Part shown: positions 1-34,502 of the stretch, piece after piece
How the letters are laid out: every line of letters begins with the position of its first letter
Numbering within the stretch: the stretch's first letter is position 1
DNA from: Candidatus Aenigmatarchaeota archaeon
Lineage (GTDB): Archaea; Aenigmatarchaeota; Aenigmatarchaeia; CG10238-14
Direction of reading: 5' to 3'
Length of the DNA: 34,502 nt
NCBI GenBank assembly: GCA_014728985.1
Contig: WJKS01000015.1
Location: forward strand, 1-34,502
Notes under the pieces: model-generated
Seen by the model: the letters and a program-made list of their open reading frames with translations, nothing else
Database searches by the model: none
Told to the model about the DNA's origin: nothing
Translations under genes and position numbers: made by a program

Positions 1-3
1 GAG

Positions 4-75
4 AGCCCCCGGAGGGACTTGAACCCTCAACCTATTGCTTACAAGGCAATTGCTCTACCATTGAGCTACAGAGGC
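4..75 (-). tRNA. tRNA-Thr (anticodon UGU)
   Basis: Reverse complement folds as a 72-nt cloverleaf: acceptor GCCTCTG/CGGGGGC (two G-U pairs), anticodon arm ATTGC-CTTGTAA-GCAAT, T arm GAGGG-TTCAAGT-CCCTC. CCA is not encoded. Confidence 0.9.
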
Positions 76-242
76 ATGACAAATAATACTTGTAAATAAT
101 TATTAAATCTTTTATCTAATTGTCACTTAATAAATTTACTATCAGATATAACAAAATACACTCTGAGATTTCCAGAAACATTCTTAAGGGTTCTTAAGAA
201 AAGGATTAAATGCTTAACATTGTTTGTATTTATTGATTAGTT

Positions 243-1829
243 ATGAAAACGAAGGTATTGTTAGGTGCAGTCTTTGGACTACTGTTAATGGCCAGTGCTT
301 TTGCACAAAATTCAGATTTTCAATTCAGTATCTCGCCAGAAGAATTATCGGTGAATCCTTATGAGATAGCTGTATATGATATACTAATAGAAAACCAAGG
401 TCAGGTAGACGAGGTTTATAGTATATCTATACAAGGTATACCAGAACTTTGGTATTCATTAAGTCATGAGGCAATTGAAGTTCCTTCTGGAGAGGAAAGA
501 GAAGTCTACTTATTTATTACACCCCAGCCTTCGGAAGAAGATGTTTATGTTGGGGAATTACTTGTTAATGGGATTTCTCAGACATTTCAATTAAATATAA
601 TCAAAGAGCATTCACTTCAGGTTTCAATGCCTAGTCAATTAACCTCATGTATATGTGAGCAGGATCAGACAATGATAGTTGTTCAGAATACAGGAAAATA
701 TGAGGAAAATATCGAACTGGTATTGTCTGGAGATGCATTAGAAATCATAGAAGTTGAAGCAGATATTTTTGTAGTCGAACCTAATGAATCCCTACAGATT
801 CCAGTTACAATCAAAGAAGCATGTGAAACTGAACAAAGAAACTACAATTTGGAAGTTAGAGTGGAATCAGTAAGTAGTTATGCGTCAGCATTTACTTTCT
901 CTACAGTCCAGAAAAAGGATTGCTTTGCTTTTGAGTTAAGTTATCCAGAGGAAGTCAGTACTTGTGCTAACGCAGAGCAATCGTTTAAGATATCTGTTAC
1001 AAATACCGGCATAAGGGAAGACAGTTATGAGATTGGTATCGAAGAATTAGGATATTCTGATATCATAGATCTAGAACCAGGACAAACACAGGAATTTGAG
1101 ATTACCTTTATGGAAGAAGAAGAGGGTATATATGGAATACCTTTCACTGTATCTTCAGATTCGGTTAGTAAAGATGGTCTGGTGAATTTTATAGTTGAGA
1201 GATGTTATGGTGTTGACCTTGAATTGGATACAGATGAGCTAACAATTGAATCAGGAAAAGGTAGACTGACAAACCCATCTGTAAAAAATACAGGAACAAG
1301 AGCTGATACATTCGGTATTACTTCAAGCGCAATTTGGATTGCTATAAGACCGTTGAACGTGACTTTGTTGCCAAATGAAACACAAGAAATCTTTGTTTAC
1401 TACAGTCCAGAATTTGGATCAGTCGGAGAGTTTGATGTTGAACTTTTGGTTGAATCCGAATATGCTCTTGACAGGGAAACAGTAACAGTAAATGTTGAAG
1501 GTGAAATTATAGAAACTACGACCTCAGTTCCTGAGGAAACAACAACTACAATTGAAGAAGCTACTACAACTGTGGAGATGAATATAACCACGCCTGAGGA
1601 AAACATTACAACTACAACAGAAGGCATAATAGAGCCACCAGAGATAAATATCACAAAACCAACAGGAGCTTTCACAAGAGTATGGAATAAAATACTGGAA
1701 TTTAGTGATAGTTTAAACGAAAGAGTAGAGGGATTAGGAATAAACAAAGTTCTATTATCAATAATAGTAGGATTTGTGATAGCTCTGATAATACTATTAG
1801 CACTTTACTTCATAGTTATGAGTGGTTAA
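243..1829 (+). CDS. Secreted, C-terminally anchored surface protein with four tandem ~100-aa Ig-like (CARDB/NEW3-like) repeats and a Thr-rich stalk
   Basis: N-terminal signal peptide (MKTKVLLGAVFGLLLMASAFA). Four repeats share an N(T/Q)G...E(I/V)(F/Y)... pattern. A Thr-rich linker carries NIT sequons. C-terminal TM segment LLSIIVGFVIALIILLALYFIV. Confidence 0.85.
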   Translation: MKTKVLLGAVFGLLLMASAFAQNSDFQFSISPEELSVNPYEIAVYDILIENQGQVDEVYSISIQGIPELWYSLSHEAIEVPSGEEREVYLFITPQPSEEDVYVGELLVNGISQTFQLNIIKEHSLQVSMPSQLTSCICEQDQTMIVVQNTGKYEENIELVLSGDALEIIEVEADIFVVEPNESLQIPVTIKEACETEQRNYNLEVRVESVSSYASAFTFSTVQKKDCFAFELSYPEEVSTCANAEQSFKISVTNTGIREDSYEIGIEELGYSDIIDLEPGQTQEFEITFMEEEEGIYGIPFTVSSDSVSKDGLVNFIVERCYGVDLELDTDELTIESGKGRLTNPSVKNTGTRADTFGITSSAIWIAIRPLNVTLLPNETQEIFVYYSPEFGSVGEFDVELLVESEYALDRETVTVNVEGEIIETTTSVPEETTTTIEEATTTVEMNITTPEENITTTTEGIIEPPEINITKPTGAFTRVWNKILEFSDSLNERVEGLGINKVLLSIIVGFVIALIILLALYFIVMSG

Positions 1830-1830
1830 A

Positions 1831-1989
1831 ATGATAGAGATAATCTTATTGATTGCAAGTTTTTTGGTACTTGGAGCTGTAGCTTTAGAAGCAAAGGTAA
1901 AATCAAATTTAGGAAAATTCATCGTTTTAACAGGTCTTCTAGTGGGGGTAGTTGACCTAATATATGTGATAGTTAAACTACTCCGGTGA
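1831..1989 (+). CDS. Possible 52-aa two-TM membrane mini-protein (below the ORF-track cutoff)
   Basis: ATG lies 1 nt after the upstream stop. Hand translation: MIEIILLIASFLVLGAVALEAKVKSNLGKFIVLTGLLVGVVDLIYVIVKLLR. Its stop overlaps the SD/start region of the next gene. Confidence 0.35.
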   Translation: MIEIILLIASFLVLGAVALEAKVKSNLGKFIVLTGLLVGVVDLIYVIVKLLR

Positions 1990-1997
1990 GGACAAAA

Positions 1998-2423
1998 ATG
2001 AAGACAAACAGTTTATTTGCATTTATTCTTACACTATTAGCTTTGGTAATGGTTATTGGATTATTCGGCTACATTGGTTACAGAGGTCTTTCTAAATATC
2101 TTTTGAGAAGACCACAATACTGTGAGCAGTTTTCCGTTGACTTAGAACCAGAAATGCATTCTGCGGAACTAGAGGTAGGAAAAGGGAAATTGATCAAGGT
2201 TAAAATTACTAATAAAGGCTTTGAAGACGAATTTAGAATAGGTTTCGAAGGCCCTGAATGGATTGCCACAAGACCTGTTAAAGTAAGGTTGGATCAAGGA
2301 GAAACCGAAGAAATATTTGTCTATATGAGTCCTGGTGTTGATTCTGAGGGTAGCTACACCTTGATGGTTTTCGTTGAAAGTTATTGTGGAAGAGAAGAGA
2401 CTGAAATTAGGGTTACTGTCTGA
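1998..2423 (+). CDS. N-terminally anchored protein with one surface-repeat domain, paralogous to repeat 4 of 243..1829
   Basis: TM helix near the N-terminus. PEWIATRPVKVRLDQGETEEIFVYMSPG matches SSAIWIAIRPLNVTLLPNETQEIFVYYSPE in the upstream protein. ATG at 1998 is preceded by GGTGAGG; the ORF track starts at GTG 1986. Confidence 0.7.
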   Translation: MKTNSLFAFILTLLALVMVIGLFGYIGYRGLSKYLLRRPQYCEQFSVDLEPEMHSAELEVGKGKLIKVKITNKGFEDEFRIGFEGPEWIATRPVKVRLDQGETEEIFVYMSPGVDSEGSYTLMVFVESYCGREETEIRVTV

Positions 2424-2464
2424 TTTATTGAAAACTTTATATATCTCTATTCTAACTACTGGTT

Positions 2465-3388
2465 ATGATTAACCCAAAATTAAAGCAATTACTGGAAAAA
2501 CAGGGTTACAGATTCTCAGGAAATCATAGCGTGGTTAAAACCTGTAGATGGACCAGGAATAGCCTACGTGGTAAAGGCGTTTGTTATAAAGAAAAGTGGT
2601 ATCCTCCTGTAAAGAGTCATAGGTGCATGCAGATGTCACCGTCATTATTTTGTAACCACAACTGCCTCTTCTGTTGGCGCTTACATTCAGGAGATAGGGG
2701 GGTTTCCTGGAAAGAATCTTTCAAAGGAATTAAGTTAGATGATCCCAGAGAAATTCTGGAAAAATCAATCGAGCAAAGAAAATTACTTTTACAGGGTTAT
2801 AAGGGATGGGAAGGAATAGATAAGAAAAAATGGAAAGAATCCTTGAAACCGAATATAATTGCAATAAGTCTTACTGGGGAACCGACTATGTATCCTAGGT
2901 TAGGAGAATTAATCCAGGAGGCACATAAGAAAAATATAATAACATTCCTTGTAACTAATGGAACTTTTCCTGAGAAATTGAAGACTTTAGAAGAGAACCC
3001 ATTCCAATTATATGTAACATTGGCCGCACCTAATAAGGAGGTCTATAAGAATCTTTGTAAACCATCCACACCAAAGCTCTGGGAAAAGTTGAATGAAACC
3101 CTAGAGTTGATGAATTCCTTTGATTGTAGAAAAGTCGTCAGGTTAACAATGGTTAAAGGCTTCAATATGACGAAACCAAAGGAATATGTAAAATTAATAG
3201 AGAAGATCAATCCTGATTTTATTGAGGCCAAAGGTTATGTTCATGTGGGAGAATCAAGGAAAAGATTGCCTCATGATGCTATGCCTTATCATGAGGATGT
3301 TAGAGATTTTTCAAAAGAATTAGAGAAGGCTTCATCTTTTGAAATCAAGGACGAATCTGAGCCTAGTAGGGTAGTTTTAATGACGTAA
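2465..3388 (+). CDS. taw1: tRNA 4-demethylwyosine synthase Taw1/TYW1 (radical SAM)
   Basis: Radical-SAM CNHNCLFCW (CxxxCxxC) motif. Overall TYW1-like layout: N-terminal LLEKQGYR..HSVVKTCRW and C-terminal FIEAKGYVHVGESR. Length typical of archaeal Taw1. Confidence 0.9.
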   Translation: MINPKLKQLLEKQGYRFSGNHSVVKTCRWTRNSLRGKGVCYKEKWYPPVKSHRCMQMSPSLFCNHNCLFCWRLHSGDRGVSWKESFKGIKLDDPREILEKSIEQRKLLLQGYKGWEGIDKKKWKESLKPNIIAISLTGEPTMYPRLGELIQEAHKKNIITFLVTNGTFPEKLKTLEENPFQLYVTLAAPNKEVYKNLCKPSTPKLWEKLNETLELMNSFDCRKVVRLTMVKGFNMTKPKEYVKLIEKINPDFIEAKGYVHVGESRKRLPHDAMPYHEDVRDFSKELEKASSFEIKDESEPSRVVLMT

Positions 3389-3456
3389 TAAGAATCGTTC
3401 GGTCCTCACCTAACATAATAGTAAGTAATTTTAAACCTAACTAACAATTAATTCTT

Positions 3457-3975
3457 ATGTCAAATGAAGATGAAGAAGTTTTAAAGGCCTTAGTTTCAGA
3501 TACAAGGAGAGATATAGTAAAAAGACTGTCAGACGGGGACAGGACACCTTCTGATCTAAGTAAAATGTTGGATAAAAGTAAATCCACGGTAGTAGAACAT
3601 TTGGACAAATTGATTAAGGCTGGTTTGGTAGAAAAAATCGAGAGACCCGGTAGAAAATGGGTTTTCTACTCATTAACGAGAAAAGGAGAATCATATGTTT
3701 CCCAGAAATCAAAGAAATTAATTATAATTCTATCATCAGTGTTTATCTCATTGTTAGGAGGAGTATTTTCATTGTTCAAACATATGTCTGTAACACCCCA
3801 AAAAGCTAACGTGGAAAGACAATTGATGGAAGCAGTCACTGAAGGAGCAGCCATGGATGCTATGACTTCTAGTACACCTTGGTTTCTTTATCTGTCAATA
3901 GGTTTGTTTAGCTTGTCTTTAATTGGAATATTTGTTATAATATTAATGAAGAGAAAGAGGATGGTTGAAATATGA
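3457..3975 (+). CDS. Membrane-tethered ArsR-family winged-HTH regulator (N-terminal HTH, two C-terminal TM helices)
   Basis: ArsR-like DTRRDIVKRLSDGDRTPSDLSKMLDKSKSTVVEHLDKLIKAGLVEK...FYSLTRKG. TM segments LIIILSSVFISLLGGVFSLF and WFLYLSIGLFSLSLIGIFVIILM. TATA-like element about 25 nt upstream of the ATG. Confidence 0.8.
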   Translation: MSNEDEEVLKALVSDTRRDIVKRLSDGDRTPSDLSKMLDKSKSTVVEHLDKLIKAGLVEKIERPGRKWVFYSLTRKGESYVSQKSKKLIIILSSVFISLLGGVFSLFKHMSVTPQKANVERQLMEAVTEGAAMDAMTSSTPWFLYLSIGLFSLSLIGIFVIILMKRKRMVEI

Positions 3976-4265
3976 GGGAATTAATAGTTTTTTCGTCGAT
4001 ACTTTTGCCAGTAATTGTTCTTAGCGGATGTACCCAAGAAGTGGCTGTAGATAAGTTCTATTGTGAGAGCGACAACGATTGTGTACATTTACCTTCAGCT
4101 TGTCATCAAGGTTCAAATTTATGTGTTAATGGAGTTTATGCTTCTAAAATAGATTTACCCGATGGACCTATTGCATGTACCGAGGAATGCAGGTCATGTA
4201 CGGAATGTTTCTGTGAAAATAACGTGTGTAAAACAATAACTTCAGATCCTCCAGGTTGCTGTTAA
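3972..4265 (+). CDS. Small Cys-rich exported protein, probable lipoprotein (LSGC lipobox)
   Basis: ATGA overlap with the upstream stop. Signal peptide ends in LSGC. 13 Cys in 97 aa. Shares FYC(E/D)xDxDCV and C(E/I)NNxCxxI motifs with the 8768..9082 product. Confidence 0.65.
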   Translation: MRELIVFSSILLPVIVLSGCTQEVAVDKFYCESDNDCVHLPSACHQGSNLCVNGVYASKIDLPDGPIACTEECRSCTECFCENNVCKTITSDPPGCC

Positions 4266-4481
4266 ATGAGAATAAAACTAATAATTTTCATTATAATAAT
4301 TTTGTTACCAGTTTCATTTTTAATTATTTTCAATGACTCTAGATGGGAATACATTGATTGCTTAAATGAATGTAATAAGGGAAATAATGTACCTAGGGAA
4401 TTATGTAATTACCCTATGGTCCAGAAGTTAATTGATCATGGTAAGTGTTGGTGGAGTGATATGACACCTTTGCCCGATTAA
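4266..4481 (+). CDS. Small membrane-anchored or exported 4-Cys protein
   Basis: ATG immediately follows the upstream TAA. Strongly hydrophobic N-terminus (LIIFIIIILLPVSFLIIF), then a Cys-containing soluble part. No recognisable family. Confidence 0.45.
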   Translation: MRIKLIIFIIIILLPVSFLIIFNDSRWEYIDCLNECNKGNNVPRELCNYPMVQKLIDHGKCWWSDMTPLPD

Positions 4482-4999
4482 TTTGTTTTAATTTCCTTGC
4501 CCTTTCTTTTAGGAACTATCCTAACTTTACCACCGAATTTCTTATTAATTTCATTTCCTTGAAAATATCTATCAAGAAATACAGCAAGAGCAGCTATTTC
4601 GCTATGAGGTTGATTTCCTACAGCCACTTGAATATCACAAAAATCATAAACGTCTCCGGGTACCTTCTGACTACCAATAATTACAAGTAAATTGCTCTTA
4701 CCCCTTATTTCACCAATAGCTTCAGGAAGATTGATACCATACATTGTCAGGTAAACCACGAAATATCCCTTGTTTTTGAAGTTTTTAACCAATTTTCCCC
4801 AGTTTTTTTCGTATTTGACCTTGAAATTCCCTCCCCATTTATCCACGATCCTTTCAACTGATTCTATCAAGCCCTTATCCCTCTGTCCCGAGAAAATTAT
4901 CCCATCGGCTCCCAGGGCCCTTGAAACTAGGCCACAATGTGTAGAAACCCTTTCATCTCTAGGTAACCTGTGTCCTAAGCGCAATATCCAGACAGACAT
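4478..4999 (-). CDS. trm56: tRNA (cytidine56-2'-O)-methyltransferase aTrm56 (SPOUT)
   Basis: N-terminal LRLGHRLPRDERVSTHCGLVSRALGADGI and C-terminal QPHSEIAALAVFLDR are characteristic of archaeal aTrm56. Length 173 aa. Confidence 0.85.
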   Translation of the reverse strand: MSVWILRLGHRLPRDERVSTHCGLVSRALGADGIIFSGQRDKGLIESVERIVDKWGGNFKVKYEKNWGKLVKNFKNKGYFVVYLTMYGINLPEAIGEIRGKSNLLVIIGSQKVPGDVYDFCDIQVAVGNQPHSEIAALAVFLDRYFQGNEINKKFGGKVRIVPKRKGKEIKTN

Positions 5000-5023
5000 A
5001 CCATTATTTTAAATCCCAAACAG

Positions 5024-5031
5024 TTATAAAT
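5024..5031. promoter_or_regulatory. Candidate shared TATA element (TTATAAAT) in the 53-bp divergent aTrm56/aIF1A intergenic region
   Basis: Near-palindromic TATA core. Its centre lies about 28 nt from the aTrm56 ATG (4999) and 25-28 nt from the aIF1A TTG/GTG (5053/5056), the archaeal TATA-to-start spacing expected for leaderless mRNAs. Confidence 0.4.
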
Positions 5032-5052
5032 CTACCAACCTAAGCATTACTA

Positions 5053-5379
5053 TTGGTGATAATTATAGCAAGAAAAAGACCAGAAATATCTGAAGAAGAA
5101 GAGATTAGGAGAATAAGAAGACCTGAAGAAGGACAAGTTTATGCGGTAGTTGAGCAAATGCTGGGCTCAGATAAATTAAGAGTACAGTGTGAGGACGGAA
5201 AAGAGAGAATAGCAAGAATCCCAGGGAGAATGAGAAAAAGAATATGGATCAGAGTAGGAGATTTAATTTTAGTTGATCCATGGAAAGTCCAGAGTGATAG
5301 CCGCTGTGATGTTGCTTGGAGATATAGCCCTACACAGGCGAGATGGATAAGAAGGAAAGGAATCCTAAAAAACATTTAG
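5053..5379 (+). CDS. eif1a: Translation initiation factor aIF-1A
   Basis: S1/OB-fold core RRPEEGQVYAVVEQMLGSDKLRVQCEDGKERIARIPGRMRKRIWIRVGDLILVDPW is typical of aIF1A. Only TTG (5053) or GTG (5056) can start the gene without cutting conserved sequence. Confidence 0.9.
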   Translation: MVIIIARKRPEISEEEEIRRIRRPEEGQVYAVVEQMLGSDKLRVQCEDGKERIARIPGRMRKRIWIRVGDLILVDPWKVQSDSRCDVAWRYSPTQARWIRRKGILKNI

Positions 5380-5750
5380 GATTTCCATAAACCATGGATG
5401 TTACAATATTCCCTTACTTCTATATTTTCTGGACTAATTTCAAATTCTACTTCCGGTTTTTGTCCAGGTTTTAAGAATTTTCTGCAACTGTTACCGTCTA
5501 CTAATACTTCGACCCATTCTATGTAATGTTCTTCTTCCATTGGGTGTGGTGTTGAACCCACTTTAACTTTGAATCCTTTATCTGTTTTTTCAACTACTGG
5601 AACGTGTTTCTCAAGCCCTTTGTCCTCCGTTTTTTCTTCTAGTAATTCCATAGGTTGAGCACAACATACAAGTTGAGCCGGTCCTTTGTGTATAACCTGA
5701 ACCATGTTTCCGCAAATATTACATTTGTAAATACCTAGTAATTCTGTCAT
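5376..5750 (-). CDS. dfx: Desulfoferrodoxin (2Fe superoxide reductase)
   Basis: N-terminal desulforedoxin-like CNICGN...CC motif, plus a C-terminal neelaredoxin/SOR domain (KHVPV...HPMEEEHYIEW...CNIHGLW). AGGTGA SD lies 4 nt before the ATG. Confidence 0.9.
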   Translation of the reverse strand: MTELLGIYKCNICGNMVQVIHKGPAQLVCCAQPMELLEEKTEDKGLEKHVPVVEKTDKGFKVKVGSTPHPMEEEHYIEWVEVLVDGNSCRKFLKPGQKPEVEFEISPENIEVREYCNIHGLWKS

Positions 5751-5758
5751 CTAATCAC

Positions 5759-6253
5759 CTAGGTACATTCGCATGTGCCCATATCTTCTGCTAAAGCTTC
5801 CAGATCTTCTTCATGTTCTACTTCATCCTCAAGTATTTGTAAGAACATTTTATGTGATATTGGGTCTTTACCTTCTGTCATTTTGACTAGTTCCTGATAG
5901 ACCTTAATCGCACATTGTTCACCTTTTATATTCTGTTCAAGTATTTTCTTTACTTCAGGATCTTCTGGGCTCTCATATCCACAGTTGGTCATTTTATACC
6001 AATTTTCTGGTTTTATTATTGGAGTTCCACCCAGTTGTATTATTCTATCAACTAGCATATTTGCATGATCTAATTCCTCGTTCGCATGTTCTACTAACTC
6101 AGCTTCCACCGCTCCCCTCATTGGTCCCACTAAGACTTTAGATCCAATCCAGTATTGGTAATAAGCTAACCATTCATCAGCAAGAGCCTTGTTCATTTCT
6201 TCCACTAGCTTTTCCACATCTAATCCTACTATTTTTCTACCTATCGTTCCCAT
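5759..6253 (-). CDS. Dps-like (DPSL)/bacterioferritin-like ferritin-superfamily protein
   Basis: Four-helix-bundle di-iron signature: ADEWLAYYQYW, EHANEELDHANMLVDRIIQLGGTP, ILEDEVEHEEDL. GAGGTG SD upstream. Confidence 0.8.
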   Translation of the reverse strand: MGTIGRKIVGLDVEKLVEEMNKALADEWLAYYQYWIGSKVLVGPMRGAVEAELVEHANEELDHANMLVDRIIQLGGTPIIKPENWYKMTNCGYESPEDPEVKKILEQNIKGEQCAIKVYQELVKMTEGKDPISHKMFLQILEDEVEHEEDLEALAEDMGTCECT

Positions 6254-6286
6254 TTATTTACACCTCATTCATTTGATTAACATTAT

Positions 6287-6550
6287 TTAGTTATTATTTT
6301 TCAACTTCTCAAATTTAACAGTAGCACCCTTTTCAATCTCTTTTATTTTACCAATTTTAGTTTTTAGATTGTTATCTTCCAGTAAAATTTTCAAATCATC
6401 GAAATAATCATAGAATCCGCAAGTTCTACAAAAGGCTCCTGTAAATCTGACTTTGAAATCATTTTTTTTATTCGAAACTAATTCTGCAGTTGCCACTGGG
6501 GATCTTAATTCATTAAATTCTTTAATTATCTTCTCAATATCATTTCCCAT
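6287..6550 (-). CDS. Conserved-position hypothetical protein (87 aa, CxxC) inside the oxidative-stress operon
   Basis: ORF track begins at 6589. The internal ATG at 6550 is preceded by TAGGTGATTTA: the rubrerythrin TAG stop sits inside an AGGTGA SD placed 4 nt before the ATG. Contains FCRTCGFYDYF. Confidence 0.6.
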   Translation of the reverse strand: MGNDIEKIIKEFNELRSPVATAELVSNKKNDFKVRFTGAFCRTCGFYDYFDDLKILLEDNNLKTKIGKIKEIEKGATVKFEKLKNNN

Positions 6551-6558
6551 TAAATCAC

Positions 6559-6954
6559 CTAATCCAAAGACTCCAACAATTTCTGACATGATTTCAAATG
6601 TCTTGACTCAGCTTTACCAACCCTTTCAACCCATTTGGCTATGTCTTCATGTCCCTCTTCTCTAGCTTCTTTAACAATTTTTGGATACATGTTTTCAGTT
6701 TCATCCATTTCCTTCTCTATCGATATTTTCAAAGCATCTTTTACACCATTGACTTTAACCGAACCTAGTTTTGATAAATAAAATAAAAATCCCTTGGCGT
6801 GACATTCTTCACCTTTAGCAATGCTTCTAAACATATCCGAAACTTCTGGATAACCCAATTCATCGGCCATTTCCGAGAAGAAAATATATCTTAAATTAGC
6901 TTGACATTCTTTAACAAAAGCTTTTTTTAAATTCTCTTCAGTTTTTTTACTCAT
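6559..6954 (-). CDS. Rubrerythrin-family di-iron protein lacking the rubredoxin domain (sulerythrin-like)
   Basis: Two ExxH ligand motifs (GEECHAKG, KAESRHLK) in a ferritin-like four-helix layout. ATG at 6954 is preceded by GAGGTGA; the ORF-track TTG at 6960 is less likely. Confidence 0.85.
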   Translation of the reverse strand: MSKKTEENLKKAFVKECQANLRYIFFSEMADELGYPEVSDMFRSIAKGEECHAKGFLFYLSKLGSVKVNGVKDALKISIEKEMDETENMYPKIVKEAREEGHEDIAKWVERVGKAESRHLKSCQKLLESLD

Positions 6955-6975
6955 TAGCAATTTTCACCTCTTGAT

Positions 6976-7125
6976 TTAATCCATATCCATTCTTGGGTGC
7001 ATTCCAACTATATTTTCTATTCCTACTGCATCCCCATAAGCGACTCTAGATGGCTCAGATTCATACCGTTGATTTAGTCTCTCAAAATCTCTTTCATCTG
7101 ATTCAATTGACCACCTGTACTCCAT
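6976..7125 (-). CDS. Possible 49-aa acidic mini-protein between the peroxiredoxin and rubrerythrin genes
   Basis: Hand translation: MEYRWSIESDERDFERLNQRYESEPSRVAYGDAVGIENIVGMHPRMDMD. It exactly fills the otherwise empty 175-bp gap within the operon. Only a weak SD (AGG). Confidence 0.3.
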   Translation of the reverse strand: MEYRWSIESDERDFERLNQRYESEPSRVAYGDAVGIENIVGMHPRMDMD

Positions 7126-7136
7126 ATCAACCGCCT

Positions 7137-7811
7137 TTACATTTTCTTATGACATAACCACCAATCATAACATTCTATCTCACCGGATTTTTCCTGTTTC
7201 CTTCTTTCCTTTATTGTTTCTTCGTCTTTTGCTGGGGGTACAATCACTCTGTCCTTTATCAATTCGTTCTCAGGCCAATTAGCTGGTGTAGCAACTTTAT
7301 CACCGTCAACTGTTTGCAATGCCTTAACTATTCTCAGAACTTCATCCATATTTCTACCCGCTTCCTGAGGATAATATAATATAGTTCTAATGACCCCTCT
7401 CGGATCTATCACAAAGACCGCCCTAACTGTATTAGTTCCCTTACTTGGATGTACCATCCCGAACAAACTAGCAACCTTACCCATATCATCTGCAATTATC
7501 GGGAATTCTATTTTTACCTTCAATTTTTCATTTATCCATTCAGTCCATTTCATATGACTAAATACCTGGTCTATGCTAAGTCCGATTAATTCTGTGTTCA
7601 TTTTCTTGAATTTTTCATATCTTTTCTGAAAGGACACAAATTCTGTTGTACAGACGGGTGTAAAATCCGCCGGATGTGAGAATAGCACAACCCATTTACC
7701 TTTGTAATCATTTGGAAAGTTTATCATACCTTGAGTGGTTTGTATCTTAAATGATGGTGCCTTATCGCCTATTAACGGAAAATTTATTTTTTCTTGTTCC
7801 ATTTCATTCAC
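7137..7811 (-). CDS. Peroxiredoxin (Prx6/1-Cys type, AhpC/TSA family)
   Basis: Active-site FTPVCTTE motif and typical [15 protein letters not shown] context. 224 aa. GAGGTGA SD upstream; the second ATG (7802) may be the true start. Confidence 0.92.
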
Positions 7812-7833
7812 CTCTATTATTATATGTTCGATA

Positions 7834-7844
7834 AAATATATAAG
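7834..7844 (+). promoter_or_regulatory. Candidate TATA box (AAATATATAAG) for a leaderless lrp/asnC-like mRNA
   Basis: Centred about 28 nt upstream of the ATG at 7867. No SD between it and the ATG. Confidence 0.4.
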
Positions 7845-7866
7845 TATGTTCGTTTATATAAGTTAC

Positions 7867-8289
7867 ATGGTTCGAATTTCAAACTTAAAGATATTAAATA
7901 TTCTTCAGGATAACTCAAGAACACCTTTTATTGAAATCGCAAAAAGGTTAGGAGTTACAGATACAGCTATTAGAAAAAGGATTAATAAAATGGAGAAATT
8001 AGGGATTATAAGAAAATATACAGTAGAAGTTGACCCCAAGAAGATAGGATACCCGGTAGATGCTCTTATAGGTATAGACACAGAGCCAGAGTATTATATT
8101 TCTATGATTGAACGACTGAAAGATATGAAAATAATAAGGAAACTGTTCTCTTCGAGCGGAGACCATATGATTATGATGGAATGCTGGTTTAAAGCATCCC
8201 AGGAACTCAGAGATTTCGTGAAAAAATTAGAATCTATCCAGGGAGTCACTCGAGTTTGTCCCGCGATAATACTTGAAAGGATTAAATAA
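7867..8289 (+). CDS. Lrp/AsnC-family transcriptional regulator
   Basis: HTH_AsnC N-terminus (LKILNILQDNSRTPFIEIAKRLGVTDTAIRKRINKMEKLGIIRKY) plus a RAM/AsnC C-terminal domain. The ORF-track start at 7735 overlaps the peroxiredoxin gene and is rejected. Confidence 0.88.
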   Translation: MVRISNLKILNILQDNSRTPFIEIAKRLGVTDTAIRKRINKMEKLGIIRKYTVEVDPKKIGYPVDALIGIDTEPEYYISMIERLKDMKIIRKLFSSSGDHMIMMECWFKASQELRDFVKKLESIQGVTRVCPAIILERIK

Positions 8290-8322
8290 CGTAATACTAT
8301 ATTTTAAATTAGAGGTGGGTTT

Positions 8323-8628
8323 GTGGGATTGGTTAAAGAATTTATGGATTTTCTCAAAGAGTACAATACAATATCATTAGCAATAGCTTTCATAATAGGT
8401 GCTGCGTTAACAACCCTGGTACAATCGTTGGTTAATGATGTAGTAATGCCTTTTGTAACGCCACTGATTCCAGGAGGAGAATGGCAGGAAGCAACATTGG
8501 CTTTAGGTCCGATTATGATTAAATGGGGATCATTTCTGAGCTCTTTGATAAATTTTGTAATAATAGCTTTTGTGGTATTTGTGATTGCGAAAAAAGTATT
8601 AAAGGAAGAGAAAGTTAAGAAGAAATAG
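8323..8628 (+). CDS. mscL: Large-conductance mechanosensitive channel MscL
   Basis: KEFMDFLKEYNTISLAIAFIIGAALTTLVQSLVNDVVMPFV is the MscL TM1 signature. Second TM and a Lys-rich C-terminal helix present. GTG start preceded by GAGGTG. Confidence 0.88.
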   Translation: MGLVKEFMDFLKEYNTISLAIAFIIGAALTTLVQSLVNDVVMPFVTPLIPGGEWQEATLALGPIMIKWGSFLSSLINFVIIAFVVFVIAKKVLKEEKVKKK

Positions 8629-8767
8629 GTTAAAATCGGAATTTAACAAAGTCGCCGAAGACGATTTGGAAGAATGAGGATTGATTCTGGTGAACTATGA
8701 ATGAGCCTTCAAATTCCCGTTATGCTCATTGACCATAAGAAGTGTGGTCAAATTATGTCCACAGAGT

Positions 8768-9082
8768 TCAGGAGTCTTTCCTAATTGCAGTACAAGAATT
8801 GTTAATACATTTTGGAACAGATGGATAACAGTACAAATCACAATATGGCTGTTCAGATTTATACTCACAATTAAGAGGCTGAACAAAATTCTTATTTATT
8901 GCGATAGGACAATCACAATTATTACAAGATATGCTTTGCATAACACAATCTACATCAGCATCGCAATAAAATGCCTCTGGGTTGTCGTTAATATTTGGAA
9001 TTTTCACAGGTTCAACGCTATTTTCTGTGAAACCGACTAATAAGACAACAAATATAATTAAAAGCAAAAGTATGTATTTCAC
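8768..9082 (-). CDS. Small Cys-rich secreted protein, paralog of 3972..4265
   Basis: Signal/anchor peptide MKYILLLLIIFVVLLVGF. 10 Cys. Motifs FYCDADVDCV and CINNSCTAI match FYCESDNDCV and CENNVCKTI in the other protein. Confidence 0.65.
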   Translation of the reverse strand: MKYILLLLIIFVVLLVGFTENSVEPVKIPNINDNPEAFYCDADVDCVMQSISCNNCDCPIAINKNFVQPLNCEYKSEQPYCDLYCYPSVPKCINNSCTAIRKDS

Positions 9083-9274
9083 ATTCTAATTAATTATATT
9101 AGTGGCATTTAAATCTTTTTGTCAGTGAAAGATTCCTGAATATAACGACTATTTAATGAACTTCTACTAAATAGAAAATCAGCTTAGAAGTCATTTTAAA
9201 AGTCGTTAGATTGAATCAAAGGAATTGGTATTTCACCAAAAAATATTTAAATGAAATGAAACCAAAACTATGGT

Positions 9275-10089
9275 ATGAATGTTCCTGATAAATTGGAAAC
9301 CCTCTATATGGAGATGAGAATCAGGAATTATTCTAGTAAAACTATAAAAAGCTACATAAAAAACAATCAAAAATTCCTTGAATTCATTCAAAAACCATCA
9401 ACTAAAGTTAATTCCAGCGACATCAAAAAATACATAAAACATCTAATAGACGAAGGAAAAAGCCCATCAAATATAAGACAGGTGATAGCTTCTCTCAGAT
9501 TCTATCACTCAGAAGTTCTTCATAGAAAATTCTTCAAAAATATCAAAAATCCAAAAATATCCAGAAAATTACCCATAGTTCTAAGTAAAAAAAGAAGTAA
9601 AAAGAATGATAGAAGTTACAGGCAATTCAAAACACAGACTAATAATCCAAATTATTTATGGGTGTGGTTTAAGGCTTTCAGAGGTAGTTAACTTGAAAAT
9701 ATCAGATAGATGTTGATAGAAGAATGTTAACAGTAAGGTCAGGTAAAGGAAAGAAAGATAGGCAAATACCGATTCCAAAATCACTAATAAATATCTTAAA
9801 ATGTTCATTTTCAAGGAGAAAGTATCTGTTCGAGGGGAGGAAAGGACATCTTTCTCAGAGATCTGTATACAAGATAGTAAAAAAAGCAGCAAAAAAAGCA
9901 AGAATAAGAAAAAATGTTTCTCCTCATACTCTTAGACATAGCTTTGCAACCCATTTATTAGAGTCAGTGACTAATCTAAGATATATCCAAAAACTCCTCG
10001 GACATTCAAAACTTCAAACAACACAAATCTATACAAAAGTATCTAAGTCTTCACTTGAAAAAATAAAGAGCCCACTAGATAGTTTATAG
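9275..10089 (+). pseudogene. XerA/XerC-like tyrosine recombinase interrupted by two +1 frameshifts
   Basis: N-terminal SAM-like domain in frame 1 (9275..~9590). KEVKRMIEVTGNSKHRLIIQIIYGCGLRLSEVVNLK is readable in frame 2. The catalytic part (HTLRHSFATHLL...LLGHSKLQTTQIYT) is in frame 3. Shifts sit at A-runs 9587..9593 and 9696..9699. Summed length is about 271 aa. Confidence 0.8.
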
Positions 10090-10101
10090 GAGATGGTTTA
10101 A

Positions 10102-10848
10102 TTGGTTCTCAAAAGAAAAAAATCAGAAGACTATTCAAGAGATTTCAAGACAATTAGCGGCGTTTTTGACGAAAAGACCAGGCTCAGTCTTTACAAGTTG
10201 TTAAATAAGAAGAAAATCCAAATCCAATCGTTGGTCAAAGAGGGAAAAGAAAGTATTGTATTCTCAGGTTTAACAGAAGATGAAAAAGAAGTTGCGATCA
10301 AGGTATATAGAACCAGAACAATGGACTTCAAGACCATTTCAAAGTATTTACTTGGTGATCCCAGATTCCAGAAAGTTTCAAGGTCAAGGAGAAACTTCAT
10401 TTACATTTGGTGTAGAAGAGAATTCAAGAATCTTCAGATAGCATCAAGAAATGATGTAAATTGTCCTAAACCAATAGATTGTTCAGAGAACTCATTAATT
10501 ATGGATTTCATTGGGAAGGATGGTACCCCGTCGCCTAGAATAATTGATGTTAAATTAGATCAACCACAAAAAACATACGATTTGATTATAAATGAAATAA
10601 AAAAATTAAGTAAAGCGAAGTTAATACATGGGGATCTTAGTGTCTATAACATACTTTTTGACGGTTTGCCAATACTAATAGATTTCAGCCATACAACAAC
10701 ACCAAAAAACCCTATAGCCCCGCAATTGCTAAGAAGGGACGTTGAAAATATAAATTCTTACTTTACTAAATTAAATATTCGCGTGATTGATTCAGAAAAA
10801 CTCTATAAAGACCTTATTAAGCTTTTAGGGATAAAAGAAGATGATTGA
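10102..10848 (+). CDS. rio1: RIO-type serine/threonine protein kinase (Rio1-like)
   Basis: RIO1 layout: VFDEKTRLSLYKLL, GKESIVFSG nucleotide loop, LIHGDLSVYNILF catalytic loop, IDFSH metal-binding loop. No N-terminal wHTH, so not Rio2. Confidence 0.88.
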   Translation: MVLKRKKSEDYSRDFKTISGVFDEKTRLSLYKLLNKKKIQIQSLVKEGKESIVFSGLTEDEKEVAIKVYRTRTMDFKTISKYLLGDPRFQKVSRSRRNFIYIWCRREFKNLQIASRNDVNCPKPIDCSENSLIMDFIGKDGTPSPRIIDVKLDQPQKTYDLIINEIKKLSKAKLIHGDLSVYNILFDGLPILIDFSHTTTPKNPIAPQLLRRDVENINSYFTKLNIRVIDSEKLYKDLIKLLGIKEDD

Positions 10849-11344
10849 TTTTATTAAAATTCCAAATAAGATGAAAAAAGTCCTTTTCAGAGATGATAAA
10901 GGCAGAAAAAATATAGAAAAATTAACGAATACAGAAATCAGTATAGAAGAGGACGTTAAAATTGAAGGAGAAAGCTTCAACGTTTATCAGGCAAAGCATG
11001 TCTTAAAAGCATTTGGAAGAGGATTTCTAATAAAAGACGCCTTGTCTTTGTTAGATGACGATTATGGTCTGGAAATAATAGACTTATCAAAATTTATGAA
11101 TTCAAGAAATAGGATAAAAGTGGTGAAGGGTAGAATAATTGGTAAAGGCGGGAAAACCAAAGAATTAATAGAGAAATATACTCAGGTAAAACTCTCCATA
11201 CTAGGTAAAACTGTGAGCATTTTAGGTAAATGGAAAAATGTAGATTTGGGAAAAGAGGCCGTGATGATGGTAATAGACGGGTCTAGTCATACAAAATTAT
11301 ATAAGTGGTTAGAACAACAATATTCGGTTGTGAGAAAATGGTAG
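10841..11344 (+). CDS. KH-domain RNA-binding protein (Dim2/Pno1-like)
   Basis: Two KH-like modules, including a GKGGKTKELIE GXXG loop. Start overlaps the rio1 stop (ATGATTGA). Confidence 0.8.
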   Translation: MIDFIKIPNKMKKVLFRDDKGRKNIEKLTNTEISIEEDVKIEGESFNVYQAKHVLKAFGRGFLIKDALSLLDDDYGLEIIDLSKFMNSRNRIKVVKGRIIGKGGKTKELIEKYTQVKLSILGKTVSILGKWKNVDLGKEAVMMVIDGSSHTKLYKWLEQQYSVVRKW

Positions 11345-12897
11345 TGGAAGGAAAAGACGCAGAGCAGATGGCAAAGGAACATAAGGAAATATCAATTTCT
11401 GAATTCTTTGAAAAAAACAGACATTTGTTAGGTTATGATAATCCTACTAGAGCCTTATTAACTGTAGTTAAGGAATTTGTTGATAACTCCTTAGACGCCT
11501 GTGAAGAAGCAAGAATATTACCCAGAATTTGGTTAGAGGTTAAGCCAACAACTTCAGATAGATTCAGAGTCATGGTCAAGGATAATGGTCCTGGTATGCT
11601 GGATAAAAGAATTCCCAAGACCTTGGGTAAATTACTTGTAGGCTCAAAGTTCTATAAACACATCCAGTCCCGTGGGCAACAAGGGTTAGGTACAAAAGGA
11701 GCTGTTCTTTACGCACAATTAACTACTGGAAAACCTACCACAATTATATCTTCAACTGGGAATGGAAAAACCTCTTTTTACGAGTTAATGATTGATGTTA
11801 AAAAAAATGAACCTAAAATTATTTCCCACAAATATGTAGAAGACGGGAGAAAGTGGCATGGTTTAAAATTGGAAATGGAAATTGAAGGGAGATATGTTGA
11901 TAGTAGAACTGGTGTACCTGAGTTCATTAAAGAGGTTGCTATTTCTAATCCTTTTGCTGATATAATTTTTGATGGTCCTGAAGGGAGAATGGAGTTTAAA
12001 AGAGGAACAAACGAACTCCCACCATTGCCCAAAGAAATTAAACCACATCCTTATGGTGTTGAATTAGGTATTTTCAGAAGAATGCTTCAGGATACATCTT
12101 CAAGATCAATTAAAACATTTTTTATGAACGATTTTACCAGGGTAGGATCTACTTCTGCAAATGGAATATGTGAAGTCGCTGGAATAGATCCAAAAATAAG
12201 TCCAAAGAGTGTAGATAGGGAGACTACAGAAAAGCTTTTCAAGTCTATGAAAAAAGCAAAATTACTAAGACCACCAACAGATTGTTTATCTCCGTTAGGA
12301 GAGAGTATAATGCTCTCCGGTCTGAAAAAAGAAATTGAGGGGGAATTCTTTTCCGCAGTTACAAGACCAGCTGCGGTTTATAGAGGAGAACCATTCCAGG
12401 TAGAAGCAGGGATTGCTTATGGGGGTAAATTGCCAGAGGACCAGGCCGTTGAAGTAATCCGTTTATCCAATAGGGTACCTTTAATGTATCAAAAAGGAGA
12501 TTGTGCAATTACCAAGGCGGTAGAAAAGACTAACTGGAAAAGTTATGAATTAAAACAAAGCGGAAGTAATCTACCAAGGGGACCTGCAATTGTAATGGTA
12601 CACTTTGCATCTACATGGGTTCCTTATACGTCAGAATCCAAGCAGGCTATTGCATCATATCCGATTATAATTAAAGAAATTAAATTAGCCCTTCAAGAAG
12701 CCGGTAGAAGAATGAAAAGTTATGTTATCGGTAAAAGAAAGTTTGAAATGAGACAAAAAAGGAGAAAGAAGTTTGAAAGATATATTCCTGAAGTTGCTGA
12801 GACATTGAATAAAATAACAAATGAGGACAAACAACTTATTAAGGCTAAATTACAAAAAAAGGCTAAAGAAGTTACTGGGGTGAAGATAAGTGGTTAA
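11338..12897 (+). CDS. top6B: DNA topoisomerase VI subunit B
   Basis: GHKL/Bergerat ATPase motifs: EFVDNSLDACEE, VKDNGPGM, GQQGLGTKGA. Transducer domain follows. ATG at 11338 overlaps the KH-gene stop; the ORF-track start at 11305 is rejected. Confidence 0.95.
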   Translation: MVVEGKDAEQMAKEHKEISISEFFEKNRHLLGYDNPTRALLTVVKEFVDNSLDACEEARILPRIWLEVKPTTSDRFRVMVKDNGPGMLDKRIPKTLGKLLVGSKFYKHIQSRGQQGLGTKGAVLYAQLTTGKPTTIISSTGNGKTSFYELMIDVKKNEPKIISHKYVEDGRKWHGLKLEMEIEGRYVDSRTGVPEFIKEVAISNPFADIIFDGPEGRMEFKRGTNELPPLPKEIKPHPYGVELGIFRRMLQDTSSRSIKTFFMNDFTRVGSTSANGICEVAGIDPKISPKSVDRETTEKLFKSMKKAKLLRPPTDCLSPLGESIMLSGLKKEIEGEFFSAVTRPAAVYRGEPFQVEAGIAYGGKLPEDQAVEVIRLSNRVPLMYQKGDCAITKAVEKTNWKSYELKQSGSNLPRGPAIVMVHFASTWVPYTSESKQAIASYPIIIKEIKLALQEAGRRMKSYVIGKRKFEMRQKRRKKFERYIPEVAETLNKITNEDKQLIKAKLQKKAKEVTGVKISG

Positions 12898-13978
12898 GAA
12901 ACGAGGAGAAAATACTTCCAAAAAAATATTCGAATTTGCGGAGGGTATTGTAGAACAGATCAAGGAAGAGAAAAAACCAAAGATGAAAATCCCGGTTCGT
13001 TCGTTGAGTAACGTTGAATGGAGCGAGGATAAGGGAGTACTTACCTTGGGAAATAAAAAATCAAACAGATACTTCTTCAATGTTGGGCACGCCAGAAAAT
13101 TTATGCAAACATTACTTATCGCTTCTTTTTGTAAAGATATAGTTGATGAGAATATTCATGCATCAATCAGAGATATGTACTATAATTTAAAACATAGTAT
13201 AGGAGATTCTAAAGAAAACACGTTTGAGGAACAGTCAGAATCAGATCCATTGATTGTAGACATTGAGACAGCTTTAAACCTCCTAAGAGAACAGTTACAT
13301 TTACTTGCTGACCGAAAGGGTGTTGTAGTTGGTAATGTAAAAGTCAGAGATAGGGGAGATGTTATTGATTGGTCAAAATTAGGTTCAGGGGGTTGGTCAA
13401 TTCCTTCAGTTGTGGAAGATATCGAGTTTGTTGATGTTGATGCAGACTTTGCTTTGGTAATTGAGAAAAATGCCGGATTTGAAAGGTTACATGAGGATAA
13501 GTTCTGGAGAGATTATAATTGTATTTTAATGGGGACCGGAGGACAGCCTGCAAGAGGGACAAGGAGATTAATCAGAAGACTTGCCGAAGAACATAAAATA
13601 CCAATTTACGTGTTAACAGATTCTGATTCTTATGGATGGTATATTTATTCAGTTATAAAATCGGGTTCAATGGCGTTGGCCCATGCTTCAGATAAATTAG
13701 CAACTCCTTCAGCTAAATTCATTGGATTGACAATAACAGATATAATGGAATATAAACTTGAAAAATCGATTATCCGGGCAAATGATAGAGACATTAAAAG
13801 GGCGAAAGAAATGTTAGATTACCCATGGTTCCAGGAAAAGGAGTGGAGAAGAGAGCTAAAATTGATGATAGATAAGAGGATTAAAGCAGAGATCGAGGCA
13901 TTGTCTTCAAGAGGCCTGAAATTCCTTACTGATACTTATTTACCAGAGAAATTGGATAAGAAAGAATTCCTACCATAA
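12890..13978 (+). CDS. top6A: DNA topoisomerase VI subunit A (Spo11 homolog)
   Basis: Winged-helix/5Y-CAP region with RDMYY catalytic-Tyr context. Toprim domain: ALVIEKNAGFERL, PIYVLTDSDSYGWYIY. GTG start overlaps the top6B stop. Confidence 0.95.
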   Translation: MVKKRGENTSKKIFEFAEGIVEQIKEEKKPKMKIPVRSLSNVEWSEDKGVLTLGNKKSNRYFFNVGHARKFMQTLLIASFCKDIVDENIHASIRDMYYNLKHSIGDSKENTFEEQSESDPLIVDIETALNLLREQLHLLADRKGVVVGNVKVRDRGDVIDWSKLGSGGWSIPSVVEDIEFVDVDADFALVIEKNAGFERLHEDKFWRDYNCILMGTGGQPARGTRRLIRRLAEEHKIPIYVLTDSDSYGWYIYSVIKSGSMALAHASDKLATPSAKFIGLTITDIMEYKLEKSIIRANDRDIKRAKEMLDYPWFQEKEWRRELKLMIDKRIKAEIEALSSRGLKFLTDTYLPEKLDKKEFLP

Positions 13979-14011
13979 ATTTTAACCTACAATAAATCTA
14001 AATTTAATTCT

Positions 14012-14812
14012 ATGAATAAAGTCTCAATCAAAGATTTCAAGAAAATACATAAACCTCGTAAAGATTCTCATAAAGGGCAAAATGGAAGATTAATGATAAT
14101 AGCCGGTTCAGAGATGTATCATGGTGCATCAATACTTCCCTTGAAAATTGCTTCAAGAATAGTTGATCTGGTCTATTTTTCTTCCGTTCCTATTAACAAT
14201 GAATTGGTTAAGATGATGAAGGTAGATTTAACCGATTTTATAGCGATACCCAGAAGGAAAATAAAAAACTACATGAAGAAAGTGGATTGCGTTCTTATTG
14301 GACCTGGTATGGGAACAGGTTGGAGGTCTAGAAGATTAACTAAAAAATTATTGGTTAAATATCCCTACAGGAAGTTAGTACTTGATGCTGATTCCTTGAA
14401 AATAATTAAACCAGAACTATTGAATAAAAATTGTATTGTTACTCCACATAAAAGAGAATTTGAGAAATTGTTTAAGGTGAAATCTACAGAGGATAATGTT
14501 AGAAAAATGTCTAAGAAATATGGGTGTGTAATTGTACTAAAAGGTAAAAGGGATATCATATGTTCACCAAAAGATTGTAGGGAAAATAAGACCGGTAATG
14601 AAGGTATGACCAAAGGTGGTACTGGGGACATTTTAGCCGGATTAATTTCTGCTCTTGCCTGCAAAAATGAACTATTTACAGCTGCGTGTCTTGGAACTTT
14701 TATCAATGGTCTGGCCGGTGATAAATTGGAAAAGAGAGTTTCTCATTATTATAATGCTTTTGACCTCGCCGAAGAGATACCTAAGACTATGAAGTGGTTA
14801 GAGGATCAATGA
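14012..14812 (+). CDS. nnrD: ADP-dependent NAD(P)H-hydrate dehydratase (YjeF C-terminal/Nnr family)
   Basis: HKGQNGRLMIIAGS, VLIGPGMG, VLDADSL, TPHKREFEKL and GGTGDILAG motifs of the carbohydrate-kinase-like Nnr dehydratase. Confidence 0.85.
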   Translation: MNKVSIKDFKKIHKPRKDSHKGQNGRLMIIAGSEMYHGASILPLKIASRIVDLVYFSSVPINNELVKMMKVDLTDFIAIPRRKIKNYMKKVDCVLIGPGMGTGWRSRRLTKKLLVKYPYRKLVLDADSLKIIKPELLNKNCIVTPHKREFEKLFKVKSTEDNVRKMSKKYGCVIVLKGKRDIICSPKDCRENKTGNEGMTKGGTGDILAGLISALACKNELFTAACLGTFINGLAGDKLEKRVSHYYNAFDLAEEIPKTMKWLEDQ

Positions 14813-15657
14813 TTAATTTTAACATCAAGAACAACGTGATTAACATTCGGAGCATAAGATTTGACTTCTTTAAAATTTATTAATTCCACCTTCATCCCAT
14901 ATTTGAGAGTTACATTACTTATTTCCATCATTAATTTCTTGTAGTCCTCTTCCTTTCCTAGGGTAGAATGATAGTGAATAACCCCTCCATTCTTAATTAT
15001 TTTCATTGCAGAATCAAGGTAATCCTTAGGTGTTGGTAATAGACCCATTAATATTCTGTCGGCTATTCTCCCCATCTCACTCAAACTTTCGCATTCTTTC
15101 CTACAGTCTCCGAACATAGGGACAATTTTATCAGTGACTTGGTTCAGCTTAATATTCTCCCATAGATAATGATAGGATTCTGGGTTAAGTTCTATTGAAT
15201 AAATTTTCTTTACTTCTGAGAATTTTGCAATCCCTAATGAAAAATAACCTATACCCGCGAACATATCAACAATAGTTTCACCTTCTGAAACCTGATCGAT
15301 TAGTCTCTTTCTTTCTGTTAGATTACCTTTTGAGAACATTACTTTCGCTACATCTAGTTTATATTCAATTCCATGTTCTTTATGAATAGTTTCCGTGTTT
15401 TTTTTACCGGCTATTACCTTGACATTAGGTTCTCTAAGCTTTCCTGTTATAAAATCTGTTCTCTTACATACTGTTCTGGTATTAGGTATATTTTCTAGTA
15501 TTACTTTACCTATTTTTTTGTCATATTTCCAAAGAGGTTTTTTTATGTTGATTATTACTATATCTCCTATCTTATGGTAACTAGATGGGAGTAAGGATCG
15601 TTCATTTTTTGGTAATTTTAATTTTTCGTTAAGTAGTTTTTTGATTGGCTCTACCAT
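14806..15657 (-). CDS. Trm5/TYW2-family SAM-dependent tRNA-modifying enzyme, probably Taw2
   Basis: ETIHKEHGIEYKLDVAKVMFSKGNLTERKR, SAM motif VDMFAGIGYFSL, NPESYHYLWENIKLN, SYAPNVNHVVLDV. At 283 aa it lacks a Trm5 D1 domain, which favours Taw2 over Trm5. Confidence 0.8.
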   Translation of the reverse strand: MVEPIKKLLNEKLKLPKNERSLLPSSYHKIGDIVIINIKKPLWKYDKKIGKVILENIPNTRTVCKRTDFITGKLREPNVKVIAGKKNTETIHKEHGIEYKLDVAKVMFSKGNLTERKRLIDQVSEGETIVDMFAGIGYFSLGIAKFSEVKKIYSIELNPESYHYLWENIKLNQVTDKIVPMFGDCRKECESLSEMGRIADRILMGLLPTPKDYLDSAMKIIKNGGVIHYHSTLGKEEDYKKLMMEISNVTLKYGMKVELINFKEVKSYAPNVNHVVLDVKINH

Positions 15658-15697
15658 GATTTAGTGTTGTTGGTTAGGATTTAAATAGTATTTTGTC

Positions 15698-16039
15698 CTA
15701 AACCTCTTGATCCTCATTCTGTCTTCTCCCATGTCTAATGTGAGCGGCTGTACAACTTGGGAAAATATCTGTATATGGTAGCGATTCCTCTGTAAATGAC
15801 CCGATTGCTCCTGGTAAATCATTGTATGCAAGCCATATCCATGCACCCTGTGCAGCTCCGTATAAAGGATCAAATGGTCCCATTTCTATTAATCCAATTC
15901 CATCCAGAACCGCACTTACTGTAAGTTTTCTCCTATCTGGAATTCCATACATTTCCTCCTGGAACCCCGCGGCTCTGTCCCTGATCCTTCTTATACCTTC
16001 AACTACTCTTTCCCCATACCCTCTTATTCTATCTATCAT
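15698..16039 (-). CDS. Arg-rich orphan protein (113 aa) in a locally G+C-richer segment
   Basis: Strong SD (AGAGGTGAGG) 3-4 nt before the ATG. 12 Arg versus 1 Lys. No recognisable family. Shadow ORFs on both strands reflect a lack of stop codons in the richer-GC DNA. Confidence 0.5.
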   Translation of the reverse strand: MIDRIRGYGERVVEGIRRIRDRAAGFQEEMYGIPDRRKLTVSAVLDGIGLIEMGPFDPLYGAAQGAWIWLAYNDLPGAIGSFTEESLPYTDIFPSCTAAHIRHGRRQNEDQEV

Positions 16040-16120
16040 TTACCTCACCTCTAGTTACTAAGAAGTAGTATCCAAATTTATATATAATTGATATAAAATA
16101 TATAATAAAGGTGATTTTAT

Positions 16121-17101
16121 ATAAAAAGAAAAGCAATAAAGTTTGCTTCCACTTATGTCGTGTCTCTACCAATGTCCTGGTCTAGGAGATTTGATATCCC
16201 AGAAAAAAGAGAATTAACAGTTAAAGAAATGAGTGATGGATCTTTAAGAATAATACCTGGTGATTTATAAAAAAGGCAAAAGGAAATTAAGATACCAATA
16301 TTAAAGGAAGATACAGGAGACAAGATATATTATAAAATTCTTAGAAAATACCTAGAAGCTTACAAGAAAATAATCCTTGTAGGTAATTTAACAGATGAAC
16401 AGATGGATTTTATCCAGGTTATACATAGAAGGATAGTCGGGCTGGAAGTAACAGAGCAGAAAAAAGATGAGATAATTCTGACAGATCTACTTAAACCAGA
16501 AGATGTTGATTTGGATAAAGTTGTTAATCAAATGTTTTCTTTTGTAATTGCGATGACCAATGATATAATATCCCATATAAATCAGGGAAAATCACCTAAA
16601 GACAAGATTTTGGATAGAGATTCAGTTACAACAAGAAACCATAATCTAGCCTATAGATGTTGTAATATGGCCTTAAGGGATTCGATCTATCTTGGTAAGC
16701 TCAAAAAAACAACCAAAGAAATATTGATTATCTCAAGAATAATACGTTATTTGGATATGATAGGGACAATACTTGTTGGCATAAGTTATCTGATAAATAT
16801 GGAGATGACCGAAGGTATGAAAAAATACCATTATAAGGCCTTTGAAAGAGATGAGAAACTGAACAAAAAATTGGGAGGATTTCTTAAAAAATGGTTAAGT
16901 TATTTCAAAAAAACAAAAAAAGTACTTAAGAAAAACGACATCAAAGAGGCAACAGAATTGTATCTAAAGAGATTTAACTACATTTTCAGTACAAATATCC
17001 AGGGAGTTAAATCTCCAGAACATTTAACAAATATGGTCGATCTTACTGATCAGTTAAATAGTATGAGCTCCTTGATACTTAGGGACTTTATGATGTATTA
17101 A
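16121..17101 (+). pseudogene. AbrB/SpoVT-PhoU-type regulator disrupted by an in-frame TAA and lacking an ATG at the expected start
   Basis: Frame of 16403..17101 continues upstream through KEIKIPILKEDTGDKIYYKILRKYLEAYKKIILVGNLTDEQ to a TAA at 16268..16270. Before it lies an AbrB-like segment IKRKAIKFASTYVVSLPMSWSRRFDIPEKRELTVKEMSDGSLRIIPGDL. ATA sits where ATG is expected. Downstream 232 aa are PhoU-like helical repeats. Confidence 0.7.
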
Positions 17102-17160
17102 ATGCCCAGTCACCTAGTTAAATGAAAAAGAATAATTAAGCCATTTCCTAATAATTATTT

Positions 17161-17337
17161 ATGCCTGTCCCGGGAATCTGTAAAAGTTGTAGAAAAATCA
17201 GTTACACTCTCTTTATATGTACTTATTGTGGATCTAAGGTTTGTCATGTTTGCTTGGAGACTAGAAAAACACCGTGTAAATTATGTAAAAAAGAAGAGGA
17301 ACCCGACGAATTCACTGTTTTCCTAAATAGGTCTTAA
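17161..17337 (+). CDS. 58-aa double zinc-ribbon mini-protein (below the ORF-track cutoff)
   Basis: Hand translation: MPVPGICKSCRKISYTLFICTYCGSKVCHVCLETRKTPCKLCKKEEEPDEFTVFLNRS. Four CxxC pairs. Its 3' end overlaps the convergent gene by 26 nt. Confidence 0.45.
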   Translation: MPVPGICKSCRKISYTLFICTYCGSKVCHVCLETRKTPCKLCKKEEEPDEFTVFLNRS

Positions 17338-18127
17338 TTTTTCTAATGTCCTCTTCACCGTCCAAATGTAGATATTTTTTACTGCTGAGATGACCCGAAA
17401 TAAGTCCTCTTTCTACCAACTGTGAAAAAACGTCTTTTTCCAAACTTGATCCCCCATATTCAAGTATTTCTGGATCACTAACAAATACACCTGAGAAAAA
17501 TACATAAGATTCAGGTTCTTTCGGTTTTTCTACAAACTCAACTATTCTACCGCCCTCCATTTTAACTGTCCCGACCTCTTCTCTGGCTATCGTTGAACTG
17601 GAAATTAATAAAGTTGTGATCGATTTTTGTCTTACATGTTCTCTCCAAAGAGCCTTGAGGTTTATCTCATTAAATATGATGTCACAGTAAACCACCAGAA
17701 AAGTTTTTTTCACCTTACCTTTTAGTAATCTCAGAGATTCAGCTGAACCACTGGTTTTCTTTTCTTCTATAAACTCAACGTTAACGCCATAACTTTCACC
17801 GTTACCAATAACCTTGAATATCTTAGTTAGAACATTTCTTCTCGCTATTATGTAAATATCCTTGAATCCATTCTCTCTTAATTTTTTAATACCGGATTCT
17901 ATTACAGTTGTATCTCCTATTTTAAGGGTAGGTTTGTATTGATCGCCTATCTTGATATTTTTTTCATTCCCCCCCGCAAGTATAACTGCGACCTTATTTT
18001 CACCTAGGGACTTGTTTACCAGGAATTCAATTGCCTGAGATCTGTTCCTTATTGATATACCATTAACCATTGAGTCAACTTCTTTGATAGTTTTTTCATT
18101 CATAGTTATAGAGATCTTCCGTTTCAT
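17312..18127 (-). CDS. Sugar-phosphate nucleotidyltransferase fused to an N-terminal ribbon-helix-helix (CopG/NikR-like) domain
   Basis: RHH: KISITMNEKTIKEVDSMVNGISIRNRSQAIEFLVNKSL. NTP_transferase: VAVILAGGNEK...KPTLKIGDTTVIE, LVVYCDIIF, FSGVFV. Confidence 0.8.
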   Translation of the reverse strand: MKRKISITMNEKTIKEVDSMVNGISIRNRSQAIEFLVNKSLGENKVAVILAGGNEKNIKIGDQYKPTLKIGDTTVIESGIKKLRENGFKDIYIIARRNVLTKIFKVIGNGESYGVNVEFIEEKKTSGSAESLRLLKGKVKKTFLVVYCDIIFNEINLKALWREHVRQKSITTLLISSSTIAREEVGTVKMEGGRIVEFVEKPKEPESYVFFSGVFVSDPEILEYGGSSLEKDVFSQLVERGLISGHLSSKKYLHLDGEEDIRKIKTYLGKQ

Positions 18128-18428
18128 AACCCAAATAATACTATTTCAGATACTTAAATTCATACCTATTGTCGGATAAAGTAGGATGAAGGTAGTATAT
18201 TTATACCCACAATCCAATAATATTATTAACCAAAAGCAAAGCGGAGATAAACCCCACAGAGGAAATCTGATTAATTTGCGTCTCCCAGCTTTCGCTAAAA
18301 GTTTGGTTTTCAACCCCTTTCTTTTTTCTTTTAATTGATATAGAATTATCTATATTGAAACATCCTTTATTTAGAAAAATTCTTTCACGCTTCATCCATT
18401 AAGTCAGCATGTTTTAAAAAAACAAAAA

Positions 18429-18776
18429 CTAAAATTCCATTAATACATCTACTATTCTTTCGACCTTTTCCTTTTCGTCTTTACTTTTTGCCTTAAGTAG
18501 ATCTCCGAGTCTTTCTCTTAGATTCTCTCTCTTTGCAACTTCTCCTAATTCTGCAAGTCCCTTCAAAGCAACCTCAGTTTTCTCGACTCTTTCTGAAAGT
18601 TCTTTCATTTGTCTTGAAACTTCTGTTAATGCACACCAAACCTGAGCAACTTTAACATCGTCAGCTTGCATATATGCACATTTATGTTGCTTTGCTCTTT
18701 CTATTAATTCTGCTAATTCTACTTGGGCATTTCCGCAAAGATACTCTTTCCAATCCTTTTCTTCTCCAAAGAGCAT
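18429..18776 (-). CDS. Hypothetical helical protein (115 aa from the SD-supported start)
   Basis: ORF track starts at 18893, only 15-24 nt from the divergent FKBP gene. The internal ATG at 18776 is preceded by AGGTGA-N4, the spacing seen at dfx and the 87-aa gene. No family recognised. Confidence 0.55.
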   Translation of the reverse strand: MLFGEEKDWKEYLCGNAQVELAELIERAKQHKCAYMQADDVKVAQVWCALTEVSRQMKELSERVEKTEVALKGLAELGEVAKRENLRERLGDLLKAKSKDEKEKVERIVDVLMEF

Positions 18777-18917
18777 TGCATCACCTTGCTTTAACATGTT
18801 CGAGTTAAAACTTAAATACTTATCGATACCTGATGGTAGTAACAATTCTCTAAAATAGAAATTTCCAAAGACTTTTAATTCTATCCATCCCATATTATTA
18901 GATATTGGTTGTTAAAA

Positions 18918-19628
18918 ATGAAAGAAGGAGACTTTATACGGATTGATTATATAGCGAGAATAAAAGAATCTGGTCAGATTTTTGATCTTACAGATGAAGA
19001 AGTAGCTAAAAAGGAGGAAATTTATAATCCTCAAGTAAGGTACGGGCCTATGCCTGTTATCATTGGTTCTAAGTTTCTTATAAAGGGTCTAGAAGACGCT
19101 TTAAAGGATATGAAAGTCGGAGAAAAAAAGCATCTGATTGTTCAGCCTGAAGACGCCTTTGGTCAAAGGAGTGAAAAGATGATCAAATTAATACCAGAGT
19201 CGGAATTCTCAAAACAGAATATGGCCCCCTATCAGGGTATGCCGGTCAGAATAAAAAATCTACAAGGGAGAGTTCTTTCTGTATCTGGAGGAAGAGTTAA
19301 AGTTGATTTTAATCATCCTTTGGCTGGTAAAGAGCTTGAATACGATCTTGAAGTTAAAGAAAAAATCAAGGATATATCAGAAAAAGTTAGATCAATTCTC
19401 CAATTTTTCTATCGACCTACTGGTAATGAGAAGATTAATGTAAGTAAAAATAAGTCCGAAATAAAATTGGATCCAGAAAGTGATTTACCTAAGAAATTGA
19501 AGGAAAAAATAGCAGAGACAATAGTCAAGTGGATTGACGAATTAGATAAAGTAATTTTCATTGAGGAATACTCACCAAATATGTCCGGGAAAACCCAAAT
19601 TAACAAAAATACAGAAAACAAAGAATAG
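18918..19628 (+). CDS. FKBP-type peptidyl-prolyl cis-trans isomerase (long archaeal SlyD-like type)
   Basis: GDFIRIDYIARIKESGQIFD, IIGSKFLIKGLEDALKDMKVGEKK, DAFGQR and VDFNHPLAGKELEYDLEV are typical FKBP plus IF-insert motifs. ATG at 18918 preferred over TTG at 18909. Confidence 0.88.
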   Translation: MKEGDFIRIDYIARIKESGQIFDLTDEEVAKKEEIYNPQVRYGPMPVIIGSKFLIKGLEDALKDMKVGEKKHLIVQPEDAFGQRSEKMIKLIPESEFSKQNMAPYQGMPVRIKNLQGRVLSVSGGRVKVDFNHPLAGKELEYDLEVKEKIKDISEKVRSILQFFYRPTGNEKINVSKNKSEIKLDPESDLPKKLKEKIAETIVKWIDELDKVIFIEEYSPNMSGKTQINKNTENKE

Positions 19629-19633
19629 GTTAT

Positions 19634-19777
19634 ATGTCAGTTTGGAAAAACATTAAATGCCCTAACTGTGAAAAACCGAATGATAGGGAAGAATTAAAAT
19701 CAAGAAACGGCGAATGTTTCTATTGCGGATTCAGAATTGTTTCTAATCTCAACGGGTTTGTAAAACAAGCCAGTTGA
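19634..19777 (+). CDS. 47-aa zinc-ribbon mini-protein (below the ORF-track cutoff)
   Basis: Hand translation: MSVWKNIKCPNCEKPNDREELKSRNGECFYCGFRIVSNLNGFVKQAS. CPNC...CFYC. Starts 6 nt after the FKBP stop. Confidence 0.4.
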   Translation: MSVWKNIKCPNCEKPNDREELKSRNGECFYCGFRIVSNLNGFVKQAS

Positions 19778-19783
19778 CGAGTT

Positions 19784-19969
19784 ATGATAGGTATAATATT
19801 TGGTATATTACTTGGTTTTCTAATATATCAGGAATCTTGGATATCGGTTATAGTTTTACTTATCTTATTTTTGAATGAAGTCAGTCAGGGGGCTTTATTC
19901 ATGAGCTTTGAGGAAATGATAGGTCAGAAGACTAGGATTTTTTTGTATGCTGCAGCCTTTTTATCATAA
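19784..19969 (+). CDS. Possible 61-aa two-TM membrane mini-protein
   Basis: Starts 7 nt after the zinc-ribbon ORF. Hydrophobic segments IGIIFGILLGFLIY and ISVIVLLILFL. No homology evidence. Confidence 0.3.
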   Translation: MIGIIFGILLGFLIYQESWISVIVLLILFLNEVSQGALFMSFEEMIGQKTRIFLYAAAFLS

Positions 19970-20191
19970 TCTACATACTTTTATAATGTCTCTTCACTAC
20001 TTGAGGATGCTCTAGATAAGTTTTAAATAGTTTTTTGATCTAAAATTCCTTGATAACTATGTCAGACGATGATTGGGATTTTGAAGTTGATGATTGGGAC
20101 GAAAACCCAGAATTAGACGAGGAATGGTAATTTAGAACAAGTTTAAAATGTCCAAAAGCGGCTATTTATTGGAAGTGAGGTTTCTGAAAAT

Positions 20192-20422
20192 TTAACCAAA
20201 CATGGCGGAGAATCCGCTAATAACATCCTCTTCCTTTTTTTCTTGTATTTCAGGTTCGGGGTAATAATATTTCGGTTTTTCATATTTAGTCTCTGGACAT
20301 TTATGACACACCCATTTACCATATTTTTTTCGGATACATTTAGGACAACCAATAGTTTCACAATTGTTACATTCAATTAGTTCATCAGTTTTACTTTTGC
20401 AATTTGGGCAAAACAATTCCAT
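20192..20422 (-). CDS. Double zinc-ribbon protein (76 aa) with a ribosomal-stalk-like C-terminal tail
   Basis: MELFCPNC...CNNC...CPKC...CHKC, then an acidic linker ending EKKEEDVISGFSAMFG-stop. ATG at 20422 preferred over the ORF-track TTG at 20473. Confidence 0.6.
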   Translation of the reverse strand: MELFCPNCKSKTDELIECNNCETIGCPKCIRKKYGKWVCHKCPETKYEKPKYYYPEPEIQEKKEEDVISGFSAMFG

Positions 20423-20650
20423 GGTAGAAATATTGTTTTTCTTGAAATTTATAAACAATGTTCTCGGAAGCAATTAATTACGAAAAATATAAATTCCATT
20501 ATAACTAATCAATACCCTGTATCCAATGTCTTCTGACTAAAGATACTGCTTTGAATAATGGGAAAAATGAAGTCCTTGGACGGAATTAAAGTTGCTAGGG
20601 GAATTTATTATTAATCAATTTAATATTTTCTCCAGTGCTGTTGTGATACT

Positions 20651-22051
20651 ATGGTTAAGAACTTGAAAAAAGATTTGGATTATGCTGTTAAAGATGGGGT
20701 GGCCCATTCAGCTATGATGGGAATGGGCGAGAATTATCTTAGTCCTTATGCTATCGCTTTGGGAGCAAATGATGTTCAAGTAGGTTTGTTAACCTCTATA
20801 CCACAGTTACTTGGTTCCTTCTCACAGCTTTTTTCAACGAAAATCACAGAAAAGATAGGTAGCAGAAAAAAAATGGTATTGATATTTACTTTAATTCAGA
20901 CACTACTTTGGTTTCCAATAGGATTACTAATGTTTTCAAGCTATCAAGTGATCTGGAATTTGATATTACTTGTTACCGTTTATTGGATATCCGCAACTAT
21001 TGTTATCCCCGCTTGGACAAGTTGGGTTGGGGATTTAGTTCCGGTTAAATCCAAGGGAAAGTTCTTTGGTAAAAGAAGAACCTATAGTGGTATTTCTTTG
21101 TTTGTTTCACTTACTATCGCAGGCATGATTCTTTTTATTTCGTCTAAATTCCGTCCACTTTTAGGTTTTGGTATTATTTTTACTATAGCCTTTGTTTCAA
21201 AATTTATCTCCTGGAATTATCTCAGGAAGATGAAAGAGCCCGCCTTCCATGTATACGATGAGAATAAGTTTACTTTTTTTGAGTTTGTTAAGAGAATGCC
21301 AAAAACCAATTTCGGTAAATTTGTGATATTCTTTACCTTGATGACATTTTCGGTTAATATAGCTGCGCCATACTTTTCTGTCTATATGTTGAAGGATATG
21401 GGATTGAATTATTTCACTTATACCGCAATTCTAAGTGTTTCAAAAATAACAAGTTTTATTTTTATTGGTATATGGGGGAAGTATTCTGATTTTTTTGGAA
21501 ATAGAAAAATTATGGCCCTGACAGGATCAATTTTATTCCTTCTCCCAGCTTTATGGGCCTTGTCAACCAATGTTATTTATTTGATTTCTGTCCAAATTTT
21601 ATCTGGTTTTCTCTGGTCTGGTTTCAATATTTCAACTTTTAATTTTATTTTTGATGTTGTTTCTCCATCCAAAAGGGTTAGATGTGTTTCTTATTTGAAC
21701 GTGTTGAACGGTTTGGCAATATTTTTGGGAGCATCCCTGGGGAGTCTTTTAATGAGTTTTAGCACCCCTTTTTGGTCTAGTTTTATCCTAGTTTTGATAT
21801 TTTCAGCTTTGGGGAGAGTTATAGTCTCACAGATAATGTTACCTAAAATAAAAGAAGTAAAATGGGTGGACGGTAGAGGGGAGAGAAAGTTACTGATAAG
21901 TGTAATGTCAGATGTTTCTGAGGGTTTGAAATACCCGATTTCCTTTTTATCAAATAGAAGATTAATTGTAAAAAGAAGAAGTGAGAGGGTTATAGAAGAG
22001 ATAAGGAAGTTTATTGAAAAAGTACTTGGGAAGAGACATAAGTATGAATGA
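20651..22051 (+). CDS. MFS-type transporter (about 12 TM) with a cytoplasmic C-terminal extension
   Basis: Alternating hydrophobic helices throughout, with short basic loops (GSRKKM, GKRRT, GNRKIM) at MFS-typical positions. Confidence 0.85.
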   Translation: MVKNLKKDLDYAVKDGVAHSAMMGMGENYLSPYAIALGANDVQVGLLTSIPQLLGSFSQLFSTKITEKIGSRKKMVLIFTLIQTLLWFPIGLLMFSSYQVIWNLILLVTVYWISATIVIPAWTSWVGDLVPVKSKGKFFGKRRTYSGISLFVSLTIAGMILFISSKFRPLLGFGIIFTIAFVSKFISWNYLRKMKEPAFHVYDENKFTFFEFVKRMPKTNFGKFVIFFTLMTFSVNIAAPYFSVYMLKDMGLNYFTYTAILSVSKITSFIFIGIWGKYSDFFGNRKIMALTGSILFLLPALWALSTNVIYLISVQILSGFLWSGFNISTFNFIFDVVSPSKRVRCVSYLNVLNGLAIFLGASLGSLLMSFSTPFWSSFILVLIFSALGRVIVSQIMLPKIKEVKWVDGRGERKLLISVMSDVSEGLKYPISFLSNRRLIVKRRSERVIEEIRKFIEKVLGKRHKYE

Positions 22052-22344
22052 TTATATTCTTTTTAATCATAAGATTGCCCATATACAAAGAATTCCCTGT
22101 CTCCTATAGCCTCATTGGGCAGTAAAGTACAACCAACGTTCCTTAATTTAATTTCATCTCCTTCCCGGAGAACATTAGAAAACCGGCCTTACTGGATCTC
22201 TGACTCCGATACTCATTCCAGGAAGTATTGTATTACTAGTGACTAATTTTTGGAATTGAGTATATCCTTTGTATCTTGCTTGGAGATTTGTTATCATAAT
22301 GGAATAATTATACCTTAAGTTTAAATAGTGAGGTTTTTGGTAAA

Positions 22345-22475
22345 TGCAGGGGATCGGATTCGAACCGACGAACCCACTAAGGGAATAGGTATCCTATGGT
22401 CATAATCTTGAGCTTCGACATCATTAAATCAGCGCTCAATGATTCTATCGCGTTTGACCACTTCGCTACCCCTGC
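22345..22475 (-). tRNA. tRNA-Leu (anticodon CAA), class II, with two predicted introns (22414..22444 and 22391..22406)
   Basis: 131-nt precursor. Acceptor GCAGGGG/CCCCTGC; T arm GTCGG-TTCGAAT-CCGAT; long variable arm TCCCTTAGTGGGTTC. Removing 31 nt and 16 nt gives an 84-nt tRNA with a perfect anticodon arm ATAGG-CTCAAGA-CCTAT. Confidence 0.8.
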
Positions 22476-22509
22476 TTAACTACAATAATACACAGAAACA
22501 TAGATATTT

Positions 22510-23019
22510 TTAACTGATATCATTTAATTCTAATTTGAGATTTTCGACCTGAGTTTTTAGGTCATCTACCACACTATCTAATTCAGGTTTTCCTATGGCT
22601 GATTCCAATTCTTCCCTGAAACCTTTGGGTCTGATGAATTCTGCGTCCAAACTGAGGAGCTTATTATCAATCTTTTTAACACCATCTTCAATCAATTTCC
22701 TATTTTCTTCAGCTAAAACCTCAATTTCTTTTTGGACTACCATAGCATTCTTTACCATCATTGTTGTGGCCTTAAGGTCATTAAGTAGGTTAAGAACAGA
22801 ATTATATCTGTCGATTTTCACGAATAAAGGAGCGAACCTGTCTTTCTTCTTAACTTCTTCTGGTCTTCTTTTAGGACTTTTTTTAGGTACTATTTCTTCC
22901 TCAACTTCTTTCATAGCGACAGTTTTAGGAAAAGTTTCTTCTTCACCCACAGCTTTTTTAATCTCATGTATATCCGTCTTAGGTCTCTCTTCAGGTTTTT
23001 TCTTTTTGAATAAGCCCAT
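22510..23019 (-). CDS. Hypothetical coiled-coil protein with a basic N-terminus (MGLFKKKK)
   Basis: GAGGA SD 6 nt before the ATG. Lys/Glu-rich disordered N-terminal half, then APLFVKIDRYNSVLNLLNDLK and a heptad-like C-terminal region. No family assigned. Confidence 0.6.
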   Translation of the reverse strand: MGLFKKKKPEERPKTDIHEIKKAVGEEETFPKTVAMKEVEEEIVPKKSPKRRPEEVKKKDRFAPLFVKIDRYNSVLNLLNDLKATTMMVKNAMVVQKEIEVLAEENRKLIEDGVKKIDNKLLSLDAEFIRPKGFREELESAIGKPELDSVVDDLKTQVENLKLELNDIS

Positions 23020-23094
23020 GGTAATCCTCAGATGATTATTTGTTATTTATGATAATAAAAGTTTGTTTTAGGAGTTTAAAAAGTTAGAAGTAAA

Positions 23095-23168
23095 TGCGCC
23101 AGACGGGATTTGAACCCATGCTGCAAGCTTGGCAAGCTCGTGTCCTAACCAGACTAGACTACTGGCGC
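23095..23168 (-). tRNA. tRNA-Gly (anticodon GCC)
   Basis: Acceptor GCGCCAG/CTGGCGC; anticodon arm CGAGC-TTGCCAA-GCTTG; T arm ATGGG-TTCAAAT-CCCGT. 74 nt, no CCA encoded. Confidence 0.9.
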
Positions 23169-23175
23169 TTAAATC

Positions 23176-23469
23176 TTATCCAAAAATGCCCCCGAATCCC
23201 TGCATTGCTTGATCTTCCTCTTCCTCGATTTTCTTTAATACTTTTTCTTTTGTTTCTTTATCTACTTTTTCTCCTAAATCTTTCATTAAATCTTCTGATT
23301 TTTCACAGTTTTCTTCTGTCCCTGAAATATAAACATAGTATTTATCTTCAAATCCAATTGTTTCTCCGTCTTTGAATTTTATACTAGATCTCCCTACTAG
23401 ATCATCATTAAAAAGGACATCTTTAACCTTCTGAAAGTCTGACTTTTCTATCTCATATACTAATTTCAA
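23176..23469 (-). CDS. Small acidic protein (97 aa) with a ribosomal-stalk-like C-terminal tail
   Basis: Beta-rich N-terminal domain and a Lys/Glu linker ending KKIEEEEDQAMQGFGGIFG-stop. The stop lies 7 nt upstream of the 5' end of tRNA-Gly on the same strand. Confidence 0.65.
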   Translation of the reverse strand: MKLVYEIEKSDFQKVKDVLFNDDLVGRSSIKFKDGETIGFEDKYYVYISGTEENCEKSEDLMKDLGEKVDKETKEKVLKKIEEEEDQAMQGFGGIFG

Positions 23470-23571
23470 ATAACCACCTTAACCTATTTTACTAATAACA
23501 TTCTTATATTTTTGAGTTTTTTTAGAAATAGAACTAATTAAATGTAGAATTAGAGTAAAAGAAGCAGAATT

Positions 23572-23724
23572 CTAGTTTGGGTTTTGTTTAACAACAAGAC
23601 CATAGTTTTTAAGAAGTTGCATTTTGATTTTTGGATCAATAGTCCTCTCAGTAACTACGACTCTACCAGAGTTAACTGCTTTCTTCCTCATTAACGTTAT
23701 TTCACTCTTCTTTTTCTTTGCCAT
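23572..23724 (-). CDS. Small basic protein (50 aa)
   Basis: MAKKKKSEITLMRKKAVNSGRVVVTERTIDPKIKMQLLKNYGLVVKQNPN. AGGTG SD 7 nt before this ATG; the ORF-track start at 23772 is less likely. No family assigned. Confidence 0.45.
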   Translation of the reverse strand: MAKKKKSEITLMRKKAVNSGRVVVTERTIDPKIKMQLLKNYGLVVKQNPN

Positions 23725-23824
23725 ATTCAAGCACCTATCAGAAAAATTTGTTAATAGGATAATACCCTTCATTATTAGTTATGATTACTTATAAATCTTT
23801 TGGTGATGTTTTATATAGTTTTGA

Positions 23825-23896
23825 AGCCCTGGATGGGACTTGAACCCACAACCTATGCTTTACGAGAGCATTGCTCTACCATTGAGCTACCAGGGC
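23825..23896 (-). tRNA. tRNA-Thr (anticodon CGU)
   Basis: Acceptor GCCCTGG/CCAGGGC; anticodon arm ATGCT-CTCGTAA-AGCAT; T arm GTGGG-TTCAAGT-CCCAT. 72 nt. Confidence 0.9.
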
Positions 23897-23945
23897 TTAT
23901 AGCACTATTTTATTAGTTTGTAATACTATATATATGGAAGATTAA

Positions 23946-24953
23946 ATGGAAGAAGCCTTATTATGGAATAGTGAATCTGGAAAAGCTAGATGTGAACTCT
24001 GCGCTTGGAGATGTCTAATTCCTTCGGGTAAAGCGGGTCTCTGTGGCGTTCGAGTAAATGAAAAAGGTAGACTTTATTCCAAAAATTTTGGGAAAATAAT
24101 TCAGATGGATGAACAACCTATTGAAAAAGCACCCATGTTTCATTTTTATCCTGGTTCCGAGTCTCTCTTCTTAGCATCTTTTGGTTGTAATATGAGATGT
24201 CAATTCTGTATAAATGCTGATATGAGTCAAAAGGTTGGTGCTAAAGTTAAGAAAAAAACACCTGAAGATATAATAAAATATCTCAATGAGAAAAGAATAA
24301 AATTGATTGTTTTCACTTACACAGAACCCACGGTTAATTTTGAATTTGCTTTTAAGGTTGCTAGGCTCGCTAAGAGATATAATATAAAGACTGTTTTCGT
24401 CACAAATGGCTATATGACTTCTGATGCAATCAAAAAAATCGGAAAATATTTGGACGCAGTTTCAGTCGATATAAAAGCCTCTGGGGACCCTGAATTTTAT
24501 AAAAAATATATGGGCATTGAAGACGTAGTTCCTATATTTGATGCTTTAAAAAACTTCAGAAAACATAGGGTTTTTATAGAAGTTTCAAATTTAATTGTTC
24601 CTGAAATCGGTGGTAGTAAAGAACTGAATAGAGAATTCCTGTATTGGATAATAAACAATCTTGATTCCAGTATACCTTATCATCTCAGGGGATTTATACC
24701 GTCTTATAAAATGCAGGATACCCTCCCTACATCCTTGGATAAATTAGAGGACTTTGCATCAGATGCAAGGGAAATAGGATTGAGATATATCTATATTGAT
24801 GGTCAGTTAGGTTTTGGGAGAAATAATAATACTTATTGTTACAACTGTGGTGAACTTGTAGTTGAAAGAACTGCTTCTACCGTTAAGAAATTGAACTTAA
24901 TTGGGGACAGATGTCCTAAATGTGGTTTCAAGATAGATGTAGTTATAGAATAA
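23946..24953 (+). CDS. AmmeMemoRadiSam-system-type radical SAM enzyme (PflA-like activase family)
   Basis: N-terminal CELCAWRC...GLCGVRVNEKGRLY, radical-SAM CNMRCQFC cluster motif, and C-terminal Cys pairs CYNCG...CPKCG. Confidence 0.85.
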   Translation: MEEALLWNSESGKARCELCAWRCLIPSGKAGLCGVRVNEKGRLYSKNFGKIIQMDEQPIEKAPMFHFYPGSESLFLASFGCNMRCQFCINADMSQKVGAKVKKKTPEDIIKYLNEKRIKLIVFTYTEPTVNFEFAFKVARLAKRYNIKTVFVTNGYMTSDAIKKIGKYLDAVSVDIKASGDPEFYKKYMGIEDVVPIFDALKNFRKHRVFIEVSNLIVPEIGGSKELNREFLYWIINNLDSSIPYHLRGFIPSYKMQDTLPTSLDKLEDFASDAREIGLRYIYIDGQLGFGRNNNTYCYNCGELVVERTASTVKKLNLIGDRCPKCGFKIDVVIE

Positions 24954-24984
24954 TTATATTAGAATAAATCCTAAATTATTGATT

Positions 24985-25884
24985 ATGAAACGTTTCATTT
25001 TACTAACATTATTAATTCTGTTACTTACGCCTGTTTTATCGATGGCTTTTGTTCACGAACTAAACGTTACCATTGACATTCAAACTAATGATAAGGTCAA
25101 TATGGAATTAGATTTTAATTTTCCACATACTTCTGATGAAGTTTATTTCTCAATGCCTTATGAGATAAATGATCTCGAAGTCGAAGGCGGTAAATGTCAT
25201 GTTGAGAGTAATATTAACAATATATTGGTTTGTGAACCTCCGTCTCCTTTTATTGTTGGTAAGGTTTTCGTGAAAGCTAGTTTTGAGACCCATGGGATGA
25301 TAGAAAGAAAAGATAATAAAACCTCTTTTAGTTTTGATATTCCGATGCTTCAGGATACCGATAGAGTTAATATAATTACAAAACTTCCTGAGTTAATGGT
25401 TTTAGTTGACAATAAATTATTACCACTTTCTCCTTCTGGAGCAGATATAGGTAGTGATGGTAGAAGAATTACTCTTAAATGGTATTTCAGAGATCAGTTT
25501 AAAGGAGATATAATACCATTAAGGATTTATTATGAAAATATCAATCCCACAAATTTTGTTCAGTTGATAGACGTGAGATGGATAATATTATTTTTACTGA
25601 TATTGGTTGTTGGTATATTCCTAATATATGATAAAATATCTAAGAGATCAGGGGTAGTTTTATCTGTTTTGAATGAACCCGAGAGGATTGTTGTTAAGGT
25701 TATTCAGGAGCGGGGCGGCGAAGAAGTTAATCAGAAAAAAATTGTAAAGGCAACCGGATTTTCTAAAGCAAAAGTTAGCCGAATACTTCAGAGTCTGGAG
25801 GCACGTGGAGTTATTTCAAAAGAAAGATTTGGTAGGAGGAACAAGATAACGGTGAAGAAAAAATTCATTGAGGAAGATACTTAA
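24985..25884 (+). CDS. Single-pass transmembrane regulator: signal peptide, extracytoplasmic domain, TM, cytoplasmic winged HTH
   Basis: Signal peptide ILLTLLILLLTPVLSMA; about 170-aa outside domain; TM WIILFLLILVVGIFLIY. C-terminal MarR/TrmB-like HTH: EVNQKKIVKATGFSKAKVSRILQSLEARGVISKERFGRRNKI. Confidence 0.7.
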   Translation: MKRFILLTLLILLLTPVLSMAFVHELNVTIDIQTNDKVNMELDFNFPHTSDEVYFSMPYEINDLEVEGGKCHVESNINNILVCEPPSPFIVGKVFVKASFETHGMIERKDNKTSFSFDIPMLQDTDRVNIITKLPELMVLVDNKLLPLSPSGADIGSDGRRITLKWYFRDQFKGDIIPLRIYYENINPTNFVQLIDVRWIILFLLILVVGIFLIYDKISKRSGVVLSVLNEPERIVVKVIQERGGEEVNQKKIVKATGFSKAKVSRILQSLEARGVISKERFGRRNKITVKKKFIEEDT

Positions 25885-26033
25885 AAAATGTTAAATTTTC
25901 CTTCAAAAATCAAAAAGTCTTTAAAAACCTTTTTAGATGAAAATAAGACATAAAAAGTTTAATGGAACAATTATGTAATTTCTAAGAGCCTATTTTCAAA
26001 TTTAGACTATGTTTTTAATTATGTAAAAAAAAG

Positions 26034-26050
26034 CGTGAAACAGTTTCACG
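26034..26050. promoter_or_regulatory. Perfect 8-1-8 palindrome CGTGAAAC-A-GTTTCACG abutting the S-layer promoter (candidate operator)
   Basis: Read directly from the sequence. It ends 5 nt upstream of the TTTAAATA element, so it overlaps the expected BRE position. Confidence 0.4.
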
Positions 26051-26055
26051 AAAGG

Positions 26056-26063
26056 TTTAAATA
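26056..26063 (+). promoter_or_regulatory. Candidate TATA box (TTTAAATA) of the S-layer gene
   Basis: Preceded by purine-rich CGAAAGG (BRE-like). Predicts a start near 26088 and a leader of roughly 50 nt ending in a GGTGA SD 6 nt before the ATG. Confidence 0.5.
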
Positions 26064-26092
26064 CCTCCCGAAAGTAATTAGTTAGTAAAAGT

Positions 26093-26124
26093 GGACGCAA
26101 GTCCGCGCTTTCCGCGCAAGCGGA
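26093..26124 (+). promoter_or_regulatory. Two tandem G+C-rich GCAA-tetraloop hairpins in the S-layer mRNA leader
   Basis: GGAC-GCAA-GTCC (26093..26104) and TCCGC-GCAA-GCGGA (26111..26124). A conspicuous GC island in AT-rich intergenic DNA. Confidence 0.45.
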
Positions 26125-26141
26125 ATATTTGGTGAAAATAA

Positions 26142-28379
26142 ATGAACGTAAAAAAATTGCTATCAGCAATTTTGACTGCACTTTTGGCAATGTCGCCAGT
26201 AGTTATGGCATTAGATTTAGGAGACTATCCAAGTTTCCTATTCGAAGACAACAATCTAGATGCATATGTAGTTGTTGGCTCTGCCGCAGCTCCGGCTGAC
26301 GTTGTAGGTGCCGTTGATTTAGCAGCAAGATTAGCAGGTGAATCCTACGAAGAAGTAGGTACAGGAGGAGATTCAGTAACAGTAACAGGAGGAGAGTCGG
26401 AAGATATTCCTATTAATAAAGGAATGTCTGCGACAAACTACATGGACCAAGTCATGGACGACGAAGACCTTGCAGGTCTTTTGGATAGTGAAGTGACTTT
26501 CCAGAGTGACTCATACAATTACAGAGAAGTACTTGTATTCTCCAGTAGCCAACCATCTGTCCACTCAAGTTTAACGAGTTCAGACGATGATTATGGTGAA
26601 GGAGTATATCTAGAAACATCAAGTGGATCTATAGCCTATTATTGGGTATTTGATGAGGCAATTAACGTAAGTACAGCCACATCATCTCAACCACTTAGAA
26701 TGGAATTTCTAGGCAAGGCAATAAAAATTACAAGTGTTTCCTCAGCGACTACATTCACAGCTTATGTGGGAGATACATACTCCATGAACGTAGGTGATAG
26801 TGTAGAAGTAGAAGGAAAAACAGTAACATTAGAAAATGTAGGTAGTACTGGATCAGTCAGATTAAACATTGACGGTACATTGTACACAGTCAGTGGAACT
26901 GAGACCCATGAAGGCATTGAAATAACAATCGATGATTATTTCTATGCTGATGCACTCGCTGAAAGAGGAGCAACAATAATTATGGGTAAACAGGCATCTG
27001 AAAGTTATACAGATGGAGACAAGTATCTAAAAGACGATAATATCTGTAATAATAATCCAGAGGATACAGATTGTTGGGAATGGGTTGTTGCCGGTTTAAC
27101 CGGTAACTCAGCAACCACAGTTGGTAGTTCAGGACCTTCTGCAGGTCCATACATTGGTGTTAAAGGTGTTTTCACAGTAAATGATGACACAGATAACCCA
27201 ATTACGGCTGGTGGATGTTATAAGTTCCCAAACGACTATGCAGAAGTTTGCTTCGATAGTCTAAGTGTATCAGAAGACGCCTATATGACATTGACACTTG
27301 AATACGCAGATTCTGTAGACCTAAGTAATGCAGTAGGTGGTAAGACAGCGCAAAATACCATGTACCTCCACACTTCAGAGGAGGAAGGACTCAAATTAAA
27401 GAGTGCCTTGAGTGGTTTGAGTGCCGATACCAGAACAACACAAGTCTGGTTAGAAGTCAATACAACTGATGCAGATTGGGTCAATGTATATTACAGAAAC
27501 AGTGAAGGAGCTAAGGCTTACGCAGGTTATGTCAACACTACAGCTAGTGGTGGCGTTAACTTTGCTGAGATCGAGTACGGAGACACAAAGGGAACAAATA
27601 TGGCGTTAGACCTTGCAGGTGACGCATCTGGAGGAGCCGATGCTTTGAATTTGACCTTTGATATCTTAGGAAAGACAACAACAGACTTAGCAGACAATTA
27701 TGACGATTTAAGAGTCCAACTAAGCCACGCAAGTAGTGGTGCTTTCGACGGACTTGGTGCTACACCAAGCAGTGAGGAAGCAAACGAGTTACAATGGTGT
27801 AACGGTGCTGGCAGTGGTTGTGTATGGAAGAACATTGGTACAAAAGACGAAAATCACAGATCGATTTACGGTATAGTAATCGAGGATCCAAAATCACACG
27901 GAGCAAGTGATGAAGTCGTACTAAGAGTACCACAAGAGCAAGTATTTGCTAAAATCGTTGTAAAAGGTCCATCAACAACAGTAACATCATCAACAAGTGG
28001 AACAGTTAAGAAAGTTGTACCAGTAACAAACGCAGTTGCTAAATTAGATACTGAAGTATCTCTACCAGTTGGTAAAAACCTAGTTTTAGTAGGTGGTCCA
28101 GCTGTAAATAGACTAACCGCCCAGGCAATGGGTCTTGATTATCCAACTTATGGAGGTTCAGGATTGTTGCCATTCTCTGAGGGAGAAGGTTACATCGCAT
28201 TATACGATAGTGGCCTAGAATCAGGAAAATATGCAGTAGTCGTAGCTGGATGGGCAGCCGGTGACACAAGAAATGCTGCTTCAGTATTACAACAATTTGG
28301 CTCATTTAACAGCCAATTAGACGGCAATGTAGCAGTCAAAGTTACAAGCGTTTCAGCTTCTGGAATTACAGCAGCTTAA
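26142..28379 (+). CDS. S-layer protein (Methanococcales/Thermococcales-type N- and C-terminal S-layer domains)
   Basis: Signal peptide MNVKKLLSAILTALLAMSPVVMA. N-domain: YVVVGSAAAPADVVGAVDLAARLAG. C-domain: KNLVLVGGPAVNRLTAQAMGL. Rich in Thr/Ser/Gly/Asp/Val and poor in Lys, with high-expression-like codon usage. Confidence 0.9.
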   Translation: MNVKKLLSAILTALLAMSPVVMALDLGDYPSFLFEDNNLDAYVVVGSAAAPADVVGAVDLAARLAGESYEEVGTGGDSVTVTGGESEDIPINKGMSATNYMDQVMDDEDLAGLLDSEVTFQSDSYNYREVLVFSSSQPSVHSSLTSSDDDYGEGVYLETSSGSIAYYWVFDEAINVSTATSSQPLRMEFLGKAIKITSVSSATTFTAYVGDTYSMNVGDSVEVEGKTVTLENVGSTGSVRLNIDGTLYTVSGTETHEGIEITIDDYFYADALAERGATIIMGKQASESYTDGDKYLKDDNICNNNPEDTDCWEWVVAGLTGNSATTVGSSGPSAGPYIGVKGVFTVNDDTDNPITAGGCYKFPNDYAEVCFDSLSVSEDAYMTLTLEYADSVDLSNAVGGKTAQNTMYLHTSEEEGLKLKSALSGLSADTRTTQVWLEVNTTDADWVNVYYRNSEGAKAYAGYVNTTASGGVNFAEIEYGDTKGTNMALDLAGDASGGADALNLTFDILGKTTTDLADNYDDLRVQLSHASSGAFDGLGATPSSEEANELQWCNGAGSGCVWKNIGTKDENHRSIYGIVIEDPKSHGASDEVVLRVPQEQVFAKIVVKGPSTTVTSSTSGTVKKVVPVTNAVAKLDTEVSLPVGKNLVLVGGPAVNRLTAQAMGLDYPTYGGSGLLPFSEGEGYIALYDSGLESGKYAVVVAGWAAGDTRNAASVLQQFGSFNSQLDGNVAVKVTSVSASGITAA

Positions 28380-28392
28380 GAACGCTAAAGGA

Positions 28393-28417
28393 TTTCTTTT
28401 TTTTCTTTTTTATTTTT
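28393..28417 (+). terminator. Oligo-T tract (archaeal intrinsic termination signal) after the S-layer gene
   Basis: TTTCTTTTTTTTCTTTTTTATTTTT begins 14 nt after the stop codon. Confidence 0.5.
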
Positions 28418-28480
28418 CTAAGATTCTACTTATTGGGTTACAAATATTAGCTAATTTCACAATAATGAGTTATTGATAAC

Positions 28481-29068
28481 ATGGAACTTCAGATAAGAAA
28501 AAGGACTATATTTCTCATATTAGGTATTATTGGAATTATTGTTCTAATTCTGGGGTTTTCCCAACTGTATAAAAATTATCTAAAACCAGTTAAATCGGTT
28601 TACATCAATGATGTACCCTTTACTTTTAGAAGAGATGTTAGGAGAGCACTAAAGGTAGATTTATTTCCAAAAGAGGAATTACTCCATGAGTTATTTACAA
28701 ACTACAGAGTAAGAAATATAACAATATTATTCAAAGCAGGTACTCCCGAAACAAATGCTCTTTATGAGCTTGAGACAATCGAATTGACTTACAAGTTGTT
28801 TAGATATGATGATATAACAAGGGGAATGGTAAGACCAAGAAAGAGTTTCAATGCCGAGGAAATTGAAAATTATGAGAATATTACTCGTGAAGATAGTGTC
28901 TTGAAAATAATATTAGTTCCCCCAGAATTTTCAGATGAGACCAGAGTGAGTGCGGGCGGTAACAGGATTTGGGTTTACGGTAGGACTGACAAGGAATTTG
29001 ATCTTGCCACAATGAAGGCGATATTGAGTATAATGAATGTCACTAATGTGGAAGATTTAGTCAATTAA
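28481..29068 (+). CDS. N-terminally anchored hypothetical protein
   Basis: Single TM (IFLILGIIGIIVLILGF) followed by a soluble domain of about 160 aa. No family recognised. Confidence 0.5.
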   Translation: MELQIRKRTIFLILGIIGIIVLILGFSQLYKNYLKPVKSVYINDVPFTFRRDVRRALKVDLFPKEELLHELFTNYRVRNITILFKAGTPETNALYELETIELTYKLFRYDDITRGMVRPRKSFNAEEIENYENITREDSVLKIILVPPEFSDETRVSAGGNRIWVYGRTDKEFDLATMKAILSIMNVTNVEDLVN

Positions 29069-29686
29069 TGAAGAAAGCTTTTCTTTTGATTGGAAGCCTG
29101 TGAGTAATTTGTCATTAAAAATCACCGAAGGCGACGTCTTTACTTCATAAATGTCTTTTAATGTTTTAAGTGCAGGGTTTTCTTCGTCTATATCAAAAGC
29201 ATATATTACAACATCATCCGGGTATTTTTCGTATATATAATCCAATACATAACCCTGTGATTCACTTTCAGAGCTATTTAACTTGTTTGAATAGAAGAAG
29301 ATAATTATGTTAATACTCCTATCGCACTCTTCTTTAACTTTTTTTACTAACAACCACTGTCTTAATGATAACAAGGAATAATCCTGTTTCAAATCCTCAA
29401 CAATTTTATGATCCTTTCCTAGATTCTTTTCCAAGACATCTATCCTTTTACCCAATTCCGACTTTTCTTTGGTTAATTGAAATACATTTACTTTACAGAT
29501 ATATTCTGATGCAATTTCCGATTGGAGATTTAGGGATAGTATATAGTTTCTAAGTTCTTTTTGGGTTTCTGTCACCTGAATCGATGTTCTAGATGATATT
29601 CTTTGTGCTATAAGAAAACCTATTATAAAGATGAATAAGGTTAGCAGAAAAACCGAAAAATACTTATTCCAACTAATTTTTCTCAT
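29057..29686 (-). CDS. N-terminally anchored hypothetical protein with a coiled-coil and a possible thioredoxin-fold-like C-terminal region (no CxxC)
   Basis: TM FSVFLLTLFIFIIGFLIA. C-terminal INIIIFFYS...VVIYAFDIDEENPALKTLKDIYEVKTSPSVIFNDKLLTG resembles a Trx-like beta-alpha-beta layout. Overlaps the convergent neighbour by 12 nt. Confidence 0.5.
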   Translation of the reverse strand: MRKISWNKYFSVFLLTLFIFIIGFLIAQRISSRTSIQVTETQKELRNYILSLNLQSEIASEYICKVNVFQLTKEKSELGKRIDVLEKNLGKDHKIVEDLKQDYSLLSLRQWLLVKKVKEECDRSINIIIFFYSNKLNSSESESQGYVLDYIYEKYPDDVVIYAFDIDEENPALKTLKDIYEVKTSPSVIFNDKLLTGFQSKEKLSSLID

Positions 29687-29719
29687 AGCTAATAATTTAG
29701 ATAAAGAGATTTAATTGTT

Positions 29720-30958
29720 TTACCAACCAGGCTTTTTTCTAGTAATAAAGTGGACTAATGCTATAACTTGTGATATCCCCATTGCCCATCCGTATATCAA
29801 GAGGTAAAAAACATATCCTAACCTAAATTTCTCATTGACGTTTCTTCTTGCAATCTCGTAAAGGAGAAGTGCTGTTAGAAATGAAAACATTATTAAAAGC
29901 GTTTTTTCATCGGTTAAGAGATGACTCAAACTTAATTCTATATTGAAATTCAGTAGAGGAAATATATCAAAGTTAATTAAAGAGCTCAGGTAGATATTGT
30001 GAATTAAGTCAAAAACAAGTCTTATTGAGAAATACAAAAAAAGAAAAGATACGAAACTTATGCTGAATAAAGTGACTGGGAGAAAGAAAACACCTAGATC
30101 CCCATAATCAGGGCTTAGCATATGCTTATACTTGAAAATATTTTCTAATCCCCCGAAACTCCATCTCACTCTTTGTCTTATCAGGCTCTTAAGGTTTTTT
30201 GGTGGAACGGTATAAACTTTGCTTTTCAGTGATTGAATTATTTGATAGTGTTTTGATTGTATTCTCATCCCCATTTCGAAATCTTCTGTTAATGTATCTG
30301 TTTCGAAAAGTCCATATTTTTTCAGGAATTTTTTTCTTACAAAAGCTCCTGCTGGGGCGCAATTCATTGAACCCATGAACGAGGAACTCTTCTTAATAAT
30401 GGCCGTAATAATGTATTCTATAGCCTGACATTTTTCCAAAAGATTCTTTGGTCTCCAAATTTTTTGGAGGGGCAATGCAGCCATCACTTTTGGATCATTA
30501 AAACACCCGATTATATTTTCGAAACAATTTTTATCTGGGAAAGTGTCAGCATCTAATATCATAACTAAATCCCCTTTCGATTTTTTAATTCCATAATTAA
30601 CTGCCTCGGCCTTACCTCCGTGTTTTTTTGAGAAAACCTTCAATACTTTACTTTTCACTTTCTTTGCCTGCTTAAAAGTGTCATCCTCAGATTCATCATC
30701 AACAACTATTATTTCCAATTTATTTCGGGGGTATTTGGCCTTTAAGACCGATTTAATTGTTCTAATTATATTTTCACCTTCATTATAAGCCGGTATAATA
30801 ACTGAAATTTTAGGATATTTTTGATTTCTAGTTTTTTTATCACATTCATGATCATTCTCTATAAAGGTTGTAAGGAAAAAAAGTGTTGAAAATAAGGAGA
30901 AAAACATTGTTAGACAGACTAGTATATTATTAAAATTCAGTATCATAAGACCAATCAA
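29720..30958 (-). CDS. Processive family-2 glycosyltransferase (NodC/PgaC/chitin- or cellulose-synthase-like), integral membrane
   Basis: VIIPAYNE, VVDDES, ILDADT, TEDFEMGMR (TED) and QRVRWSFG (QxxRW) motifs, with flanking TM helices. Confidence 0.88.
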   Translation of the reverse strand: MIGLMILNFNNILVCLTMFFSLFSTLFFLTTFIENDHECDKKTRNQKYPKISVIIPAYNEGENIIRTIKSVLKAKYPRNKLEIIVVDDESEDDTFKQAKKVKSKVLKVFSKKHGGKAEAVNYGIKKSKGDLVMILDADTFPDKNCFENIIGCFNDPKVMAALPLQKIWRPKNLLEKCQAIEYIITAIIKKSSSFMGSMNCAPAGAFVRKKFLKKYGLFETDTLTEDFEMGMRIQSKHYQIIQSLKSKVYTVPPKNLKSLIRQRVRWSFGGLENIFKYKHMLSPDYGDLGVFFLPVTLFSISFVSFLFLYFSIRLVFDLIHNIYLSSLINFDIFPLLNFNIELSLSHLLTDEKTLLIMFSFLTALLLYEIARRNVNEKFRLGYVFYLLIYGWAMGISQVIALVHFITRKKPGW

Positions 30959-30973
30959 ATATAATTAATGTTG

Positions 30974-31333
30974 TCAGTCTTTAAGTAATGGTACATTACC
31001 GGTTATCTTGTCAATCTTTTCTTCCTTATCTGGTCCTATCCCTAAGGCGGTTACTGTTCCTGGTTCTAATTCTGTTAGTCCTGCGTCCTTTACGAGAAAA
31101 TATGGGATTTCAGATTTTTTTGCTTTATTTTTTAATCTTATCAATTCTTCCCTTGAACCCACTTCTAAAGTTACCTTTTTTTGTCCTTCTCCTCTCCAGG
31201 ATTTTAAGATTGCTTCAGGCGTTTTTTCGTATGATCCAATACACGCATGACAGGCCTGCACACACTTTTTTCCCGAAGTCATTTCTAAATCCTTTCTTAT
31301 TATAATCACTTGTTTTAACATAAAATCACTCAT
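30974..31333 (-). CDS. pth2: Peptidyl-tRNA hydrolase, archaeal type (Pth2)
   Basis: KQVIIIRKDLEMTSGKKCVQACHA...YFLVKDAGLTELEPGTVTALGIGP is the Pth2 fold signature. 119 aa. Confidence 0.9.
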   Translation of the reverse strand: MSDFMLKQVIIIRKDLEMTSGKKCVQACHACIGSYEKTPEAILKSWRGEGQKKVTLEVGSREELIRLKNKAKKSEIPYFLVKDAGLTELEPGTVTALGIGPDKEEKIDKITGNVPLLKD

Positions 31334-31558
31334 TAGGTTAATAATAAATAATTGTCCTTCTTTAAATTATGATATGTTGACAGGTAAGCTCAGTGATATC
31401 TTAATGGGTTTGCTTAGTTTCTTTTTCCTAGTAATTTTTCTCTGTTAATTTGGGATGATTCTCTTGTTTTGAGATGACCTATCTAACTTTCGTTTTGGAT
31501 TGGTGGTTCAGTTTTGACAGATTTATTTTGAATTAAAAATAAATGGAGGTGTGATAGT

Positions 31559-31786
31559 ATGGGTAGACGCTACCATGATTTAGATAGAATGGAGGGCCGA
31601 ATAGCTCATGTACAAGTTCGTGGCTATGCTGGTGTAGAAGTAGGTGGAAGACAATTTACATGGAGGCAATTAGGTATAGGATCTGGATTGAACAGAACAG
31701 GGGTTTCAGGGATTTTAGGAATAATTGAATTACATGAGAATGGGAATTCTGATAATCCTCCGTATTGTACCCCCACGACTTTTTAG
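31559..31786 (+). CDS. Arg/Gly-rich orphan protein (75 aa)
   Basis: Strong SD GGAGGTG 7 nt before the ATG. 8 Arg and 0 Lys. No family recognised. Confidence 0.5.
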   Translation: MGRRYHDLDRMEGRIAHVQVRGYAGVEVGGRQFTWRQLGIGSGLNRTGVSGILGIIELHENGNSDNPPYCTPTTF

Positions 31787-31822
31787 TGAACCAACTCCCC
31801 TTTTTATTTTTTTATTCCTAAA

Positions 31823-32347
31823 ATGTACTATATGACTAGACTTCTTTTGTTAGTTCCTCCAAGAAACTTCAATGACACAGAGTATTCGGTAACTAGGGAA
31901 AGATTGGAACAAGCGGGAATTCAGGTAACGCTAACAAGTGTAGTAGAGGAAGAGATAACAGGTATGGGAGGAATGAAGATAACCCCGGAAAAAGAATTGA
32001 GATTAACGAATCCCAATAATTATGATGCACTCGTGATTATAGGAGGTTCGGGTACACCAAAATTGTTAGATTATCCTGAAGTCACAAATATAATTAAAAA
32101 ATTCGAAAATCAGGGAAAACCTATAGCAGCTATATGTTTAGCACCAATAATTCTAGCAAAGGCAGGTATTCTCAAAGGGGTTATCTGTACAGTCTTTCCC
32201 ACCAATTTTGCGTTGAAATGGTTAAAGGACGGGGGAGCAACTTATTCTGAATTGAATGTAGTAGAGGATGATAATATAATTACCGCAGATGGCCCTGGGG
32301 CTGCTAAAGAGTTTGCGGGAAAAATACTTAAGAAATTTAACCTTTAA
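31823..32347 (+). CDS. DJ-1/PfpI-family protein
   Basis: YDALVIIGGSG and the nucleophile elbow IAAICLAP, then IITADGPGAAKEF. 174 aa. Confidence 0.85.
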   Translation: MYYMTRLLLLVPPRNFNDTEYSVTRERLEQAGIQVTLTSVVEEEITGMGGMKITPEKELRLTNPNNYDALVIIGGSGTPKLLDYPEVTNIIKKFENQGKPIAAICLAPIILAKAGILKGVICTVFPTNFALKWLKDGGATYSELNVVEDDNIITADGPGAAKEFAGKILKKFNL

Positions 32348-32373
32348 AGGTTATTACTAATTGAGGAGATATT

Positions 32374-32907
32374 ATGAAGGTTATGGTTCCTTTAACAGAT
32401 GGTTTTGAAGAAATTGAGGCTTTGACGGTAGTTGATGTTCTAAGGAGAGCAGGTTTGGACGTTGAAACAGTTGGTGTTGTTCGATCTGTTGTCAAGGGTG
32501 CGCATGGAGTAAGAGTCATGGCAGACAAAAGACTGATGGAAGTTAATCCCAGACAGTATGATGTAATTGTTCTTCCTGGCGGGCCAGGTTACAAGACTCT
32601 TGCCAGGGCAAGTAAATTAATGGAGACCCTGAAAGAATTCCATTCAAAAGGAAAAACAATAGGTGCAATTTGTGCAGCTCCAGCAGTTCTAGCACAAGCC
32701 GGTATATTGGAAGAAAAACGCGCAACTATTTATCCTGGTATGGAAAAAGAATTATCTTACCCAAGGGGCAATAGGGTAGTAATTGACGAGAATATAATAA
32801 CTTCCCAGGGACCAGGTACTGCAATGGAGTTTGCGTTGGCGCTGGTCAAAAAACTCAAGGGAAATACAGAGATGATGAAATTAAAACAGGAGTTAGTGGT
32901 GTCTTAA
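32374..32907 (+). CDS. DJ-1/PfpI-family protein (YajL/ThiJ-like), tandem paralog
   Basis: GFEEIEALTVVDVLRRAG, YDVIVLPGGPG, IGAICAAPAVLAQAG, IITSQGPGTAMEFAL. Confidence 0.88.
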   Translation: MKVMVPLTDGFEEIEALTVVDVLRRAGLDVETVGVVRSVVKGAHGVRVMADKRLMEVNPRQYDVIVLPGGPGYKTLARASKLMETLKEFHSKGKTIGAICAAPAVLAQAGILEEKRATIYPGMEKELSYPRGNRVVIDENIITSQGPGTAMEFALALVKKLKGNTEMMKLKQELVVS

Positions 32908-33129
32908 TTGGAAGATGGAATTGAAAGAAAGATTTTGGAAGAGATGACTGTGCATTTAGTTGCAACAAGGAAGGAAATAATGAATTTTGTTAATGGTGAA
33001 AAAGATGTTCCTATGTCTGTTATTAAATCAGTGACAACTTCAATGGTTCAGAAAGGATTTCTGAAAGAGATATCTACTTCTACTACTAGTTACGCAATAA
33101 CAAAAAAAGGAATGAGGAGTTTCAGGTAA
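32908..33129 (+). CDS. Possible small winged-helix protein (73 aa)
   Basis: TTG start directly after the DJ-1 stop, with GGTG 6 nt upstream. The pattern IERKILEEM...TRKEIMNFV...VIKSVTTSMVQKGFLKEI...YAITKKG resembles a MarR-like wHTH. Confidence 0.45.
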   Translation: MEDGIERKILEEMTVHLVATRKEIMNFVNGEKDVPMSVIKSVTTSMVQKGFLKEISTSTTSYAITKKGMRSFR

Positions 33130-33158
33130 TTTTTTAGATATTATCCTTTAATTGATTC

Positions 33159-33446
33159 CTACAGTAAAAATATTTCTCTACGACGAGCTTGATAATCTGG
33201 TGTTCTTCTTGTTATTTTAACTTCCACGGCACGCCCTTGGTTCGTCATGACAAATCTCCCTTCAGCCAAATAATCTCCACACATACCGAGGGCACATTTA
33301 AACCCCCCCCTATCATTTTCTTCCAAACTAAGGACCACTCTTTGGGGAAAGACTTCCCTGACATCGGGATATCCAGGACATACTATATCACCTACCTCAG
33401 TATTTTCGTACATATGACCTTCTGGAACAAGGTATCTCATATTCAA
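33159..33446 (-). CDS. Arg-rich orphan protein (93-95 aa)
   Basis: TTTAAATA element about 22 nt upstream of the ATG at 33440, suggesting a leaderless mRNA. 11 Arg versus 2 Lys. No family recognised. Confidence 0.5.
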   Translation of the reverse strand: MNMRYLVPEGHMYENTEVGDIVCPGYPDVREVFPQRVVLSLEENDRGGFKCALGMCGDYLAEGRFVMTNQGRAVEVKITRRTPDYQARRREIFLL

Positions 33447-33661
33447 TTTTATTCTGATGTTATATTTAAATTCCTTACTTTCTTCACAGTACTTCCGAAA
33501 GTGGATGATTAATTGACGAAAATTCTGATAATTTCACCTATTTTTACTTACTAAATGGCAATCAATCACACCAGACTCAATGGAAAGACAATTAAATCAT
33601 TCAATTTTTGATCCAAGAGCCTACCCAGGATTAAACAAATTTCCTGAAATTAATCAGAGAA

Positions 33662-34502
33662 TCAAGTAATGCCCTGTTCTAATATCCTTCTGAAGGTTAT
33701 TCTTACCTTTCTTACTGTTATTGTCTTCTCTCCAAGAATATGATTTTCTACATTCAGTAATATCCAGAAATTGTATAGTACCACTGATACCAGTATGAAC
33801 AACAATCTAACCGTAAAGCTGGTTGAACAAGTCTTGGCACGGAATTCTTTTTTGACTCTGTAACCAGTCTCTATTCCCCATCTTTGTGGATATGTTCTAG
33901 CTACCCAGTCTGGTTCTACATCCATGTTTGTGAAGAACCCAACCAAATCACCATCCTCTGTCGGATAAATCAGTAATCTGACATCAATGTAGTTCCTGTT
34001 GCATTGTAATCTGTAGATGGTCTTCCATACATTCTTTTTAGCACATTCATCCATTATACTCATTATTTTCGCTGTTTTCTTTACTGGTGTTATCCAATTC
34101 TTCTTTCTTTTGTTGAATAGTTTGTAAACATCTATTGACTGGAATCCTCTATCCATAAGTACACAATCTATCCTTACCAATCCTTTTATGTGGTTCAGAA
34201 GGTCTTTTATCACTTTTCTCTTTGATTTGAATGTATTCATTGGAATTATGGATAAAGTGAATCTTCTTCCTCTTTCAACTATGTCAATTGAGATTATCTT
34301 GAGAAACTTATTTGTTCCAGACTTAGGTTTTCCTCTTGTGATGAATAAATCATCGTCTTTTCCATAATAAGGGATATCATGAAAATCTATTGCTAATTTA
34401 GCTTTTCCTGTTATCCTGTACATTCTTCTCACATCAAGGTAATTTTTTCTTATCATTTCCTGGAATATTTCAAGGATATCCTTCCAATTGAGTTTCTTTA
34501 TA
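33662..34502 (-). mobile_element. IS4-superfamily (ISH3-like) DDE transposase gene, 5'-truncated by the window edge
   Basis: DDE/YREK signature: AIDFHDIPYYG, CVLMDRGF, YPQRWGIETGYRVKKE. The reading frame stays open upstream of the ATG at 34456 to position 34502. IS ends cannot be defined from one side. Confidence 0.85.

Follow-up and report, generated by a model that had tools for sequence, protein, structure and literature searches.

In archaeal and eukaryotic ribosomes, the C-terminal peptide of the stalk proteins is the handle by which translational GTPases and ABCE1 are recruited, and this same handle is exploited by ricin and similar toxins. In the archaeal stalk protein aP1, the substitutions L103S, L106S and F107S abolish binding to aEF1A and L100S weakens it, the carboxylate of the terminal residue G108 forms a salt bridge to K324, and the same aP1 residues serve aEF2 (Ito et al. 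2014, PMC4267659). Two further reports describe binding of aP1 tails to several factors, including ABCE1 and aEF2 (PMC6125642, PMC5887453), and therefore a portable peptide is plausible as a general handle. The literature searched contained no report of a non-stalk archaeal or cellular protein carrying a stalk-like tail, and no report on stalk proteins in Aenigmarchaeota.

Two groups of small Cys-rich proteins also provide a background for the locus described here. The Haloferax micro-protein HVO_2753 has four CxxC-type motifs, and predicted fingers do not always bind zinc (PMC11241148, PMC10716476). In eukaryotes, the small Cys4 metal protein Dph3 is reduced by the flavoprotein Cbr1 and serves the radical SAM enzyme Dph1-Dph2, which acts on a translation GTPase (PMC8251694).

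The DNA analysed here, referred to as the window, is a single 34.5-kb stretch from an uncultured archaeon of the DPANN group (Aenigmarchaeota), and only two of its open reading frames have a stalk-like ending (Table 1). The first, to which a sequence-only reading of the window had drawn attention, was found at the expected place and encodes a 76-aa protein, ZnTail76, with four CxxC pairs and the stalk-like ending; it runs from an ATG at 20422..20420 to a TAA at 20194..20192 on the minus strand, and its full translation is MELFCPNCKSKTDELIECNNCETIGCPKCIRKKYGKWVCHKCPETKYEKPKYYYPEPEIQEKKEEDVISGFSAMFG. The N-terminal finger is followed by a disordered Pro/Tyr/Glu linker and by the C-terminal end EEDVISGFSAMFG. 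The second, Fd97, is encoded about 3 kb away and is unrelated to ZnTail76.

Table 1. Features of the ZnTail76-Fd97 region, in coordinates of the window
Feature	Position	Strand	Basis
ZnTail76 CDS, stop included	20192..20422	-	ORF and translation, homologues, synonymous variation
ZnTail76 residues 1-43, eight-Cys predicted two-metal finger	20294..20422	-	conservation, AF2
ZnTail76 residues 44-63, Pro/Tyr/Glu-rich linker with locally conserved K-Y-Y-Y-P	20234..20293	-	AF2, alignment
ZnTail76 residues 64-76, acidic run and stalk-like peptide EEDVISGFSAMFG	20195..20233	-	aP1 match
TATA-box-like TTTATAAA	20448..20455	-	26-33 nt upstream of ZnTail76 ATG
cc169, 169 aa	22510..23019	-	alignment of homologues
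Fd97, 97 aa	23176..23469	-	ORF, homologues, AF2
Fd97 residues 82-97, acidic run and stalk-like tail EEEEDQAMQGFGGIFG	23179..23226	-	aP1 alignment
AmmeMemoRadiSam radical SAM enzyme, divergent from Fd97, cluster boundary	23946..24953	+	TIGR04337

Homologues of ZnTail76 were found in 17 clusters at 52-89% identity, and a search of 1.84 billion proteins gave 25 representatives. Genes of the family occur in many metagenome contigs and in 6 GTDB genomes, of which two bear Aenigmarchaeota or Aenigmatarchaeota in their titles. Conservation of the family spans genomes of 30-52% GC. Finger and tail are retained together in all the close homologues and in most of the distant ones, down to about 32% identity. 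In agreement with the sequence-only reading, the tail is under selection as a peptide, since it is kept while the linker drifts in length and sequence, and synonymous codon changes occur at its invariant F, M, F and G with the stop position kept. Taken together, comparison of the homologous sequences shows that the ZnTail76 gene is real, with purifying selection acting on both finger and tail. The A/T-rich box upstream of the ATG recurs at an equivalent distance in five loci (L001, L002, L003, L006 and L007) and is a TATA-box-like candidate for an archaeal promoter that would leave a short or absent leader. A 93-aa version of ZnTail76 with a TTG start, present in the mechanical ORF list, was rejected because the homologues begin with the ATG and the extension would contain the conserved TATA box. 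Two alternative-frame ORFs, at 20143..20376 on the minus strand and 20243..20380 on the plus strand, occur in the six-frame list only and were likewise discarded, the conservation being that of the ZnTail76 frame.

The finger of ZnTail76 has the spacing C-x2-C-x9-C-x2-C-x4-C-x2-C-x9-C-x2-C and a pI of 8.5, and it was modelled by AF2 with a pLDDT of 89-95. The four CxxC pairs are invariant in 22 of 22 family members, down to 32% identity; E14 is also invariant, W37 is kept in at least 90% of the members, and K32 is conserved. Because His40 is not conserved across the family, the ligand set is taken to be Cys8. When ZnTail76, Fd97 and cc169 were scanned against Pfam and NCBIfam at default and relaxed cut-offs, nothing exceeded the threshold, and searches of the PDB by sequence profile (the three proteins) and by Foldseek (ZnTail76 and Fd97) returned sub-significant matches only. 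In ZnTail76 the best of these were the PHD finger of TRIM66 in the profile search (E = 0.017) and the PHD finger of TAF3 in Foldseek (E = 0.048), both below significance, and the Pfam PHD family PF00628 appeared below threshold in 17 of 18 members (best E 0.064, about 10 bits against a cutoff of 24). Zn_ribbon_6 (PF07191) was reached only at E >= 0.78, in 9 of the 18 members, and DZR (PF12773) matched none of the 18. The description of the protein as a double zinc ribbon in the sequence-only reading is therefore doubtful, since the profile searches and the fold search agree, if weakly, on a cross-brace of PHD/FYVE type, and the ZnTail76 finger looks more like a compact PHD-like cross-brace than like two tandem ribbons.

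With the PHD/FYVE/RING fingers ZnTail76 shares eight predicted metal ligands at the spacing given above, the signature E-L-x-x-C-[DN]-x-C and a Trp (W37) two residues ahead of the seventh ligand. It differs from PHD fingers in that its fifth ligand is Cys rather than the His of the C4HC3 pattern and in that its loops are much shorter, with 38 residues from first to last Cys; moreover, its host is an archaeon, and the matches to this group are all below significance (E 0.017-0.06), the Pfam bit scores being far below the gathering score. The Haloferax C(P)XCG micro-proteins HVO_2753 and HVO_0758 resemble it in their size (below 80 aa) and in the dominance of CxxC knuckles, but they have no detectable homology to ZnTail76 and a stalk-like tail is not reported for them. 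Because predicted fingers do not always bind zinc, the metal of ZnTail76 is putative. As the sequence-only reading had supposed, no described family matches ZnTail76, whose family is undescribed in Pfam, NCBIfam, the PDB and the searched literature.

The linker that joins the finger to the tail was modelled at a pLDDT of about 42-64, which falls below 50 over residues 53-68. Across the family this linker has between 7 and 33 residues and is poorly conserved in sequence. At its end, the residues I68/F71/M74/F75/G76 align with L100/L103/L106/F107/G108 of the aP1 C-terminal end, which in Pyrococcus reads EEALAGLSALFG; the two tails are identical at G102, S104 and A105, and E64-E65-D66 fall on E96-E98. 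The ending ISGFSAMFG fits the pattern and spacing of the aP1 consensus [AL]AGL[GS]ALFG, not the exact consensus. To quantify this likeness, the last 13 residues were compared with 16 aP1 tails, and the best ungapped BLOSUM62 score was 43, whereas the maximum reached by 300,000 composition-matched random 13-mers was 34; the resemblance to LAGLSALFG noted from the sequence is thus correct and far above chance. When the 244 ORFs of 80 aa or more from the window and the related loci were scored in this way, values above 15 were confined to one true aP1 and to members of the two tail families. A hidden Markov model built mostly from Thermococcales aP1 tails gave E = 0.17 for ZnTail76 and worse values for its relatives; it was too narrow, and was replaced by the BLOSUM scoring against a random background.

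Within the family, F71, M74 and F75 are invariant in the close homologues, F75 is invariant throughout, and the terminal Gly is kept in 16 of 18 close homologues. Distant homologues end in ESALAAMFG, GLFSMFG or IFSSMFG, and the family consensus is A[FL][SA][SA]MFG, with Met at the aP1 L106 position in nearly all members and usually Phe at L103. The ZnTail76 tail hence has the hydrophobic residues (F71/M74/F75), the free carboxylate (G76-COOH) and the preceding acidic residues of a stalk-type motif, and in the model it lies at the end of a flexible linker whose length varies among homologues.

Fd97 carries its tail on a different domain. It is predicted to adopt a ferredoxin-like beta-alpha-beta-beta-alpha-beta fold with a long helix ahead of the tail (AF2 pLDDT 87), for which Foldseek returned only generic PII/PstA-like ferredoxin folds at E of about 0.01. 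Its tail, QAMQGFGGIFG, is invariant to near-invariant in 11 homologues and also scores 43, with M/F/I/F/G aligned to L100/L103/L106/F107/G108 of aP1; the family consensus is [AG][FV]GGIF[GD], with Ile at the L106 position. The claim that two different folds bear the same terminal peptide therefore holds for the two folds and for the stalk-like character of both tails, but the peptides are similar and family-specific rather than the same. The possibility that Fd97 is the true aP1 of this lineage was rejected, as it has an alpha/beta fold, no PF00428 match and a position outside the stalk operon.

The tails of both families differ from those of aP1 itself, which are almost invariant (AGL[GS]ALFG) among the 120 listed of 7,962 aP1 sequences. 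These 120 include one aP1 labelled Aenigmarchaeota, from a MAG other than those that carry the finger gene. The comparison with aP1 and P0 (PF00428 C-terminus; aEF1A complex, PDB 3WY9) extends to an acidic run followed by h-x-G-h-S-A-h-F-G, placed in ZnTail76 at the extreme C-terminus after a disordered linker and closed by a Gly carboxylate, and the Phe at the L103 position is also found in the eukaryotic stalk tail GFGLFD. In contrast, the helical dimerisation domain of aP1 is replaced in both tail proteins, by an eight-Cys finger in ZnTail76 and by a ferredoxin-like domain in Fd97; the ZnTail76 gene lies outside the L1-P0-P1 operon; and Met or Ile in place of L106 and Phe in place of L103 are fixed traits of the tail families. 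No match of ZnTail76 to PF00428 or to the NCBIfam P1 family (TIGR03685) was obtained up to E 10, and the four-helix dimerisation domain that binds the P0 spine (MEY[IV]YAALLLH...) is absent from ZnTail76, for which AF2 gives the Cys8 finger. True L1-P0-P1 operons were seen in L008, L027 and L030.

The gene neighbourhood, which the sequence-only reading had proposed to check, is conserved: in related loci both tail genes lie within a conserved Aenigmarchaeota cluster that has the AmmeMemoRadiSam radical SAM enzyme at one edge and AMMECR1 at the other, a context that this reading had not noticed. Fd97 is located upstream of the finger gene on the same strand in 8 loci, and this linkage persists in relatives of 35-45% identity. 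The gene for cc169, a protein that has the N-terminus MGLFKKKK, is disordered in its middle and ends in a conserved region resembling a coiled coil, is a constant neighbour of both and follows Fd97 in 8 loci; no relatives of cc169 were found in Pfam or the PDB. The radical SAM enzyme of the window scores 224.5 bits against TIGR04337 (cutoff 220), and such an enzyme stands beside Fd97 in L001, L003, L007, L015 and L016. In eight loci (L014, L015, L016, L019, L021, L024, L025 and L026) a flavin reductase gene (Flavin_Reduct, PF01613, 104 bits) heads an operon in which the finger gene comes second, with gaps of 3-12 nt, and in 13 of 19 loci with a stalk-like tail an AMMECR1 gene (TIGR04335, 173 bits) lies convergently within 0.5 kb of the finger gene 3' end. 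One of these AMMECR1-bearing loci is on a contig with 52% GC. Flanks beyond the conserved block are not kept in distant loci, and no ribosomal genes were found within the 34.5 kb of the window or in the related finger-gene loci.

Our preferred reading, which we put forward as a tentative one, is that the tails of ZnTail76 and Fd97 may dock cargo domains onto translation factors or compete there with the stalk. ZnTail76 is a real, expressed small protein in which a compact finger sits on a flexible, acidic, Pro/Tyr-rich leash, and its C-terminal short linear motif reproduces the factor-binding peptide of aP1. The tail would fold as a short amphipathic helix, with I68/F71/M74/F75 and the G76 carboxylate entering the hydrophobic grooves that bind L100/L103/L106/F107/G108 of aP1, and its candidate partners are the translational GTPases aEF1A, aEF2 and aIF5B, or ABCE1. 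Either the finger and its cargo would be tethered to a translation factor, or ZnTail76 would compete with the stalk for the factors; Fd97 may act likewise with a different cargo domain, and both would do so within the conserved cluster, whose products also include cc169, AMMECR1, a small membrane protein and the AmmeMemoRadiSam radical SAM enzyme. What we infer is that the tails bind translation factors, as well as which metal and which cargo ZnTail76 holds; in the sequence, the I/F/M/F/G of ZnTail76 occupy exactly the positions tested experimentally in aP1, with acidic residues at E96-E98. Against this reading stand Met or Ile at the L106 position and usually Phe at L103, compared with the almost invariant aP1 tails, and such family-specific fixation could mean a partner other than that of aP1. 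Also against it, the model built from aP1 tails gave ZnTail76 only E = 0.17, and AMMECR1, the radical SAM enzyme, the flavin reductase and cc169 are not translation factors.

The conserved context of AMMECR1, radical SAM enzyme and flavin reductase therefore makes a redox role, or docking inside the cluster, a serious rival, although we consider it rather unlikely. ZnTail76 would in this case be a rubredoxin- or Dph3-like metal centre, possibly of iron, whose eight-Cys module is reduced by the co-transcribed flavin reductase and whose tail, like that of Fd97, docks to AMMECR1, to the AmmeMemoRadiSam radical SAM enzyme or to cc169, possibly to supply the radical SAM cluster with electrons; the resemblance to the stalk tail would then have arisen by convergence, both being amphipathic hydrophobic C-termini behind an acidic run. 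The tight flavin reductase-finger operon, the proximity of AMMECR1 and the position of Fd97 next to the radical SAM enzyme, where the outer flanks vary in distant loci, favour this proposal, as does the fact that the tails are family-specific and not aP1-like in detail. A sister subfamily of the same flavin reductase operon, also adjoined by cc169, has a quite different tail, FPxWF, and no AMMECR1 in the flanks seen, so that the tail may follow the local set of partners, and Dph3, reduced by Cbr1 and serving Dph1-Dph2, offers a precedent (PMC8251694). However, neither AMMECR1 nor flavin reductase is present within the 34.5-kb window, yet the tail of ZnTail76 is fully conserved there; the finger gene and AMMECR1 are convergent and therefore not co-transcribed; and lineage and context are confounded. 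In both the fold and the profile searches the best matches were PHD/FYVE fingers and not rubredoxins, which appeared in the PDB profile search only at E of about 2 and had no Pfam match. A generic hydrophobic tail would not need so close an agreement with aP1, which extends to the terminal Gly and the acidic run. The literature searched contained nothing on peptide binding by AMMECR1 or by the radical SAM enzyme.

An accessory stalk element, in which the basic finger would attach, close to the GTPase-associated centre, to rRNA or to a ribosomal protein and add tails to a reduced DPANN stalk, appears improbable. The tail would still bind factors, but the protein would be fixed to the ribosome and would not act as a free adaptor or competitor. 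Cys4 zinc proteins are numerous among the small ribosomal proteins of archaea, which suits this proposal, as do the pI of the finger and its conserved K32 and W37. Three L1-P0-P1 operons of DPANN type, of which one bears the label Aenigmarchaeota, encode a P0 of only 278-281 aa that lacks the acidic linker and the stalk tail and apparently has only two spine helices, and therefore these ribosomes would have fewer tails than those of Pyrococcus. Nevertheless, the MAGs with these operons are not the ones in which the finger gene is found, this gene is outside ribosomal operons, the family is narrow (25 representatives among 1.84 billion proteins), and no ribosomal protein passes the threshold, with eL42 and eS27 at E = 0.35-3.5.

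By analogy, ZnTail76 could also be a counterpart of Dph3 in logic and not in ancestry, that is, an iron electron carrier parked by its tail on a GTPase that is modified there, which we regard as a quite improbable combination. The flavin reductase would charge ZnTail76, the tail would park it on aEF2 or aEF1A, possibly with bound tRNA, and there AMMECR1 together with the AmmeMemoRadiSam radical SAM enzyme would modify the translation apparatus, with Fd97 and cc169 as further tail-guided subunits. Like Dph3/Kti11, the eukaryotic CSL-type protein, ZnTail76 is a small, Cys-ligated predicted metal module with an acidic C-terminal region, and the flavin reductase and radical SAM enzyme of the cluster may parallel the flavoprotein reductase and radical SAM partners of Dph3. 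In contrast, ZnTail76 has eight Cys instead of four and no detected similarity to Dph3 in sequence or fold, and the radical SAM enzyme of the cluster is of the PFL-activase-like AmmeMemoRadiSam type and not a Dph2.

It is very improbable that the tail is a degenerate PIP box for PCNA (Qxx[LIM]xx[FY][FY]) or the HbYX motif used for docking to the proteasome. In its spacing, F(-5)..M(-2)F(-1) is similar to the h-x-x-a-a of a PIP box, and MFG at the extreme C-terminus is formally hydrophobic-aromatic-X, but Gln at position 1 is found in only two of about 45 sequences (P0014 and P0015, QSAFASMF), the others having S/T/A/N/I/E or, in Fd97, M. PIP boxes are usually flanked by basic residues, whereas the flank of the ZnTail76 tail is acidic; all tail-bearing members have Phe as their penultimate residue, and none has the Tyr that defines HbYX; and the conserved neighbourhood is without replication or proteasome genes. 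Both motifs were rejected because position-1 Gln and penultimate Tyr do not characterise the tails, and a glycyl-radical substrate motif was rejected as well, since a context of the RVxG[FY] type is missing and the terminal Gly is the only one that the finger family conserves. Finally, that ZnTail76 is a non-functional ORF or its tail a chance resemblance, as might be thought of a short, unannotated frame in a genome whose AT-richness makes short ORFs frequent, is already refuted by the conservation data, with the family kept at 30-52% GC, eight invariant Cys, synonymous tail-codon substitutions, a retained promoter box, a confidently predicted fold and a tail score above that of all 300,000 random peptides.

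The AMMECR1/Memo/radical SAM system is widespread and has human homologues, and the searched literature reports no function for the AmmeMemoRadiSam system. The linkage of the two tail genes to AMMECR1, to its radical SAM partner and to the flavin reductase provides concrete candidate partners for the function of this system. If the tail binds a protein encoded in the cluster, the same peptide solution would have evolved convergently, which would call for caution in motif-based inference. If, on the other hand, the analogy with Dph3 were true, it would give the AMMECR1/Memo/radical SAM system its first function and would reveal the stalk peptide as a portable address label of non-ribosomal proteins. 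Returning to the docking of cargo on translation factors, the fact that one lineage keeps together two small proteins, unrelated to each other, whose stalk-like tails are conserved suggests that the stalk peptide may be such a portable address label, by which further activities could be recruited to translation factors or the factors themselves titrated.

The 76-residue ORF of the window (ZnTail76, the finger gene) contains, on translation, the four CxxC pairs, the Pro/Tyr/Glu linker and the acidic run followed by ISGFSAMFG that the sequence-only reading had described, and it is a real gene in DNA of archaeal source, which also encodes topoisomerase VI, aTrm56, RIO kinase, Taw2/Trm5 and TYW1-like enzymes. 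Homologues formed 17 clusters (52-89% identity), and 25 family proteins, nearly all of 39-89 aa, came from a profile search, free of a word index, through 1.84 billion representatives. The gene is present in six GTDB genomes, two of them titled Candidatus Aenigmarchaeota/Aenigmatarchaeota; ten further metagenome loci were fetched, and the family comprises metagenome-derived sequences only. When the DNA of seven genomes was compared, the tail codons varied synonymously (TTC/TTT, GGT/GGC/GGA, GCA/GCT/GCC, TCC/TCT/TCG/TCA), F, M, F and G were unchanged, and the stop position was constant. The finger gene is under purifying selection, in the ZnTail76 frame, up to its stop. Retention of the tail by homologues, the residues kept despite synonymous change and the fixed stop agree with the earlier proposal that the tail is selected; a chance resemblance or a non-functional ORF is excluded by conservation. 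An A/T box lies 26-33 nt before the ATG, and relatives carry equivalent boxes at the same distance, a position that fits an archaeal promoter with a leader that is probably short or absent. Because this box is conserved, a longer TTG-initiated ORF was ruled out, and the start codon is the ATG.

Features of the contig and of related loci in other genomes or metagenome contigs (L numbers)
Feature	Location	Strand	Description
Oxidative-stress set	5376..7811	-	desulfoferrodoxin, ferritin/rubrerythrin-like protein, 1-Cys peroxiredoxin; Lrp/AsnC regulator adjoining
Integrase fragment	9275..9691	+	phage-type, N-terminal SAM-like domain only
Zn58	17161..17337	+	58 aa, C-x2-C-x9-C-x2-C-x4-C-x2-C-x7-C-x2-C, acidic stretch past last Cys
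RpoP-like gene	19634..19777	+	47 aa, Cys4 zinc ribbon
Acidic mini-ORF	20061..20129	+	MSDDDWDFEVDDWDENPELDEEW
Acidic mini-ORF, relatives	L002 9309..9410; L003 8221..8307; L006 1658..1810; L007 5174..5263	-	22-33 aa, window copy included
ZnTail76 ORF	ATG 20422 to TAA 20192	-	76 residues, MELFCPNCKSKTDELIECNNCETIGCPKCIRKKYGKWVCHKCPETKYEKPKYYYPEPEIQEKKEEDVISGFSAMFG
TATA-box-like element	20448..20455	-	TTTATAAA
cc169	22510..23019	-	169 aa
Fd97	23176..23469	-	97 aa, C-terminus EEEEDQAMQGFGGIFG
Radical SAM enzyme	23946..24953	+	AmmeMemoRadiSam system, TIGR04337, 224.5 bits, cutoff 220
DDE transposase	33662..34456	-	near contig end
AMMECR1	L007 4541..5134	-	AmmeMemoRadiSam protein A, TIGR04335, 173 bits
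Radical SAM-to-AMMECR1 block, distant locus	L015 363..7336		
LAGLIDADG-like endonuclease ORF	L015 2742..3512	+	inserted between cc169 and TM92
Sister-subfamily loci	L024 1253..1993; L025 2..361; L026 7467..8213		finger behind Flavin_Reduct, beside cc169 homologue
Short tail-less P0	L008 763..1599; L027 681..1517; L030 3133..3978		one of three labelled Aenigmarchaeota

Two other small genes lie near the finger gene. The RpoP-like gene, whose product weakly resembles subunit P of RNA polymerase (NCBIfam, E = 7e-4, well short of the cutoff), adjoins FKBP26 and is kept in all close relatives. Between its side and the finger gene lies a tiny, extremely acidic Trp-containing ORF, which relatives also have at this position, ending much alike (...NPELDEDW, ...LELDEDW, ...EEEWEWEDDDI); its conserved position and composition suggest that it may encode a genuine micro-protein or an acidic peptide used for docking.

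The N-terminal domain had been taken for a double zinc ribbon. Its eight Cys in four CxxC pairs stand, but their spacing (C-x2-C-x9-C-x2-C-x4-C-x2-C-x9-C-x2-C), like the signatures E-L-x-x-C-[DN]-x-C and W-x-C-x-x-C, would suit a compact all-Cys PHD-like cross-brace better than a pair of tandem ribbons. The broad family alignment shows no variation at the eight Cys, at E14 or at the penultimate Phe, and very little at P6, G25, K32 and W37; His40 is variable, so the ligand set is Cys8. No significant relatives were found by Foldseek, PDB profile or Pfam searches. The three independent searches agreed, all without significance, on PHD-type fingers as closest: PHD/FYVE/Rim2 fingers by Foldseek (E 0.05-0.5), TRIM66 and PHF21A PHD fingers by PDB profile (E 0.017-0.037) and a sub-threshold Pfam PHD match in 17 of 18 family members. 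The finger resembles PHD-type cross-braces and yet misses every family threshold. It is a putative metal binder, and the Haloferax C(P)XCG micro-proteins, predicted fingers that sometimes do not bind zinc (PMC11241148), caution by analogy against assuming zinc. The AF2 model, built on the family alignment, has pLDDT 89-95 over residues 1-43, below 50 over residues 53-68 and about 55 in the tail. The linker measures 7-33 residues among homologues, with only a local K-Y-Y-Y-P motif common to close relatives, and a basic finger (pI 8.5) is followed by an acidic linker plus tail (pI 4.7). Another eight-Cys protein of the window, Zn58, matches the finger family weakly (hhalign pairwise E = 7e-4, probability 26%); it lacks a conserved tail, its orthologues in L001, L002 and L003 having differing ends, and it can serve as a natural control for the tail.

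A six-frame scan of the 34.5-kb window found only two ORFs with this kind of C-terminus, ZnTail76 and Fd97. As a reference, a Pyrococcus query for aP1, the archaeal stalk protein, gave thousands of aP1 matches; among the 120 listed, the C-terminus is almost invariably [AL]AGL[GS]ALFG, including Thaumarchaeota- and Thermoplasmatales-labelled proteins and one labelled Aenigmarchaeota (EEAAAGLGALFG), the ending of the crenarchaeon Hyperthermus being shifted to GLESLFGF. Aligned from the C-terminus, aP1 E96, E97, E98, L100, G102, L103, S104, A105, L106, F107 and G108 correspond to E64, E65, D66, I68, G70, F71, S72, A73, M74, F75 and G76 of ZnTail76 and to E, D, Q, M, G, F, G, G, I, F and G of Fd97. 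In aP1, L103S, L106S or F107S abolishes aEF1A binding and L100S weakens it, the G108 carboxylate forms a salt bridge, and L103, L106 and F107 are used by aEF2 as well (Ito et al. 2014, PMC4267659). By an ungapped BLOSUM62 score over the last 13 residues, both tails scored 43 against aP1 tails and the highest value among 300,000 random peptides of matched composition was 34; of the 244 long ORFs in all fetched DNA, none exceeded 15 apart from a true aP1 (62) and proteins of the two tail families. At the sequence level the resemblance is therefore real; it is not identity, and an aP1-tail HMM gave only E = 0.17 on ZnTail76. ZnTail76 is nevertheless not an aP1, since it carries the aP1-type motif without the dimerisation domain, operon position or Pfam signature.

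Fd97 is a different fold, as had been claimed: its confident AF2 model (pLDDT 87) has a beta-alpha-beta-beta-alpha-beta domain and a helix (71-93) running into the tail, with only generic ferredoxin-like PII/PstA matches in Foldseek. A divergent aP1 was rejected because it has no PF00428 match, its N-terminus is not helical and it lies outside the stalk operon. QAMQGFGGIFG is near-invariant in its 11 homologues. The idea of one shared peptide held in part: both tails are stalk-like, but they are not identical, each being family-specific (A[FL][SA][SA]MFG in the finger family, [AG][FV]GGIF[GD] in Fd97) and kept in distant lineages.

Close relatives have, in order, a divergent radical SAM enzyme gene, a 66-aa ORF, a tRNA, Fd97, cc169, an MFS transporter (some genomes), the finger gene and convergent genes. 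In distant Aenigmarchaeota-type contigs (GC 30-52%) the outer flanks change and the core block around both tail genes persists (radical SAM / Fd97 > cc169 > ... < TM92 / (Flavin_Reduct >) finger > < AMMECR1, TM92 being a small membrane protein), which answers the question of neighbourhood conservation. Across 19 distinct loci whose finger protein has a stalk-like tail, a comparison in which lineage and gene context are confounded, AMMECR1 is convergent and less than 0.5 kb from the finger-gene 3' end in 13 and no more than 2 kb away in another two, and Flavin_Reduct (PF01613, 104 bits) lies 3-12 nt upstream in five. Among the 10 loci that extend far enough upstream, 8 carry Fd97 ahead of the finger gene in the same orientation, in every case with cc169 next. 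The fetched flanks showed no gene of Memo type, and the literature searched holds no experimental knowledge of the function of the AmmeMemoRadiSam system, itself widespread. The window genome is an exception: AMMECR1, TM92 and flavin reductase have been lost from the finger-gene locus and are absent from the 34.5 kb, although the ZnTail76 tail is intact. Across lineages, no gene accompanies the finger and flavin reductase genes more constantly than cc169. Its product has MxLF(G)KKK conserved at the N-terminus, a charged middle that is disordered and a coiled-coil C-terminal half (APLF[VI]K[IL]DRY...) under strong conservation; no Pfam or PDB relatives were found. Several insertions split the cluster without removing members (the L015 endonuclease; the MFS transporter in the window lineage). 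Elsewhere in the contig an oxidative-stress set is encoded, and the integrase fragment and DDE transposase point to activity of mobile elements.

A sister subfamily of the eight-Cys finger has Flavin_Reduct directly upstream in all three loci and different, aromatic tails (...NRFPKWFS, ...SGFPNWF); AMMECR1, Fd97 and the radical SAM enzyme were not seen in its available flanks. Downstream of the L024 sister finger lie genes for a 104-aa protein and a class I tRNA synthetase (PF00579).

The best-supported reading, held tentatively, is that the tail is a putative stalk-type docking peptide on a flexible leash, because it reproduces the experimentally defined binding residues, acidic context and free terminal Gly of aP1, because no part of the protein but the metal ligands is better conserved, and because an unrelated scaffold in the same cluster bears the same kind of peptide. 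The main rival, somewhat less likely, is that the finger is a small redox/metal carrier working with the flavin reductase and that the tails bind a product of the cluster (AMMECR1, cc169 or the radical SAM enzyme): the conserved neighbourhood on which this rests, the Met or Ile family-fixed at the aP1 L106 position and the different tail of the subfamily without AMMECR1 are consistent with it, whereas the window genome retains the tail without AMMECR1, TM92 and flavin reductase, and the gene pairs concerned are convergent, not co-transcribed. A functional analogy to Dph3, a small Cys-ligated, flavoprotein-reduced metal protein serving a radical SAM enzyme that acts on eEF2 (PMC8251694), may be worth testing; Dph3 is not a relative. 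It is improbable that ZnTail76 and Fd97 add tails to a reduced ribosomal stalk. P0, the base protein of the stalk, has only 278-281 aa in three L1-P0-P1 operons of DPANN type, with no acidic linker or conserved tail (e.g. ...QSLKSKVGI) beside a canonical aP1 (AGLGALFG), implying a putatively reduced stalk with fewer factor-binding tails, but these genomes differ from those with the finger gene. A PIP box and an HbYX motif were rejected, the defining Gln and Tyr, respectively, being missing.

As a docking peptide, the tail would fasten the finger, and in Fd97 that protein's own domain, onto aEF1A, aEF2, aIF5B or ABCE1; these factors are reported to use the aP1 tail, ABCE1 and aEF2 among them (PMC6125642, PMC5887453). 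In the literature searched, no description was found of non-stalk archaeal proteins with stalk-like tails, and the finger falls below every family threshold, which bears out the earlier statement that no family with this architecture has been described. The finding would therefore be that of a known type of docking peptide on new scaffolds, in a previously undescribed, lineage-restricted family.

Follow-up and report, generated by a model that had tools for sequence, protein, structure and literature searches.

The window (the whole stretch of 34,502 nucleotides that was analysed) carries on its reverse strand a gene for a 97-residue protein that lies between two tRNA genes and, 2.7 kb away, a gene for a zinc-ribbon protein with a related C-terminal tail. 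The features are listed below with the evidence for each.

20192..20422, (-): 76-residue zinc-ribbon protein with an ATG start, four CxxC pairs, a disordered acidic linker and the tail GFSAMFG (sequence)
20195..20233, (-): acidic run and tail EEDVISGFSAMFG of the zinc-ribbon protein (homologue alignment, DNA pattern match)
20455-20448, (-): TATA-like TTTATAAA 5' of the zinc-ribbon gene
23095..23168, (-): tRNA-Gly(GCC) in conserved juxtaposition (ARAGORN; Rfam, 65.6 bits)
23169..23175, (-): 7-nt spacer between the stop codon of the 97-residue ORF and the 5' end of tRNA-Gly (sequence)
23176..23469, (-): ORF for the 97-residue protein, a member of an unannotated archaeal family (ORF and translation, homologues)
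23179..23226, (-): acidic run and tail EEEEDQAMQGFGGIFG, residues 82–97, a candidate stalk-type docking peptide (hhalign, family conservation)
23191..23259, (-): long C-terminal helix, residues 71–93 (AlphaFold2 model)
23260..23469, (-): N-terminal α/β domain, residues 1–70 (AlphaFold2 model)
23475..23479, (-): Shine–Dalgarno-like AGGTG, 5 nt 5' of the TTG start (sequence reading)
23572..23724, (-): small basic ORF, 50 residues from ATG 23724, with GGTG 7 nt upstream (sequence; conserved in loci L001 and L004)
23823..23897, (-): tRNA-Thr(CGT), upstream of the 97-residue gene (ARAGORN, Rfam)

Sequence reading places the start of the 97-residue ORF at a TTG codon (23469), where the homologues have ATG at the equivalent position, and its TAA stop codon at 23176–23178. 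The product is acidic, not basic, with the C-terminal sequence KKIEEEEDQAMQGFGGIFG. The AlphaFold2 model (mean pLDDT of 86.9) predicts a small ferredoxin-like α/β domain (β1, residues 2–7; α1, residues 9–21; β2, residues 29–34; β3, residues 44–49; α2, residues 52–62), which carries the conserved family motif DDxVSRQSIxxRD...GxEE and is followed by one long helix. The original prediction had described this domain as β-rich and unlike the helical dimerization domain of aP1; the second description agrees with the model, whereas the first does not, as the predicted β-α-β-β-α arrangement is mixed α/β. Residues 71–93 are modelled as a continuous Lys/Glu-rich helix (pLDDT of 76–93) that connects the N-terminal domain directly to the tail without any Ala/Pro/Gly-rich hinge, and residues 93–97 have pLDDT values below 50 and are of low confidence.

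The family comprises at least 257 representative clusters at 50% identity and is found in Aenigmatarchaeota, Nitrososphaeria, Nanoarchaeota and Thermoplasmata, with 11 close homologues of the 97-residue protein at 62–72% identity. Neither this protein nor 139 family members match a Pfam or NCBIfam family, and a profile search of PDB sequences with the family gave nothing significant. Foldseek comparison of the model with the PDB returned only generic ferredoxin-like and PII-like matches (E of ∼0.01, TM of ∼0.5), together with weak matches to bS6. Three class assignments were considered and rejected: PII/GlnK (Foldseek E of 0.012 or weaker with TM of ∼0.5, and no Pfam P-II match in the 139 members); aEF1B, the aEF1A exchange factor (no Pfam EF1_GNE match at E ≤ 0.01 in the 139 members, and not among the top Foldseek matches); and the ubiquitin-like SAMP/TtuB proteins, given that the predicted fold is ferredoxin-like and not β-grasp and that the C-terminus is F-G, with GG after F in five of 157 tails. 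One family member contains a LAGLIDADG intein between YY and CYISG at the conserved YYCYISG site, which suggests that the protein is under strong constraint. Viral collections contained no family members and no tails of the zinc-ribbon type; their single DNA match to a family-type tail lay out of frame within an unrelated gene. A sequence search with the tail alone returned nothing, the short length and low complexity of the query being the probable reason.

The archaeal stalk proteins aP1 and aP0 bind aEF1A, aEF2, aIF5B and ABCE1 through the hydrophobic face and the free C-terminus of their tails. It had been proposed that the 97-residue protein ends in a copy of this docking peptide, and the family bears this out: the pattern A-Φ-x-G-Φ-G-x-[ILV]-F-G, always preceded by an acidic run, is the most conserved segment of the family and stands in register with the aP1/aP0 tail. 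Among 157 anchored tails (numbered back from the final glycine), the conserved positions are Ala at −9 (135), Gly at −6 (149), a hydrophobic residue at −5 (157), Gly at −4 (154), Ile, Leu or Val at −2 (157) and Phe at −1 (140), and the final glycine is the exact end of the protein in 103. In an hhalign comparison of the family profile with Pyrococcus horikoshii aP1 only the last 13 columns align, and both C-termini are reached. The NCBIfam archaeal L10/aP0 model (PRK04019.1-5) likewise aligns through its last 30–45 positions, up to 336/336, with the last 35–45 residues of four of ten family members (E of 0.015–0.82). The conserved positions correspond to Ala99, Gly102, Leu103, Ser104, Leu106, Phe107 and Gly108 of P. 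horikoshii aP1, the tail sequence of which was confirmed against PDB entry 3WY9_C. In aP1, aEF1A contacts Leu100, Leu103, Ser104, Leu106, Phe107 and the carboxylate of Gly108 (PMC4267659) and ABCE1 contacts Leu103, Leu106 and Phe107 (PMC6125642). The equivalents of Leu103 and Leu106 are hydrophobic in all 157 family tails and that of Phe107 is Phe in 140. The equivalent of Leu100 is most often Ala, and the family tail has two glycines where aP1 has Gly and Ser/Ala; these two features and the low confidence of the last five residues count against docking of the tail on translation factors. The isolated 18-residue aP1 tail is sufficient to bind aABCE1 (Kd of 3.9 µM; PMC6125642), so that the stalk peptide is portable in principle.

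The tail does not occur at chance frequency. For the motif [GAS]-Φ-[GSA]-x-[ILMV]-F-G at the exact C-terminus, the composition-based probability is 1.1 × 10−5 per protein and ∼4.5 × 10−4 per window, and the window contains two occurrences. Among 487 predicted proteins of the related loci the motif is confined to the 97-residue and zinc-ribbon families, and 300 rounds of shuffling the C-terminal 30 residues of every protein did not produce it once. A chance motif was therefore rejected as lying far outside both the composition-based and the shuffled expectation.

The zinc-ribbon protein, which had been pointed out as a second, unrelated carrier of the tail, belongs to a real and conserved family (18 homologues and 30 metagenome loci) that aligns with the 97-residue family in the tail only. 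All of its members end in [GA]F[SA][AS]MF[GNK], nearly all with Gly as the last residue, after EEV[ST], and Phe71, Met74 and Phe75 are invariant in the 18 homologues; the tail [GA]F[SA][AS]MFG is closer to aP1 than is that of the 97-residue family. The two genes share a locus and a strand in 14 loci. A metagenome scan for the zinc-ribbon type of tail found 33 carriers, with no aP1 or aP0 among them. They include two proteins from other DPANN archaea: a 164-residue protein ending in EEATGGFAAMFG and, in a Nanoarchaeota MAG, a PAN-type proteasomal ATPase ending in EEVSEDGFSAMFG. The latter has AAA, AAA_lid_3 and proteasomal-ATPase OB domains and aligns over its full length with Archaeoglobus fulgidus PAN (E = 2.5 × 10−117). 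Its last seven residues are identical to those of the zinc-ribbon protein of the window, and its tail, ...KEEVSEDGFSAMFG, occupies the place of the HbYX motif, an observation that counts against translation factors as the partner and points to a different one. This distribution over a zinc ribbon, PAN and a 164-residue protein is that of a transferable short linear motif; by sequence, the tail looks like a portable plug present on at least three unrelated non-ribosomal scaffolds besides the 97-residue family. In the literature searched the tail is described only on aP0/aP1 (P0/P1/P2) and no non-ribosomal carrier is described; a paper on the hibernation factor HibA proved unrelated.

The 97-residue gene is placed between tRNA-Thr and tRNA-Gly in 16 related loci. 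In these relatives tRNA-Thr precedes the ORF by 7–46 nt; in the window the small basic ORF, which has no Pfam match, sits between the two. ARAGORN and Rfam coordinates agree with the earlier reading that the stop codon lies 7 nt from the 5' end of tRNA-Gly(GCC), and the gap is 0–7 nt across the 16 loci, which leaves no space for a separate promoter. The segment 20–35 nt upstream of tRNA-Gly is G+C-rich coding sequence and contains no TATA-like box. The conservation of this abutting arrangement supports the proposal of an mRNA–tRNA co-transcript, and we infer from gene order that tRNA-Gly is probably co-transcribed with the ORF. In Aenigmatarchaeota, RNase Z and RNase P would then probably free the 97-residue mRNA from a tRNA-punctuated transcript, and expression of the protein would be coupled to tRNA synthesis. 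The placement between tRNA genes links the 97-residue gene weakly to the translation apparatus. Gene neighbourhoods across phyla vary and show no recurrent functional partner: genes for aEF1A, aEF2, aIF5B and ABCE1 are never present in them, and there are no translation-factor genes in the window. This absence of translation factors from the family neighbourhoods counts against docking on such factors. In single cases the family gene adjoins a PAC2 proteasome-chaperone gene (locus L030), is divergent beside an S13–S4–S11 operon (L029) or is convergent beside an S8e–SRP19 operon (L031 and L032).

The best explanation, to which we assign a probability of about 0.5, is that the tail is a portable docking peptide of the stalk type, through which non-ribosomal proteins would engage translation GTPases or ABCE1. 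The 97-residue protein would be a soluble, non-ribosomal carrier of the archaeal stalk C-terminal peptide, its long helix ending in the acidic run and A-Φ-x-G-Φ-G-x-I-F-G-COOH, a residue-for-residue likeness of the aP1/aP0 tail. Most likely the tail would plug into the hydrophobic grooves of translation factors that accept aP1. The protein might then act as an adaptor, tethering a factor to whatever partner the N-terminal domain binds, or as a regulator, competing with the ribosomal stalk for the factor pool. The original prediction, taken as a whole, is thus partly supported.

A different role for the tail, as a lineage-specific hub dock, a C-terminal degron or an amphipathic element for membrane or self-association, appears rather unlikely. 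It would accommodate the functional diversity of the scaffolds that carry the tail, and the presence of GFGxIFG and GFSAMFG variants in one genome would suit a tolerant hydrophobic receptor. However, the tail is always preceded by an acidic run, whereas membrane-targeting helices are usually basic, and for a degron there would be no need of an ordered, aP1-like series of ten positions. Where receptors for this exact motif are known, they are translation factors (PMC4267659; PMC6125642).

The main rival, which we regard as distinctly unlikely, is that the tail is an HbYX-like dock for the pockets of the 20S α-ring or for AAA-ATPase cofactors, with its likeness to aP1 secondary and the small proteins acting as proteasome regulators, adaptors or competitors. 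The PAN-type ATPase carries its tail exactly where HbYX sits in PAN and shares its last seven residues with the zinc-ribbon protein; for this position of the tail, the 20S proteasome or another hub is kept as an alternative partner. The endings I-F-G, M-F-G and L-F-G fit a hydrophobic-aromatic-X pattern, the PAC2 gene lies beside the family gene in one locus, and a salt bridge between a lysine and the carboxylate of the free C-terminus is common to both systems (PMC10349882; PMC4267659). In HbYX docking, however, the Tyr hydroxyl bonds to Gly19 of the α-subunit (PMC10349882), and Tyr is penultimate in none of the 157 family tails (Phe in 140, Leu in 11, Ile in four, Met in one and Val in one), while the zinc-ribbon, PAN and 164-residue tails all end in M-F-G; in this respect the tails do not fit the HbYX class. 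An HbYX-like dock covers only the last three residues and leaves Ala(−9), Gly(−6), Φ(−5), Gly(−4) and the acidic run, all of which match aP1 by position, unexplained. Preceded by EEVS, the G-F-S-A-M-F-G of this PAN resembles the G-L-S-A-L-F-G of aP1, which also follows EEVS, more than it does any HbYX tail, and no proteasome neighbourhood recurs.

More improbable still is an accessory role on the ribosome, in which the lineage-specific protein would be bound at a different site and add a further stalk-type tail to the particle, instead of acting as a free mimic. The protein is small and conserved, the ferredoxin-like fold is common to several ribosomal proteins (compare the weak bS6 matches), its gene lies within a tRNA cluster in Aenigmatarchaeota, and ribosomal-protein operons stand beside the family gene in the three loci named above. 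Against this, ribosomal operons adjoin the gene only sporadically, the protein is acidic, no RNA-binding family was detected in Pfam or NCBIfam, and the same tail is found on PAN and the zinc ribbon, which are clearly non-ribosomal. The tail would also sit on a rigid helix in the predicted structure; aP1 tails reach factors by means of a flexible hinge, and its absence here counts equally against the docking of the tail on translation factors. Finally, the idea that the protein is merely the genome's own divergent aP1 (P1/L12e) orthologue, to which its length of ∼100 residues, acidic run and stalk tail might point, is largely refuted and can be given almost no weight, because the N-terminus is predicted to be β-α-β-β-α and not the four-helix dimerization domain that binds the aP0 spine helices, hhalign with P. 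horikoshii aP1 aligns the tail alone and no N-terminal columns, the Ala/Pro hinge is missing, none of more than 35 loci has the gene next to L10/P0, a phmmer search of the related loci with aP1 returned no match and the family occurs in Nitrososphaeria and Thermoplasmata, clades that generally have canonical aP1. Both the view that the protein is not aP1 and the observation that its gene lies outside an L11–L1–P0–P1 context stand, the latter in the window and in the more than 35 loci; no aP1 or aP0 gene is present in the window or in 68 related loci.

To our knowledge, recruitment of every translational GTPase and of ABCE1 to the ribosome, in archaea and eukaryotes alike, goes through a single element, the stalk tail. 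With a stalk tail on a multi-phylum family and on at least three further scaffolds, cells would possess genes for natural mimics of the stalk. Through such proteins aEF1A, aEF2, aIF5B or ABCE1 could be titrated, sequestered or redirected, perhaps in dormancy or stress, in the dependence of DPANN archaea on hosts or in ribosome quality control through PAN. More tentatively, many archaea, and DPANN most clearly, may use the stalk peptide as a general plug that docks non-ribosomal clients directly onto translation GTPases or ABCE1. The clients would then be the 97-residue ferredoxin-like protein, the zinc ribbon, the 164-residue protein and even the PAN unfoldase. By setting how large the factor pool is, stalk mimics would form a new regulatory layer, protein degradation would be physically tied to the elongation, rescue or recycling machinery, and the dosage of the 97-residue protein would follow tRNA synthesis through the tRNA-punctuated transcript. 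The stalk-tail reading also suggests where to look for the function of this unannotated family, which numbers at least 257 clusters. The locus itself would be a clear archaeal example of an mRNA occupying the whole interval from one tRNA to the next, and its 3' UTR of 0–7 nt raises the question of how termination would proceed right at the 3' end of a processed mRNA.

Structures of the aP1/aP0 C-terminal domain are available with aEF1A (PDB entry 3WY9) and also with aEF2 and ABCE1. The 97-residue family shares with aP1/aP0 an acidic run followed by A-Φ-x-G-Φ-[SG]-x-Φ-F-G at the exact C-terminus, with all the hydrophobic contact positions kept and the tail predicted to continue a helix. It differs in lacking the aP0-binding helical domain, the hinge and the L11–L1–P0–P1 context, and in preferring Phe/Met at −5, Gly at −4 and Ile at −2, where aP1 has Leu, Ser and Leu, and often Ala at −8; furthermore, the tail here is borne by non-ribosomal scaffolds (a ferredoxin-like domain, a zinc ribbon, PAN and the 164-residue protein). 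The P1/P2/P0 tails of eukaryotes (...EESDDDMGFGLFD) bind eEF2, GCN2 and ribosome-inactivating toxins and similarly consist of an acidic run and a hydrophobic G-F-G...-F-x end. Free synthetic peptides of these tails compete for tail-binding proteins (PMC6162817), and a natural protein is proposed here to work on the same principle. The eukaryotic tail differs in being one residue shorter between G-F-G and F and in ending in Asp.

The HbYX motif, carried by PAN, Rpt2/3/5, Cdc48, PbaA/Pba1-2 and Blm10, is likewise a portable dock with a C-terminal hydrophobic-aromatic-X and a free carboxylate, and one PAN bears a stalk-type tail in its place; it differs in requiring Tyr, in being three residues long and in having no conserved acidic or G-Φ-G context. 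The N-terminal domain resembles PII/GlnK-like and other small ferredoxin-like domains in its β-α-β-β-α topology, and these are its best Foldseek matches; the family lacks the T-loop and the sequence motifs of PII/GlnK, and the resemblance is one of generic fold and not of membership. Tightly spaced tRNA and protein genes are known from mitochondrial mRNAs flanked by tRNAs and from the thrU-tyrU-glyT-thrT-tufB operon of Escherichia coli. As in those tRNA-punctuated transcripts, the protein gene here directly adjoins tRNA genes (tRNA-Thr and tRNA-Gly); the present case differs in lying on an archaeal chromosome, with RNase P and RNase Z the presumed processing enzymes.

The gene for the 97-aa protein starts with TTG, preceded by AGGTG (its homologues have ATG at the same position), and its TAA stop codon lies 7 nt from a same-strand tRNA-Gly(GCC), as the original prediction had claimed. 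The principal features are as follows.

23176..23469 (-): 97-aa gene, ORF with translation MKLVYEIEKSDFQKVKDVLFNDDLVGRSSIKFKDGETIGFEDKYYVYISGTEENCEKSEDLMKDLGEKVDKETKEKVLKKIEEEEDQAMQGFGGIFG
23095..23168 (-): tRNA-Gly(GCC), identified with ARAGORN and Rfam
20192..20422 (-): zinc-ribbon protein, 76 aa, four CxxC pairs, C-terminus EEDVISGFSAMFG

The gene content of the window is archaeal (topoisomerase VI A and B, aIF1A, Rio kinase, Pth2 and an S-layer protein) with a G+C content of 34.6%, and its nearest relatives are Aenigmatarchaeota MAGs. Two consecutive short ORFs of 138 and 121 aa at 9275..10089(+) resemble a tyrosine recombinase that a frame break has divided into N- and C-terminal halves, and a transposase-like ORF is located at 33662..34456(-).

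The C-terminus of the 97-aa protein was compared with that of the ribosomal-stalk protein aP1 from P. horikoshii, using a reference sequence that agrees with PDB entries 3A1Y_A and 3WY9_C. An acidic run precedes the tail in both proteins.

Tail residues of aP1 and the window 97-aa protein, numbered backwards from the C-terminal residue (0)
Position: aP1, 97-aa protein
-9: A, A
-8: L, M
-7: A, Q
-6: G, G
-5: L, F
-4: S, G
-3: A, G
-2: L, I
-1: F, F
0: G, G

In the aP1–aEF1A crystal structure, contacts are made through L100, L103, S104, L106, F107 and the G108 carboxylate, and the substitutions L103S, L106S and F107S abolish aEF1A binding (PMC4267659). NBD1 of ABCE1 is also bound by L103, L106 and F107, and the isolated 18-residue aP1 peptide binds ABCE1 with a Kd of 3.9 uM (PMC6125642). 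Alignment of a 139-sequence family profile with aP1 using hhalign covered the last 13 columns only, ending at both C-termini, and the last 30-45 positions (to 336/336) of an independent, curated profile, the NCBIfam model PRK04019.1-5 (archaeal L10/aP0), aligned with the C-terminal 35-45 residues of four of ten family members, with weak E-values of 0.015-0.82. The likeness to aP1 that these alignments indicate is restricted to the tail, in register and with the functional residues included; the aP1/aP0-like tail originally described is thereby borne out. The protein has neither the helical N-terminal domain nor the hinge of aP1, nor does its gene have the ribosomal-operon context, and it is therefore rejected as an aP1 orthologue, also in agreement with the original prediction. 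The chance expectation of a C-terminal [GAS]-Phi-[GSA]-x-[ILMV]-F-G (Phi, hydrophobic) is 1.1e-5 per protein; the motif occurs twice in the window and, among 487 predicted proteins of the collected loci, is confined to the 97-aa and zinc-ribbon families.

A word-indexed search recovered close relatives only (62-72% identity, with the tail invariant in all), and the wider family emerged when 1.84 billion representatives were searched with a profile, which gave 257 clusters at E <= 0.001 and 72 at E <= 1e-10. Nearly all members are 90-105 aa in length, and the tail motif stands at the C-terminus in 158 of the 162 sequences collected; one member has no tail. Three proteins of 175-194 aa (P0027, P0034 and P0056) carry a tandem duplication of the N-terminal ferredoxin-like domain with one C-terminal tail, and P0018 (485 aa, recovered among the representatives) contains a LAGLIDADG intein exactly at the conserved YY|CYISG. 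Judging by titled genomes and named proteins, the family occurs in Aenigmatarchaeota, Nitrososphaeria, Nanoarchaeota, Thermoplasmata and 'Euryarchaeota' MAGs; none of the carriers found is a cultured organism. The family has no Pfam or NCBIfam model. In the source databases its members are named 'hypothetical'; the exceptions are two JGI labels, both evidently spurious, 'cobyric acid synthase' and 'Glu-tRNA(Gln) amidotransferase subunit E-like FAD-binding protein'.

The AlphaFold2 model (mean pLDDT 86.9) predicts the topology b1-a1-b2-b3-a2, a short strand and a long helix (residues 71-93) leading into the tail, with low confidence for the final five residues. A structure search, proposed with the original prediction, was run with Foldseek against the PDB and returned only generic ferredoxin-like matches (PII, PstA and bS6; E ~0.01, TM ~0.5), so that the fold class is clear and no specific relative emerged. 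The family conserves an N-domain motif, DDxVSRQSIxxRD...GxEE, and the C-terminal consensus [IV]xxKIKEEE[ED]xA[AMIL]xG[FMVL]GxIFG, in which A(-9), G(-6), G(-4), I(-2) and F(-1) carry the most information.

In Aenigmatarchaeota-type loci, the 97-aa gene is flanked by tRNA-Thr(CGT), which ends as little as 7-46 nt from the ORF, and tRNA-Gly(GCC), which follows the stop codon by 0-7 nt in 16 loci and by 15 nt in one further locus. No TATA-like element is found 20-35 nt upstream of tRNA-Gly in the window, where the region is G+C-rich coding sequence. Given the 0-7 nt gap and this lack of a TATA-like element, the simplest reading is that the ORF and tRNA-Gly would be co-transcribed, with RNase P presumably cleaving at the stop codon. 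Copies of tRNA-Gly(GCC) abutting the stop codon contain introns in L005 (2383-2468), L006 (3086-3171) and L008 (from ~6340), and ARAGORN missed these or labelled them tRNA-???/tRNA-Leu. Around the 97-aa gene, the window contains the following.

22345..22475 (-): fourth tRNA, 131 nt, Rfam 40.9 bits, presumably intron-bearing; not reported by ARAGORN
22510..23019 (-): 169-aa protein with a basic low-complexity N-terminus, a conserved APLFVKI(D/E)(R/K)Y and a coiled coil; directly downstream of tRNA-Gly, a position kept in at least eight loci; no Pfam or NCBIfam match
23572..23724 (-): 50-aa basic protein MAKKKKSEITLMRKKAVNSGRVVVTERTIDPKIKMQLLKNYGLVVKQNPN, between tRNA-Thr and the 97-aa gene and kept in L001 and L004; no family match
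23898..23945: 48-nt spacer containing ATATATATA
23946..24953: radical-SAM gene (Radical_SAM and Fer4_12), divergent from tRNA-Thr across this spacer

The tRNA at 22345..22475 makes up, with tRNA-Thr, tRNA-Gly and the three intervening ORFs, a mixed tRNA/protein-gene array on the minus strand. The radical-SAM gene and an adjoining DUF7343/MarR-like membrane-protein gene are the most conserved neighbours in DPANN. In a second Aenigmatarchaeota subgroup (L013, L017, L020, L021, L022 and L024, ~6270-6680), the gene that follows the 97-aa gene is not tRNA-Gly but a small ORF, whose length is 86-131 aa in five of the loci and 173 aa as listed in L021, and for which no family match was found; its longer forms end in ...YK(R/K)I(E/V)P(L/Y). 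This ORF overlaps the 97-aa stop codon (ATGA) in L020 and L024 and elsewhere starts within a few nucleotides of it, which suggests translational coupling. Neighbours differ from phylum to phylum and include lysine or leucine biosynthesis genes in Nitrososphaeria, an HhH-GPD glycosylase, a PAC2 gene, an AAA_17/AAA_18 P-loop (kinase-like) gene and divergent or convergent ribosomal-protein operons; across these loci, translation-factor genes never lie beside the 97-aa gene.

The second, unrelated tail carrier of the original prediction, the zinc-ribbon protein, is real, and it aligns with the 97-aa family in the tail only. In 14 loci its gene lies 0.8-4.7 kb downstream of the 97-aa gene, with both on one strand. 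All 17 database homologues terminate in [GA]F[SA][AS]MF[GNK] behind an acidic run, the terminal residue being G in all but two, and the model shows a confident ribbon (residues 1-45) joined to the tail by a disordered linker. Metagenome contigs were scanned for DNA encoding the GFSAMFG-type variant with GAAGA ahead, yielding 33 loci: 30 zinc-ribbon proteins, one PAN-type proteasomal ATPase and two of a 164-aa protein, with no aP1 or aP0 among them.

L039 1351-2487 (-), equivalent to L067 6008-7144: PAN-type ATPase P0256, 378 aa, Nanoarchaeota MAG, C-terminus ...DKVNKEEVSEDGFSAMFG / ...KEEVSEDGFSAMFG
L036 259-753 (-), P0257, and L065 2-337 (+): 164-aa protein, C-terminus EEATGGFAAMFG

The ATPase, named 'AAA family ATPase [Nanoarchaeota archaeon]' at NCBI, contains the domains AAA, AAA_lid_3 and Prot_ATP_ID_OB_C and aligns along its whole length with A. 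fulgidus PAN, with the aP1-like tail where the canonical HbYX motif would stand; its last seven residues, GFSAMFG, are identical to those of the window zinc-ribbon protein. The 164-aa protein (G+C 48-55%) has an acidic run and GGFAAMFG or SGFAAMFG, has no Pfam match and is alignable with the otherwise unrelated 97-aa family in the tail alone. Viral contigs contained neither the 97-aa nor the zinc-ribbon family and no in-frame tail.

The best-supported mechanism, to which we give a probability of roughly one half from the sequence, makes the tail a stalk-type docking peptide and its carriers non-ribosomal clients or competitors of aP1-binding translation factors, which the tail would dock so that the carrier acts as adaptor or competitor. 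The 97-aa protein with its rigid helix and the zinc-ribbon protein with its flexible linker may put the tail to different uses. That the tail docks another receptor, or has some other role, is possible but improbable. The main complication comes from the tailed PAN, since the C-terminus of PAN normally docks in the 20S alpha ring via HbYX, and an HbYX-like reading of [ILM]-F-G is therefore kept. We consider it unlikely: it leaves seven further conserved positions that copy aP1 unexplained, and HbYX docking uses the Tyr hydroxyl (PMC10349882), whereas Tyr is absent throughout the 97-aa family. That the 97-aa protein is a ribosome-bound accessory protein seems more doubtful still, and a divergent aP1 or a chance motif is effectively excluded.

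The stalk motif and its receptors are already known; in our literature searches, descriptions of the tail were confined to P0, P1, P2, aP0 and aP1 and to synthetic peptides used as competitors. Natural non-ribosomal carriers appear to be undescribed, as do a protein family centred on this tail and a PAN bearing it, a finding of high interest for specialists on the sequence evidence. Two substitutions, F for the first L and M for the second, are all that separate the PAN sequence GFSAMFG from aP1 GLSALFG, an EEVS-like element upstream of the tail is common to the PAN-type ATPase, the zinc-ribbon protein and aP1, and the modeled layout of the zinc-ribbon protein is the nearer to the domain–hinge–tail plan of aP1.
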